Below, piece by piece: positions 1 to 58,150 of a stretch of 58,150 bases of DNA. This stretch comes from a bacterium (lineage in GTDB: Bacteria; Zhuqueibacterota; QNDG01; CAYUAG01). Under the pieces are notes generated by a model. It was not told the DNA's origin, did not search any database, and saw only the letters and a list, made by a program, of their open reading frames with translations. Numbering within the stretch: position 1 is the stretch's first letter; every line of letters starts with the position of its first letter. The DNA lies in contig JAWODZ010000187.1 in assembly GCA_046483025.1 (NCBI GenBank), forward strand, positions 1 through 58,150. The letters are read 5' to 3'. The position numbers were made by a program, and so were the translations under genes.

Positions 1-698
1 TTTAAAATATAAGACTTGTTAGGATGATACAAAAAAGTGCCCTGTCTATCAAGCAGAAAAGCCTGACCTGTAGCAAAAACTTCTGATAATGAAGACACCA
101 ACTCAGTAAACTTTTCCATAGTAATATCAATACCTCCAGCACCTAAAAGTTTACCATCCTCATCATATATTGGACATCTATAATTTACAAAAATTTCATG
201 TGATACAAAATCCAAATCCACATCAAAAGTAGGTTTCCCAAGCTCTACTACATTCTGATACCATTCTCTCTGATTGATATAATAATTATCGGGAAATTCT
301 CTCCGTATACAATCATAATACATTTGAGTTTTTTCACTGGCAACAAAAGATGAATGGATTCCCGGATCTTTATCAGCAACCTCTTTAAGGTGGTCCATAA
401 TTAATTCAAAGGTTTTATCTTCATTTGATTTAATTTTTCTTTTTGTGTTTTCCTTTAACCACTGCTTTATCAGGGGCTGCTTTGAAAATGTCCATCCTGC
501 CTTTGCTTTTTCATTCAAATACCCCTGCAGTTCAACAGAAACATTTCTTACTTTTGCCTCTGCTTTACTTTTGGTTTCTTTGATTAGTAAATTTCTGGAA
601 AAATTCAAGTATATAAAAAATATGGCTAATAATACTATCAGGTTCACACCAATAATGAATAAAAACATTCTTTTTCGTAGGTTTAATGAGTTCAACAT
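1..698 (-). CDS. Partial membrane sensor with dCache-like domain (chemoreceptor or sensor kinase/phosphatase N-terminus); continues past the window edge
   Basis: Hand translation, absent from the ORF track: ATG at 698 after AAGGA; MLNSLNLRKRMFLFIIGVNLIVLLAIFFIYL (TM helix), then YYINQREWYQ, PIYDEDGKLLGAGGIDI and GQAFLLDRQGTFLYHP, which are typical dCache motifs. Frame stays open to the edge. Confidence 0.8.
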   Translation of the reverse strand, partial: MLNSLNLRKRMFLFIIGVNLIVLLAIFFIYLNFSRNLLIKETKSKAEAKVRNVSVELQGYLNEKAKAGWTFSKQPLIKQWLKENTKRKIKSNEDKTFELIMDHLKEVADKDPGIHSSFVASEKTQMYYDCIRREFPDNYYINQREWYQNVVELGKPTFDVDLDFVSHEIFVNYRCPIYDEDGKLLGAGGIDITMEKFTELVSSLSEVFATGQAFLLDRQGTFLYHPNKSYIL

Positions 699-804
699 AG
701 TGGATCCTTTTAAAGACATTGCATAATGTAATTATAAAATCTGTTATTAATTACATTAAGCAAGATATACTAAAATTTTATTAAATATCTAACTAAAAAA
801 ATAA

Positions 805-822
805 AAGCAAATATAATGCCTT
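805..822 (-). promoter_or_regulatory. Candidate sigma54 (-24/-12) promoter of the dCache sensor gene
   Basis: Minus strand AAGGCATTATATTTGCTT = GG-N10-GC with GGCA/TTGCT, about 110 bp upstream of the ATG. Confidence 0.45.
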
Positions 823-860
823 AAAATTAGATAATAAATGCCGAAATTATAAAAATCAAT

Positions 861-889
861 TTGACAATAAACTCAATTTTATTTATATT
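861..889 (+). promoter_or_regulatory. Sigma70-type promoter of the spt-GNAT pair
   Basis: TTGACA (861-866), 17 bp spacer, TATATT (884-889). Confidence 0.65.
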
Positions 890-960
890 TATCATTAAAT
901 TATAAAAAACAGAATAATTTTTTATTTTATAATCCTTTAATCAATAAAAAGGAGAGTTAC

Positions 961-2145
961 GTGGACTTATTCGACAAATGTAAAACATTTACCAGAGCAA
1001 AAGACGCCATTGCATCGGGGAATTATCCTTATTTCAGGGCTATAGAATCCGGACCCGGTTCAGAAGTAGTCATTGATGGCAGGAAAATGATAATGATTGG
1101 CTCTAATAACTATATGGGGCTTACCGGACATCCAAAAGTTATAGAAGCAGCAGTAAAAGCTGTAAAAAAATATGGCAGCGGCTGTACCGGTTCCAGATAT
1201 TTAAATGGTACACTAGATATTCATATTGAATTAGAAGAACGTCTTGCTGATTTTCTCAAATCCGAAACAGTCTTATGTTTTTCAACCGGACATCATGTTA
1301 ACCAGGGTGTAATTTCATCACTGACCACTAAAGGAGATTTAATTTTTACAGACAGAGATGACCACGCCTCAATTGTTGATGGATGCATGCTTTCATTTGC
1401 AAAAGTAGTGAAATATAAACATAATGATATGTCTGATCTGGAAAAAAAATTAAATCTGTATAAAGATAAAGATGTTGGTAAGCTTATAATTACAGATGGT
1501 GTTTTCAGCATGGAAGGCGATATCGCCAATCTTCCTGAAATAATAAAATTAGCTAAAGAATATAATATAAGAGTTTATGTAGATGATGCACATTCCATCG
1601 GAGTCTTGGGAAAGCATGGACGTGGAACCGGTGAACATTTCGGATTAGAGGATAAAGTAGATTTGCATATGGGAACATTCAGTAAATCGTTCTCTTCAAT
1701 TGGAGGATTTGTAGCAGGAGAAGAAGATGTTATTCATTATATAAAACACTTCGCACGTTCTCTTATATTTACTGCCAGTCCCCCGCCTGCTGCAGTTGCA
1801 ACTGTACTTGCTTGTCTTGATATCATTGAATCCGAACCTGAACGTCTGGAGAAATTGTGGCAGAACACCAGAAAAATGCTTGATGGATATAAAAGTCTGG
1901 GATTTGATATTGGCAACAGTGAAACCCCGATTATTCCCATAAAAATCGGAAAAGATGAAGATTGTTTTGCATTCTGGAAATTACTATTTGAACACGGAAT
2001 TTTTGCCAATCCGGCTGTAAGTCCGGCAGTTCCACCCAATGAAGCATTACTCAGAACCAGCTATATGGCTACTCATACCGAGGAGGAACTTGATAAAGTC
2101 CTTGAAATTTTTTCAACCCTTGGTAAAAAATTTGGAATAATTTAA
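961..2145 (+). CDS. spt: PLP-dependent alpha-oxoamine synthase, probably serine palmitoyltransferase
   Basis: GSNNYMGLT, DHASIVDG, DGVFSMEGD, DDAH and GTFSKS (PLP lysine). N-terminal YPYFRAIES resembles bacterial Spt. GTG start with AGGAG RBS; next to a YghO/bCerS-like GNAT; no bio genes in the window. Confidence 0.75.
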   Translation: MDLFDKCKTFTRAKDAIASGNYPYFRAIESGPGSEVVIDGRKMIMIGSNNYMGLTGHPKVIEAAVKAVKKYGSGCTGSRYLNGTLDIHIELEERLADFLKSETVLCFSTGHHVNQGVISSLTTKGDLIFTDRDDHASIVDGCMLSFAKVVKYKHNDMSDLEKKLNLYKDKDVGKLIITDGVFSMEGDIANLPEIIKLAKEYNIRVYVDDAHSIGVLGKHGRGTGEHFGLEDKVDLHMGTFSKSFSSIGGFVAGEEDVIHYIKHFARSLIFTASPPPAAVATVLACLDIIESEPERLEKLWQNTRKMLDGYKSLGFDIGNSETPIIPIKIGKDEDCFAFWKLLFEHGIFANPAVSPAVPPNEALLRTSYMATHTEEELDKVLEIFSTLGKKFGII

Positions 2146-2162
2146 ATTTAAAGGAAATAAAT

Positions 2163-3287
2163 ATGTCTGCTATTAAAATTTACAGTTTTACTAGCAATGA
2201 CAAAAACAGATGGAAGGATTTTGTTAAATTCCCCTATGTTCATTACAAAAATGATCCTTATTGGGTTCCTCCTCTTATATCTAATCAAAAAATACTTCTG
2301 AATCCGGATAAACATCCATTTTATCAGCATGCTTCAGTTAATTTTTTTCTGGCACTATTAGATAACCGGGTTGTGGGAAGAATAGCAGCAATAATTGATA
2401 AAAATCACAATGAAGTGCATAATGAAACAACAGGATTTTTTGGGTTTTTTGAATCAATTGAAAATTTTCAAGTTGCAGAGAAACTTTTTACTGCTGCCAA
2501 ATCCTGGATAAAAAATCAGGGCATGACCAATTTTCGCGGGCCCGCAAACCCATGTTTAAATGAAGACTGTGGTTTTTTAACCAATGCATTCAATTCTCCT
2601 CCTGTAATTATGATGCCGTATAATCCATCTTATTACATCAAATTTGCAGAAAAATTTGGTTTTAATAAAGCAATGGATCTTTATGCCTACTATATTGACA
2701 ATAATAAAAAAATTCCTGATAAACTGGTTAAAGTTGTAAAAATTGTGCGTAAAAAAGAAAAAGTAAATATACGGCCATTTAATCTAAAAAATTTTAGTAA
2801 CGATGCTAAAATTGTATGGCATATCTATAATAAAGCCTGGGAAAAAAACTGGGGCTTTGTGCCCATGACAGAAAATGAATATAACTATTTAGCCAAAAAT
2901 CTTAGACAAGTTGTTGAACCGGAGCTTGCTCTGTTTGCAGAAATTAATGGCAGACCGGTTGGTTTTTCTCTGTCATTACCAGATATAAATCAGGCATTAA
3001 TTCATACCAATGGCCGTCTTTTCCCATTCGGTCTTATTAAATTACTCTGGTACTCAAAAAAAATTGATATGATCCGGACTATCATCATGGGGGTAATTCC
3101 TGAACATCGAAATAGCGGTATTGATGCTCTGTTTTATTATGAAACCTGGAAAAATGCAGTAAAAAAAGGATATGTAAAAGATGAAATGTCCTGGATTCTG
3201 GAAAATAACAGAATGATGAAACGCAGTGCAGAAATGCTGGGCGGAGAAATATATAAGACCTATCGATTATATGAGATGAAAATTTAA
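2163..3287 (+). CDS. YghO-like GNAT N-acyltransferase, candidate bacterial ceramide synthase (bCerS)
   Basis: DPYWVPPL, VGRIAAIID, GFFGFFES, MMPYNPSYY, NWGFVP and MSWILENN motifs; 17 bp downstream of spt. Confidence 0.7.
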   Translation: MSAIKIYSFTSNDKNRWKDFVKFPYVHYKNDPYWVPPLISNQKILLNPDKHPFYQHASVNFFLALLDNRVVGRIAAIIDKNHNEVHNETTGFFGFFESIENFQVAEKLFTAAKSWIKNQGMTNFRGPANPCLNEDCGFLTNAFNSPPVIMMPYNPSYYIKFAEKFGFNKAMDLYAYYIDNNKKIPDKLVKVVKIVRKKEKVNIRPFNLKNFSNDAKIVWHIYNKAWEKNWGFVPMTENEYNYLAKNLRQVVEPELALFAEINGRPVGFSLSLPDINQALIHTNGRLFPFGLIKLLWYSKKIDMIRTIIMGVIPEHRNSGIDALFYYETWKNAVKKGYVKDEMSWILENNRMMKRSAEMLGGEIYKTYRLYEMKI

Positions 3288-3380
3288 TAAAAAAAACAGC
3301 AGTATATTCATCATTTACCTACTATCCCCTATCAGAAATTAACTCTATACTTTTCCATCTCCTGAATTTAAAAATTTTTA

Positions 3381-4850
3381 TTATTTAAAATCGTAAAATG
3401 AGATTATTTCCGGATCAACATTCCTGTACTTAGGTAAACATTGTCCTGCATTTGCATTAACATATGTAGGATCACATTCAATATAATTCTCTCCGCAATA
3501 ACTGATGTATTTACCATCAATATGTGTATTAATTTTCACAGCTGTTGCAATATGGCCGGGATAGTCTAGACCTAAAACATCTAATTTTAATAGATTCCTG
3601 ATTAAATAGGCAAATAATACAGCCCTGTCCTCGCAATCGGAACCGGGATAATAAAGTGTCTCTTCAATGAATAAGGGTTGTTCATTACCAAACTGTTCAT
3701 AATCAGATGTATAGGTAAAACTTTTTTGCACAAAATGTAAAATTAAATTCACTGCTTCGATTTCAGATTTTCCCACCAATAAAGGTTTCAGACTTTTCAA
3801 TAAAGAATATCTGCTCTCATTAGAAATAGGTGCATTGAAATAAATAGCATACTCGGTTAACGGATATTGTGTATAGAAGTCGACAATTGACTTATTAATA
3901 TTCAAAGATAAAGAATAATTTTTATGTAAATAATCAAATTCCAAAGTTTTTTTTATAATATGGGGGTTCACTGCAGGACATAAATATATATTCATATCTA
4001 TCATGGAATCTGCATCAGGATAATTTCCACAATAAGTATGAATATTATTTTCCCCCTCTGATGAATAAATATTTGTCAGCAGATAGTATCTTCGGTTATT
4101 GGAAGTGATAAAGGAATGATTATATAAAATATTTTGTGATGAAATTAAAAGTAAAATTGTATCATTACTATACCCGACTTTCACATCATAACCGGACTTC
4201 TGCATTATAAACCATATGACTAATTTTACTATATTAGCATCATCAGGAAATATCTGAGCGGTACATTGACTTAAGAATTTATAAAATGCCCAGTCATTTA
4301 ATTTCATTTTATTCTTAACAGTATTGCATTGATCAAGCAAATAGGAATAGTGTGTTTTACTGATTTGACTCCAGAATCTACTTATATCAGTATTATCAAA
4401 GTTTCGGGGCAATTCAATCTTTTCCAAAGCCACGTCATACATCAGACTGCAGGAGGTATTTAAAAAATAAAAATCAACTTTTTTCACATACTTAAATTTT
4501 AATTTCGGTCTTTTGATAAATCCTAAACTTTCATTTTTCGGAGCAGGTATGAATTTGAAATCTTTCATTTTATATGTCGGGGATGCAGAGTCAATATCAA
4601 CCTCTTCAAAATTTTTAACCGGCATTTGTGCAGGTTTGGGAATCTCATCAGGAATTATCCCCTGTGTCAGTTCAAACTCCTTCCACTCATTTTTTAAAAA
4701 TTCAGTGAATTCTTTATCCCTCTTTTCCAAAAAATCACTGAACTGTTCATCTTCCTGCTGTAACCAATCTTTAAAATTCTGTTGAGCATAAAAATTCAAT
4801 GGATAAATAAAAACTATCAAAAAAACAATTATACCCATTGTATATTTCAT
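3381..4850 (-). CDS. Exported protein with C-terminal transglutaminase-like Cys-His-Asp domain
   Basis: Signal peptide MKYTMGIIVFLIVFIYPLNFYAQ; SDCEDRAVLF, YPGHIATAV and CDPTY give a C-H-D triad. Confidence 0.65.
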   Translation of the reverse strand: MKYTMGIIVFLIVFIYPLNFYAQQNFKDWLQQEDEQFSDFLEKRDKEFTEFLKNEWKEFELTQGIIPDEIPKPAQMPVKNFEEVDIDSASPTYKMKDFKFIPAPKNESLGFIKRPKLKFKYVKKVDFYFLNTSCSLMYDVALEKIELPRNFDNTDISRFWSQISKTHYSYLLDQCNTVKNKMKLNDWAFYKFLSQCTAQIFPDDANIVKLVIWFIMQKSGYDVKVGYSNDTILLLISSQNILYNHSFITSNNRRYYLLTNIYSSEGENNIHTYCGNYPDADSMIDMNIYLCPAVNPHIIKKTLEFDYLHKNYSLSLNINKSIVDFYTQYPLTEYAIYFNAPISNESRYSLLKSLKPLLVGKSEIEAVNLILHFVQKSFTYTSDYEQFGNEQPLFIEETLYYPGSDCEDRAVLFAYLIRNLLKLDVLGLDYPGHIATAVKINTHIDGKYISYCGENYIECDPTYVNANAGQCLPKYRNVDPEIISFYDFK

Positions 4851-4852
4851 GA

Positions 4853-6433
4853 TTATTTCTCCATAGTAGTGATTACAATTCTTTCTTCAGTCTTCAAAAC
4901 TTCACTATATTCAATTCTCTTCATGCCGCGGGTTTTACTTAAAAAAGTATGGAGATCTTCCTTTAATATTTTATAGCCATCAACTAACTCAGTATCAATT
5001 TTTTTAAAGGGTTTGGTCTGAGCAAAAATCTGAAGCACTTCCACTCCATAAGGCTGATCACAAACAAATTTATCAGGAATTTTATATGCAGTATTCACAT
5101 AGGAACGATCAATAAAATAATTATCCAATAAAACAGTTCGCACCCCGTTTGCAAGATGATACATCAATCTGATATAGCAGGGTATATTCACCCGAAGAAA
5201 TATATTCATAATTTCATCATCATAAAATACTACTCCACTTCTTCCTTTATTAGTCCAGGCATCAAGAAAAATCCCTCCATTATTAATTTCACCCTGAGAA
5301 AATATCTTTTGTTCCTTTAACGCCTGACTAAAATTTTCTGGTGTTATTTCATGTCCGGTTTTATTAACCATACTCTGCGGTATCATGATATTCATACTTG
5401 CTGCAATCTCGTCCTGCTGATTGCATATTTCTGCCATAATCTCTATACTATCTCTTTGCTGCCAATAGGTACCTTTTAAAAAAAACAATGAATCGGCTGT
5501 CTTAAAATCTGTTAAGTATATATCTGAATTAATATTTTCCAATGATGAAGAACCTCTCATGCTGAACCCGGGTAAACAGCTGATGTTACTTTTGAGATTA
5601 TGGTGTAAAAATGAAGCAAAATTACTCGACATTCCGGTATTCTGGAAAGTAAAGGGAAGTATAATCAATCTGCCGGTTGTGTTTTTCAACTGATCCTGAA
5701 AACAATTATACATAAAAAGAGTTACATCTTTAATATTTTTTATGGGCTGCTGTCTAAGTTTGCGAACCATTCTGTTTAATTCCGAAATCTTCACATAATC
5801 ATTTTCTATTTCTGAATCCTCAAGCTCGGCAAAAGTATGGATCATATTCGAAGAAGAGGCATGGATTATTCCCCAGGCCCGGAATAATTTATTAAATAAG
5901 GGATAGCAATGCAGATAATATTTTAAAGCAAGAGACTCATTACCTTGTTGTTGAGCCCGTTTTCCCAGGTTATAATAATGAGAAATATCATTTTGTAATC
6001 TCTTTTTAATTAAATTATAATGATCAATGATTTTCTGTCTCTTAACATAAACCAGAGCATAGGCAGTCCTGGATTTTTTATCATAAAACTTTTCAACCTC
6101 AGAACCCCATAATTGCACCTGCGATGCTGATTGAGTAACTGAACTGTAAATTTGTGAATACTGTCCTTTCCCTTCTTCGGTCCTCATTTTAGTATGTGAT
6201 TTAACAGTAAGATAAATTTTATTGATTAACTCCTTTTGGGCATTCTGGACTGAAATATTCATACATTTTGTTTTGTTATTGTCTTGAGTTAATGCTGCAA
6301 CTCCAAAACCGGTCAGATATATTTCTTTGGGGTATCGATCGGTTTTTCCAAAATTATCAACCCAATCAGGTGCACCAGCAATAACCAAGACAGGGAAACT
6401 GATAATAAGTAAAGTACCTATATATTTTTTCAT
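4853..6433 (-). CDS. Exported protein with LPP20-like N-terminus and DUF4384-like C-terminus
   Basis: Signal peptide followed by PDWV...YLTGFGVA (LPP20-like); C-terminal WTNKG...IFLRVNIPCYIRL...PYGVEVLQIFAQ (DUF4384-like). Confidence 0.6.
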   Translation of the reverse strand: MKKYIGTLLIISFPVLVIAGAPDWVDNFGKTDRYPKEIYLTGFGVAALTQDNNKTKCMNISVQNAQKELINKIYLTVKSHTKMRTEEGKGQYSQIYSSVTQSASQVQLWGSEVEKFYDKKSRTAYALVYVKRQKIIDHYNLIKKRLQNDISHYYNLGKRAQQQGNESLALKYYLHCYPLFNKLFRAWGIIHASSSNMIHTFAELEDSEIENDYVKISELNRMVRKLRQQPIKNIKDVTLFMYNCFQDQLKNTTGRLIILPFTFQNTGMSSNFASFLHHNLKSNISCLPGFSMRGSSSLENINSDIYLTDFKTADSLFFLKGTYWQQRDSIEIMAEICNQQDEIAASMNIMIPQSMVNKTGHEITPENFSQALKEQKIFSQGEINNGGIFLDAWTNKGRSGVVFYDDEIMNIFLRVNIPCYIRLMYHLANGVRTVLLDNYFIDRSYVNTAYKIPDKFVCDQPYGVEVLQIFAQTKPFKKIDTELVDGYKILKEDLHTFLSKTRGMKRIEYSEVLKTEERIVITTMEK

Positions 6434-6466
6434 TATTTCTGCCTTTTAAAATTATGCACAAAAAAA

Positions 6467-9340
6467 TTATTTAGTTACTATGGGAAAATCCGGAATTGAC
6501 TCAGGTACGATAGTTGTTGGTTTTTGATGTCCTTTGGTCAATTCTTTAACCCGTTTGGTGATATAGAAATCAAGTTCTTTTATGGTTACAATTTCATTCT
6601 TATCAAAATCAGCGCGCATATATTTCAGTCCGTCCAAAAGAGCTTTGGTAAAAGCTCCATGTTCCCAGCTGGGATCTTCATAAGCAGCAGAATTATCAGT
6701 AGTTGCTGTCATTATTACCTGACCCGTTCCGGCAGCAATTAAATCCTTAATTGCAGTAGTAATATCTGCTTCTCCTCTTTTTTTGCTGCCTAAGATATTG
6801 CCGGAATGGCAGGCATCTACAAAAAGAATCACTTTCGAGGGGAGATTGGTAATAACATCTTTAAATTCAGTCCACTTTACTGCTGAACTTCTTAAATTCT
6901 GGATATCTGCATCATAACTTAAAAAATAATAATTATTTAATCCGTCATTAATACCGTGACCTGCAATAAACATAATAACTACATCTTTTTGTGTTGCCTC
7001 ATTAATAAGCCAGTCTATACTATTTAAGATATCTGCTCTGCCGGCCTCAGTATTTGTTCTGATTTCATGAGAAATACTCTGATATAGTTTTGTTTGAGTT
7101 TTAAAAATTTCAACAATTGACTGAGCATCAGAGGCGGCATAATCTAATTTATACCGCATGTTTTTATATTCAGATATTCCTATAGATAAAACATACAGGT
7201 TTGGTTTGTATACACTCTCACCATTTTTACTTTTTATATGAATATATACAGGATTGCTGGCAGCAAATCTGTTTCCTGCTACTATCTTTAAAACACTGGT
7301 TCCATACGGTACTTTTATTGTTTTTCTTATATTTTCAAAACTACTGTTATCATCAACTAAAACTTTCATTCCCCGGTCTTTGATCTCTCTTCCATTCAAA
7401 AAAATTTTAATATCGGTAATATTAAAATCAGATTGAGCAATAACATCAAAATCAACAGATACCTGTTTATTATATGTAATAATCTCCTCCGGAGTATTCA
7501 ACTCTATCTTGGGTGGAAGAATATCTTCTACAGTGACCTCACTTAAACGCATATTTTTTTTTGTATAAGCAAGTGCTTTCTCTTCACTTTTTAATTTAAC
7601 TATATTTTTCATTAATGATGGCTGGTAATAGGAGCGAAAAAAACGATCCGAACTAAAATAATCTGCAGCGCGATCAAAGCCACGATTTATATGATATCCT
7701 ACAAATTGATCCCCTCCGATACTTGAGGCATAATATCCTTTTTCAGACCATACTACCCATTCATCATCCTTACTGATAAAAATATTTAGTAGAGGATAAA
7801 TCTTTTTAACATCAGACTGAGTTTGCCGTAATGATTCAAGATTCCAGAGTTTAATAGTCTGATCACTGCTTCCGCTTACTAATAATTGATCATCTACTGC
7901 AATACTCCACACTGTTCCGGTATGACCGATAAATACACCGATAATTTCACCTGCCAGATTATATGCATTTAAATACCCGTCATTTCCACCGGAAATAATT
8001 AATCCTTTATCAGTAAATCCATAGGTTCTGTGCTGATATCCGTTTGTAGCATCTCTTACTATTCTCTTTAAAACTTCTCCATCTTTTCTGATTTCCAACA
8101 CAGCATCAGAAAACCCATACTTTCCTCCCCTGATATGCTGAAGTTTGAAAGAATGATTAAGTCCGTTATATCCAACTGGAATACAATTGAATTTATCACC
8201 TTCTTGAATATGTTTAATCACAAATTCATTCAGATCAAAATATCTTTCCAACTCTGTCTTTTCATTGGTATAGGTCATAGGGGTGAAGCCAAAACCAATT
8301 TTTTCATCAGATATGCCAACACTCCACACTTTTCTGCCCTTGCCTTCAATAACTCTTTCTACCCGGGCGGTATTAATGTTCCAAAAATAAATTTCATAAT
8401 TTTCTCCGCCTCCGGTAACTGCAGTATTTTCATCAATAAAAGCTACTGCCTGAGTTAAAGCATGCTGTTTATTGAAAGTGGTGATTTTATTAAACCCGGT
8501 GCGGAGATCATAAATATTATTATTCGGAGGAAACCCGACATGCCCGGAAACAAGATATCGCCCGCTTTCTGAAAAAGAAAGACCAGTGGGCCGGGTTTTA
8601 GTGTATATATTTTTAATGAGATTCAGATCCCGGTCAAACAGACTGATTTTATTAGCTTTTCCACATACAGCTATATATCTTCCGGAAACTGCTACATGAG
8701 ATAACTTATAACTATTGTCAATTGATTTGATTAATCCTGAATTAAGAGAGTGTAGATTTAACCGTTGATCATATCCAATTGATACAATTCTGTACTCAGT
8801 ATTTTCCTTAAAAATATCAACTCCGTACACATCATCGCTATGATGGGAGAATTCTTTGTAAAGCTTAAAACTGCCGTTCTCTTTACTCCAGACAATAACC
8901 TTTCTGTCCATTGCTCCTGATACCAGCAGATTACCATCATGATTAAAATCAACATCCAGTACAAGATTTGAATGCCCCTTCAGGGTCTGCACTATTTCTC
9001 CGGTGGGAAAATTATAAATTCTGATTTCATTATCACCAAAATAACCCCCGACTGCCAGATATTGATCATCCGATGACAGAGCAATTGCTGATATCATCCC
9101 TCTGCTGCCGTTTCCGATCTGGCCGATAATTTTTCTTACTTCTTTTCCCAGATCAACATCCCAGATACGTATGGTTTTATCATCACTGGCTGATATGAGA
9201 AATCTTTTATCAGAAGTAACTAGAATATCCCAGATTCTTGCTTTATGTCCGCCTGTATCTAGCTGCAATATGGCATTATTCTGAGCTGAAAGCAGACATT
9301 GTATAAAAAAACAAAAAATTAATATTGAAATTTTTTTCAT
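6467..9340 (-). CDS. Exported WD40-repeat protein with C-terminal caspase-like peptidase C14 domain
   Basis: Start moved to ATG 9340 (signal peptide MKKISILIFCFFIQCLLSAQ). GH...WD repeats (GHKARIW..IRIWD, GHSNLV..VIVW, GHTGTVW..IKLWN); LYVLSIGISEY; intact dyad FIAGHG and VDACHSG; WEHGAFT; QKP. Confidence 0.9.
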   Translation of the reverse strand: MKKISILIFCFFIQCLLSAQNNAILQLDTGGHKARIWDILVTSDKRFLISASDDKTIRIWDVDLGKEVRKIIGQIGNGSRGMISAIALSSDDQYLAVGGYFGDNEIRIYNFPTGEIVQTLKGHSNLVLDVDFNHDGNLLVSGAMDRKVIVWSKENGSFKLYKEFSHHSDDVYGVDIFKENTEYRIVSIGYDQRLNLHSLNSGLIKSIDNSYKLSHVAVSGRYIAVCGKANKISLFDRDLNLIKNIYTKTRPTGLSFSESGRYLVSGHVGFPPNNNIYDLRTGFNKITTFNKQHALTQAVAFIDENTAVTGGGENYEIYFWNINTARVERVIEGKGRKVWSVGISDEKIGFGFTPMTYTNEKTELERYFDLNEFVIKHIQEGDKFNCIPVGYNGLNHSFKLQHIRGGKYGFSDAVLEIRKDGEVLKRIVRDATNGYQHRTYGFTDKGLIISGGNDGYLNAYNLAGEIIGVFIGHTGTVWSIAVDDQLLVSGSSDQTIKLWNLESLRQTQSDVKKIYPLLNIFISKDDEWVVWSEKGYYASSIGGDQFVGYHINRGFDRAADYFSSDRFFRSYYQPSLMKNIVKLKSEEKALAYTKKNMRLSEVTVEDILPPKIELNTPEEIITYNKQVSVDFDVIAQSDFNITDIKIFLNGREIKDRGMKVLVDDNSSFENIRKTIKVPYGTSVLKIVAGNRFAASNPVYIHIKSKNGESVYKPNLYVLSIGISEYKNMRYKLDYAASDAQSIVEIFKTQTKLYQSISHEIRTNTEAGRADILNSIDWLINEATQKDVVIMFIAGHGINDGLNNYYFLSYDADIQNLRSSAVKWTEFKDVITNLPSKVILFVDACHSGNILGSKKRGEADITTAIKDLIAAGTGQVIMTATTDNSAAYEDPSWEHGAFTKALLDGLKYMRADFDKNEIVTIKELDFYITKRVKELTKGHQKPTTIVPESIPDFPIVTK

Positions 9341-9473
9341 CGCACAATTTTTTTTAAAAGCCTTTAAATGATTATTCTGAACTGGTAAAAAAATTACCAC
9401 CCTGGTTCACTGTTGTTCTGTTCATTTTTTTCGTTACTGCATTCTTTAAATATTTTTGTATTCACTGCTATCA

Positions 9474-9491
9474 CAGCAATATTTATGCCCT
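9474..9491 (-). promoter_or_regulatory. Candidate sigma54 promoter upstream of the WD40-caspase gene
   Basis: Minus strand AGGGCATAAATATTGCTG = GGCA-N6-TTGCT (GG-N10-GC), in the only large gap of the cluster. Confidence 0.5.
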
Positions 9492-9572
9492 GTATAGATA
9501 TTGTTATGTACTCAATAAGGTTTGATAAATGACTGGAGTAAAAGATGTCAAAGATAGATCATATTATGTCCA

Positions 9573-10277
9573 TCAATATTTTTGATCAAGCTCCTTGAAC
9601 ATTTTTTCTGATTTTTTTCTTACCTTCCTGATCCAGTAATCACTGGTGTTAATTTCTGCAGATATTTGAAAACATTGTTTGCTTTTATCATTTCTGCCTT
9701 GATCAAAATAATATAATCCCTCAGAATACTTTTGAAACGATTCAACCGAACCTCTGGAAATCACTGTTTCCGGTTCAACAGAATATTCAGGTCTGATGGC
9801 TTTTAGTATATCAACACTGATAGTGTATTCCAGAACACTGAAATCATAAAATTCATCTATGGAAAAATATTCTAAAATACTGAATATAATTTCTCCGCTG
9901 GAAATACGTATACCTCTGATATGAAAACGTACATTCGAAGACAATTTGTGAATAGTTGCGGTTATGATGACATCAGCTCCCATCATTTTACCGATTTTAC
10001 TGACACCATCATCTGAAGTTAAACCGCATTCATGTAATTTTATTTCCTGAAGAATCTCACTCAATTTGATTCTTTCTAATACTTTTAAATTGTTAAATTT
10101 ACTCAATCTGTGCGAAATAGCATCGGGCAGTCCGTGACTATAAATCTTGGAGTTTTCAACCTTGCCTAACACCTGGAAAGGTACTACGGCAACTGAATTA
10201 ATCTTTTCTACCGACGACGCATCTCTGTTAAAACCAGATGATAGAATCAACAACGCCAGACAAATAGATTTAAACAT
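9573..10277 (-). CDS. Exported CsgG/FlgO/TolB_N-like protein with C-terminal TPR-like helices
   Basis: VAVVPF, VLERIKLSEILQE and KIGKMMGADVII are CsgG-like; YSEGLYYFDQG is TPR-like; N-terminal signal. Confidence 0.65.
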   Translation of the reverse strand: MFKSICLALLILSSGFNRDASSVEKINSVAVVPFQVLGKVENSKIYSHGLPDAISHRLSKFNNLKVLERIKLSEILQEIKLHECGLTSDDGVSKIGKMMGADVIITATIHKLSSNVRFHIRGIRISSGEIIFSILEYFSIDEFYDFSVLEYTISVDILKAIRPEYSVEPETVISRGSVESFQKYSEGLYYFDQGRNDKSKQCFQISAEINTSDYWIRKVRKKSEKMFKELDQKY

Positions 10278-10298
10278 AATGGATTATTCTCCTGTTTT

Positions 10299-10877
10299 CT
10301 ACCATTGATGGTTCTTTCTCTGTCTGCGTTCTTCATATTTTTTAATTTCTTCTTCCAGTTCTTTAAATACTTTGGAAGAACGAAACCGGGTATACATTTC
10401 TTCATTATCTTTAATCTGCTCCATTAAGGCTTTATTGGAAGCCCCGATTGGATAGGACATCAATACATACGCTCTGAACTTATCATCATGTTTCACAACT
10501 TCCTGTTTGTTCACCTTACTCCCGGAAAGCGCAGTTGATACCACCTGCTTTGAAGCTGCATTAAACTGCTGGAGTATCTGAGTATTTTCACCGCTTCCCA
10601 ACTCTTCCATAAAGTCTTTTTCCAATCCGTCAATTTGAGTTCTTACCTGTCTGGCGATTTCCTGTCTTGCTCCATGTTTGGCTTTGTCAAAGGCTGTCTG
10701 CATATCCACTGAGGTTTGGGTATTAACTCCGAAAAAATTGTTGTCATCAGTAGGGGGATTTTGATACCACACCGGCACTCTGCCGGTCGAAACATCTGTT
10801 AATGACTTGGATCCGGCACATCCTAAATACAAAACACTAAGAATAATTGTAAACATTGTAAGCAATATTGATCTCAT
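10299..10877 (-). CDS. LPP20-family lipoprotein
   Basis: Lipobox YLGC; VPVWY; AFDKAKHGARQEIARQV; FRAYVLM; AAGGAG RBS. Confidence 0.7.
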   Translation of the reverse strand: MRSILLTMFTIILSVLYLGCAGSKSLTDVSTGRVPVWYQNPPTDDNNFFGVNTQTSVDMQTAFDKAKHGARQEIARQVRTQIDGLEKDFMEELGSGENTQILQQFNAASKQVVSTALSGSKVNKQEVVKHDDKFRAYVLMSYPIGASNKALMEQIKDNEEMYTRFRSSKVFKELEEEIKKYEERRQRKNHQW

Positions 10878-10900
10878 TGTAATCTCCTTTTCATAAATAG

Positions 10901-11683
10901 TTAAAAATTAATTTTAAATTCTTTGGTAAATAAAAATTTATTTCCATCTTTATAATAGACATCCAAATTCCATTGTATGGTCTGATTTTTCGGGATACTC
11001 TCAATCGGATACATAAATAATGTGTCAGTTAAAGTTTTTGCAGAAGTAATTATTTTTTCATCTTTTACTCTCTTTAAATAGCACTGATAGTAGTCAGCTT
11101 GCGGCATATAAGGCCATTGGAACACCAATGCTCTTCTTTCAATATTTTTTTTAATAAACATTTTCTTCATAAAGGACTCAGTAAAATCATCTCTTTCTGC
11201 CTGGGAACTTAATTTTGAGTCTGAAATACTGTCCCCATAAGCCTTTGATTTAATGCTTTCAGGGGGATGCACAATAGATTTTTCAGAACTTTTATTAACA
11301 ATTAAACTAAAATCATTTAACGGGCCGGGAGAGCTAAAGAAATACACCATTAATACTATTACCGCTGCAGCAAATCCCGGGATAATCACTCTTGCTGGTC
11401 GAGGCATGGAATTAACATTGTCAATACAATTTTTAACAACAGCAACTATTTTATCTTTTACTCTCATTACAAAGTGTTCCCTGGAACGGACAGCCTCTCT
11501 GAAATCTTCAATATTATTTTTGATGGTTTCAGTAACTGGTAAAAATGAATAATATTCCTTATAACAAGCTTCGCATTCAAGAAGATGTTTCTCAAATTTC
11601 TTCTTTTCCTGAGGAGTCAGCTTGCCAAATTCATAACGTGCCAGAAGGTGTCCAATTTCAGGATCAGTACATTTATCGCTCAT
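10901..11683 (-). CDS. Zinc-binding (zf-HC2/ZAS) transmembrane anti-sigma factor
   Basis: FEKHLLECEAC (HxxxCxxC); TM helix IIPGFAAAVIVLMVYFF; Ig/FN3-like extracytoplasmic tail. ATG 11683 follows GAGGAG and overlaps the sigma stop (ATGA). Confidence 0.85.
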   Translation of the reverse strand: MSDKCTDPEIGHLLARYEFGKLTPQEKKKFEKHLLECEACYKEYYSFLPVTETIKNNIEDFREAVRSREHFVMRVKDKIVAVVKNCIDNVNSMPRPARVIIPGFAAAVIVLMVYFFSSPGPLNDFSLIVNKSSEKSIVHPPESIKSKAYGDSISDSKLSSQAERDDFTESFMKKMFIKKNIERRALVFQWPYMPQADYYQCYLKRVKDEKIITSAKTLTDTLFMYPIESIPKNQTIQWNLDVYYKDGNKFLFTKEFKINF

Positions 11684-12585
11684 ATAATTCTCCTCTTTAT
11701 TGCTTCTTGTTTCAATCTTTTTCTGCATCTGGAAATTATCACATCTATCCTGCTTCTGGATAGATCAGGAAAAGCTTCATGAATAACTTTTATATCCCCG
11801 GTTGAAAAAAGAAGACTGAACACTTTCTTACACCTCTCTCCCATTCCTTGTACGATCTTTAGAAGATGATTCTTTAAATCTTCACATTCCGATAATTCAA
11901 CAGGATGCCACCTGTAAACTGCATCATTAAAAATATTCTCCTCTGAATTAAAATTCATTGCTGTCTTTTTTCCCTTGTTTTCAGAATTCTCTGTTTTAAG
12001 TGAAACATTTCTTTTTCTGATAACATCACTTAATCTCTTTTTATATATTGGTTCATACTCCTCTGCAGATAAGCTTTTAATCTGCTTACGTTCCCTGCTC
12101 ATCTTTCTTCGATATTCTTTATATTTATTGTTCAGTATAGTCTGAGCCCATTGAATAAAGCTTCCTTTAGGTTCTGAATATTTGCATTTCTCAAACACAA
12201 TTTTCAGAGCATTTTGTACAATATCCTCTCCATCTGCTTTTTGAATATAATTTCTGTCTCTATACATTTTTCTCTGCATTAAATTGGAAAATCTCCGGTA
12301 AAGTATGTCGAAAAGTTCTTTTTCACATTTTTCTGAATTCTGTTTTATCCCTTCTACCAATGCTAAAAAATATTGATCAATCTCTTCATCTAATATTTTC
12401 TGAGCCCAATTGATTAATCCATCGTTACTGTCAAAAGAAAATTTATTCTCTTTTATTTTGTTCATTGCTCTGCTTAAGACAATTTCTGTAGATTTTCTCA
12501 TACATAATATCTCTTGTATTAAATGCAAAAATCTTTCAGATAATTTTTCAATATCACGATTTGATAAAAAACTATTACTAATCAT
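11680..12585 (-). CDS. ECF-type sigma-70 family factor with N-terminal extension
   Basis: Region 2 EDIVQNALKIV...SFIQWAQTILNN; region 4 MGERCKKVF...IDVIISRCRKRLK; translationally coupled to the anti-sigma gene. ATG 12585 after AAGGGA is preferred over 12621. Confidence 0.8.
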   Translation of the reverse strand: MISNSFLSNRDIEKLSERFLHLIQEILCMRKSTEIVLSRAMNKIKENKFSFDSNDGLINWAQKILDEEIDQYFLALVEGIKQNSEKCEKELFDILYRRFSNLMQRKMYRDRNYIQKADGEDIVQNALKIVFEKCKYSEPKGSFIQWAQTILNNKYKEYRRKMSRERKQIKSLSAEEYEPIYKKRLSDVIRKRNVSLKTENSENKGKKTAMNFNSEENIFNDAVYRWHPVELSECEDLKNHLLKIVQGMGERCKKVFSLLFSTGDIKVIHEAFPDLSRSRIDVIISRCRKRLKQEAIKRRII

Positions 12586-12698
12586 TATATTATATTCCCT
12601 TAAAATCAAACATAATCTCACACTTTTTATTTATTAAATATACAAAATTCTTGTCTGTATGCAAACATCTTATTAATTATAATATTCTGCAGGAAAAT

Positions 12699-12727
12699 TT
12701 GCATTAAATTAAAATTTTTTTTATATT
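12699..12727 (+). promoter_or_regulatory. Sigma70-type promoter of ablA
   Basis: TTGCAT, 17 bp spacer, TATATT. Confidence 0.5.
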
Positions 12728-12819
12728 AATCTAAATAAAAATTTATAAAGATTCTTATAGATTTTTTATTTTTTATCCATACTAACATTTAAATTGCAGC
12801 ATAATTAAATAGCACAAAG

Positions 12820-14157
12820 GTGAATACTATGAGCATTTATAATAAGCGACAACGAAAAATTTCAGATCAAATTGATTCCAAAGCTGCATTAAAGGAATGG
12901 AAAGACTGGAAATGGCAGTTAAAACATACCATAAAAAATATTGATACATTTGAAGAATTATTAAATATCAAATTTGAGAAGAAGGAACGGGCAAAACTTG
13001 AACAAACAGTTAAAAAATTCCCCCTTTCCATTACTCCTTACTATCTTTCTCTTATTGATGAAAAAAACTACAGAAATGACCCGGTTTATAAGCAAAGTTT
13101 TCCCTCTACCAAAGAATTACATGCATCCAAATATGATATGGTGGATCCTTTAGCTGAAGAAAAAGATTGTCCTGTACCAAACATAACTCATCGGTACCCG
13201 GACAGAGTCCTGTTTCATGTCAGTAATGTATGCTCAATGTACTGCCGTCACTGTACCAGAAAACGCAGAGTAGGTGATATTGACTCTATTCCCAATAAAA
13301 AGGAAATACAGGTAGGAATAAAATATATTAAAGATACCCCCCGGGTACGGGATGTATTACTTTCCGGCGGGGATCCTTTTCTTTTATCTAATAATTACTT
13401 GGACTGGATCATCACAGAATTAAAAAAAATACCTCATGTTGAAGTAATACGTATAGGTACCCGTACTCCGGTAGTGCTTCCCTATCGAATTACTGATAAA
13501 TTAATTGCTATGCTTAAAAAACATACTCCTTTATGGATAAACACCCATTTTAATCATCCCCGGGAAATTACAAAATCATCCATCGAGGCTATAAACAAAC
13601 TGGCTGATGCGGGGATCCCCCTGGGAAACCAATCTGTTCTTCTCGCCGGAGTAAATGATTGTCCCCGGATTATGAAAAAACTGGTACAAAAACTGGTGCA
13701 ATTCCGTATTCGTCCTTACTATTTATATCAATGTGATTTAACCGAAGGGTTATCACATTTCCGTACACCAGTAGGAAAAGGAATTGAAATTATTGAAAGT
13801 CTTATTGGCCATACCAGCGGTTTTGCAGTACCTCGATATGTAATTGACGCTCCAGGTGGAGGCGGAAAAATTCCCGTCAATCCAATCTACTTAATATCCT
13901 GGTCAACAAATAAAGTAATTTTAAGAAATTATGAAGGAGTGATTGCCACTTATAAAGAGCCTGATTCCTATGAGGCGATCTTTTGTGATCGGGATTGTGA
14001 AAATTGCGATCTCACTTTAAATCTTGAACCTGCAGATGAATACAAAGCAATTGGTATTGAAAAGCTGTTAGGCTACAAGGATAAAACCATTTCTCTTATA
14101 CCAAATTCTACTGAAAGATATGACAGGCGTAAAAAAAAATCAAAAAGTAAGAAATAG
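12820..14157 (+). CDS. ablA: Lysine 2,3-aminomutase (radical SAM, KamA/AblA)
   Basis: [23 protein letters not shown] (CxxxCxxC), [19 protein letters not shown] and [10 protein letters not shown] (PLP lysine); beta-lysine acetyltransferase gene nearby. Confidence 0.92.
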
Positions 14158-14162
14158 TGGTT

Positions 14163-14855
14163 TTATTTAAACTCCGATTCCAATACATCTATTATATTCT
14201 TGATATTACCAGAATTGATTTTTCTTCCTTTATGCATAAAAATCCCTCGACTTGCCACACTTTTTGCAAATGGAACATCATGAGTGACTATGATGAAATT
14301 ACTGTCTGCCTGAAGCTCCCTAAGCCATTCAGCAAATTCTCTGGTAGTACCCGCATCAAGGGCTGCGGTTGGTTCATCCAGCATCATATACTCCGGTTTC
14401 AACATTAATCCCCTGGCTATAGCTGCCCGCTGTGCCTGTCCTCCGCTGACCTGGGCACTGTAACTGTCAGCAATATCTGCAATTCCCAAGCGGGTAAGCA
14501 TTTCTAAAGCTTCCAGACTGGCTTGATCAGGTGAGAGATTCTGAACATTGCAGGGAGCAAGTGTCATGTTTTCTAAAATAGTCAGGTGGGGAAATAGATA
14601 TAAATCCTGAAAGACAACTCCCAGCTTCCGACGAAAGTCCAATTCATCCATATCGTATATATTTTCACCATCAATGAGTATGGAACCTTTCTGTGGAGTC
14701 AGAAACCGACTAATACAATTAAGCAAAGTAGTTTTACCTGAACCTGATTCTCCCAGAACAGCAAAAATATGTTCAGGGGGAAATGATGCTGAAAAATCTA
14801 TCAGAGCTTCCATTCCATCTGCATATTTAAACGAAACATTTTTTATCTCAATCAT
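14163..14855 (-). CDS. Polar amino-acid ABC transporter ATP-binding protein
   Basis: Walker A GESGSGKT, VFQ, LFPHLT, signature VSGGQ, Walker B LDEPT and H-loop VTHD. Confidence 0.92.
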   Translation of the reverse strand: MIEIKNVSFKYADGMEALIDFSASFPPEHIFAVLGESGSGKTTLLNCISRFLTPQKGSILIDGENIYDMDELDFRRKLGVVFQDLYLFPHLTILENMTLAPCNVQNLSPDQASLEALEMLTRLGIADIADSYSAQVSGGQAQRAAIARGLMLKPEYMMLDEPTAALDAGTTREFAEWLRELQADSNFIIVTHDVPFAKSVASRGIFMHKGRKINSGNIKNIIDVLESEFK

Positions 14856-16281
14856 AAATAAATCCCTTTTGTTTAATTCGTTTTTCCAACCGACCTGCTA
14901 ACTTCATTAGAGGAAATGTCACTGCAAAAAAGAGTACAGCAGAAATAAAATAATATTTCCCCGGTTCAAAGGTAACACTGATTATAGACTGAGCTTCCCG
15001 GATTACCTCCGGAATGGATATAATTGATATCAAAGCAGTATCTTTGGTTAAAGCAACTACTGAATTCATCAGGGGTGGTACAGCTATTCTGAAGGCCTGG
15101 GGCCATATTACAAATCGAAATCGCTGGATTTTTGAAAGCCCCAGTGCCTGTGCAGCTCGCGCCTGTCCCGGATCTACACTCATTAAACCGGCCCGGATAA
15201 CCTCTGACATATAGGCCATGGTGTTGATTCCCAGGGTACCAATAGCAGCGATATACGGAGTCAACCCAAGTCCCATCCAGACAAAAAGAAGCTGAATTAA
15301 AACTGGAGTTCCCCGGAGGAAGTCCACAATTGTTCTGATTATTAGTGAAGGTACAAAGAGTGCTCCTTTGCGATAAGTTAATAATAACCCGCAGGGAATT
15401 GCCAGCATAAATCCAAGAACAATTGATATCAAAGCTATACTGATAGTTATGCCGAAACCGCGCAGAAGTTTACTTATAATGACTGTTTGTGACATACTGC
15501 CTGTCTGCTCTTTTGATTTAACTGCATCCAGACTAAAATATTTATTATGTTTCTTATTAAGAGTTCCATCATGCTGCATATCCTTCAGGGCATTATTTAT
15601 TTTGGAAAGCAGTACGGTATCATCCAGTCTGACCGGAATAGCAATATCTTCTTTATACAGCATATCTCCGATTGGTACAAAAGGCCGCCCGGATTGTTTT
15701 ATCTGCCAGGCTCCCACAAGCCGGTCGCTAACAAAGCCGGTAATCCGCTTTTGCTCTAAAAGAGTAAATATCTCGGCCGGTGATTTTAAAGTAACCACTT
15801 GGATTTCAGGATAATTTTCTTCTAAATAATGCTGGTAGGTTTCTCCAAGTCCAGTTGCAATTCGTTTCCCCCGGCATTCTTCGATACTGTAGACTTTATC
15901 AGGATTATCCCGGTGAATAAAAAGTTGAGCTCCGGAATGGTAATACGGGATAGAAAAATTTACCTGTCTCTTGCGTTCCTGAGTAACAGCCATTGATCCG
16001 ATAATCACATCATACTTTCCGGCTAGAAGTCCTGCAAGAATACCATCCCATTCAGTAGTAACCAATTGTAACTTCACCCCCATTCTGCGGGCAATCTCCT
16101 GAGAAACTTCAACATCAAAACCAGTAAGCTTGCCGTCTATGCCAACATAACTAAAAGGTGGATATTTTCCAGTTAAAGCAGATGTAAAAATCTTCTCTGA
16201 AGTATCCTGTTGTGCAAAAAGTAAAAGCGGATATGAAAATATTAAAAATATTACAACCAAAATTGAACTGATTTTACCCAT
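14848..16281 (-). CDS. Amino-acid ABC transporter, fused substrate-binding (family 3) and permease protein
   Basis: YPPF, TGFDVE, WDGILAGL and ERKRQVNFS in the binding domain; RGTPVLIQL, AYMSEVIRAG, GQARAAQALG and PQA in the permease. Confidence 0.92.
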   Translation of the reverse strand: MGKISSILVVIFLIFSYPLLLFAQQDTSEKIFTSALTGKYPPFSYVGIDGKLTGFDVEVSQEIARRMGVKLQLVTTEWDGILAGLLAGKYDVIIGSMAVTQERKRQVNFSIPYYHSGAQLFIHRDNPDKVYSIEECRGKRIATGLGETYQHYLEENYPEIQVVTLKSPAEIFTLLEQKRITGFVSDRLVGAWQIKQSGRPFVPIGDMLYKEDIAIPVRLDDTVLLSKINNALKDMQHDGTLNKKHNKYFSLDAVKSKEQTGSMSQTVIISKLLRGFGITISIALISIVLGFMLAIPCGLLLTYRKGALFVPSLIIRTIVDFLRGTPVLIQLLFVWMGLGLTPYIAAIGTLGINTMAYMSEVIRAGLMSVDPGQARAAQALGLSKIQRFRFVIWPQAFRIAVPPLMNSVVALTKDTALISIISIPEVIREAQSIISVTFEPGKYYFISAVLFFAVTFPLMKLAGRLEKRIKQKGFIYD

Positions 16282-16343
16282 AGTATTATTTACCTCAATA
16301 TTGTGATTTAAAAGATGCGATAGAGAAAATAAAATATTATTTC

Positions 16344-16372
16344 TTGAAAATCACATCTTAATTGTTTATATT
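16344..16372 (+). promoter_or_regulatory. Sigma70-type promoter of ablB
   Basis: TTGAAA, 17 bp spacer, TATATT. Confidence 0.5.
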
Positions 16373-16445
16373 TATTTTAATTATAATAAAACTATTAAAA
16401 GAAATCCATAAAATCAAATAAATAGTAAAATTAAGGGAAATAATT

Positions 16446-17282
16446 ATGTTCGATAAAGTAGAAAAACTTAATACTGCTCTTATTCAGCATGGAAAAGCAA
16501 ATAATCGTATATATTTAATGAATACGGGACAAGAACCAGTTACATCATTAATCGATACAATTGAAAATCTTGCTGCTGAACATTCCTATTCAAAACTGTT
16601 CTGTAAGGTTCCTGAGAAATTAATCAAACAGTTTCTTGAACATAATTATCATCAAGAAGCCTATATACCCAATTTTTATAATGGAAGAGAAAAAGTCTTC
16701 TTTATGTCAAAATTCCTGGATCCATCACGGAGAATCCTTAAGCCTGAAGAAAAAAAATCGATCAACAACATAATTGATCTTTCAAATTCAAAAAAAGGTA
16801 CATTTACTCCTCAGACTTCTCCAGAGTTTGATTTTAAAATTCTCGAAAATAATGATATTTCTGATTTGATAAAAGTATATAAAAAAGTATTTGCTACGTA
16901 TCCCTTCCCCATTTATCAGGAAGATTATATTCTTAAAACAATGAAAGTTAATATCGTTTATTTCGGTGCCTTTGTGGGAGAAAAACTTGTCTCAGCTTCT
17001 TCTGCAGAAATGGATATTGTATCACGTAATGTGGAAATGACAGATTTTGCTACTCTTCCTGATTATCTCGGTAACGGACTGGCAGTAATTTTATTAAATG
17101 AAATGGAAAAAGAGATGAAAAACAGAGGTATGAAAACAGCCTATACAATTGCACGATCATTATCTGCCGGTATGAATATTACATTTGCTAAAATGAATTA
17201 CACCTATACTGGTACACTTATTCATAATACAAACATTTCTGGTTCAATAGAAAATATGAATATCTGGTATAAAAATCTTTAA
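16446..17282 (+). CDS. ablB: Beta-lysine N6-acetyltransferase
   Basis: QHGKANNRIYL, VFATYPFPI, EMTDFATLP, AYTIARSLSAGMN and NTNISGSIENMNIWYK match the AblB/YodP family. Confidence 0.88.
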   Translation: MFDKVEKLNTALIQHGKANNRIYLMNTGQEPVTSLIDTIENLAAEHSYSKLFCKVPEKLIKQFLEHNYHQEAYIPNFYNGREKVFFMSKFLDPSRRILKPEEKKSINNIIDLSNSKKGTFTPQTSPEFDFKILENNDISDLIKVYKKVFATYPFPIYQEDYILKTMKVNIVYFGAFVGEKLVSASSAEMDIVSRNVEMTDFATLPDYLGNGLAVILLNEMEKEMKNRGMKTAYTIARSLSAGMNITFAKMNYTYTGTLIHNTNISGSIENMNIWYKNL

Positions 17283-17313
17283 AAATTAATTGAATTAATA
17301 TTAATTAAAAATA

Positions 17314-17871
17314 CTATATTTTCTTAACTTCTTTTTCCTTACTGCTGATCACTTTATCTATTTCATCTATATATTTATCTGTAAGTTCTTGTATGTCAAC
17401 TTCTGCATTATATTTTTCATCTTCGGAAATTTCACCATCATGTTCTGCATCTTTTAATGTCTTCATAGCTTCCTTGCGAATATTTCGAATGGATACCTTT
17501 CTCTGTTCGCCCATATCATGTAACATCTTAATTATTTCTTTTCTTCTCTCTTCTGTCAAAGGAGGAATTGGTAATCGAATGATGTTCCCATCATTATTGG
17601 GAGTTACACCTATATCAGCTTTTAAAATTGCTTTTTCAATTGCGCCCAATTGGGTTTTATCCCACGGTTGTATGGTAATCAATCGGGCTTCAGGTATCCC
17701 TATATTCGCCATCTGTTTCAACGGAGTCATTGTGCCATAATAATCTACTTTAATAGAATCAACCATAGAAAGATTTGCCTGACCGGTTCTTACTTTCCCC
17801 AATTCAGCTTTGGTGTTGAAAAGAGTTTTTTCCATCTGTTGTTTTACATCATTAATAACTTCTTTTATCAT
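17314..17871 (-). CDS. frr: Ribosome recycling factor
   Basis: VRTG, VDYYG, IQPWD and PPLTEERRKE; follows pyrH. Confidence 0.97.
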   Translation of the reverse strand: MIKEVINDVKQQMEKTLFNTKAELGKVRTGQANLSMVDSIKVDYYGTMTPLKQMANIGIPEARLITIQPWDKTQLGAIEKAILKADIGVTPNNDGNIIRLPIPPLTEERRKEIIKMLHDMGEQRKVSIRNIRKEAMKTLKDAEHDGEISEDEKYNAEVDIQELTDKYIDEIDKVISSKEKEVKKI

Positions 17872-17873
17872 GG

Positions 17874-18593
17874 TTATCCTCCCACATAAGTTCCAATATT
17901 ATCTCCTAAAACTATTTCCTTTAGATTGCCTTTTTCTAATAATTTGAATACAATTATGGGGATATCATTTTCTCGACAAAGTGTAACAGCAGTGCTATCC
18001 ATTACGCGTAAATCTTTTTCAATTACCTCCATAAAAGAAACCCTATCATATCGAACCGCAGATTCATTCTGTTCAGGATCAGAATCATAAATACCATCCA
18101 CCTTGGTCCCCTTTAGAATGGCATCAGCTCCGATCTCAATAGCACGGAGAGCAGCAGCTGTATCAGTAGTAAAAAATGGATTTCCTGTGCCAGCAGCAAA
18201 AATTAAAATTCTTCCTTTTTCTAAATGACCGAGCGCTTTTCTTCTCACATAGGTCTCTGCCATAGCTTCTAATCGAATAGCAGACATGACCCTGGAAGGT
18301 AAGTTATCTTTCTCCAAAAAATCCTGAAGGGCAATGGCATTTATAAGAGTAGCTAACATTCCCATATTATCAGCAGCAACTCTATCCATTCCTCTGGTAC
18401 TGGCAGATAACCCCCGAAATATATTTCCTCCTCCAATGACAATACCAATTTCAACATTTAAGTCATAGATGGATTTAATTTCATCAGCAATTTGTTTTAC
18501 CGTTACAGGATCAATCTCAAGTTGAGCATTGGATCGTAAAGCTTCACCACTTAATTTTAAAATAATACGTTTATATAATGGGTTTTTATTTAT
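17874..18593 (-). CDS. pyrH: UMP kinase, probable non-canonical ATA start
   Basis: The frame extends upstream of the ORF-track start (18389): NKNPLYKRIILKLSGEAL...VIGGGNIFRG...DNMGMLAT...GNPFFTTD. No in-frame ATG/GTG/TTG lies before KLSGE; ATA at 18593 follows AGGTGA and gives 239 aa. Confidence 0.93.
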   Translation of the reverse strand: MNKNPLYKRIILKLSGEALRSNAQLEIDPVTVKQIADEIKSIYDLNVEIGIVIGGGNIFRGLSASTRGMDRVAADNMGMLATLINAIALQDFLEKDNLPSRVMSAIRLEAMAETYVRRKALGHLEKGRILIFAAGTGNPFFTTDTAAALRAIEIGADAILKGTKVDGIYDSDPEQNESAVRYDRVSFMEVIEKDLRVMDSTAVTLCRENDIPIIVFKLLEKGNLKEIVLGDNIGTYVGG

Positions 18594-18626
18594 ATCTTCA
18601 CCTGAAAATATTTATTATAGATTGTA

Positions 18627-19220
18627 TTACTCTCCAAGTTGATATCGGACAAATCTTCTGATAGTAATATTTTCACCCAGGCTGCCGGATATCTCCAATA
18701 AATATTCTTTTACTGTTTTATCCGTGTCTTTTACAAAAGATTGCTCTTCTAAAACATTTGCCTGATAAAATTTCTCTAATTTACCATCTACAATTTTATC
18801 GATGATTTTTTCCGGCTTCTTTTCTTCCAGTGCTTGATTACGAAAAATTTCTTTTTCCTTATCAACTAATTCTTGGGGAACATCTTCTCTTGTAACTGCC
18901 ATAGGATTTACAGCTGCAATCTGCATGGCAATATTTTTGGCAAATTGTTTGAAATCATCCGTTTTAGCTACAAAATCGGTTTCACAATTAATTTCTACCA
19001 TAACCCCGATTCTATTACCGGGATGAAGATAGGTCATAATAATACCTTCATTAGTGGTCTTGCCTTCCCTTTTCTTAGCAGAAGCGATACCCTTTTTTCG
19101 AAGAAAATCAACGGCTTTTTCAATATCACCATTACTTTCTAATAATGCTTTCTTGCAATCCATAAATCCAGCACCTGTTTTATCCCGAAGTTTTTTTACT
19201 TCTGTAGCAGAGACTGACAT
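18627..19220 (-). CDS. tsf: Elongation factor Ts (short form)
   Basis: LRDKTGAGFMDCKKAL, EINCETDFVA and RFVRYQLGE. Confidence 0.97.
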   Translation of the reverse strand: MSVSATEVKKLRDKTGAGFMDCKKALLESNGDIEKAVDFLRKKGIASAKKREGKTTNEGIIMTYLHPGNRIGVMVEINCETDFVAKTDDFKQFAKNIAMQIAAVNPMAVTREDVPQELVDKEKEIFRNQALEEKKPEKIIDKIVDGKLEKFYQANVLEEQSFVKDTDKTVKEYLLEISGSLGENITIRRFVRYQLGE

Positions 19221-19223
19221 ATA

Positions 19224-20072
19224 TTACTTCCTTTCTGTTTCCTTGGGTTTTTTATTGGAATCACTCTTTTTTTCTGAAGCCTTAATAGTTTCTTTGTTAG
19301 CTGTTGGTTGATCTTCAGTGCCTTTTTTAATGGTTTCTTTGTTTTGGCTTTGTTCTTTTTCAGCTGTTTGTTTTTCTTCCTTCATCTTTAATTTGGTTTT
19401 TGCTTCTATTATTGTATCTGTAACTGTTCGTACTAACAGACTGATAGATTTAAACGCATCGTCATTTGCAGGAATAATATAATCTATGGGATCCGGATCA
19501 CAATTTGTATCGATAACACCAAATATTGGAATATCTAATTTGTTGGCTTCATTCACAGCTATATATTCATTATTTGTATCAACAATAAAAAGTGCTCCAG
19601 GTATCTTTTTTAACTCTTTTATTCCACCTAGAGTCTTCTCCAACTTTACCTTTTCTCTTTCAATCATCAAAACTTCTTTTTTAGTTAGTTTATCAAAGGT
19701 ACCATCAACTTCCATTTTTTCCAAATTTTTCAAATGTTTTATACTTTTCTTAATGTTTACATAATTTGTTAATGTACCTCCAAGCCATCTTTCATTAACA
19801 TAGGGCATTTCACAGCGTTCAGCCTCGACTTTTATAATATCTTTTGCCTGTTTCTTAGTACCAACAAATAAAATTTTCTCTCCATTTTCTACAATTTTTG
19901 CAATTTGCTTACAACTTTCTAATAGTAGATGTAAAGATTTATTAAGATCAATAATATGAATATTATTCTTTTTCATGAAAATGTATGGTTTCATTTTGGG
20001 ATTCCATCTTCTGGTTACATGACCAAAATGTGCACCAGACATAAGCAGTTGTTGTAATGTGATATCGGGCAT
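19224..20072 (-). CDS. rpsB: 30S ribosomal protein S2
   Basis: GAHFGH, WNPKM, FVGTKKQA, RWLGGTLTN, DTNCDPD and PANDD. Confidence 0.98.
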   Translation of the reverse strand: MPDITLQQLLMSGAHFGHVTRRWNPKMKPYIFMKKNNIHIIDLNKSLHLLLESCKQIAKIVENGEKILFVGTKKQAKDIIKVEAERCEMPYVNERWLGGTLTNYVNIKKSIKHLKNLEKMEVDGTFDKLTKKEVLMIEREKVKLEKTLGGIKELKKIPGALFIVDTNNEYIAVNEANKLDIPIFGVIDTNCDPDPIDYIIPANDDAFKSISLLVRTVTDTIIEAKTKLKMKEEKQTAEKEQSQNKETIKKGTEDQPTANKETIKASEKKSDSNKKPKETERK

Positions 20073-20093
20073 TTAAATCCTCCAAAAAAATTA

Positions 20094-20172
20094 GGGTTGA
20101 TCTTCCATTCTCATCTTTTTTTCAAACAATCAACAAAAAATTGACACCCATTTGAAAATTAGAGAATGTGTT
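20094..20172 (-). ncRNA. rpsB (S2/t44-type) autoregulatory leader RNA
   Basis: Minus strand ACAC-ATTCTC...GAGAAT-GGAAG outer stem, TTTTCAAA/TTTGAAAA inner stem, and GGGTG with a downstream complementary ACCC. Same layout as the known S2 leader, directly 5' of rpsB. Confidence 0.75.
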
Positions 20173-20198
20173 TATTTGTTTTAATCAATAAATATAAA

Positions 20199-20591
20199 TT
20201 AACGTTTCGAATACTGAAATTTTTTCCTTGCACCAGGTTGACCGTATTTTTTTCTTTCTTTCATTCTGGGGTCTCTGGTTAAAAAACCATTAGACTTTAA
20301 AGATGGACGAAATTCACTATTTACAGTAAGCAAAGCTCTGGATATCCCATGTACAATCGCACCTGTTTGTCCGGATAATCCTCCTCCTTTTGTTGTTGCA
20401 ACAACATCATATTGACCTTCTGTACTGGTTACTTGAAAAGGCTGTTTAATTAACATCTCCAAGGTATTTCGCTTAAAATAATCTAAAACTTCTCTTCCAT
20501 TGACAAAAATTTTACCTGAACCTGGTTTTAACCAAACTCGTGCAACTGATTCTTTTCTTCTTCCAGTAGCATAGTATCTTGATTCTTTCAT
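20199..20591 (-). CDS. rpsI: 30S ribosomal protein S9
   Basis: [30 protein letters not shown] and QYSKR. Confidence 0.98.
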
Positions 20592-21031
20592 ATTCTCCTC
20601 AAATTATTAGGTAAGTTTTCTGGCCTCTGAGCTTGATGGGGATGATCAGGACCAGTATATATATGAAGTTTTTTTATCATTTTCCGACCCAGAATATTCT
20701 TTGGCAGCATACCTTTAACAGCATGCTTAATTATGAATTCTGGTTTTTTTTCTTTCATATGACTGTAAGTAATATTCTTTAATCCCCCGGGATAACCTGA
20801 ATATCTTTTATAGCTTATATCAAACGACTTTTTACCGGTAACCTTAACCTTTTCAGCATTAATAATTATAACATTATCACCTAAATCAACATGCGGAGCA
20901 TACTCAGATTTATGTTTACCTTTAAGAATATGAGCTATCTGACTTGCTATACGACCTAAAATCTGATTGTTTGCATCAATAATAAACCATTTACGTTTAA
21001 CATCTTCTTTTTTTGGCATATATGTTTTCAC
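20588..21031 (-). CDS. rplM: 50S ribosomal protein L13
   Basis: GTG 21031 after GGAGG; WFIIDA, LGRIAS, GKHK, GYPGGLK and VKGMLP. Confidence 0.97.
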
Positions 21032-21065
21032 AATAACTAACCTCCAATGATATTTAAATTTTCTT

Positions 21066-21094
21066 AATATAAGGATATTAAAAATTTTTGTCAA
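21066..21094 (-). promoter_or_regulatory. Sigma70-type promoter of the rplM-rpsI-rpsB-tsf-pyrH-frr run
   Basis: Minus strand TTGACA, 17 bp spacer, TATATT. Confidence 0.7.
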
Positions 21095-21174
21095 GAAAAT
21101 TATTTGTTGTTACATTTTGCTGTGCAGCAATAAAAATTTGCATTGTCCTATAAGTGATACATCTGAAAAACAGC

Positions 21175-21972
21175 TTAAATACGATAGATCAAAGAAGCCA
21201 GAGTATGTTTTCTGTCTCCAATGCCACGTTCCAGTTCCAAACATAAATCACCAGAAAAACTTATCATCACTCCAGCCATTGAATTCCAGGCACTTTTTTG
21301 CTGTAAAGTAACATCATATTGAACATCAATTGAATTAAATAGGCTTAGAGAGCCACTGTGCTGTTCTTCGGTTTTCTGATACATAGCACCTAACCAAATA
21401 TTTAAATCCTTTATAATTTTCCATCCATTCATAACCAATCCTACTTTAGGAGTAAAAATCCAGGCTTTAGCGGAAGACTCACTGTTATCCAGTCTGGTAT
21501 TGGAAAACGCAGCTGTCAGAGAAATAAAATAGGGTTCATATCCACCCGCCATGGTAACGCCACTTCCGTAGATAATACCTTTATAATTCATTTGTATCTG
21601 CTGATCAAGTAATTCATAATCAACTATAGTTTCACCGTTGATTTCTCCCAGTAGTCCAAAAACATTAACAAAAGGAAGTACCCACAGATCTACTTTAAAG
21701 TTTCTTTCTGTAATTTGATTGTTAATGTCCAGATCCTGAGGAATAACAGTATCTAAATTTAAATCTGACACATAAAAAGATGATTCTGAAAAGTTAAAGG
21801 TCTGATCCTGGGTATATACATTTAATCCAAACCCAAAAGGAGAAGGCAGCTCTTTACCCTTGGCAAGGGATTTCCAGAGAGGAAATATTCCCCCTGAATC
21901 CTGAGAAAAGCAAAAATTAGTGATAAAAACAAAACTTAACAGCAAAACTATCAGATAATAAAATATCTTCAT
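21175..21972 (-). CDS. Putative outer-membrane beta-barrel protein
   Basis: Signal peptide; LPSPFG and KVDLWVLPFVNVFG; alternating amphipathic strands; ends ASLIYRI. Confidence 0.6.
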   Translation of the reverse strand: MKIFYYLIVLLLSFVFITNFCFSQDSGGIFPLWKSLAKGKELPSPFGFGLNVYTQDQTFNFSESSFYVSDLNLDTVIPQDLDINNQITERNFKVDLWVLPFVNVFGLLGEINGETIVDYELLDQQIQMNYKGIIYGSGVTMAGGYEPYFISLTAAFSNTRLDNSESSAKAWIFTPKVGLVMNGWKIIKDLNIWLGAMYQKTEEQHSGSLSLFNSIDVQYDVTLQQKSAWNSMAGVMISFSGDLCLELERGIGDRKHTLASLIYRI

Positions 21973-22248
21973 ATTTTTTACTCTCCCCTTTTTTACTATT
22001 TTTAGGATAAAATATTAATCACCGAGATATTTTTTAATTGTCAGGTTTTTTATATCTTATGTTTTCAAATAAAATATACGATTTTTTTTTGATTTTTAAA
22101 AGAGAAAATAGTCAAAACAAATGTATCCCCGCCACAGGCTGCTATTAGTATAATAATCAAAATAATTTTTTGTCTTTATATTTCCTTGATTCATTTGTTT
22201 TATGAATAAATCTTGCTCTATTTACTGTTCAAAATCAAGTATAATACC

Positions 22249-23724
<1,476 letters not shown>

Positions 23725-23735
23725 TTAATTTTATT

Positions 23736-26609
23736 TTAAAACCATGCTTTTAATTTTTGCTGTAATAAATCTTCTTTTTTACAAATGACTGGTTCTACCG
23801 GAAATGAATGAGTAAAAAAACTGCCATATCTGGTTTTTATCAACCGCTGATCTAACAGTAGAACCACACCCCGATCACCGGTTGAACGAATTAATCGGCC
23901 TATTCCCTGACGTAATCGAATCACTGCTTCCGGCACCGCATAATTGACAAATCCATTTCCCGATTCCTGATTAACTCTTTCCATCCTTGCCTGAAATACT
24001 GGTTCGGTTGGAACCTGAAACGGAATTTTTGTTATCACCAACATTTCTAAAGCAGTTCCAGGTATATCCACTCCTTCCCAGAAACTGTTGGTACCGAATA
24101 GAATTGAATTTCGGTTATCTTTAAAAATCTTAAGCAAAGTTGATCGAGAACCATCAATCCCCTGACCCAATAATAAAATATTTTTTGCATTAAATATAGG
24201 AACGAGTGAACGGTATACATCTTTTAGCATTTTATAAGAGGTAAATAAAACCATTGTTCCGTATGAACTGTTTTCTAAAGTATTTATCAAAAGATTTGAA
24301 ACATCTGTAATAAAATTACCATCCCGGGGATCAGGTAAATAAGAAGGAATTATAAACATACTCTGCTCAGAATAGTTGAAGGGGGAACCGAAAAACTCCG
24401 AGTGAATCCTCTCCGGATCAAAATCTGCCAGGCCAGCTCTTTTGATAAAATAATCAAAACTGTTATTAACTCTTAAGGTAGCAGATGTCAATACACCCCG
24501 TTTAAGATGAGAAAATAACCTGGTTTCCAAAATACCTGAAATATCAAGGGGTACTGAATATATGGATATTTCTCGTTTTTTTCTGCTTTTTGTCAATACC
24601 GACCATATTATATTTTCCTTATAGTCACCTTTAATAAAATGATCTACTAATTTTTCTAGTTCCTCCAGTTGGTTTACAACAGACTCCAGTTCTCTTAACC
24701 ATCGATAATATTCCTTCTCCGACTTACAGGCCATATCCTTTAAAAGCTTATTGAAGTGCATAGATTCTTTATTTAAATGTTTGACTTCAAGAAGTATTTC
24801 TTTAGCATCTAACTCCAAATCACCAAACAGTTTGTTTTTTGAGGTATAACGTAGTTGGGGATATTGATTATCAGAAGGAATGGATGGGAAATTTTTGTCT
24901 TTTAATTTCTTAAAGAAGTCAGTAGAATGTTTGTGTAATTCTTGTACTTTATGTATTATGTCTTTTAATATACGCTCTAATGTTAATTGATCTTTATTAT
25001 GCTGAATTACCTTTTTTAAATTTTTTTGGATAAAATAAAAAAGTCCGGTCTTACGGGGAGACTCCTGATACATTAATCTGAGAATTTCATTGAATTTCCA
25101 TACATTTAACTCCAGTTTGAAAGATCTGGTAGCTGAAGATTCGATATTATGGGCTTCATCGATGATAAGTGAATCATAAAATTTCAGTATAGTATTACCT
25201 GCCGATATATCTGAAAAAAGCAGGGAATGATTTACCACTATAATATCAGCATATTGGGAAATTTTCCTCACTCTGTTCATAAAACAGGTGGATTCAAATA
25301 TACAATTCCTTCCTGTACAATTACTCTTTTCGCAATTCAAGTGTCTCCAGATATTGCTATTTCTCTTTCGTGAAAATCCGGAATTCTCTTCAATATCACC
25401 GGTAATGGTTTTTTGATTCCAGATAATCAGGGGAAGAATGTGTTTTCTTTCTTTTTTGGACAATTTCTCCGGATGTCCGATTAAATCCTCCCAGGCTCTT
25501 TGACAGAGATAATTTCCTCTCCCCTTTAATAAAATTGCTAAAAACTGTAAAGAAGGAATCTTTTGTAACAGGGGGAGTTCATTGGAAAACAGCTGATCCT
25601 GTAAATTTTTCGTATTGGTCGAGACGACAACTTTACTCTGATGATTTTCTTTAACCCAAAGCAGGGCGGGAATTAAATAGGCCATGGATTTACCTATCCC
25701 GGTCCCGGCTTCGGCAAGTAAAAATCCGTTTTGATTAAAGACCTTTCTTACCGAATCAGCCATCTCATGCTGCTGTTTTCTGTATTCATAATTTTGCAGA
25801 TGATCTTTTAAAAACCCCTGAGAGCCGAAAAAATCCTCAAGGGTTTCTGATGATATCTTTTTACTTTTTTCCTGCTCGGTTTTTTCCCTTACCCTGCCAA
25901 TTATATTATCCTGACCTTTTCTGTGAATAATTTTACGCTCTGAACCCGATTTCTGTAAATAAGAATACAGTTTGCTAAAAAAAATTTCAATCCCAAAGTT
26001 CGTATTCCTTAATACATTACGGCAGATTCTGACAATATCCTTATCTAGTTCCAAACTCAGTTCCAGCAACTTGATGAAAACCAATCCACAGGTTTTTGCA
26101 TCTGATAGGGCCCTGTGTGCGGAATCAGTATCAACTGAAAAATACTCCGAGAGAGTTGCAAGTTTATGATTATGGAGGTGATATAAAAAAAACCGGGATA
26201 AATCAAGAGAATCAAGTATTCTTTCCGGGTGAATTTTTGCTTTTTCAAAAGTATACTTTTTTAATGCATAGTTTAGAAATCCTATATCAAAATCAGCATT
26301 ATGAGCCACAACAAAACCATTTCCCATGAAATTAATAATTTCTGAAATTTTATCCTTAAGCAAAGGCTGTCCACAACAGTCCTGGTTTGTAATTCCGGTT
26401 AGCTTAGTAATATAGTCCGGGATTGTTATTTCAGGATCAAAAACTTGATCATAAGTTTCAGTTACTGTACCATTTTCTATTCTGATCATTCCTATTTCAA
26501 TTATTTCGTCTTTATCTGATGATAACCCGGTGGTTTCGATATCAAATACCACAAAATGTTCAAGAGATAGTTGTTTATATATTTTCGAATTCATATTCAT
26601 GTTAAACAT
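23736..26609 (-). CDS. dinG: DnaQ-like 3'-5' exonuclease fused to DinG-family helicase
   Basis: DIETTG, AHNADFD and HRALSDA (DEDDh); EAGTGIGKS, KGRGNYLC, Fe-S cysteines, IIDEAH, FWEGVD and QGIGRLIR. True start may be ATG 26600 or 26594. Confidence 0.92.
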   Translation of the reverse strand: MFNMNMNSKIYKQLSLEHFVVFDIETTGLSSDKDEIIEIGMIRIENGTVTETYDQVFDPEITIPDYITKLTGITNQDCCGQPLLKDKISEIINFMGNGFVVAHNADFDIGFLNYALKKYTFEKAKIHPERILDSLDLSRFFLYHLHNHKLATLSEYFSVDTDSAHRALSDAKTCGLVFIKLLELSLELDKDIVRICRNVLRNTNFGIEIFFSKLYSYLQKSGSERKIIHRKGQDNIIGRVREKTEQEKSKKISSETLEDFFGSQGFLKDHLQNYEYRKQQHEMADSVRKVFNQNGFLLAEAGTGIGKSMAYLIPALLWVKENHQSKVVVSTNTKNLQDQLFSNELPLLQKIPSLQFLAILLKGRGNYLCQRAWEDLIGHPEKLSKKERKHILPLIIWNQKTITGDIEENSGFSRKRNSNIWRHLNCEKSNCTGRNCIFESTCFMNRVRKISQYADIIVVNHSLLFSDISAGNTILKFYDSLIIDEAHNIESSATRSFKLELNVWKFNEILRLMYQESPRKTGLFYFIQKNLKKVIQHNKDQLTLERILKDIIHKVQELHKHSTDFFKKLKDKNFPSIPSDNQYPQLRYTSKNKLFGDLELDAKEILLEVKHLNKESMHFNKLLKDMACKSEKEYYRWLRELESVVNQLEELEKLVDHFIKGDYKENIIWSVLTKSRKKREISIYSVPLDISGILETRLFSHLKRGVLTSATLRVNNSFDYFIKRAGLADFDPERIHSEFFGSPFNYSEQSMFIIPSYLPDPRDGNFITDVSNLLINTLENSSYGTMVLFTSYKMLKDVYRSLVPIFNAKNILLLGQGIDGSRSTLLKIFKDNRNSILFGTNSFWEGVDIPGTALEMLVITKIPFQVPTEPVFQARMERVNQESGNGFVNYAVPEAVIRLRQGIGRLIRSTGDRGVVLLLDQRLIKTRYGSFFTHSFPVEPVICKKEDLLQQKLKAWF

Positions 26610-26747
26610 ATAATAAATAAATTTTACAAAATAATCAAATGTTATTATTAGAACTATTTTAAAAATAGTTACTAGTAATAAAAAAAGTAAAAAAATATTA
26701 TGATAGTAATATAAGTAATCCTAATAATAAACTTAAATTTTTTTTAA

Positions 26748-26776
26748 TTGACATATATTTTAAAAATATGTAGTTT
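26748..26776 (+). promoter_or_regulatory. Sigma70-type promoter of the Fe-S flavoprotein operon
   Basis: TTGACA, 17 bp spacer, TAGTTT. Confidence 0.55.
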
Positions 26777-26876
26777 ATTAAATCATGGTTTTATTTAAAC
26801 ATAATTTAATTTTTAATCAACTGATATGTAAACGTTATAAAATAGTATTGTTTTTCTGATAAAACATCCAATTTTC

Positions 26877-26915
26877 TAAAAGGCAGTAAATTAAATTTAC
26901 TGCCTTTTAATTTTT
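26877..26915 (+). terminator. Terminator-like hairpin in the 5' leader of the operon (possible attenuator)
   Basis: TAAAAGGCAGTAAAT-TAA-ATTTACTGCCTTTTA followed by ATTTTT, just before the AGGAG RBS; no co-directional gene upstream. Confidence 0.55.
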
Positions 26916-26935
26916 ATGAATAAGTAGGAGCAACT

Positions 26936-27793
26936 ATGGCTTATAATATGATTGAAGATGTTGAAACAATTATAGAAAAACGAAAAAATCAGCCCGGAGA
27001 ATTAATTGCGATTCTTCAGGATATACAAAGACAAAATGGCTATCTTCCTGAAAGCATATTGAAACAACTTGCTGAAAAAACTAATCATTCTCTCGTTGAT
27101 ATTTATGGGGTGGCCACTTTTTACAAATCCTTTTACCTTAAACCCAGAGGGAAACATCTTATATCTGTCTGCCTGGGTACAGCCTGTCATGTTCGAGGTG
27201 CTCCCGGTATAGCTGAAGAATTCCAAAACCAACTTGGAATAAATCCTGGAGAAACAACCTCTGACAAAAAATTTTCACTGGAAACTGTAAACTGTCTTGG
27301 AGCTTGTGCACTTGGTCCAATCGTGGTTGCCAATGGTCATTACTTTTCCAATGTTACTAAAACAAAAGTAAAACAAATTATCAACAAAATTATTAAGGGA
27401 TTAGACAAAGTTGACATCCAAAAGGATCAGAGAATTTTTACGGTTAAAGTTAAATGCCCTCGTTGCAACCATAGTCTTATGGATCCAAATCATAAAATCG
27501 ACGGGTATCCTTCCATACGAATAACCATCTCCTTTGGCAATAAACACGGTTCTCTTTGGCTATCCTCTCTTTATGGTAGTTATAATATTGAATCTGAACA
27601 TAAAACTCCCATGGGTACAATAATTCACAGCTTCTGTCCCCATTGCCATGCAGAACTTATCAGTGCTTCCAACTGTACTGAATGTGGTGCTCCTATGGTC
27701 CCCATGGCTGTCAGTGAAGGAGCTATGGTTCAGATTTGTTCTCGCCGGGGATGTAAATCACACATGCTCGATTTGAATGGAGTAAACTTTTAG
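26936..27793 (+). CDS. NuoE/HydC-like [2Fe-2S] subunit with Cys-rich C-terminal extension
   Basis: LQDIQ, GYLP, GVATFY, VCLGTACHVRG and NCLGACALGP; extra CPRC, CPHC, CTEC and CSRRGC. Confidence 0.9.
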   Translation: MAYNMIEDVETIIEKRKNQPGELIAILQDIQRQNGYLPESILKQLAEKTNHSLVDIYGVATFYKSFYLKPRGKHLISVCLGTACHVRGAPGIAEEFQNQLGINPGETTSDKKFSLETVNCLGACALGPIVVANGHYFSNVTKTKVKQIINKIIKGLDKVDIQKDQRIFTVKVKCPRCNHSLMDPNHKIDGYPSIRITISFGNKHGSLWLSSLYGSYNIESEHKTPMGTIIHSFCPHCHAELISASNCTECGAPMVPMAVSEGAMVQICSRRGCKSHMLDLNGVNF

Positions 27794-27831
27794 TTAGTAT
27801 ATAAATAATAATTAAAGGAATAAAACATCCA

Positions 27832-30800
27832 ATGAAGAGACTTAACTCAATAAATGAATTTAAGGAACTTCACAATCTTATTATTAGTGACAGAGATTCT
27901 AACATACCCACAATTGTGATATCTGCCGGAACCTGCGGACAAGCAAGTGGAGCCAATGACCTTATTCGAATTACCAAACGTGAACTGTTGGCAAAAAATT
28001 TAACAGATAAAATCAATCTTCTTATTACCGGGTGTCACGGTTTCTGTGAAATGGAGCCTTCCATATTAGTCGAGCCTTACAGGACCTTCTATCCTAAAGT
28101 GGATATCCCCAATATGATCCGAATAATTGATGCAATTGATAAAGGAAAGGTTCTGGATGATTTACTTTTTCTAGATCAGGAAACTGGAGATAAGATAGAA
28201 AAGCAGGACGATATTAATTTCTTTAAAAAACAAATTCGTACCATTCTTGGACGGAATGAAAAAGTAGATCCTATCAGAATTTATAATTATATCGAACATG
28301 ATGGATACTCTGCTCTTATTAAGGTACTGTCAAACAGAAGTCAAAAACAAATAATTGATGATGTGAAAACTTCTGGTCTTCGTGGAAGAGGTGGTGCAGG
28401 ATTTCCTACCGGGATGAAATGGGAAATGCTTGCCAATCAAGTTCATGGCCGTGATAAATATCTGGTGTGTAATGCAGATGAAGGTGATCCCGGGGCCTAT
28501 ATGGACAGAAGTGTACTTGAAGGTAATCCCCACAGTATCATTGAAGGAATGATAATCGGTGCATATGGAACAGGTGCAACAGAAGGTATTATTTATGTTC
28601 GTCATGAATATCCTCTTGCCATTAAACATCTTGTCATTGCTCTCCAACAGGCACGTAATCTCGGACTACTTGGAAATAATATTTTAGGCACAAATTTTTC
28701 TTTTGATATCAAATTATCCAGAGGAGCTGGTGCGTTTGTATGTGGTGAAGAAACTGCCTTGATACGATCAATTGAAGGGAAAATGGGTGAACCCCGTCAA
28801 AGACCTCCTTACCCCATACAAAAAGGAATTAATGGTCAACCAACTGCCATTAATAATGTTGAAACCTGGGCCAATATACCAGTAATCATATTAAAAGGGT
28901 CTAAAAAATTTGCAGAAATTGGCACAAAAAATAATTCCGGCACAAAGATATTCAGTCTGGTGGGGAAAATAAAAAATACTGGATTGGTTGAAGTACCTAT
29001 GGGTATGGCCATTAAAGAAATTATTTATGACATAGGTGGAGGACCTGTAGGTAATGCACACATTAAAGCAGTACAAACAGGTGGCCCCTCCGGAGGGTGT
29101 ATCCCGGCAAATAAATTTGATCTTTCCATTGATTATGACAGTCTTACCAAGGCAGGTTCAATCATGGGCTCCGGTGGTATGATTGTCATGGATGAAAATA
29201 CCTGTATGGTTGATGTGGCAAAATATTTTATGAATTTCTTGAAAGATGAATCCTGCGGAAAATGCTTTACCTGCAGAAAAGGTACTCAACGCATGTATGA
29301 AATTCTTGACGATATTACCAAAGGATTTGGTACTGTAGAAAAAATCAATCTGCTTAAAGAACTCGCTCAAACAGTTAAAGATACCACCATGTGCGGATTA
29401 GGTCAAACCGCTGCAAATCCGGTTCTTTCCACCTTACGATACTTTTATGAGGAATATATTGAACATATCGAGAAACATCAGTGTGCTGCTGGTGTATGTA
29501 AATATCTGGTTGGCGCACCTTGTCAGTCAACCTGTCCTCTCGGTACGGAAGCCTGGCGATATATTGCCCATATAGCCCGTGGTGAATATCAAAAAGCCTA
29601 CCACACTATCCGGGAAGCCAATCCCTTTCCCTCAGTGTGCGCCAGGGTTTGCAGTCATCCCTGTGAGGACAGATGTAAAGCCGGAGTAATAGGTGGAGAT
29701 CCCATTGCCATTCGTGCACTTAAACGTTTTGTTACAGATCGGATCGATCCGGAAATATATAAACCGGTAAGAATGTCTATCGCAGGAAAAAATATACCAA
29801 AAATTGCTGTTATCGGATCTGGTCCAGCTGGTTTAACAGCTGCACACTATCTTTCTCTCAAAGGATACAAAGTTACTGTTTTTGAAGCAGAAAAAGAATG
29901 CGGCGGAATGATGTTAAGTGCAATACCTGCCTATCGGCTTCCCCGTGAAGTCATCGAAAAAGAAATTTCATCTATCCTTGATAAAAACATAACAGTAAAA
30001 ACAAGTACTGTGTTAGGGAAAGATATTACCATAGAAAGTCTTTTTAAAAAGGGATTCAAAGCAGTTTTTCTGGCCTTGGGAGCGCATAAAAGCCGACGTT
30101 TAAACATAGAAGGTGAAGAAGCAAACGGAGTATTTCCCTCCATTCAATATCTTCGATCTTTCAACCTGGAAGGTAAGCAACAGGCAAAAGGTCGGGTAGG
30201 AGTCATTGGTGGAGGAAACTCTGCCATTGACGCGGCTCGGGTAGCACTTCGACAAAAGGATGTGGAAAGTGTTACTGTTTTTTACAGACGTACATCAAAA
30301 GAAATGCCAGCATATGAGGAGGAAATTCAAGCTGCCATTCAAGAAGGTGTAAAATCAGAAACACTGGTATCACCGGTAAAAATCAGTTCTAAGAATGGAC
30401 ATGTGGCAGGTATCAAACTCATTAGAAATAAATTAGGGGAAGTTGATGAAAGTGGCCGGCGCAGACCTATGCCGATATCCGGAACTGAATTTACCGTAGA
30501 GCTGGATTCATTGATCGTGGCAATAAGTGAAGGATCGGATGTTGATTGTGTTGCAGTGGCTAGTTCAATGCAGATAAAAACCACCAATTGGGATACAATT
30601 GAAGCAGATAAAGATACTCTCTGTACAAACCAGCCTGGTGTCTTTGCAGGAGGAGATGTTGTCAGAGGACCCAATACGGTTGTGGATGCCATTGCAGATG
30701 GAAAACGAGCTGCCGTGATGATAGATCGTTATATTAAAGATGAGGACTTGAAGAAACCTCTGAAACCATCCTTACCAGAAAAATATATTGAACCTGCCCC

Positions 30801-31014
30801 AGAATGTGAACATAAAACTGAAATCGATTTAACCAAAAGAGTGAATACACCAAGAGCTTCCGTGGAATGGCGTAAGCGAGGTTTTGCTGAAGTTGAGATG
30901 GCGTTGACCATAGAGGAAGCTTCACGAGAAGCGTGCCGATGTTTGCGATGTGACCTTGAATTTACCCAACCTGAGGAAAATATAAATAAAAAAACTGCAG
31001 GAGGAAAATCCTAA
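27832..31014 (+). CDS. NuoF/HydB-like FMN/NADH subunit fused to a GltD/NfnB-like FAD/NADPH domain
   Basis: N-terminal thioredoxin-like Fe-S domain; SGLRGRGGAGFPTG, NADEGDPGAYMDR, GAFVCGEETAL and ESCGKCFTCR..C; then PCQSTCP, CARVCSHPCEDRC, GSGPAG, GGGNSAID, YRR and FAGGD. Confidence 0.9.
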   Translation: MKRLNSINEFKELHNLIISDRDSNIPTIVISAGTCGQASGANDLIRITKRELLAKNLTDKINLLITGCHGFCEMEPSILVEPYRTFYPKVDIPNMIRIIDAIDKGKVLDDLLFLDQETGDKIEKQDDINFFKKQIRTILGRNEKVDPIRIYNYIEHDGYSALIKVLSNRSQKQIIDDVKTSGLRGRGGAGFPTGMKWEMLANQVHGRDKYLVCNADEGDPGAYMDRSVLEGNPHSIIEGMIIGAYGTGATEGIIYVRHEYPLAIKHLVIALQQARNLGLLGNNILGTNFSFDIKLSRGAGAFVCGEETALIRSIEGKMGEPRQRPPYPIQKGINGQPTAINNVETWANIPVIILKGSKKFAEIGTKNNSGTKIFSLVGKIKNTGLVEVPMGMAIKEIIYDIGGGPVGNAHIKAVQTGGPSGGCIPANKFDLSIDYDSLTKAGSIMGSGGMIVMDENTCMVDVAKYFMNFLKDESCGKCFTCRKGTQRMYEILDDITKGFGTVEKINLLKELAQTVKDTTMCGLGQTAANPVLSTLRYFYEEYIEHIEKHQCAAGVCKYLVGAPCQSTCPLGTEAWRYIAHIARGEYQKAYHTIREANPFPSVCARVCSHPCEDRCKAGVIGGDPIAIRALKRFVTDRIDPEIYKPVRMSIAGKNIPKIAVIGSGPAGLTAAHYLSLKGYKVTVFEAEKECGGMMLSAIPAYRLPREVIEKEISSILDKNITVKTSTVLGKDITIESLFKKGFKAVFLALGAHKSRRLNIEGEEANGVFPSIQYLRSFNLEGKQQAKGRVGVIGGGNSAIDAARVALRQKDVESVTVFYRRTSKEMPAYEEEIQAAIQEGVKSETLVSPVKISSKNGHVAGIKLIRNKLGEVDESGRRRPMPISGTEFTVELDSLIVAISEGSDVDCVAVASSMQIKTTNWDTIEADKDTLCTNQPGVFAGGDVVRGPNTVVDAIADGKRAAVMIDRYIKDEDLKKPLKPSLPEKYIEPAPECEHKTEIDLTKRVNTPRASVEWRKRGFAEVEMALTIEEASREACRCLRCDLEFTQPEENINKKTAGGKS

Positions 31015-31691
31015 TGATTTCCCTAAAGATTAATGGACTTACAGTATCAGTGGAAAAGGGGACTACCTTACTGGAGGCAGCAAAATTTCTTGGTTTTCCC
31101 ATACCCACTCTTTGTTATAATGAAACCCTTTCTTCCTATGGTGCCTGCCGTCTTTGTGTGGTTGAAATCGGGAAAGGAGAAAAAACAAAACTGGTTTCTT
31201 CGTGTACCTATCCCGCTGAAGAGGGACTTATCGTGCGTACTGCTTCCGAACGAGTTGTGAAGGCAAGAAAAATGATAATTGAACTTTTGCTTGCCAGTTG
31301 TCCTCAATCAAAAACCATTCAGGATCTGGCGTCCAGGTTTGATGTACACCAACAACGTTTTGAACAGGAATATGAAGACTGCATCCTTTGCGGATTATGT
31401 GTTCGGATGTGTGAAGAACAGATGATGGCCAAAGCTATAGGCTTTCGGGGACGGGGTGAAAACCGAAGTATTGGAACTCCCTTTGATATCAAATCTGATG
31501 TCTGTCGCCTTTGTGGTGGATGTATGTATATTTGTCCCGCATGTACTTTACGCTGCACGTATAATGATCCTGAAAAGGCTATCTGTGGTGCATGTGCCAA
31601 TTTAAGTCCACCCTGTGTTGATAAGGAAAAATTTAATGATATGATGTGCTACATGGACCCATGTGTAGCTTGTGAAATAAAAGATGACTGA
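31014..31691 (+). CDS. NuoG/HydA N-terminal-like Fe-S subunit with no catalytic domain
   Basis: IPTLC, GACRLCVVE and SC ([2Fe-2S]); CILCGLCVRMC and CRLCGGCMYICP ([4Fe-4S]); Cys-rich tail; no H-cluster or molybdopterin domain. Confidence 0.85.
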   Translation: MISLKINGLTVSVEKGTTLLEAAKFLGFPIPTLCYNETLSSYGACRLCVVEIGKGEKTKLVSSCTYPAEEGLIVRTASERVVKARKMIIELLLASCPQSKTIQDLASRFDVHQQRFEQEYEDCILCGLCVRMCEEQMMAKAIGFRGRGENRSIGTPFDIKSDVCRLCGGCMYICPACTLRCTYNDPEKAICGACANLSPPCVDKEKFNDMMCYMDPCVACEIKDD

Positions 31692-31753
31692 TGATACCTT
31701 TTATAAGAATAGTAATGATAAATCGGAATAAAATATAAAGAAAGGAGTAGAGT

Positions 31754-33346
31754 ATGAAGACAAATTCATTCTCTCAAATAAATTCATCTGCTGCAACCCT
31801 CACAAAAAATAGAACCGAAGATTCTATAACTCCTTCCTCCGGAATGTGCGTTACCTGTGTTGATGGTTGTATAGGTATGTGTGAAATTGGTAAATCTGCC
31901 TATCGAGGTCATGAGGTTATTTATCCCCAGCCTTTTGGGGTTATAACTACAGCAGCTGAAAAAACCTATCCGGTTGACTTTTCCCATTTCAATATTATGG
32001 GAACTACAGTAGGCGCTCATGGAATAAAAGCAGATAGTGATAAAGCTATTTTCCCCAACGTCAATCTTGAAGTTAAATTTGGTCATGATAATGGAATAAA
32101 ATTTCGCTATCCCTGGATCATCCCCGGTATTGGTTCTACCAATATTGCCAAAAATAACTGGGAAGGACTGGCCATTGGTTCTGCTTTAGCCGGAACCGGG
32201 CTGACAATTGGCGAAAATGTAGTCGGTATGGATCCGAAATCAGTCATCAAAAATGGAAAAGTTGCTGATACTGATGACCTTAAACGTCGAGTCAGGCTTT
32301 ATAAAGATAATATGCGTGACGGGTATGGTGCAATCATCGTACAATCCAATGTCGAGGATACACGCCTGGGAGTGCAAGAGTATGCCATAAAAGAACTTGG
32401 AGTTGAGTGTGTGGAACTGAAATGGGGCCAGGGTGCTAAAGATATCGGAGGTGAAGTAAAAATAAAAGATTTGAAAAAGGCCCAGTTATTATATAAACGT
32501 GGGTATGTTGTACTCCCAAATCCAACTGATCCGGATGTTATCAAAGCATTTGAGCATGGTGCATTTAAAGAATTTGAAAGACATTCCCGAGTTGGCATGG
32601 TAACTGAAAAATCATTTGCCCAAAGAGTAGAAGAACTAAGAAAAGCTGGTGCAAAATATATTTTCCTGAAAACCGGTGCCTATCGTCCTGCTGATCTTGC
32701 TCGTGCTGTGGTGTTTTCTTCAAAATATAAAATTGATCTGCTCACAGTTGACGGTGCTGGTGGTGGAACTGGTATGAGTCCCTGGCGAATGATGAATGAA
32801 TGGGGCGTACCACCAATTGAACTTCATTCTCTTCTGTATCAATATGCCAAACAAATCGCTGACCGAGGTGATTACTTACCTGCCTTGGCTGTTGCAGGCG
32901 GGTTCACTTTTGAAGACCAGATATTCAAAGGCTTGTCCATGGGTGCACCTTTCGTTAAGCTTGTCGGTATGGCCCGAGCCCCCATTGCTGCTGCCATGGT
33001 TGGAAAAACCATCGGACGTGCTATAGACGAAAATCAACTACCTGTTTATGTGGAAAGATTTGGCTCTTCTAAAGATGATGTTTTTGTAACCTCAAGCTCA
33101 CTAAGAAAAGAATTGGGTGATAAAGAATTTGAAAAACTTCCTACGGGTGCTATTGGTCTTTATACGTATTATGAACGGTTAGCACAGGGATTACGTCAAT
33201 TAATGGCTGGCAATCGTAAATTTTCACTGGAATATATAACACGAGATGATATTGCAGCCCTAACCAGAGAAGCTGAAACAATCAGCGGAATACAGTATAT
33301 CATGGATGTAGATAAAAAAGAAGTAGAAAAAATCTTAAAAAGTTGA
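31754..33346 (+). CDS. Stand-alone FMN-binding glutamate synthase family protein
   Basis: IGEN, ELKWGQGAKDIGGE, LKTG, TVDGAGGGTG, AGG and GMAR (FMN barrel); N-terminal CVTCVDGCIGMC; no amidotransferase domain. Confidence 0.85.
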   Translation: MKTNSFSQINSSAATLTKNRTEDSITPSSGMCVTCVDGCIGMCEIGKSAYRGHEVIYPQPFGVITTAAEKTYPVDFSHFNIMGTTVGAHGIKADSDKAIFPNVNLEVKFGHDNGIKFRYPWIIPGIGSTNIAKNNWEGLAIGSALAGTGLTIGENVVGMDPKSVIKNGKVADTDDLKRRVRLYKDNMRDGYGAIIVQSNVEDTRLGVQEYAIKELGVECVELKWGQGAKDIGGEVKIKDLKKAQLLYKRGYVVLPNPTDPDVIKAFEHGAFKEFERHSRVGMVTEKSFAQRVEELRKAGAKYIFLKTGAYRPADLARAVVFSSKYKIDLLTVDGAGGGTGMSPWRMMNEWGVPPIELHSLLYQYAKQIADRGDYLPALAVAGGFTFEDQIFKGLSMGAPFVKLVGMARAPIAAAMVGKTIGRAIDENQLPVYVERFGSSKDDVFVTSSSLRKELGDKEFEKLPTGAIGLYTYYERLAQGLRQLMAGNRKFSLEYITRDDIAALTREAETISGIQYIMDVDKKEVEKILKS

Positions 33347-33358
33347 TTCTATTATTTT

Positions 33359-33403
33359 AAAATCCCGTATTTGATATTAATTCTTGTTAATACGGGATTT
33401 TTT
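33359..33403. terminator. Bidirectional intrinsic terminator
   Basis: AAAATCCCGTATT...AATACGGGATTTT inverted repeat between convergent genes. Confidence 0.75.
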
Positions 33404-33439
33404 ATATACTTTTTTATAAATAACTAATTTCTACTTATA

Positions 33440-36214
33440 TTAAGCAGTTTCCTTTTTAGTAAGATACCCAACTGCCTTGCTAATATCAGCATTCATTGAA
33501 ATGCATAATCTACCACCTTTATTTGACTTTTGAATATCAACAATATGAATTATTTTTGAAAATGAAGAAAATTTAGGTAATAATTCAGCAATAATATTTT
33601 TGGAATTCTTTATGAACTCTTCATTAAAAACTGTTCCATCCTCATCCGGATAGAGTGGCAAATAACGAATGGATGATTCTACCAGATCTTGAAAAAAATG
33701 AGTACCAAAAGAAAGCTCTGGAACATAATTTCCTTTTTTTCTGGCGATTTCGATAAGCATGGCAGTATTATTAATATCTGCATAGGTCACATTTACACCT
33801 AATTTTATATCACCCCGGCTGCCCCATCGTCCCGGCCCCATGAGAATAAACTGACGTTTCGGTAACAGTTTATTGATCTTGCCAATAATACTTCCGATTT
33901 TTGTCAATTCTGATATATTTGAAATTTGTCTGTAGGCTTCAGGATCTACATATACAATATATAAAATATCATTAATCAACGCATTGGAAATATAACGATC
34001 CGCAGAGAAAATTATATCATCTTCGGGTATATCTTTAGGTATAGGTGTAGGTTCATTCTCTAATATATAACTTTGAGGACGACACTGTAAAAGATATAAA
34101 TTCTCACCATCATGGGCAAATTCAATATCAATAGGATTACCAATTTTTTCTTGTAAAAGATTTAAAATAATTTTTATCTGTTGGATCAAAGGTGTTCTTT
34201 TTATTAAACCATCAAAGGTAACTATCAAATTATTTTTTTCGAAATCCAAATTATATAAAGCAGAAGGACTCTGTATGCATCCATCTTTATAAATTGAAAC
34301 AATATTATGAATATTAGGAAGATCATTTCCGAATTTCCGGAGTAATTCTGATATTTCAATAGTCTCAAAACAGTTTTTTGGTATATTGATAACATCAATT
34401 TTCTTAGGTGAATAACGACAGGCTTCATCTGGGGTAACATTTACTCTCAATTCAGGCTTACCTGGAGCAATTAATATAGGATAATCATCAGCAATCCTAT
34501 CTACGGCACGTGTACCCAAACCAGGTACAGCACGAATTAATCCATCATGGCGGCTTATGCGAGGTGACCAGAGAAATTCATTATTACTGAATGCAACTCC
34601 GGCAAAACTGGGAATAAAATAATCTCCAATCCGGTTTCCGACTACTTCCTGAATTAAAATTCCCATTTCTTCATAGTAATCCAATAGTCCTCGTTCCGAA
34701 CGATATTCTATGGGATCCGGAGAAAAAGTAGAAGCATACACTTCAGCAATGGCATCCATCAATGCTTCCAGACGTTCTTCTTTGCTTCCCTGGTTTGCTA
34801 AAAATAAACTTTTGTACTTACCGGAAAAAACCGCACCTACCCGATCTTCCAACAAGCTCGAACTTCGTACAATTATTGGTTGGTTACCAAAATCATCCAC
34901 AGCTGTAGATAATCCTTTAATAATTTCAGGGGGAAAATATGAATTTTTAAAAATTTGAATGAGATTGGGATATTCGATGCGAATTTCTTCTTTATCTTTA
35001 TATTTTTGTTCAATAACTTCATCTAAATTATTGAAGTGAATAAAATTAGTTAATCCGTCTGAGGTGATATACCAGGTTTTAGGTACTTTCAAATCTTTTA
35101 ATAGCTTTTCAGATTTTCTAAATTTATCAATTATTTGTTTTGCCAAAAATATACCGGCACTTTTACCGCCTAATTTACCCTGACTCCCCACGGGAAAAAT
35201 AATACGCTCAACAAGATCAAAATAATCCTGAACTTCAATATAATTCTTTGCCACATTCATAAATTTTAAATCATCAGACAGAAAACGACGTACTAAAGAA
35301 ACAGATAATCCCTTAGTGAGAAAAGGAGAAAGAAGACTATCCTTGGATTCCATGTAACGGTAACGCATAATCGCATCAATCAGATCAGATAATAAAGAAT
35401 TTGGATTTTCAATAGCTCTGACCAGGAATCTTGATTTATTTTCCTGTATCCATTTCTGTATACAATCCACAATTTGATCTTCATTTAAATTTATGGAAGC
35501 AATACGAAAAATTTCATTACTAATATTTAAAATATGTTCCCAGGTTTGTTTTTGACTGGCAAGATTTACTCCATGAAGAATCTCATCTTTTCTAACCTTT
35601 TTGATTGATCCAAACTTTTCTAATAGTACTTTAGCTTCCTCAAATCCTTTCCAACACAGAAAATGTAACATCTTTCGGGAAATATAAACAAAAAGTTTTT
35701 TATCTAATTTTTGCAGTGTATCTAATATTGCTCTCCACTTTACTGTTTTTTCGTTTAATAAATCTTTCTTGATCTGTTCCCATTTATTAAAATCTTCTTT
35801 TAATTTTTTATGCAGGACGGTATGGCCGATACGATCTGCTATAGTATTTATTAATCTTGTTTCTTCCTTAAGAAAGTATTTTCCCTTGGTAAGAGGAACT
35901 GCCTTTCTATATGATACAAATATTTCACCAACTCTTTTTTCCTGAATAAAAATGTGACTACTCTGTACAATCGATGTATCTTTATAATTTGGAGATTCAT
36001 ATTTTTTATTGTTGTAAATTATTCTAACCTGACATATTTCCGGATACTGCCAGCCACAGGGAATTATGTCTATTACACGTTGAAAAAGGTTCTCTAATGA
36101 AATCTCCGTATTATTGAGCAGTTCTTCAATTCTATATAAACAATCTAACTCCTTAGCTCTTTCCCGGAGATCTAAATGCTTTTTATGAATTTGAGTATTT
36201 TTCTTTTTCATCAT
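33440..36214 (-). CDS. PEP synthase/PPDK nucleotide-binding domain protein with N-terminal sensor-like region
   Basis: LGGKSAG, IVRSSSLLED, FSGKYKS, EEMGILIQEVVG, GLGTRAV, DIEFA and LLQCRP; C-terminal GPGRWGS and FGTHFF; N-terminal LRERAKELDCLY and PCGWQYPE; no pyruvate-binding barrel. Confidence 0.8.
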   Translation of the reverse strand: MMKKKNTQIHKKHLDLRERAKELDCLYRIEELLNNTEISLENLFQRVIDIIPCGWQYPEICQVRIIYNNKKYESPNYKDTSIVQSSHIFIQEKRVGEIFVSYRKAVPLTKGKYFLKEETRLINTIADRIGHTVLHKKLKEDFNKWEQIKKDLLNEKTVKWRAILDTLQKLDKKLFVYISRKMLHFLCWKGFEEAKVLLEKFGSIKKVRKDEILHGVNLASQKQTWEHILNISNEIFRIASINLNEDQIVDCIQKWIQENKSRFLVRAIENPNSLLSDLIDAIMRYRYMESKDSLLSPFLTKGLSVSLVRRFLSDDLKFMNVAKNYIEVQDYFDLVERIIFPVGSQGKLGGKSAGIFLAKQIIDKFRKSEKLLKDLKVPKTWYITSDGLTNFIHFNNLDEVIEQKYKDKEEIRIEYPNLIQIFKNSYFPPEIIKGLSTAVDDFGNQPIIVRSSSLLEDRVGAVFSGKYKSLFLANQGSKEERLEALMDAIAEVYASTFSPDPIEYRSERGLLDYYEEMGILIQEVVGNRIGDYFIPSFAGVAFSNNEFLWSPRISRHDGLIRAVPGLGTRAVDRIADDYPILIAPGKPELRVNVTPDEACRYSPKKIDVINIPKNCFETIEISELLRKFGNDLPNIHNIVSIYKDGCIQSPSALYNLDFEKNNLIVTFDGLIKRTPLIQQIKIILNLLQEKIGNPIDIEFAHDGENLYLLQCRPQSYILENEPTPIPKDIPEDDIIFSADRYISNALINDILYIVYVDPEAYRQISNISELTKIGSIIGKINKLLPKRQFILMGPGRWGSRGDIKLGVNVTYADINNTAMLIEIARKKGNYVPELSFGTHFFQDLVESSIRYLPLYPDEDGTVFNEEFIKNSKNIIAELLPKFSSFSKIIHIVDIQKSNKGGRLCISMNADISKAVGYLTKKETA

Positions 36215-36260
36215 TGAAAATATAACATATATATTCTAATAAAACAATAGATAAAATTAT

Positions 36261-36289
36261 AAGAGCGAAGCCTTTTTGACTTCGCCCTT
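36261..36289 (-). terminator. Intrinsic terminator of gdhA
   Basis: Minus strand AAGGGCGAAGTC-AAAAA-GGCTTCGCTCTT; the G-U pairs close only on this strand; followed by ATAATTTT. Confidence 0.65.
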
Positions 36290-36348
36290 TGTATATTATT
36301 TTTATAATACGTTAATTTTTACAATTTTTCATCTATTGATCATTCAGA

Positions 36349-37635
36349 CTAGACCCATCCTCGACTCTTGCATCCTTGAGCGACTCGATCAATGGAAATA
36401 ACATAAGCTGCATCACGCATATATATATCTTTCTTTTTTGATATCTCACTTACTGCATGAAATGCATTGGTCATTTTGGAATCAAGTTTTTCCAGAACTT
36501 CCTGTTTTTCCCAAAAATAATTCATATTACACTGCACCTGTTCAAAATAACTACAGGTAACACCTCCTGCATTAGCAAGAAAATCAGGGATCATAAAAAT
36601 ACCACGATCATGAATAGATTTATCTGCTTCAATAGAAGTTGGACCATTTGCACCTTCAGCGATAATCTTTACCTTTTTACTGATTTTACTTACATTTTCA
36701 GCATTAATCTGGTTCTCAAGTGCTGCAGGAATAAGGATTTCAACATCCTGACTAATCCAGGCTTCACCATCCAGAATTTCATAACCCAATTTTTTAGCTT
36801 TTTCTTTATCAATACTTCCAAAAATATCCGTTATTGGAGAAAGCTCATTCATATCTAACCCGGAACTTTTCTTAAAAGTGTATGCTTTTTGATCATCTTG
36901 ATCCCAGAAAGATGCTGCTATTGCTTTTCCACCGAGCTGTTGATACAATTCAATGGCATATTGCGATACATTGCCAAAGCCCTGAAAACTTGCAGTTGTT
37001 TGTTCTGGGTTAATGCCCATTTCTTTTAAAGCTTCCCGAACTGTATAGATCACACCATACCCCGTTGCTTCAGTTCTTCCGAGGGAACCCCCTGATCCTA
37101 CAGGTTTTCCAGTAATAACTCCAGGGTATCGCCCACCATGAATCGCTTCATATTCATCCATCATCCAAAGCATATGCTGTGCATTGGTCATTACATCTGG
37201 TGCTGGTACATCCTGCACCGGACCAATCACTTTTGCTAATTGACGTATCCAACCGCGACAAAGTTGTTCCTGTTCGCGTGAACTTAAATTATGAGGATCA
37301 CATATTACTCCTCCTTTTCCTCCGCCAAGAGGAATATCAACAACAGCACATTTCCATGTCATCCACATGGATAATGCCCGAACTGTATCGATTGTCTCGT
37401 GAGGATGAAAGCGAATACCGCCTTTACATGGTCCTCTTGCATCATTGTGCTGAACTCTGAATCCTCTGAATACTTTTACAGTACCATCATCCATACGTAC
37501 AGGAATATTAAAATGATATTCTCGCATTGTATTCCTTAAGAGATCTCTGGTACCCTGTTCAAGTTCAAGCATTTCGGAAACCTTGTCAAATTGAGCTTGT
37601 GCAGTACTAAACGGATTATAGGCTTCATCATTCAT
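36349..37635 (-). CDS. gdhA: Glutamate dehydrogenase (Glu/Leu/Phe/Val family)
   Basis: GPCKGGIRF, MTWK, GGGKGG, DVPAPD, TGKP, GRTEATGYG, QGFGNV, EGANGP and NAGGVTCSYFE. Confidence 0.93.
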   Translation of the reverse strand: MNDEAYNPFSTAQAQFDKVSEMLELEQGTRDLLRNTMREYHFNIPVRMDDGTVKVFRGFRVQHNDARGPCKGGIRFHPHETIDTVRALSMWMTWKCAVVDIPLGGGKGGVICDPHNLSSREQEQLCRGWIRQLAKVIGPVQDVPAPDVMTNAQHMLWMMDEYEAIHGGRYPGVITGKPVGSGGSLGRTEATGYGVIYTVREALKEMGINPEQTTASFQGFGNVSQYAIELYQQLGGKAIAASFWDQDDQKAYTFKKSSGLDMNELSPITDIFGSIDKEKAKKLGYEILDGEAWISQDVEILIPAALENQINAENVSKISKKVKIIAEGANGPTSIEADKSIHDRGIFMIPDFLANAGGVTCSYFEQVQCNMNYFWEKQEVLEKLDSKMTNAFHAVSEISKKKDIYMRDAAYVISIDRVAQGCKSRGWV

Positions 37636-37733
37636 GCAGTTCTCCTTTCTGATAAATAATTAAATTAAAATTTTAGTTATGTATTTAATATATTAATTCA
37701 CATTAAATGCTGATAAGTAATGTACCCTGGCAA

Positions 37734-37898
37734 TTAAAACTTTTCTGCCTCATCAATAAGCATGATGGGAATATCATCCTTTATCTGATATTTTAATCTG
37801 CATTTTTCACATATCAATTTATTATTTTCTGTATCATATTCTAAGTCTCCCTTGCATTTAGGACAGGCAAGTATATCAAGTAATTCTTTTTTTAGCAT
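37734..37898 (-). CDS. Trm112/YcaR (UPF0434) family small protein, 54 aa
   Basis: Hand translation, below the ORF-track cutoff: MLKKELLDILACPKCKGDLEYDTENNKLICEKCRLKYQIKDDIPIMLIDEAEKF; GAGGAG RBS. Confidence 0.9.
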   Translation of the reverse strand: MLKKELLDILACPKCKGDLEYDTENNKLICEKCRLKYQIKDDIPIMLIDEAEKF

Positions 37899-37918
37899 AA
37901 AATCTCCTCATCAAAAAA

Positions 37919-38302
37919 TTATCCTATTCTTTCACTACCAACAACTAAAATATAATCATTAACTACATTTCCTTTCATTACATGTTTTTTAAATATTTCC
38001 CTCATCTTATCAGGAGTAAGATCACTGTATTTAACCGGAGGTTTATCCTTTAATTCCACTGTTATCATAGGTTCCTTGCTGCAAAAACCTGCACAACCAG
38101 AAGTCTTAACAATAATATCATCAACTCCGGCTTTATCGATTTCTTCTAAGAGTGTACTCATAATTTCTCTTGCTCCGGAAGCAATACCACAGGTACCCAT
38201 ATGGACTGTAATTTTTCCTCTCCCGGCACCTTCCCGTAGGTTTGTCATCTTCCTGGTTTTATTTTTTATTTTTTCCAGATCTTCAACCTTTAATTTTGCC
38301 AT
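37919..38302 (-). CDS. Thioredoxin-like ferredoxin-domain protein (HydD/HndB-like)
   Basis: VHMGTCGIASGA, SGCAGFCSKEP and HVMKGNVV. Confidence 0.85.
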   Translation of the reverse strand: MAKLKVEDLEKIKNKTRKMTNLREGAGRGKITVHMGTCGIASGAREIMSTLLEEIDKAGVDDIIVKTSGCAGFCSKEPMITVELKDKPPVKYSDLTPDKMREIFKKHVMKGNVVNDYILVVGSERIG

Positions 38303-38318
38303 TACTATCTCCTATTTC

Positions 38319-38729
38319 TTAATGTAAAGACTTAAAAAATTCTACCAGCTCAGAAGTGGCCCTCACTGCTTTTCCATTCTGATCCATAAAACAATGGATA
38401 GTATACCCCTCTGCTTTGGGAATATTGCTCTTATCAAGGCTTACTTCATAAGACAACCAGAGTTTAGCTTTGGTAAAACTTTGCAATGTTGTTTTGACTG
38501 TAATCAGCTCATCATATTCAACAGGTTGAAAATATTTACAATTAGCTTCAATAACAGGGAGCAATACACCTGATTCTTCAATTTTTCGATAAGGGAATCC
38601 GGTATCCCTTAACATTTCTGTTCTGGCTGCTTCAAACCATTCAAAATATCTGGCATGGTACACCACTCCCATTTTATCTGTATCCGCATAACGTACCCGA
38701 TGTTTATAAAAATGAATTTTTTCAGACAT
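38319..38729 (-). CDS. Acyl-CoA thioesterase (YbgC/4HBT hotdog family)
   Basis: RVRYADTDKMGVVYHARYFEWFEAAR. Confidence 0.9.
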   Translation of the reverse strand: MSEKIHFYKHRVRYADTDKMGVVYHARYFEWFEAARTEMLRDTGFPYRKIEESGVLLPVIEANCKYFQPVEYDELITVKTTLQSFTKAKLWLSYEVSLDKSNIPKAEGYTIHCFMDQNGKAVRATSELVEFFKSLH

Positions 38730-38732
38730 ATT

Positions 38733-39689
38733 TTATTCCTTATAAAATCCCATTTTACTATACTTTTCAAGTCTTTTAGCAAGCAATTCTTCTTCATTGT
38801 ATGCTAAGAGTTGATTAAGATGACACAAAATTCTTTTCTTTAATACGGAAGAAGCTGTATCAGGATCGCGATGTGCACCTCCCAAAGGCTCCTTAATCAT
38901 TTCATCAATAATATTGAGTTCTATCAGATCTTCCGCAGTTAATTTCAAAGCTTCTGCTGCTAAGTTACTTTTGGAAGCATCACGCCACAGAATTGCTGCA
39001 CATCCTTCTGGTGAAATAACCGAATACCAGGTATTCTCCATCATCAGAGTTCTGTCTCCCAATCCCACCCCCAGGGCACCTCCTGAGGCACCTTCTCCGA
39101 TAATAATAATAAGAATTGGTATAGGCAGATGAGACATCTCAAAAAGATTGCGGGCAATAGCTTCTCCCTGTCCTCTCTGTTCTGCTCCAAGACCAGGATA
39201 TGCTCCCGGGGTATCTACTAAAACAACAACCGGACGCCTGAATTTGGCTGCTAATTTCATCAATCGTAGTGCTTTTCTGTAACCTTCGGGATTCATCATG
39301 CCAAAATTTCTATACAATTTTTCCTTTGTTGTTCTGCCCTTCTGCTGGCCCAAAATCATTATCGGTTTACCTTCTAATTTTGCCAAACCAGCAACCAGAG
39401 CCGGATCATCACCAAAATATCGATCACCATGTAATTCAATAAAATCAGTACATATCTTATCAATATAATCAAGAGTGTATGGCCTCTTCGGATGTCTGGC
39501 TAACTGAACCCTCTGCCAGCGATCAAGGTTTGCATATGTTTGTTTCATCAAAACCGTAAGTTTTTTCTCCAGGCGTTCTATCTCATCAGATAGTTCCACA
39601 TTTTCCTCAGTGGCATATGATTTCATTTCATGAATTTTTTCTTCCAGTTTAACAATCGGTTTTTCAAAATCTAAAATAAACTTATGCAT
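38733..39689 (-). CDS. accA: Acetyl-CoA carboxylase carboxyltransferase alpha subunit
   Basis: LDFEKP, ARHPKRP, ELHGDR, PEGYRKA, DTPGAYPG, GEGASGGA and VISPEGCAAILW. Confidence 0.97.
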   Translation of the reverse strand: MHKFILDFEKPIVKLEEKIHEMKSYATEENVELSDEIERLEKKLTVLMKQTYANLDRWQRVQLARHPKRPYTLDYIDKICTDFIELHGDRYFGDDPALVAGLAKLEGKPIMILGQQKGRTTKEKLYRNFGMMNPEGYRKALRLMKLAAKFRRPVVVLVDTPGAYPGLGAEQRGQGEAIARNLFEMSHLPIPILIIIIGEGASGGALGVGLGDRTLMMENTWYSVISPEGCAAILWRDASKSNLAAEALKLTAEDLIELNIIDEMIKEPLGGAHRDPDTASSVLKKRILCHLNQLLAYNEEELLAKRLEKYSKMGFYKE

Positions 39690-39716
39690 AAAAAATCTCC
39701 CGATGCAGCATCTATA

Positions 39717-41789
39717 TTACAATTTTAATATTGATTTAATCAATATTTCTACATCTAACTTAAATGAATAATTTCTTAAATAAAACTCATGTAATCGAAG
39801 TTTTTCTTCTAATGATTTATCCTTGTACAATTGGATAATACCGGTTATACCGGGTTTAAATCCAAATTCTTTAACATTAGAATCAAAAAAAATTATGGGG
39901 GTTCCCACTAAAGTCAGTTTACCACTCATAACCTCCAGTAAAAGTGTAACCAGTCCCAGATTATTTAAAACCCTTTTCCCATGCTTAAATAAGACTAAAA
40001 TTTTTTCTTTTCCTCCTATACCATTAGAAACTACCAATCGATTAATGCTGTATCTCCTCGACAATAGAATATACAAAAAAAATGGAATTAATAAAGGAAA
40101 AAAAATAAAACTTACCAGCAAATCAACAGCTCTTTTTAGCATCAAATTTGATAATCTATATATTTTGTAATCTAATTTTACCAGAGGAATTTCATCAAAA
40201 TTTTCAATATCAGTACTGCCAATAATCATCTCATCACTTTCCGGCAGGATTTTAAAATCAATGTTCAATTTCTTCATATCAACAATAATATTTAATAAAT
40301 TCTTGTTTGCTATTGTTTCGGGTGAAAAAATTATTTCATTTATTTTATGTGCAATAACCAGTCTTTTTAAATCATCCAAACTTCCCAAAACAGGTTTTTC
40401 AGCAATGGATGATTCCAATAAATCATTTTTTTGGGGTGTAATAAACCCTATTACATTATACTTTTGAGTAGATCTCTCATTAATCCGTCTCATAATTGTT
40501 CTCGCCAGGGAATCAGTACCGACAATTAAAACTCTTTTTTGAAACATGTAGCTGCTGATAAAATTAAAAAATCTGTTTTCAGATGAACTGGTAGCTAAAA
40601 ATAACAGTATTCGCCAACCTGGAATAAAAATTGAATTAAATATAGCTGCCACGATAAACACCTGACGGGAAAAAGCATACTGAGGCAGAAAAAATGTTAT
40701 GGAAGCATTAATCAAGAATCCGGCTGTAACTCCTTCCAATGCTTTAAAAAAATTTTTAAATCTTCGTGTATATAACCCGGTAGAAAAAAAAGAAATCAGC
40801 CATACAGTCGAATAGATGCAATTAATCAATGCATAGGAATACCATGCCTGTAAGTCATTAAATTTTATGATAATTGATAATAATAATGAAATTTGAATAA
40901 AGAGTAAATCAATTAAAGGAACTGAAATCATTTTAAATAATTTCGTTAAAAAAGACATTCCGCCCCGCAGCCAAATACCCATTAACAGTATCCAATTAGG
41001 AATAACTGAGAATCCTTTTTTTGAATGCTTATTAACAAAAATTTGCATGGCCTGATAGAATAGTTTAATACTGTCAAAAACGGCTTCTTTGGTACTACTG
41101 CCTTTATAATGAATGATTTTTGTTGTGGGTAAGTAAATTATTCTCCACCCCTTTTCTTTGATCCGGTAACACCAGTCAAGATCTTCTCCAAATAAAAAAA
41201 ACGACTCATCAAGAAAACCCACTTCATCTATGGTTTTTTTTCTTACCATCATAAAGGAACCGGAAATGGCATCAACCTCCATAATTTCATCAGGGTCACA
41301 ATAACTAAGATTATATTGACCAAATAATTTACTCTGAGGAAATAATTTACTTAAACCGGATATTTTACTAAAAGCAACCCACGGTGTGGGGAAACTGCGT
41401 CTGCAGGCCAGTTGCAATGTGCCGTCCGGATTTATAATCTTGCATCCTAAAGCACCTACATCATCATGATTGTTCAGAAATTCCAGGCTGACAGTAAAGG
41501 TATCAGCCTGAACAATAGTATCAGGATTTACCAGACATATATATTTACCTTTTGCTAATTTAAGAGCTTGGTTATTGGCTTTGGAAAACCCAAAATTTTT
41601 ATTATTAGATATTAAGTTGACTTCTGGAAAATTTTTCCGTATCATTACATCACTGCCATCACTGGAATTGTTATCCACTACAAATATTTCACAGCTGATA
41701 TCCTTTACTGCTTTCTGAATTGAACTTAAAGCTTGTTCAAGTAATGGTCTGACATTATAGTTAACAATTATAACTGAAAGCTGGATCAT
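39717..41789 (-). CDS. GT2 glycosyltransferase fused to TM, Rossmann-like and degenerate bacterial sugar-transferase domains
   Basis: IIVNYN, VDNNSSDGS, NFGFSKANN, NPD and GEDLDWC; then TM helices, VLIVG, KRAVD, LVG and KPGITG. Confidence 0.85.
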   Translation of the reverse strand: MIQLSVIIVNYNVRPLLEQALSSIQKAVKDISCEIFVVDNNSSDGSDVMIRKNFPEVNLISNNKNFGFSKANNQALKLAKGKYICLVNPDTIVQADTFTVSLEFLNNHDDVGALGCKIINPDGTLQLACRRSFPTPWVAFSKISGLSKLFPQSKLFGQYNLSYCDPDEIMEVDAISGSFMMVRKKTIDEVGFLDESFFLFGEDLDWCYRIKEKGWRIIYLPTTKIIHYKGSSTKEAVFDSIKLFYQAMQIFVNKHSKKGFSVIPNWILLMGIWLRGGMSFLTKLFKMISVPLIDLLFIQISLLLSIIIKFNDLQAWYSYALINCIYSTVWLISFFSTGLYTRRFKNFFKALEGVTAGFLINASITFFLPQYAFSRQVFIVAAIFNSIFIPGWRILLFLATSSSENRFFNFISSYMFQKRVLIVGTDSLARTIMRRINERSTQKYNVIGFITPQKNDLLESSIAEKPVLGSLDDLKRLVIAHKINEIIFSPETIANKNLLNIIVDMKKLNIDFKILPESDEMIIGSTDIENFDEIPLVKLDYKIYRLSNLMLKRAVDLLVSFIFFPLLIPFFLYILLSRRYSINRLVVSNGIGGKEKILVLFKHGKRVLNNLGLVTLLLEVMSGKLTLVGTPIIFFDSNVKEFGFKPGITGIIQLYKDKSLEEKLRLHEFYLRNYSFKLDVEILIKSILKL

Positions 41790-42538
41790 TAATCAAATTT
41801 TCCTAATATACTTAAAAATCTCAATTTCCAAACCATAAAAATTGCTTCCCGGATAACACCGGAACTCATTTTTGATTCACCGTGATAACGATCGGTAAAA
41901 ATTATTGGGATCTCAACTATTTTGAATCCTTTTTTCCAGGTTTTAAAATGCATCTCAATCTGAAAACTGTATCCGTCTGAATGTATTTTATTCAGATTGA
42001 TAGCTTCCAGTACTTTTCGTCTGAAACACTTAAACCCACTGGTGGAATCTTTAACAGGAAGACCAGTGACGATCCTGGTATATAAATTAGCAAACCAGGA
42101 TAACAGAAGCCGGGACAATGGCCAATTTATGACATTTACGCCCCGCACATATCGTGAACCAATCACAAGATCACAATCTTGAATAGCTTTCATAAATTCA
42201 GGAATAACCTTGGGATCATGAGAAAAATCAGCATCCATTTCAAAGATAAAATCATACTTATTCCTTAAAGCATAACGAAACCCTTCAACATAGGCAGTAC
42301 CCAAACCCATTTTAGCGGGACGTTCGATTAAATGAATAGAGCTGTTCATCCTCATAAAATTTTGAACTACAGATGCTGTACCATCTGAAGAATTATCATC
42401 AATAATCAAAATTTCAATATTGGGGATTTTATTTAAAATTTCAGGTAGTAATTTTTTAATATTATAAGCTTCATTATAGGTTGGTATAATAACCAACATT
42501 TTTTCATCTCTTCCTGAATTATTTTCTGATCTGCTCAT
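41789..42538 (-). CDS. Polyprenol-monophosphomannose synthase (DPM1/Ppm1-like GT2)
   Basis: IIPTYNE, DDNSSDGT, GLGTAY, EMDADFSHDP, GSRY, DSTSGFKCFR, GYSFQIE and GESKMS. Confidence 0.88.
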   Translation of the reverse strand: MSRSENNSGRDEKMLVIIPTYNEAYNIKKLLPEILNKIPNIEILIIDDNSSDGTASVVQNFMRMNSSIHLIERPAKMGLGTAYVEGFRYALRNKYDFIFEMDADFSHDPKVIPEFMKAIQDCDLVIGSRYVRGVNVINWPLSRLLLSWFANLYTRIVTGLPVKDSTSGFKCFRRKVLEAINLNKIHSDGYSFQIEMHFKTWKKGFKIVEIPIIFTDRYHGESKMSSGVIREAIFMVWKLRFLSILGKFD

Positions 42539-42619
42539 TTACATTTTCTCCTTAGTGGCTCAGATAAAAAAACTGAGAACCCCAATAAAATGATATGAGA
42601 TTAAATAATAATATATTTT

Positions 42620-43090
42620 CTATTTTTTTAATTTACTTCCCATCCTTCGAAATTCTTTAAGTTTATTTTTTAAAGTAGAATCATTAAGAGCCAGAATTTG
42701 CAGGGCCAGTACTGCTGCATTCTTAGCCCCGGCAGGACCAATAGCTACGGTCGCAACCGGAATTCCAGGAGGCATTTGAACTATGGAATAAAGAGCATCA
42801 GTTCCTGATAAAGAAGAACTGTCAATTGGCACTCCAATAACCGGAATGATTACTTTTGAGGCTATAACTCCAGGTAAAGCCGCCGCCATACCAGCACCGG
42901 CGATAATGACTTCCGTACAGTTTGTTTTTATCTGATTAATATAGGCATCCAGTTCATCAGGATTTCTATGGGCTGAAATAACTTTCGATTCATAAGAAAT
43001 ACCAAAATATTCCAGGTATTCCAAACATGAATCCATTACTTTTTTATCGGAACTGCTTCCCATAATAACTGCTGCTTGTATACCAGACAT
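42620..43090 (-). CDS. purE: N5-carboxyaminoimidazole ribonucleotide mutase
   Basis: MGSSSD, SAHR, AGAGMAAALPG, VIGVP and QMPPGIPVATV. Confidence 0.96.
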   Translation of the reverse strand: MSGIQAAVIMGSSSDKKVMDSCLEYLEYFGISYESKVISAHRNPDELDAYINQIKTNCTEVIIAGAGMAAALPGVIASKVIIPVIGVPIDSSSLSGTDALYSIVQMPPGIPVATVAIGPAGAKNAAVLALQILALNDSTLKNKLKEFRRMGSKLKK

Positions 43091-44173
43091 TTATTCCTCC
43101 TCTCTATCAAAAATAGTCCTAAAGGTTTTTGCTATAACATCCATGCGATGTAAATAAGGTAATTTATCCTTTTGAGGAGCATACATGGCTAAATCAATCA
43201 TGAATACACGACGGGTAAGAGGATCATAAAAGGTATAATTTTTAAAAGGACCACCTTTTACTTTTGGCTCATTCTCCCACAGACCCCTGGTTATTTGAGC
43301 TTCCCTGCCCAAAAATTCACCTTCACGGGAATATAAATACTTGTTTACTACACTGTCTCCCCCATAATACTTTGCTCCAATACGGTTTCGTTCCCTAATT
43401 ACCCATTCAGGTCTGAGCATGCTCATATCCCCGCCTTCTATCCACCGTACAAATATCCATCTTTCCGGCATTAAACGTCTGAACCAGATAAACCCCTGGT
43501 CGGGAAATTCCTGTACCATAAAATAATCCCTTTGAAGCAATAATGTCCAATCGTACTTATCCAGCAACTCTTCTTTCAATTTATGGTTAGCCCGTTTTCC
43601 TTCAATGGTATAATGAATATAATCCTCATAATCCGACTTGAAAATATTATAAATAAACTCACGATTAATGTGTATTTTTTCTCTCAGAGAATGAATATCT
43701 TTTGCAACCAAAACAGCTATTAATTGTTTTTTTGCCCACTGATTTTGTAAAGGAAAAACATAGTATTCTCCCTCAAGCACACCTTTTTTTATCAAAGAAT
43801 CCTGCAGCTGTTCCTTGACTATTTGTCCAATTTTTCCGCCTGAGTTCATAGTTGAAGCAATAATGAGATATTTAAATCTGGTATATAACTCAAATTGTTC
43901 CATGGGAACATGTTTTACTCTGAAAGTTGATTCCAACTGAGGTGTACGGATTGTACGTTCAAAAACATCTTTCAGGTCAACCTGAATCCTCTGCCAATCA
44001 GAACTATCAGCCATTATTCCTATTACCCCCTCGTCCCACCAGCTGTTAGGTGTCATTGTACAGGATACCAGAAAGGGCGGAACAGGCCTGCTTCCATTAA
44101 TATCCGATAAAGAAAATGTCAAAGTTAGAATAATTATGAAAAAAGATCCAATAACAATTATTTTTTTGTTCAT
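43091..44173 (-). CDS. DUF4837-like exported protein
   Basis: N-terminal hydrophobic segment; TPQLE, WAKKQ, TRGLWE, GGPF and YAPQKDK. Confidence 0.65.
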   Translation of the reverse strand: MNKKIIVIGSFFIIILTLTFSLSDINGSRPVPPFLVSCTMTPNSWWDEGVIGIMADSSDWQRIQVDLKDVFERTIRTPQLESTFRVKHVPMEQFELYTRFKYLIIASTMNSGGKIGQIVKEQLQDSLIKKGVLEGEYYVFPLQNQWAKKQLIAVLVAKDIHSLREKIHINREFIYNIFKSDYEDYIHYTIEGKRANHKLKEELLDKYDWTLLLQRDYFMVQEFPDQGFIWFRRLMPERWIFVRWIEGGDMSMLRPEWVIRERNRIGAKYYGGDSVVNKYLYSREGEFLGREAQITRGLWENEPKVKGGPFKNYTFYDPLTRRVFMIDLAMYAPQKDKLPYLHRMDVIAKTFRTIFDREEE

Positions 44174-44196
44174 ACATATCTCCTTGTTTGAATATT

Positions 44197-45159
44197 TTAC
44201 TCATTTTTCTTATTAATTTTTCTTCTGATAATAAATATAATTCCTCCTGGTAAACTTGAAAATATTGCAACTAAAAAAGCTAAAAATTCAATCGATACAG
44301 CAACATCATTCTGAATTGCAGCTATTGAACTAAAAAGAATCATTCCAATGGATTCTCGAATACCTATTCCTCCAATACTAATGGGTAAACTTGATATTAT
44401 TGCTATAAATGGTATTATGAAAAAGAAATATTTACAGGAAACATTTACATCCAGCGATCTGCTTACCATATAATGCATAAAAATTCTTAAAGATTGAATA
44501 AGTATTGATATAAAAACTAATTTTATAAATAAAGAACGAGATCGGCCAAAGCTGTGTATTTTTCTGTATACTTCTATTGTTTTTAAATGAATTTCCTCAG
44601 GTGCTAATTTTTCATAAACCCAGGCAAATGGTTGAGCAACTTTTTTATTAAAAAACAAAAAAAGTATAAAAACCCAGATACCAATGAAAATCAGAAAATA
44701 AGTTATATATTGCTGATCAAACAAGTTTTCAAGTATTATTACCGGAAAAGCCAAAACTGCAAAACAGGATAATACAAAAAAACCCATAAATCTATCGATA
44801 ATAACACTAAAAACCGCACTGGTACCTTTACTGGAGAATTTATTAATATCAAACATTCTGAATAAATCACCGCCTAAACTGCTTGGTAAAAAATTATTAA
44901 AAAATAAACCTACAAAATAAAATTTTAAAGCATTAAAAAAATTGATTTTTATTTTTTCGGCCTGTAAAAGCAGCCACCATTGATAACTGCCAATACAATG
45001 ACTGACGAGAAAAATACATAAGGCAAGACCAATCCAGACCAAAGAAACTGAACTGATCACTTCAATAATGCTGGAAATACCGATTCGTTTGATGAGAAAA
45101 ACAATAAGGGCAAAACTGATAATCAATTTCAGTAACGTATGTAAACTTTTTTTAATCAA
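44197..45159 (-). CDS. Lysylphosphatidylglycerol-synthase TM / UPF0104 flippase-like membrane protein
   Basis: FFNNFLPSSLGGD, DR and LPISIGGIGIRE; many TM helices. Confidence 0.85.
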   Translation of the reverse strand: MIKKSLHTLLKLIISFALIVFLIKRIGISSIIEVISSVSLVWIGLALCIFLVSHCIGSYQWWLLLQAEKIKINFFNALKFYFVGLFFNNFLPSSLGGDLFRMFDINKFSSKGTSAVFSVIIDRFMGFFVLSCFAVLAFPVIILENLFDQQYITYFLIFIGIWVFILFLFFNKKVAQPFAWVYEKLAPEEIHLKTIEVYRKIHSFGRSRSLFIKLVFISILIQSLRIFMHYMVSRSLDVNVSCKYFFFIIPFIAIISSLPISIGGIGIRESIGMILFSSIAAIQNDVAVSIEFLAFLVAIFSSLPGGIIFIIRRKINKKNE

Positions 45160-45170
45160 ATATTTTTTAC

Positions 45171-46211
45171 TTATAAATTTAAATCTTTGAATGTAGAAAT
45201 TTTTTTTATAAAATAATCAATAGCAATACTTCTATGATACATTTTTTTAAAAATTATATCATCATTATGAATACGAATATACTTTACCAATCTTCTGCCT
45301 TTTAAAATAGTGGTAAAATGGATCATTACACCTCCAAAACCTGCCATAACTGCTATTGATCTTTTGGGCTGAATTTTTAGTAAAAATCCAATGACAGTAA
45401 AAAATTCCAGGCACAGACGTACCGGAAGCAACCACATTAAAGTTATACATGAATAGTTACGTAAGATCATTAATAGATTATTTCGATGATTTAATACCAT
45501 TTTATAAAATTTATCTTCTCCCAGAGTAGCGCCGGTTTGATGAAAAACAACCGCTTTAGGTTGAGAAACCACCTTATATCCGGCCAGATGCATACGCCAG
45601 TTAAGATCTATTTCTTCCATATGAGCAAAAAAGTCCTGTTCTAGCAATCCTATCTTATCCAGTACAGATTTCTTCAGTAAGACTGCAGCACCAGTGGCCC
45701 AGAAAACCTCTCTGCTATCATCATACTGTCCATAATCTTTCTCCATAGTATAAAAAATTCTTCCCCTGGCAAAAGGATATCCAAAAATATCAATTTCTCC
45801 GCCTGCAGCACCGCAATAATCAAATCTATCCGGTTGTTGTATGGAAAGAATCTTGGGCTGAACTGCTGCAATACTGTCCTGTTCCTCTGCAGTTTCTACC
45901 AATAATGTTAACCAATCCGGTTTCACTGTAGTATCGTTATTCAGTAAAACAACATATCTGCTTTCACATGATTGTATCCCCAGATTACATCCGCCAGCAT
46001 ATCCAAGATTCTTTTTACTTTGAATAATATCTACTTCCGGAAATTTGGTTCTTACCATGGTGATACTGTTATCGGTTGAGCCATTATCAATTATCAATAT
46101 TCTGAAATCTTTATAATTAGTATTATGTAATGATTTCAGACATCTTTTTAAAATCCTCTCACCATTGAAATGCGGTATTATAATTGTAACTCTTGGAATC
46201 GACATACACAT
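45171..46211 (-). CDS. GT2 family glycosyltransferase
   Basis: DNGSTD, NLGYAGGCN, LLNND, WATGA and FFAHMEEIDLNWR. Confidence 0.92.
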   Translation of the reverse strand: MCMSIPRVTIIIPHFNGERILKRCLKSLHNTNYKDFRILIIDNGSTDNSITMVRTKFPEVDIIQSKKNLGYAGGCNLGIQSCESRYVVLLNNDTTVKPDWLTLLVETAEEQDSIAAVQPKILSIQQPDRFDYCGAAGGEIDIFGYPFARGRIFYTMEKDYGQYDDSREVFWATGAAVLLKKSVLDKIGLLEQDFFAHMEEIDLNWRMHLAGYKVVSQPKAVVFHQTGATLGEDKFYKMVLNHRNNLLMILRNYSCITLMWLLPVRLCLEFFTVIGFLLKIQPKRSIAVMAGFGGVMIHFTTILKGRRLVKYIRIHNDDIIFKKMYHRSIAIDYFIKKISTFKDLNL

Positions 46212-48911
46212 TTATTTCCGAGATTGCAGTTTTTTTATAGCATCAAGTTTTTCTTCAAGAGCAGGAGCATTAGGATATTTCTCCAGTAAATCAGTCAGTA
46301 ATTTAATTTCTTTATCATACTGTTTGGATAATTCATACACTCTCAGCAGTTCGCTGATTATTTCCATATTATCTGGATGTGTTTTATATTCATCCAATAA
46401 TATTTTTTCTGCTTTATCCCAATCATTCATTCCCTGAGCTGTTTGACTGCGCATAATTGCTCTTTCAGCTTCGGAAATCTCTACATCTTCTCTGAAATGA
46501 AGTAACTGTTGTTCAGCTTCCGGCTCCATTTCCACTCTGCGATAAAGATCTGCTGCTCTAAGTGCTAAAGCTTTATGGGTGTATGGTATTACCTTTGCCG
46601 GTATCACTCTTGACATGGTTTCCAGGGTTTCAATTGCTTTATCTTTTTTATCATCAGAAACATAGGCATAGGCTAATTGAATAAAAGCAGATCTGTAATT
46701 CTGCAGAAGATTAATGGTATCATCATTATAATACACTTCCGGATTATTTAAATTCCTGAATTGAAATTTATCTAAAAGATTCCTGGAAAGAATCTCTGGT
46801 TTAATTTTACTTCTTCTAAAAAAGGGAACAACTTTGTAGGCAAGTCCATCCATTCTGAGAAATCGTTCCAGTCCCAGAAGATTCTGTCGTGCAACAGTGA
46901 CTGCAAAATAAACCGGACGTCTCCAATTCACCATCTCTAGAATCCGTAACACCATTATATCCTGTATCCTGAGAACTTGCGGCTGACTTTGCGGAAAAGT
47001 GGGAGATAGAGTAAATACCATTTGTTTGGGAACATCCGATAAACTGATGTTTTCATTCTGTTCCTGTAATTTCTTCAATTCCTCTTTTCTAACTTTATTA
47101 TTAATTGATATTGAAAATTGTTTTGTTTCCCAGCCAACATAGGATATATTTTCAATTTGTTGATCACTCATATTCAGAGGAATTCTGGGTTCCTGATCCC
47201 GAAGTTGTTCTATATACCAGGGTGTATTTAATAGTGATAAATTAACCACTTTAATATCTCTGCGAATTCCTTCCACCTCCTGCAGATACCAGAGAGGAAA
47301 AGTGTCATTATCTCCATTGGTGAAGATTATTGCATCATCTCCGCAGGACTGCAAGAGATTATAGGAATAATCCCAGGCAACATAATTACCCTGACGGCTG
47401 TGACTGTGGTGATTGAACGTATACATATTTATGGGAACTGCAACAAAAAGCACAACCGAACAAACTATAAAACCAACCTTTTTGAGCTTTTGTTTCTCAG
47501 CCAGAAAACTCTCCACGGCTTCACAAAATCCGGCAAAGCCAATCCCGATCCACAAAGCAAATGCAAAAAAAGCTCCCACATAGGAGTAATCTCTCTCCCT
47601 GGGTTGAGGATCTGGCTGGTTCAAATAAATAATTATTGCATATCCCATCATAATGAAAAGCACCAATACTGCAATGGCCCGTTTTTTATCCTTGAAAAAA
47701 TGATGGATTGCCCCCCATAATCCTACCAGAAACGGAAGCCCGTATAATCCTCTGAAACTGACAACTTCTGTAATTCTATTATGAAAATCCAGGGTTGTGC
47801 CCTTACCAATAAACTGCCAGGCAAAATACCGGTTAAACATAAAATTTATTTGATAGCTCCAGAATTCAGCTTTCCGGTGTAAAAATGTCAGCAGCATACT
47901 CTGCTCTCCATACTGTTTTCGATTCAGATAATCTCCCATAGCTTGCAGTGTTTTAGGAGAGTTTTCATTGATGGGCGGATCAAGGTTGGCACGAATATAA
48001 ATTACCAGATATAAAGAATAGCCAATAAATATTAAACCAGGTATGATCCACCAGATTTTAAAAACCTGTTTATCTTTATTGTACATATAAATCAGGGTGA
48101 TCACTATCCAGATTAGTCCGAACCATGTCAGAAAACTTCCTGCTTTGTTTTGATAAGCAATCATTTCATTGTATCCTCTGATTTTAGAAGGATCATATTG
48201 ATAAAAAAGCATATAAAGCAAAACCGGAATTCCAATTTGAACAGCAAGTAACAAAAGAAGTCTTTTAACTTTTTCATTTTCATGAAAAAAAGCAACTAAA
48301 AATACAAAGGGGAAAGCCAGGATGTTTAATAAATGAACTCCGGTAGCAAGACTGAATAAGTAAAAAATAAACAGAATTATAAGAATACTGCCGCTTTTTT
48401 CAGATCGTTCTTCCCAGATCAAAGCAAGCCATATAACCAACGCTGTAAACAACATGGAAAAAGCATAGACCTCAGCTTCTACTGCATTGAACCAGAAACT
48501 GTCTGTAAATGCAAAAGACAGACTGCCGAAAATCCCGCTGAGATAAATCACCACTCTGTCTTCCCAGGTTTTTGCCTCCCCTCTCCATCTTTTTATAAGC
48601 TTAACAATCACCAGATAAGTAAACAATACAGTTGCTGCGCTCACCAGTACAGAAAAAAGATTCACCTTTAATCCGGGATCGGAAACAAAAGGAAGCATGG
48701 TCATAATTCTTCCAAGGAGAAGATACAGCGGAGCTCCAGGGGGGTGCATAACACCTAAAATTTGTGAACAGGCGATAAACTCCCCGCAGTCCCAGAAAGA
48801 AGTAGTAGGAGCTACGGACCGCAAATAGGCAAAAAAAGATAATATAAAAACAGCAATTGCACTTAAAACATGTATTTTTTTATTCAAAGACCAATTCTTT
48901 AATTCCATCAA
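46212..48911 (-). CDS. DUF2723/TMEM260-like GT-C membrane protein, copy 2
   Basis: SFWDCGEFIA, HPPGAPLY, WFNAVEAEVY, QPRERDYSY, FTNGDNDTFPLWYLQEVE and VNLSLLNT; C-terminal TPR-like helices. Confidence 0.9.
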   Translation of the reverse strand: MMELKNWSLNKKIHVLSAIAVFILSFFAYLRSVAPTTSFWDCGEFIACSQILGVMHPPGAPLYLLLGRIMTMLPFVSDPGLKVNLFSVLVSAATVLFTYLVIVKLIKRWRGEAKTWEDRVVIYLSGIFGSLSFAFTDSFWFNAVEAEVYAFSMLFTALVIWLALIWEERSEKSGSILIILFIFYLFSLATGVHLLNILAFPFVFLVAFFHENEKVKRLLLLLAVQIGIPVLLYMLFYQYDPSKIRGYNEMIAYQNKAGSFLTWFGLIWIVITLIYMYNKDKQVFKIWWIIPGLIFIGYSLYLVIYIRANLDPPINENSPKTLQAMGDYLNRKQYGEQSMLLTFLHRKAEFWSYQINFMFNRYFAWQFIGKGTTLDFHNRITEVVSFRGLYGLPFLVGLWGAIHHFFKDKKRAIAVLVLFIMMGYAIIIYLNQPDPQPRERDYSYVGAFFAFALWIGIGFAGFCEAVESFLAEKQKLKKVGFIVCSVVLFVAVPINMYTFNHHSHSRQGNYVAWDYSYNLLQSCGDDAIIFTNGDNDTFPLWYLQEVEGIRRDIKVVNLSLLNTPWYIEQLRDQEPRIPLNMSDQQIENISYVGWETKQFSISINNKVRKEELKKLQEQNENISLSDVPKQMVFTLSPTFPQSQPQVLRIQDIMVLRILEMVNWRRPVYFAVTVARQNLLGLERFLRMDGLAYKVVPFFRRSKIKPEILSRNLLDKFQFRNLNNPEVYYNDDTINLLQNYRSAFIQLAYAYVSDDKKDKAIETLETMSRVIPAKVIPYTHKALALRAADLYRRVEMEPEAEQQLLHFREDVEISEAERAIMRSQTAQGMNDWDKAEKILLDEYKTHPDNMEIISELLRVYELSKQYDKEIKLLTDLLEKYPNAPALEEKLDAIKKLQSRK

Positions 48912-48944
48912 CTAATCTCCCTTTGATGTTTGATATGAAAATTA

Positions 48945-51638
48945 TTAATTTATAATTGTATCGTTCTTTACCATATTTTTGATGCGTTCCAATTCTTGCC
49001 GGGCATAACTGTCATTGGGATGTTTTGATATCCATGTATTTAGAACATTTATAGCCTGCTGATAGTCTCCGGCTTGCAGATAGTATCGGACTAACATTAC
49101 AAATATATTCCCTTCATCAGGATATTTATTCAGGAGAGGAAAAAGTAATTGTTCCACCCGCTCCGGTGTATCCAAAACATGCATGTAAAAATTTGCAAGT
49201 TGCAATTTGTCCTCTTTACTCTGATGAATTTTAGGTATTACATTGCTGATGAACTCTTTATAATCTACCTTTTTACCGGCTTTATGATAAGTGTCCACAA
49301 CTAACATGGCTGCAATTTCTGATGAAAACGGAATTACTTCCGGCGGTATGGTCTTCTGCATAGTATCCAGTATCTGAATGGCCTTGTCATTTTTATTGTG
49401 ATTGACATAATAAACTGCAAGGTGATTAAAGGCAGTTCTGTAATTCTGAATTAATTTCTTAATTCTGATATTATAAAAAACTTCAGGGTTATCCAGATTT
49501 CTAAACTGATACTTCTGGAATAAAAGCTCATTCATAACCTCAGGACTTAACTGATTAACCTTATAAGGCATCAGCTGAAAAACTATTCCATCCATGCGAA
49601 GGTGTGAATCCAATTTTAATCTGTTTTTATTGGAAACAGTTAAAGAAAAATATACCGGTCTCTGCCACTGAACCACCTGAATAATTCTTAAAATCATTAG
49701 ATCCTGTACTCTTAATCCCTTGACTTTACCACTGGTCATGGTTGGTTTTATGGTAAATGCAACTTTGTTTTTCAGAGTATCATATTCTTCCGGATTTTCC
49801 TGTTCTCGTATTCTTTTTAATACTTCATCCGAGGCAGGTATTTCAATTTTTTGAGTTTCCCACTGCATGGGATAAAGCTGTTTTATTCTGGACTCTGATA
49901 ACTGAAGCGGTATCCTGGGTTCAATATTCTGCAGTTGCTCAATATACCAATGTGTATTGAGAAGGGATAGATTTACCACCCTGACATCTTTTCTGATTTT
50001 TTCAACCTCCTGAAGATACCATAAGGGAAAGGTATCATTATCACCATTGGTAAACAGAATAGCATTGGGTTTACAGGATTGTAATATGTTATAAGAATAA
50101 TCCCAGGCCACATAATTACCGGACCGGTCATGATCCTTAAAATTAAAAGCAAACATATTGACCGGTATGGCAATAAACAGTACTAAACCGGTAATTGTCA
50201 TCAAACAATATTTAAGTATATTCTTCTTTTTAAAAGTTTGTATTATAGTTTCAAAAATACCTGCCATTCCAATTCCAATCCATAAAGCAAAAGCAAAAAA
50301 TGCTCCCACATAGGAATAATCCCTCTCTCTAGGTTGAGGATCAGGCTGATTTAAATATATGATTATTCCGTATCCCATGATGAAAAATAAAATAAATACA
50401 GCCAGAGCCCGCTTCCAATCCCTAAAGAAATGATATACAGAGCCAAAAACACCGATCAGAAAAGGTAATCCGTATAGAGCCCGGAGGCTTATCACTTCTG
50501 TAATTCTATCCTGGGAATCCAGGGATATCCCTTTACCGATAAACTGCCAGCCGAAATACCGGTTAAACATAAAATTTACCTGATAATTCCAGAAATCCGC
50601 CACCCGGTAAGGAAAGGTTAATATCAAACTCTGCTGACCGTATTGTTTACGGGAAAGATAATCCTGCATTGCCTGCCAGGTGGATGGTTTGTTTTCATTG
50701 ATGGGCGGATCAAGTGTAGCTCGGATATATATCAAAAGATACAAAGAATAAGCAATCAATATAAGTATAGGAATAATCCACCAGTAATAAAAGACCTTTT
50801 TATCTTTATACAACATATATCCCAGAGTGATAATTATCCATATAAGTCCAAACCATTTCAGAAAACTCCCAGCCCGGGCCTGATGCTCGATCATCTCATT
50901 ATAGGAAAAATCAGCAGGATTGAACTGATAAAAGATGAAATAAAGAATTAACGGTGCTGCTGCCTGAATGGTCAATAGCATAAACAGTTTTCTTACGGTC
51001 TGATTGTCATGAAAATATACTATTAATAATACAAAGGGGAAGGCTAAAATATTTAAAAGATGCAATCCGGCAGCCAGACCGAACAAATAAAAAATAAAAA
51101 ATATAAGAAGAATACTTGATTTCTTTTCAGAATACTCACCCCACAGGAGTGCAATCCAGACCACCAGGGAAGTAAACAGCATGGAAACAGAATAGACTTC
51201 TGCCTCCACTGCATTAAACCAGAAACTGTCAGTAAAGGCAAAGGCCAGGGCTCCGAAAATACTGCTGGCATAAAGAATGATCCTGTCTTGCGTATTTTGA
51301 GGCTCACCCCGCCAGCGTTTTATCAGCTGTATGATAACCAAAAAGGTAAAAAGCACAGTAGCAGCACTGACTAAAACTGAGATCATATTAACCCGCAGAC
51401 CAATATCCTGTACAAAGGGGATCATACTGAACACCCTCCCGATAATCAGATAAAGAGGTGCTCCGGGTGGATGCATTACTGAAAGTGTATAGGAACAGGC
51501 AATAAATTCTCCGCAGTCCCAGAAAGATGTGGTCGGGGCTACAGTGATATAATATACTATGAATGAGATCAAAAAGACAAGACTACCGGTAACAACCTGT
51601 ATACGATAATCCAAGGATTTTTTTAAAAAGTTCAACAA
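48945..51638 (-). CDS. DUF2723/TMEM260-like GT-C membrane protein, copy 1
   Basis: Same motif set as the adjacent paralogue; TTG start after GGAGG; C-terminal TPR-like helices. Confidence 0.9.
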   Translation of the reverse strand: MLNFLKKSLDYRIQVVTGSLVFLISFIVYYITVAPTTSFWDCGEFIACSYTLSVMHPPGAPLYLIIGRVFSMIPFVQDIGLRVNMISVLVSAATVLFTFLVIIQLIKRWRGEPQNTQDRIILYASSIFGALAFAFTDSFWFNAVEAEVYSVSMLFTSLVVWIALLWGEYSEKKSSILLIFFIFYLFGLAAGLHLLNILAFPFVLLIVYFHDNQTVRKLFMLLTIQAAAPLILYFIFYQFNPADFSYNEMIEHQARAGSFLKWFGLIWIIITLGYMLYKDKKVFYYWWIIPILILIAYSLYLLIYIRATLDPPINENKPSTWQAMQDYLSRKQYGQQSLILTFPYRVADFWNYQVNFMFNRYFGWQFIGKGISLDSQDRITEVISLRALYGLPFLIGVFGSVYHFFRDWKRALAVFILFFIMGYGIIIYLNQPDPQPRERDYSYVGAFFAFALWIGIGMAGIFETIIQTFKKKNILKYCLMTITGLVLFIAIPVNMFAFNFKDHDRSGNYVAWDYSYNILQSCKPNAILFTNGDNDTFPLWYLQEVEKIRKDVRVVNLSLLNTHWYIEQLQNIEPRIPLQLSESRIKQLYPMQWETQKIEIPASDEVLKRIREQENPEEYDTLKNKVAFTIKPTMTSGKVKGLRVQDLMILRIIQVVQWQRPVYFSLTVSNKNRLKLDSHLRMDGIVFQLMPYKVNQLSPEVMNELLFQKYQFRNLDNPEVFYNIRIKKLIQNYRTAFNHLAVYYVNHNKNDKAIQILDTMQKTIPPEVIPFSSEIAAMLVVDTYHKAGKKVDYKEFISNVIPKIHQSKEDKLQLANFYMHVLDTPERVEQLLFPLLNKYPDEGNIFVMLVRYYLQAGDYQQAINVLNTWISKHPNDSYARQELERIKNMVKNDTIIN

Positions 51639-51774
51639 TCCCTCCAGATTGAATTAGAATGTACAAGTTACTATTATTTTAAAATTAAATCAAGAATTTT
51701 TAGATAATTTTTTTGATTCGGGGATGAACAGCACAGCTATAGATAGTATAGGGTTTTTTAAAAAGTCCTTATTC

Positions 51775-51847
51775 TGTCACTTTGAGCGGAGTCGAAGGGT
51801 AACAAGTCTTATAAAAACAACATACTTCGATTCCGCTCAGCATGACA
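51775..51847. repeat. REP-like inverted repeat element
   Basis: Arms TGTCACTTTGAGCGGAGTCGAAG and CTTCGATTCCGCTCAGCATGACA match at 19 of 23 positions, with a 27 bp spacer; GC-rich in an AT-rich intergenic region. Confidence 0.7.
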
Positions 51848-52027
51848 TTTTTGAACAAATTAAACTCTTTAGACAGTTCCTGTAATATTTTTATATGTAA
51901 AGATCATATCGAAACGCATAGGAATATACTTCATTACTTTTTTATCCGCTTGTGAACTTAATTCCTTCTTCGTGTACTCAGTAAGAAAATTTATAATAAA
52001 AAATATTGATTTATTACAACAACTCAT

Positions 52028-52062
52028 CGGCAAAATAATTTTTAACCCGGCAATTTTTGCCG
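52028..52062. promoter_or_regulatory. Candidate enhancer-binding-protein upstream activating site
   Basis: Palindrome CGGCAA-TTT-TTGCCG (52048-52062) plus a half-site CGGCAA 20 bp upstream, about 80-110 bp before a -24/-12 element. Confidence 0.5.
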
Positions 52063-52137
52063 TAATTTTATTATAATTATTTAAATATTATTTTTATAAA
52101 TAATTATAATTAAAGAGATTACAACTATTATTTCTTT

Positions 52138-52155
52138 ACGGTATACCATTTGCCT
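52138..52155 (+). promoter_or_regulatory. Candidate sigma54 promoter of the C25 peptidase gene
   Basis: ACGGTATACCATTTGCCT = GG-N10-GC, about 55 bp upstream of the ATG. Confidence 0.5.
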
Positions 52156-52207
52156 TATTTATTAGTATGAAACAAAAAAATATGTATAAACAAACAGGTA
52201 TAAATGA

Positions 52208-55200
52208 ATGAAATCAGTAACTAATTTTTTACAATTCTTATTAATATTACTATTATTAACAACATTTGCTTATGCTGATCAAATCACAAAATCATTCTAT
52301 GCAAATGATTATTCTATAGAATCTCTTGTTAATGGTACTCATCAAATTAAAATGGATAATTTTGGAAAACTAACCCGGAAAGGATATCCTGCTCTTCCTT
52401 CTAAAACAGTAATTATAACATTACCTATGAATACAAAAGTGGATCACATTGATATTTCTCCTGGATCCTTCCATCAAATACCGGGAAACTATGAAATTAA
52501 AGTTACGGATATTCTTTTTCCTTTAAACAGCACTCAAAATAAAATTTCTGAAATCATTAAAGATCATCAGGATAAAAAGCAAGCTGTTTACTCAAAAAAT
52601 CGGTACTATCCTGAATCCACTGCTGAGATTATAAAAGTGGATCACTTTGGTCGTAAACCGATAGTAAAAATTCGCTATACTCCAGTTTTATACAACCCGG
52701 TAGAAAAATCATTAAAAATTATAAAAAAAATAAATGTAACTGTTAATTATTCACTTAGCAATGGATCAACTAAAAAGATAGCAAAAAACAACCTTCACAA
52801 TGAAAACAATATAACTACAACTACCAGTTTATTAATACTTTCTTCTGAAGCATTATCCAAAGTCATTAAACCTTTTATATCTTGGAAAAAATGTCTGGGC
52901 ATTAAAACTGAACATGTGAGTTATGAATGGATAGAAAATAACTGTGAAGGAAACAATAAAGCTGAAAAAATAAAAGAATTACTTAAAAATAAATATCAAT
53001 CCGATAACCTTGAAAATGTCATTTTTATAGGTGATCGGAATACCTGTCCGATTCAATATCTTTATCCTGATTCAAATAATCATTCCTATACAGGAAGTAT
53101 TGCCTCGGATTATTACTTTTCTGATTTAACTTCTGACCTAGATAGTGATGGAGATAATCATTTCGGCGAATTTCAACAGGATGAAGTAGACTGGTTTCCG
53201 GAAGTTACTATTGGAAGAATCCCCTGGAGTGAACCTGCTGTAGTAGAAAAAATACTTGCCAGAATTATTAGATATGAAAAAGACAGCAGTTCCTGGAAGA
53301 ATAATTCTTTGCTTTTGGGAAGTATCACAAATTTTAAAAACGAAAATAACAATGGCTACCCCCTTAAAACTGATGGCGCCTATCTAATGGAAGCTTTAAA
53401 AAATAATCTGTTTACCAATAACAGCACAACTACGTTATATGAACAGGAAGGGATTGACTCCTCAGAATTTGAATCAGATTTACCGCTTAACAGTCAAAAT
53501 ACCATTAACAGCTGGTCAACCGGAGAATACGGATGTATTACCTGGTGGAGTCACGGCAGTGCTGAATCAGCCGAAAGAAAATGGTGGTTAACTGATGATG
53601 GTGATAATGTACCTGAAAATGGCGAAGTCAGGCAGCAGGCTTTTCTGCATATATATAATATTCCAACGGTTTCGGATAATCATCCTGTAATCTTTGCAAA
53701 TTCATGTCATATCGGGGCTTTCCGTAAAACAGGACTGGGAAGAAAATTGATAAAAGAAGAGTGTACAGGTATTATTGCAGCTTCCAGTACATCCTGGTCA
53801 ACAGTAGGATGGAATGATATTGATGGCGGCGGAAGCAGCACCCTTTCTTATTTTTTCTGGGAAGAATATGTAAAAAATAAAAAATCAATAGGTGAAGCCC
53901 TGAATACTGCTAAAATCAGATATCTTAAAAAATACAATGACAGCTGGCACCATTTAAATAATGTGTATACATTTAACTATTTCGGTGATCCTACTCTTAA
54001 AATATCAAATATTGAACCGTTATACGGAGCAGTTTCAGGTAAACTGCTGTCAAACACAGAGGCAAATTCTATCGATGGGGTTGAAATTACACTTACCGAA
54101 TTAGGAAGAAAAACCATAACCGATGAAAATGGCTGTTATTATTTCGACTACCTTAATGAAGGCGAATATCATATAACTACATCTTCCAGTAACTATGAAA
54201 ATAATACGACCGCCTATGTAAAAAAAGGAGAAATTGTTACTGCAGATTTAAATCCCGTACAAAACAAACCTTGCTTAACTGCTTCAGACTCAACCTTTAG
54301 TGTTATACTTCAGGAAGGAGAAAATACTGTCAGAAATCTTATGATTATAAATCACAAAAATGATTTGATTGAATACAAAATTCGAAATGATAATGAAGAC
54401 AACTCCTGGCTTACAATTGATCCAGATTTAGCTCAGTACAGTATTGAACCGAATACTCTGGACACATTACTGTTTGATTTTAATACTTGTATTCTGGATC
54501 AGGGAAATCATGAAATTAATGTACATATACATCAAGATACCTGCCAAATTCCATTAATTACAATACCGGTTAACCTTACAGTTATTGATACTGTACCACC
54601 TGCCCCTATTAATAATCTTACTTTTACAAAAATGACTGGCTGTGATTCTATTCAATTATCCTGGACCGCACCAGGAGATAATGGATTAAAGGGGGCTGCT
54701 GAAAAATATGATATCATTCTGAGTAATAAACCCTTCCAAAACTCAAATAATCAGGATATTAAATTTTTAGATCACAAATTAATCCCCCAATCCGGTAAAA
54801 ATGCTGAATTCTGCTCTGTTTCAAAAGAGGATTATCAAGAACATCCTTATATCATAATTAGAACCTGGGATGAAGCTGAATTATATTCACTTTCTAATGA
54901 AATAGTAGTATCAACTACTGATATAACTTTAAATAATGAGATAGATAATATACCGGATGATTATGTAAATCAAAACTATCCTAATCCTTTTAATATGGAA
55001 ACAACTATAGAATTCGGCTTATCAAAATCAGGTACGGTAGACATTATAATATTTAATGATCGGGGACAGCTTATTAAGCATCTGGTGAAAAATAAAACAA
55101 TGCATTCCGGAAAACATAGTATTATTTGGAATGGAACCAACACAAATAATAACTTTGTCCCCAGTGGATTATATCTCTATAGAATTGCTACTGATAAACA

Positions 55201-55234
55201 TGCATTTGTAAAAAAGATGACCGTGCTTAAGTGA
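52208..55234 (+). CDS. C25 (gingipain-like) cysteine peptidase with propeptide, Ig/FN3-like modules and C-terminal FlgD/T9SS-like sorting domain
   Basis: Signal peptide; GYPALP propeptide; FIGD, SDYYF, IGRIP, WWSHG (His), ANSC (Cys) and FGDP; WTAPGDNG; QNYPNPFN...SGLYLYRI...KKMTVLK. Confidence 0.88.
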   Translation: MKSVTNFLQFLLILLLLTTFAYADQITKSFYANDYSIESLVNGTHQIKMDNFGKLTRKGYPALPSKTVIITLPMNTKVDHIDISPGSFHQIPGNYEIKVTDILFPLNSTQNKISEIIKDHQDKKQAVYSKNRYYPESTAEIIKVDHFGRKPIVKIRYTPVLYNPVEKSLKIIKKINVTVNYSLSNGSTKKIAKNNLHNENNITTTTSLLILSSEALSKVIKPFISWKKCLGIKTEHVSYEWIENNCEGNNKAEKIKELLKNKYQSDNLENVIFIGDRNTCPIQYLYPDSNNHSYTGSIASDYYFSDLTSDLDSDGDNHFGEFQQDEVDWFPEVTIGRIPWSEPAVVEKILARIIRYEKDSSSWKNNSLLLGSITNFKNENNNGYPLKTDGAYLMEALKNNLFTNNSTTTLYEQEGIDSSEFESDLPLNSQNTINSWSTGEYGCITWWSHGSAESAERKWWLTDDGDNVPENGEVRQQAFLHIYNIPTVSDNHPVIFANSCHIGAFRKTGLGRKLIKEECTGIIAASSTSWSTVGWNDIDGGGSSTLSYFFWEEYVKNKKSIGEALNTAKIRYLKKYNDSWHHLNNVYTFNYFGDPTLKISNIEPLYGAVSGKLLSNTEANSIDGVEITLTELGRKTITDENGCYYFDYLNEGEYHITTSSSNYENNTTAYVKKGEIVTADLNPVQNKPCLTASDSTFSVILQEGENTVRNLMIINHKNDLIEYKIRNDNEDNSWLTIDPDLAQYSIEPNTLDTLLFDFNTCILDQGNHEINVHIHQDTCQIPLITIPVNLTVIDTVPPAPINNLTFTKMTGCDSIQLSWTAPGDNGLKGAAEKYDIILSNKPFQNSNNQDIKFLDHKLIPQSGKNAEFCSVSKEDYQEHPYIIIRTWDEAELYSLSNEIVVSTTDITLNNEIDNIPDDYVNQNYPNPFNMETTIEFGLSKSGTVDIIIFNDRGQLIKHLVKNKTMHSGKHSIIWNGTNTNNNFVPSGLYLYRIATDKHAFVKKMTVLK

Positions 55235-55319
55235 TATTCTGAAAGAATAAATGTACAAACTTTATCGCAATCAACTGCTAAAATCAACAGGCGTTTATCG
55301 ATATTCGATCTTGAGTAAA

Positions 55320-55356
55320 AACAGTAAAGGGCTGCACCAGGCAGCCCTTTACTGTT
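55320..55356. terminator. Stable hairpin/terminator between convergent genes
   Basis: Perfect 16 bp stem AACAGTAAAGGGCTGC-ACCAG-GCAGCCCTTTACTGTT. Confidence 0.8.
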
Positions 55357-55375
55357 CATATAATAGTTTTATTTC

Positions 55376-58102
55376 TTATTTCACAAGCATCATCTTATGT
55401 AAACGGGTAAATTCTTCAGTCTGTAATCTGTAGAAGTAAACGCCACTTGCCAAGTTATCAGCATAAAATTCAACCGAATGTCTGCCAGCCTGTTTAAACT
55501 CATCTACAATTTTACTTACAAACCTGCCCTGAATATCATACACTGTAATAATAACATTCTGTGCCTTTGGTAAATCATATTTAATAGTTGTAGAAGGATT
55601 AAACGGATTAGGATAATTCTGGGAAAGTGCATAGTTATTGGGAATCTCAATTATATCAAAACCAGAGACATCAGAAGTCGTAAATGAAATAACATTTGCA
55701 AAAATATCCAACCCTGTTGTGGGATCCTTTCTATCTACCCATGTTGAATATAACTTCCCATCTTTAAAAACGATTGAAAGATTAAGTGGTAAATCGTTCC
55801 CGCTGTCTTTATTAATCTTAAAATTATAACCAAGAGCTTCACCATTATTATCATATAATTGACCATGAATATCATACACCCCATTTCTTTTTTCTTGCCA
55901 TGCAATGACAAACTTGCCATTCTTATCTACCCCGATAGCAATATTAGAGTTTTCATCAGCAAGTGTTATTACTCGAAAATTGGAACCCAAAGCTATTCCC
56001 TTGTCATTAAAACGTTGTGCATAAATTTCATACCGATTATTTCGTTTATCCTTCCACGCAATGACAAAATTACCCTTTTTATTAATATCTATTACAGGAT
56101 TTGATTGTTCGCTGCTTGTTGTATCGTCATTCACCCTGATATTTGTACTTACAGCAGAGCCATTTGCATTATACCGCTGTAAATAAATATCCGAATGTCC
56201 ATTTCGTTTATCTCGCCAAACAATAACAGTATTGCCTGTATCATTCATAGCAATTTTTGGAGTATATTGATATACTGATCCCTTATCATCATTCACTTTG
56301 AAATTAGGACCAATGACATTTCCGTTAGCATCAACACGTTGGGCGTAAATATCAGAATGTTTATTACGGTAGTCTTGCCATACAATTACAAAGTTACCAT
56401 TCCTATCCATTCCAATATCTGGATTATCTTTCCAGCTACGAAATTGATCATTATCTATCTTAACATTCGAGCTAATTGCAGTGCCATTAACATCAAAACG
56501 CTGGGCATAAATTTCTGCTTTCTCATTTCTATAATCCCGCCAGACTATCACACTATTCCCTGTGTTATTCGTAGCGATCTTCAATCCGAATTGATAATTA
56601 ATACCTCTTTCATCATCATTTACTATAAAACTGCATGTTGACGGTGTCCCATCTGCATTAAAACGCTGAGCGTAGATATCTGGATGACCATTACGCTCAT
56701 CCTCCCAGGCAATTAGAAAACTACCTTTACTATCAACGCCAATGTCAGGATCTTTTTGATTTATTTCCCCCGCATCAGGATTTATAGTCAATATAGAAAA
56801 ATTAGACCCTATCTTTATCCCATCCGGATTGTAACGTTGAGCAAGAAATCTTGAGATTCCATCAACCTTTTTCCAAGAAATAAGAAGATTCCCGTTTCTC
56901 TCTCTTTTAATATTAACTGAACCATAACGATTTTGTCTAGAAGCCTCGCTTACTTTAAAATTCGAACCTAATGCAGTACCGGTAGAATCAATCCGCTGAG
57001 CATAGACGTCAAAATTATAATCAAAATCGCGAACATCCCATGCAATCAAAAAATTACCATTGTTATCAGCGCCGATTTCTGGCATATCTTGCCAGCTTCC
57101 CCACAATTGATTGCTAATCCTAAAATCAGATCCAAGTGACTGACCGTTTTTATCATAAATTTTAGCGTAAATATCAGCAAAATTTCTTCCATCTTCCCAG
57201 GCGATTATAAAATATCCATCTCTATTTATACAGATTTTTGGATTAGATTTATAGTATTCTTCATAACCGACACTAACCCTTAACGTTGTACCTAATGCAT
57301 GCCCGTAAGAATCAAATCGTTTTGCATAAATCTCGGTATGATAACTACATGCTTCCCAAGTAATCATAAAACCATCTTTATTATTTACGGCAATATCAAA
57401 ATTAAATATTTCCCAACCAGATAAAAGAATCTTCTCGTTAGAACCTTGGAAATTATCCACATCATCAAATTGCTTCATGGAAATACAGTTAGTGCCCGAG
57501 TCATTAAAAATAGTTCTCCATACTATTATAAAATTCTTTTTATTATCCACGATAATTCTAGGATTTTCATGATCATCATCTCCCCAACTGTCATTAACCT
57601 TTATATTATGGCCTATAGTCTGACCATCATTATCAAAGCATTGAGCATAAATATCGGCGTTCAATTTTTTTCGAATATCGCTCCCACGGTAATCCTCCCA
57701 TACAATGACAAAATTACCTTTGTTATCTACTCCAACTGCAGGATAAACTGATATACTGACATCGGAATTATCATTTACCTTTACAACAGGGCCTGTTGCC
57801 ATGCCACTGCTATCAAAAAGCTGGACATATATGTCAGAGTAGCCGTAATAATTATTGTATGAATATCTGTCTTCAAAAACCATAATTAATGATCCATCAT
57901 TTCTCATTACTACTTTTGAATTGACAAAACTTCCGTAATCATATTTTTGGAGCTCATCGTTTACCTGAAAATCGGGAATGATTAAATTAAAATCCTCGTT
58001 TTCTGCGGCCAGAGTGCTTAACTGGGAAAGAAATATGAATAATAAAATAATTTCTGATTTGTATAAAAAAATTTTATTTTTTCTAAAATTCATTTTCATC
58101 AT
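55376..58102 (-). CDS. Secreted beta-propeller-like repeat protein with T9SS-like C-terminal domain
   Basis: Signal peptide; about 14 repeats of about 54 aa, consensus P-x-I-x4-GNFVIxWxDxR-x3-DIYAQRFxxxG-x4-NFxVN; QNYPNPFN...SGVYFYRL...KMMLVK. Confidence 0.85.
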   Translation of the reverse strand: MMKMNFRKNKIFLYKSEIILLFIFLSQLSTLAAENEDFNLIIPDFQVNDELQKYDYGSFVNSKVVMRNDGSLIMVFEDRYSYNNYYGYSDIYVQLFDSSGMATGPVVKVNDNSDVSISVYPAVGVDNKGNFVIVWEDYRGSDIRKKLNADIYAQCFDNDGQTIGHNIKVNDSWGDDDHENPRIIVDNKKNFIIVWRTIFNDSGTNCISMKQFDDVDNFQGSNEKILLSGWEIFNFDIAVNNKDGFMITWEACSYHTEIYAKRFDSYGHALGTTLRVSVGYEEYYKSNPKICINRDGYFIIAWEDGRNFADIYAKIYDKNGQSLGSDFRISNQLWGSWQDMPEIGADNNGNFLIAWDVRDFDYNFDVYAQRIDSTGTALGSNFKVSEASRQNRYGSVNIKRERNGNLLISWKKVDGISRFLAQRYNPDGIKIGSNFSILTINPDAGEINQKDPDIGVDSKGSFLIAWEDERNGHPDIYAQRFNADGTPSTCSFIVNDDERGINYQFGLKIATNNTGNSVIVWRDYRNEKAEIYAQRFDVNGTAISSNVKIDNDQFRSWKDNPDIGMDRNGNFVIVWQDYRNKHSDIYAQRVDANGNVIGPNFKVNDDKGSVYQYTPKIAMNDTGNTVIVWRDKRNGHSDIYLQRYNANGSAVSTNIRVNDDTTSSEQSNPVIDINKKGNFVIAWKDKRNNRYEIYAQRFNDKGIALGSNFRVITLADENSNIAIGVDKNGKFVIAWQEKRNGVYDIHGQLYDNNGEALGYNFKINKDSGNDLPLNLSIVFKDGKLYSTWVDRKDPTTGLDIFANVISFTTSDVSGFDIIEIPNNYALSQNYPNPFNPSTTIKYDLPKAQNVIITVYDIQGRFVSKIVDEFKQAGRHSVEFYADNLASGVYFYRLQTEEFTRLHKMMLVK

Positions 58103-58150
58103 TCAAAATTCAGGAAAAAAATTTAGATTAAGCCACCACTGTAATTCCCG

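Follow-up and report, generated by a model that had tools for sequence, protein, structure and literature searches.

A seven-gene envelope cluster with an exported caspase as a possible composite of three separable modules in a Zhuqueibacterota genus

In a 58,150-nucleotide stretch of bacterial DNA (contig JAWODZ010000187.1 of assembly GCA_046483025.1; hereafter the window), genes for a sigma/anti-sigma pair lie beside genes for exported proteins, among them a caspase with a WD40 domain and a predicted transglutaminase-fold enzyme, termed TGL here. The arrangement raises the question of what the shared part of this cluster is and which of its genes have joined it. An earlier note, made from the letters of the window, had described an envelope signalling system built around the caspase.

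Gene content of the cluster

ORF calling filled positions 3381–12621 with seven open reading frames, all on the minus strand (Table 1); the earlier note had likewise listed seven co-directional genes. They comprise a sigma/anti-sigma pair and five exported envelope proteins. The domains assigned to them were recovered with Pfam and NCBIfam profiles, apart from the tetratricopeptide repeats of the CsgG-like protein, in which no TPR family was found at E ≤ 0.1. The genes do co-occur elsewhere: two congeners (G001 and G002) carry all seven in the same order, with 54–84% protein identity. Synteny among congeners is, by itself, weak evidence. Within this genome, the arrangement exceeds chance, because two of three LPP20 matches, one of three caspases and the only intact TGL share these 9 kb. 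A second, separate caspase/DUF4384 pair lies on contig C173, and a full-length CsgG on C206.

Table 1. Features of the cluster, in order of transcription
Feature	Position	Strand	Basis
Divergent ECF-like sigma-70-family factor, ~100-aa N-terminal extension	11680..12621	-	TIGR02937, Sigma70_r2
ZAS-type anti-sigma: zf-HC2, one TM helix, ~140-aa periplasmic domain	10901..11728	-	Pfam, motif, TM prediction
LPP20-family lipoprotein, 192 aa, lipobox LGC	10299..10877	-	Pfam, conserved Cys20
CsgG-N/FlgO/LpoB-like alpha/beta domain protein, 234 aa	9573..10277	-	Pfam CsgG, FlgO
Intergenic region, two conserved elements	9341..9572	-	kept in three congeners
Exported WD40 beta-propeller, beta-sandwich, caspase (C14) protein	6467..9400	-	Pfam, H815/C864
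Secreted protein: LPP20 (SHS2), helical region, LpoB/TolB-N-like domain, DUF4384 beta-sandwich	4853..6433	-	Pfam, AF2, Foldseek
TGL, secreted transglutaminase-fold Cys-His-Asp enzyme (predicted)	3381..4850	-	invariant triad, AF2 fold

The sigma factor matches the NCBIfam sigma70-ECF model TIGR02937 (E = 1.4e-9; 37.8 bits, cut-off 42.9) and Pfam Sigma70_r2 (E = 1.3e-4; 22.1 bits, cut-off 24), in both cases below the cut-off. The TIGR02937 alignment pairs residues 101–306 with profile positions 4–164, and the N-terminal extension is also present in G001. The protein has 313 residues from a GTG and probably 301 from the ATG at 12585, the start that matches the congener's and the position at which the earlier note had ended the gene; either length departs from the compact two-domain ECF size of about 200 residues. 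Its orthologues are those of G001 and G002 only, and close relatives are confined to the genus. In the window, as in both of these congeners, the anti-sigma gene lies directly downstream, with a likely start (ATG 11683) that overlaps the sigma stop. The protein combines the marks of a ZAS anti-sigma factor: an HxxxCxxC motif (H48-x3-C52-x2-C55, with all three ligands invariant in 3/3 congeners), a zf-HC2 match above the Pfam threshold (PF13490; 25.0 bits, cut-off 22.2) and a single TM helix (residues 114–132). Its ectodomain may resemble small beta-sandwiches in the Atlas, which we take only as a lead.

Like described ECF/ZAS pairs, the two genes are adjacent and overlapping, the anti-sigma factor has one TM helix between its zinc motif and a periplasmic domain, and genes for exported proteins follow that are predicted to be co-transcribed. 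Unlike in those pairs, the sigma factor is long and scores below curated cut-offs, and the cluster contains no site-1 or site-2 protease gene. Literature searches matched no described ECF system with caspase, TGL and LPP20 genes downstream.

The 192-residue lipoprotein exceeds the Pfam LPP20 threshold (PF02169; 26.8 bits, cut-off 25.9), and its lipobox cysteine is invariant in 31/31 aligned relatives; NCBIfam gave no match for it, and no FlgP or FlgO equivalog. The CsgG-like protein matches FlgO (E = 6.9e-5), weakly the NCBIfam LipL41 model (E = 0.01), and CsgG (E = 1.9e-10) over profile positions 11–111 of 210 only. A short hydrophobic stretch at its N terminus falls below the TM threshold used. 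A CsgG curli secretion channel was rejected on the grounds of this partial domain and of the lack of a conserved N-terminal cysteine in three congeners.

The caspase scores well above the Peptidase_C14 threshold (72.9 bits, cut-off 21.4). Its dyad is intact, as had been claimed: H815 is part of an AGHG motif and C864 of DACHSG, and both motifs are present in 13/13 caspases of TGL loci. The likely start is ATG 9340, and the signal peptide is found in both congeners as well (L016/L017). The protein encoded next matches LPP20 above threshold (34.5 bits, cut-off 25.9) and DUF4384 below it (PF14326; 23.6 bits, cut-off 27), and its relatives P0128–P0131 and P0134 do carry PF14326. Its signal peptide is of the non-lipoprotein kind. 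The AF2 model (pLDDT 72.6) was matched by Foldseek to the LpoB C-domain (E = 2.6e-4, TMt 0.61) and to Helicobacter pylori HP1454 (E = 2.9e-4), and fold comparison added TolB-N and, weakly, FlgT. When the CsgG-like protein was compared with the central part of this protein, hhalign detected no similarity in sequence; the putative link between the two rests on the fold match to this model.

TGL (489 residues) consists of a signal peptide, a conserved helix, a Pro-rich linker, a middle domain and a catalytic core (330–489). Its Transglut_core match is sub-threshold (E = 0.028; 15.1 bits, cut-off 23). The C-H-D triad that the earlier note had proposed, C406/H433/D460, is invariant in 25/25 diverse relatives, and this triad together with a papain-like core fold places TGL in the transglutaminase-like superfamily. 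The AF2 model (pLDDT 87.3, pTM 0.85) is closest to LapG (Z 9.0, rmsd 4.2 over 143 residues), TglA (Z 8.7) and BDI_1141 (Z 8.4), and the top matches, at Z 7.3–9.0, comprise LapG, TglA, transglutaminases, PNGase and PeiW/PeiP; a Z of 9 is, for TGL, little above the usual best score of unmatched models. Foldseek returned no match in the PDB at E ≤ 0.001. The modelled fold appears to be as near to the periplasmic cysteine protease LapG as to cross-linking enzymes. LapD–LapG is a periplasmic proteolysis switch. TGL resembles LapG as a secreted transglutaminase-fold Cys-His-Asp protein that sits with outer-membrane-anchored proteins; it differs in its extra helix, linker and middle domain and in giving no LapG-family Pfam match, and the cluster encodes neither a LapD-type receptor nor a LapA-type adhesin.

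Distribution of the parts in other genomes

We retrieved 637 TGL homologues; the species genomes with a relative of TGL number at least 587 and span many phyla, and the LPP20 and TGL pair is annotated in them as hypothetical. At 50 of 80 loci, TGL has an LPP20-family ORF no more than 10 kb away, counted with our own ORF caller and iterated HMMs across related genomes that are not independent. At the 33 loci with at least 5 kb on both sides, 22 have such a neighbour and 11 do not. Within the same 10 kb, a DUF4384 protein is present at 14/80 loci and a caspase at 8/80, and a sigma/anti-sigma pair of the window's type at 0/80. The co-occurrence that the earlier note had proposed therefore stands in the two congeners, but its caspase-centred design does not: with a caspase at 8 loci versus LPP20 at 50, the caspase is an optional addition, and the shared part consists of the small lipoprotein together with the transglutaminase-fold enzyme.

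This shared part appears in minimal form in Gammaproteobacteria as an LPP20 gene (~195 residues) followed by TGL, and its cultured carriers include Desulfoluna and Natronospira. The window's own LPP20 lipoprotein belongs to TGL's most frequent partner in other genomes. Direct phmmer searches with it found relatives in 41/86 loci, and it is 44–46% identical to the copies at L013 and L014, for which the identity of TGL itself is only 36–37%. LpoB-family lipoproteins are found at TGL loci (E = 1e-41 to 1e-43). Neighbours that recur are a CarboxypepD_reg family (12 loci), PEGA proteins (7 loci) and an MltC-like lytic transglycosylase (7 loci); locus L050 has a LysM protein as well. A literature search found no printed description of the LPP20–TGL association.

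The gap upstream of the caspase gene bears on whether the seven genes belong together at all. It measures 172–232 nt and contains two elements conserved in three congeners, one at 9476–9491 and a palindrome, TGGTAA-N5-TTACCA, at 9384–9405 that is unique in the genome with up to two mismatches allowed; there may therefore be two transcription units. Two or three unrelated units might thus lie side by side with no common function, the sigma pair with the LPP20 lipoprotein and CsgG-like protein on one side and the caspase, LPP20-DUF4384 protein and TGL on the other. TGL loci outside the genus lack this sigma pair, and congener synteny argues little to the contrary. However, the lipoprotein of the first unit is orthologous to TGL's commonest partner, and the conserved pair therefore spans the gap. 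Moreover, no terminator-like site was found on the minus strand within the cluster, and the remaining intergenic gaps are just 2–33 nt. We consider unrelated units improbable.

The caspase has companions of its own. Further lineages of the FCB group (Fibrobacterota–Chlorobiota–Bacteroidota and allies) repeat the combination of LPP20, TGL, caspase and DUF4384, and a DUF4384 protein is present in 12 of 13 caspase-bearing loci. The four-part LPP20-DUF4384 architecture adjoins TGL in 9 loci; small DUF4384 proteins of the L013 type are a distinct form (Pfam E = 2.4e-16), and HMMs of the window's DUF4384 domain and of this type retrieve non-overlapping sets of loci. Seven of the 13 caspase-bearing loci also encode a TM signalling protein, either a sigma/anti-sigma pair (3) or a one-TM kinase-TPR-FGE-sulfatase protein (4), and caspase-less loci have almost none of either. 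These associations, and the export and intact dyad of the caspase, speak for a periplasmic cascade centred on it, in which the WD40 domain senses a ligand, the anti-sigma ectodomain and/or the DUF4384 protein is cleaved, the ECF sigma is released and TGL is activated. There are published precedents: Csx30, the substrate through which the type III-E caspase-like protease controls a sigma factor, is reported to carry DUF4384 at its C terminus in some cases, and caspases of the cytoplasmic EACC2 kind have an ECF sigma gene linked to them (Kaur et al., PMC7159879, PMC8195603). Yet 72/80 TGL loci have no caspase and 80/80 no sigma pair like the window's, 7 loci have DUF4384 beside TGL with no caspase, the two signalling contexts represent two lineages only, and the anti-sigma ectodomain has no sequence similarity to DUF4384. 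A caspase-centred cascade thus seems unlikely.

An envelope conflict or defence system, in which the exported WD40-caspase and TGL would strike invaders, competitors, phage parts or predators while the sigma factor mounts the response, is suggested by the patchy distribution among relatives (6/41 genomes), by a broken second TGL copy on contig C103 and by the sigma factor's nearest relative outside the genus, a TIR fusion that is 33% identical. Domains typical of the catalogued conflict systems, which are cytoplasmic, also include caspase, WD40, TPR, kinase and FGE-sulfatase (PMC7159879, PMC8195603). Against this reading, PADLOC gave the caspase a generic hit (E = 3.3e-10) and one weak HEAT-ARM repeat-domain hit, and the other six proteins nothing. 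No NTPase, nuclease or mobile-element genes were found at the cluster, and its housekeeping flanks are kept in a congener. In addition, the LPP20–TGL core has the look of envelope genes kept in one copy, and wall enzymes are among its neighbours. We regard defence as very unlikely.

Described systems with similar parts

Three further described systems share parts with the cluster. In type III-E Craspase (Cas7-11, Csx29, Csx30, Csx31, RpoE), as in the cluster, a caspase-like protease adjoins a sigma/anti-sigma pair, and some Csx30 substrates reportedly end in a DUF4384 domain. The cluster's protease is, however, a C14 caspase with WD40 rather than TPR-CHAT, and all its proteins but the sigma factor are predicted to lie outside the cytoplasm. 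No cas genes, repeat array or direct-repeat family were found in the window. Membership was rejected on the lack of an array in the window and on the score of the cluster's sigma factor against the type III-E sigma model (NCBIfam NF041236; 18.6 bits, cut-off 100).

The FlgO/FlgP/FlgT proteins and the H. pylori lpp20 operon (HP1454, HP1456, HP1457) likewise place LPP20/SHS2-fold lipoproteins beside CsgG-N/LpoB-like proteins, and the LPP20-DUF4384 model recalls two of their members, HP1454 and, weakly, FlgT. FlgP, an LPP20-fold protein, has been described as building rings beneath the outer membrane, and HP1454 and HP1456 interact with it. The cluster differs in having two cysteine hydrolases and a sigma pair and, among the flanking genes examined, no flagellar genes; a flagellar H-ring or basal disk was rejected given the metabolic flanks and the lack of a FlgP/FlgO equivalog. 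The EACC1/EACC2 conflict systems (Kaur et al., PMC7159879, PMC8195603) also combine caspases with variable sensor domains. Unlike them, the cluster has no EACC domain or NTPase, and its proteins carry signal peptides. Its caspase finds its best NCBIfam match in the EACC1-associated type (NF047832), and membership was rejected at 80.9 bits, below the cut-off of 140.

A composite of three modules

We hold with moderate confidence that the cluster is a genus-specific composite operon of three modules that are also found apart, because LPP20 with TGL is widespread, caspase and DUF4384 travel together, and the sigma pair is found at none of the 80 loci. From the gene content, catalytic residues, export signals and co-occurrence statistics observed above, we infer a scaffold role, substrates and a direction of signalling. 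Module A, the conserved core, would consist of an outer-membrane LPP20-family lipoprotein and the predicted secreted hydrolase TGL, usually alongside LpoB/CsgG-N-like and further LPP20-domain scaffold proteins. Between the outer membrane and the peptidoglycan, these proteins may build or reshape a proteinaceous layer, and TGL may process or cross-link either the LPP20-type scaffold or peptides of the wall. Module B, the exported caspase and a DUF4384 protein that is its putative substrate or docking partner, would add a second proteolytic control step. Module C, the divergent ECF-like sigma factor and the zinc anti-sigma factor, would let an envelope signal govern how modules A and B are expressed. 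At the least, the five exported proteins would be the sigma factor's regulon, and possibly they are also its input.

A joint reading goes further and would make the composite a periplasmic counterpart of the Craspase switch, mounted on an undescribed outer-membrane-proximal machine. The LPP20-fold lipoproteins and LpoB-like proteins would form a scaffold under the outer membrane that is serviced by the LapG-like TGL. In some lineages, the exported caspase would sense a ligand through WD40, TPR or CARDB domains and cleave the DUF4384-bearing scaffold protein. Relaying this cleavage over the inner membrane would fall to the anti-sigma factor in this genus and, in other lineages, to a kinase that bears an FGE-sulfatase ectodomain. 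We give this extended reading little credence.

No substrates are known for exported bacterial caspase homologues. The cluster and its relatives point to DUF4384 proteins as candidates, a pairing of caspase and DUF4384 domains that is likewise on record for type III-E CRISPR systems. Leaving the caspase aside, the conserved pair of an LPP20 lipoprotein and TGL, which at least 587 species genomes carry amid genes associated with peptidoglycan and the outer membrane, is a candidate for a new element in the biology of the Gram-negative envelope.

The seven-gene cluster and its setting

ORF calling in the window recovered seven minus-strand open reading frames (ORFs) spanning 3381–12621, so the seven co-directional genes described in the earlier note are borne out. 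They include genes for a protein combining LPP20 (PF02169) and DUF4384 (PF14326) domains and for a secreted transglutaminase-like Cys-His-Asp protein (TGL). One gene pair overlaps, five gaps measure 2–33 nt and one gap, before the caspase gene, measures 172 nt (232 nt when counted to the suggested ATG). The start codons listed below are suggested by congener comparison.

Locations of the cluster genes and of related features (window coordinates unless a contig is named)
Feature	Location	Length	Characteristics
Sigma factor	11680–12621, minus		Divergent sigma-70/ECF-type; TIGR02937 E 1.4e-9, 37.8 bits, below the 42.9 cut-off (Pfam, NCBIfam); suggested ATG 12585
Anti-sigma factor	10901–11728, minus		zf-HC2 domain, H48-x3-C52-x2-C55, one TM helix; suggested ATG 11683
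LPP20 lipoprotein	10299–10877, minus	192 aa	
CsgG-like protein	9573–10277, minus	234 aa	N-terminal half only of the CsgG profile; FlgO also matched
WD40-caspase	6467–9400, minus	977 aa	Peptidase_C14 72.9 bits; H815 in AGHG, C864 in DACHSG; suggested ATG 9340
LPP20-DUF4384 protein	4853–6433, minus	526 aa	
TGL	3381–4850, minus	489 aa	Weak Transglut_core match (Pfam), E 0.028; C406 (SDCEDR), H433 (YPGHIA), D460 (CDPTY)
Gap before caspase ATG	9341–9572	232 nt	232–632 nt in congeners
Gap element one	9476–9491		AGGGCATAAATATTGC-like
Gap element two	9384–9405		TGGTAA-N5-TTACCA palindrome, ~60 nt upstream of caspase ATG
RNA-library matches	7953–8228 and 10645–10952		Four 151-nt contigs, at least 99% identity
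TGL fragment (L010/L012/L018)	C103, ~9012–9493		Matches the C-terminal third of TGL at 51–55% identity; TGA stops within it
Paralogous envelope cluster (L124)	C206, 4156–8605, minus		LPP20 (327 aa), TPR+SLH (384 aa), FlgT_N-like (399 aa), full-length CsgG (303 aa)
WD40 protein (L125)	C46, 3706–5250, minus	514 aa	CsgG-like HMM match, E 3.4e-7
Second caspase (L110)	C173, 2208–3515	435 aa	
DUF4384 protein (L110)	C173, 3546–4403	285 aa	Directly follows the second caspase
Sigma-TIR fusion (L109)	G007:C35, 9914–11377, minus	487 aa	Sigma-like N-terminal half, C-terminal TIR

The caspase His/Cys dyad is intact, as had been claimed, and the transglutaminase-like Cys, His and Asp residues are likewise confirmed, being invariant in every one of the diverse TGL relatives aligned (25/25). 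The second protein class proposed for the CsgG-like product, TPR, was not confirmed: its CsgG and FlgO matches stand, whereas Pfam gave no TPR match at E ≤ 0.1. The statement that all products except the sigma factor are exported or membrane-anchored largely holds, with a signal peptide or lipobox visible on five proteins and the TM helix on the anti-sigma factor; the evidence is least certain for the CsgG-like protein, which has a short hydrophobic stretch. Residues 1–100 of the sigma factor (window 12322–12621) align in register with its own sigma-2 region and share a W-A-Q-x-I-L motif. A duplicated sigma-2 domain is nevertheless unsupported, as BLASTP of residues 1–100 against 101–213 was not significant (E 0.22).

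The flanking genes, which are common to a congener, are of housekeeping type (lysine 2,3-aminomutase-like, ABC transporter, aminotransferase and GNAT). No CRISPR-like array or repeats were found in the window by TRF and a direct-repeat search, and PADLOC returned no system-level match for the cluster. In the 3.9-Mb assembly of 252 contigs, there are three Peptidase_C14 matches, three LPP20 matches, one intact TGL and one broken TGL fragment; the intact TGL falls within the 9-kb cluster, together with two of the LPP20 genes and one of the caspases. The fragment, on contig C103, is probably a decayed second copy. Elsewhere in the genome, the FlgT_N-like protein of the paralogous envelope cluster is also matched by the DUF4384 HMM, and the 514-aa protein on C46 is a putative WD40 + CsgG-N fusion for which the displayed Pfam rows contain WD40 families only.

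The two elements of the gap before the caspase gene are kept in all three congeners. The palindrome, the sole copy in the genome at up to two mismatches, may serve as an operator or promoter or form an RNA hairpin. A promoter and terminator scan of the cluster gave fewer promoter-like sites than in shuffles and no minus-strand terminator inside the cluster, and no ECF-type promoter could be assigned by eye in two upstream regions. The four matching RNA-library contigs, one of which crosses the anti-sigma/LPP20 junction, come from a single run that belongs to another study and carries another habitat label than the runs whose DNA matches; DNA may be present in that library, such that the contigs are no proof of transcripts and the uncovered parts are uninformative. 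They give a weak hint of expression.

Distribution of TGL and its neighbours

TGL is present in 6 of 41 related genomes and has 637 homologues in the protein collection, nearly all unnamed or 'hypothetical'. Relatives occur in at least 587 species genomes and, by the lineage labels in the record titles, extend over Bacteroidota, Calditrichota, Cloacimonadota, Ignavibacteriae, KSB1, Marinimicrobia, Gammaproteobacteria, Spirochaetales, Desulfoluna, Deferribacteraceae, Arcobacteraceae and Nitrospirota. A census of neighbours was performed on 86 loci (1069 ORFs), comprising the window's initial 25 kb, five loci from related genomes and the 80 best contig loci, with HMMs iterated from the window proteins and from those of two further TGL loci, L013 and L015.

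Conservation of the neighbourhood is complete in the two congeners G001 and G002, where the seven genes are retained in unchanged order with 54–84% protein identity, and is partial elsewhere; a third congener (85% complete) has no TGL match. Within 10 kb of TGL, an LPP20-family ORF is found in 50 of the 80 contig loci (22 of the 33 with at least 5 kb on both sides), a DUF4384 protein in 14, an LpoB/CsgG-like protein in 10, a caspase in 8 and a window-like sigma or anti-sigma factor in none, counts that rest on a simple ORF caller and iterated HMMs, with many loci cut by contig ends and related genomes non-independent. Direct phmmer searches placed relatives of the 192-aa lipoprotein in 41 of the 86 loci, and its lipobox Cys is invariant in the 31 aligned (31/31). 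The lipoprotein is also better conserved than TGL, with counterparts in L013 and L014 that are 44–46% identical, compared with 36–37% for TGL.

TGL loci follow four recurring layouts. The Calditrichaceae-type layout runs from an LpoB-family lipoprotein through a ~470-aa protein with weak TPR matches, LPP20 (~350 aa), LPP20 (~200 aa), an LPP20-like protein (~265 aa), a ~391-aa CarboxypepD_reg protein and an optional LPP20-DUF4384 protein to TGL. The gammaproteobacterial layout consists of LPP20 (~195 aa) and TGL, and that of Bacteroidales of two LPP20 genes and a long TGL (~880 aa), to which some loci add a DUF4384 protein of ~300 aa and a CARDB-caspase of ~576 aa. The fourth, in genomes G039 and G031 and in KSB1 and Calditrichaceae MAGs, comprises DUF4384, a TPR-CARDB-caspase, an OMP barrel, LPP20, an LPP20-like protein, a Ser/Thr kinase-TM-TPR-FGE-sulfatase and TGL.

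The long TGL forms (~870–905 aa; L040, L042, L061, L066, L071 and other Bacteroidales loci) are extended at the C terminus by ~390 aa; this segment matches only other long forms and some short stretches inside the N-terminal half, and may represent a degenerate duplication. Fusion of TGL with the ~391-aa upstream protein was considered for these forms and rejected, because the additional residues lie at the C terminus and have matches only among themselves.

An MltC-like lytic transglycosylase (SLT + MltC_N) lies at most five genes from TGL in seven loci of several phyla (L044, L048, L055, L062, L065, L071 and L092; labelled Desulfoluna, Nitrospirota, Gammaproteobacteria, Deferribacteraceae and Bacteroidales), PEGA proteins are found near TGL in seven loci, and L050 has a LysM protein there. 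These recurrent neighbours point to the cell wall. Cultured carriers of the LPP20 + TGL core include Desulfoluna spongiiphila AA1, D. limicola ASN36 and Natronospira elongata (L092, L044 and L098). The literature, as covered by search listings and text passages, gave no account of an LPP20–TGL association or of an LPP20–caspase–CsgG system.

The caspase/DUF4384 and sigma/anti-sigma pairs

Across the 86 loci, a caspase is present in 13, a DUF4384 protein in 19 and both in 12, often as adjacent genes, and both catalytic motifs are kept in all 13 caspases. Because the pair on contig C173 of the window's own genome stands away from any TGL, with no LPP20 nearby either, we infer that caspase/DUF4384 is a self-standing module. 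Orthocaspase fusions with DUF4384 and with WD40 have been reported; a phmmer search of the PDB with the caspase domain gave no match at E ≤ 0.001. 

The sigma factor has strong matches in two congeners only among 167 genomes of the phylum. Its next best match (E 9.6e-19) is the sigma-TIR fusion, in an unrelated context adjoining a two-component system. The anti-sigma ectodomain (residues ~135–275) is without similarity to DUF4384 (hhalign probability < 1% against the LPP20-DUF4384 protein), and its resemblance to small beta-sandwich domains in Atlas is a lead only.

The earlier note had placed the caspase at the centre of a CRISPR-independent periplasmic proteolytic cascade, which we consider unlikely. 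Some support comes from type III-E CRISPR systems, in which DUF4384 is reported at the C terminus of some Csx30 proteins, and caspase loci do carry signalling genes, coding in some for a sigma/anti-sigma pair and in others for a kinase with one TM helix and an FGE-sulfatase ectodomain; however, these signalling contexts are confined to two lineages. Known caspase conflict systems are cytoplasmic (PMC7159879, PMC8195603), whereas the caspase of the window has a signal peptide.

Structural models and a composite reading

The TGL model (pLDDT 87.3, pTM 0.85) had no Foldseek match in the PDB at E ≤ 0.001, the best rows, both above that threshold, being a Cytophaga putative cysteine protease and LapG. 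With VIA-align, the top match was LapG (Z 9.0, rmsd 4.2, 143 residues), followed by TglA (Z 8.7) and the Parabacteroides putative protease BDI_1141 (Z 8.4), Z values that are only modestly above the stated background of the tool. Lower rows contained transglutaminases, PNGase and the pseudomurein endoisopeptidases PeiW and PeiP, such that the list is consistently of transglutaminase/papain-like fold over residues ~330–489, which hold the triad. LapG is a periplasmic protease; with this as the nearest match to the predicted structure, cutting and cross-linking both remain candidate activities of TGL. A predicted complex of TGL (25–489) with the LPP20 lipoprotein (21–192) scored 0.09 against a mark of 0.32, a result obtained without controls that bears neither way on binding.

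The LPP20-DUF4384 model is weaker (pLDDT 72.6) and matches the LpoB C-domain (E 2.6e-4, TMt 0.61), TolB and Helicobacter pylori HP1454 (E 2.9e-4). It suggests the order LPP20/SHS2 domain, helical region, LpoB/TolB-N-like domain and DUF4384 sandwich. Its middle part is not linked by profile to the CsgG-like protein (hhalign probability < 1%).

The cluster fits a composite of three parts: an envelope module of wide occurrence in which LPP20 and TGL are joined by scaffold proteins, an exported caspase and its DUF4384 partner as an accessory pair, and a lineage-specific sigma/anti-sigma pair. FlgP, which has the LPP20/SHS2 fold, is reported to assemble into rings under the outer membrane and to interact with HP1454 and HP1456. 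Given these two precedents, together with the LpoB-like partners and wall-related neighbours, the LPP20/LpoB-like proteins of the LPP20 + TGL module would act as an envelope scaffold.
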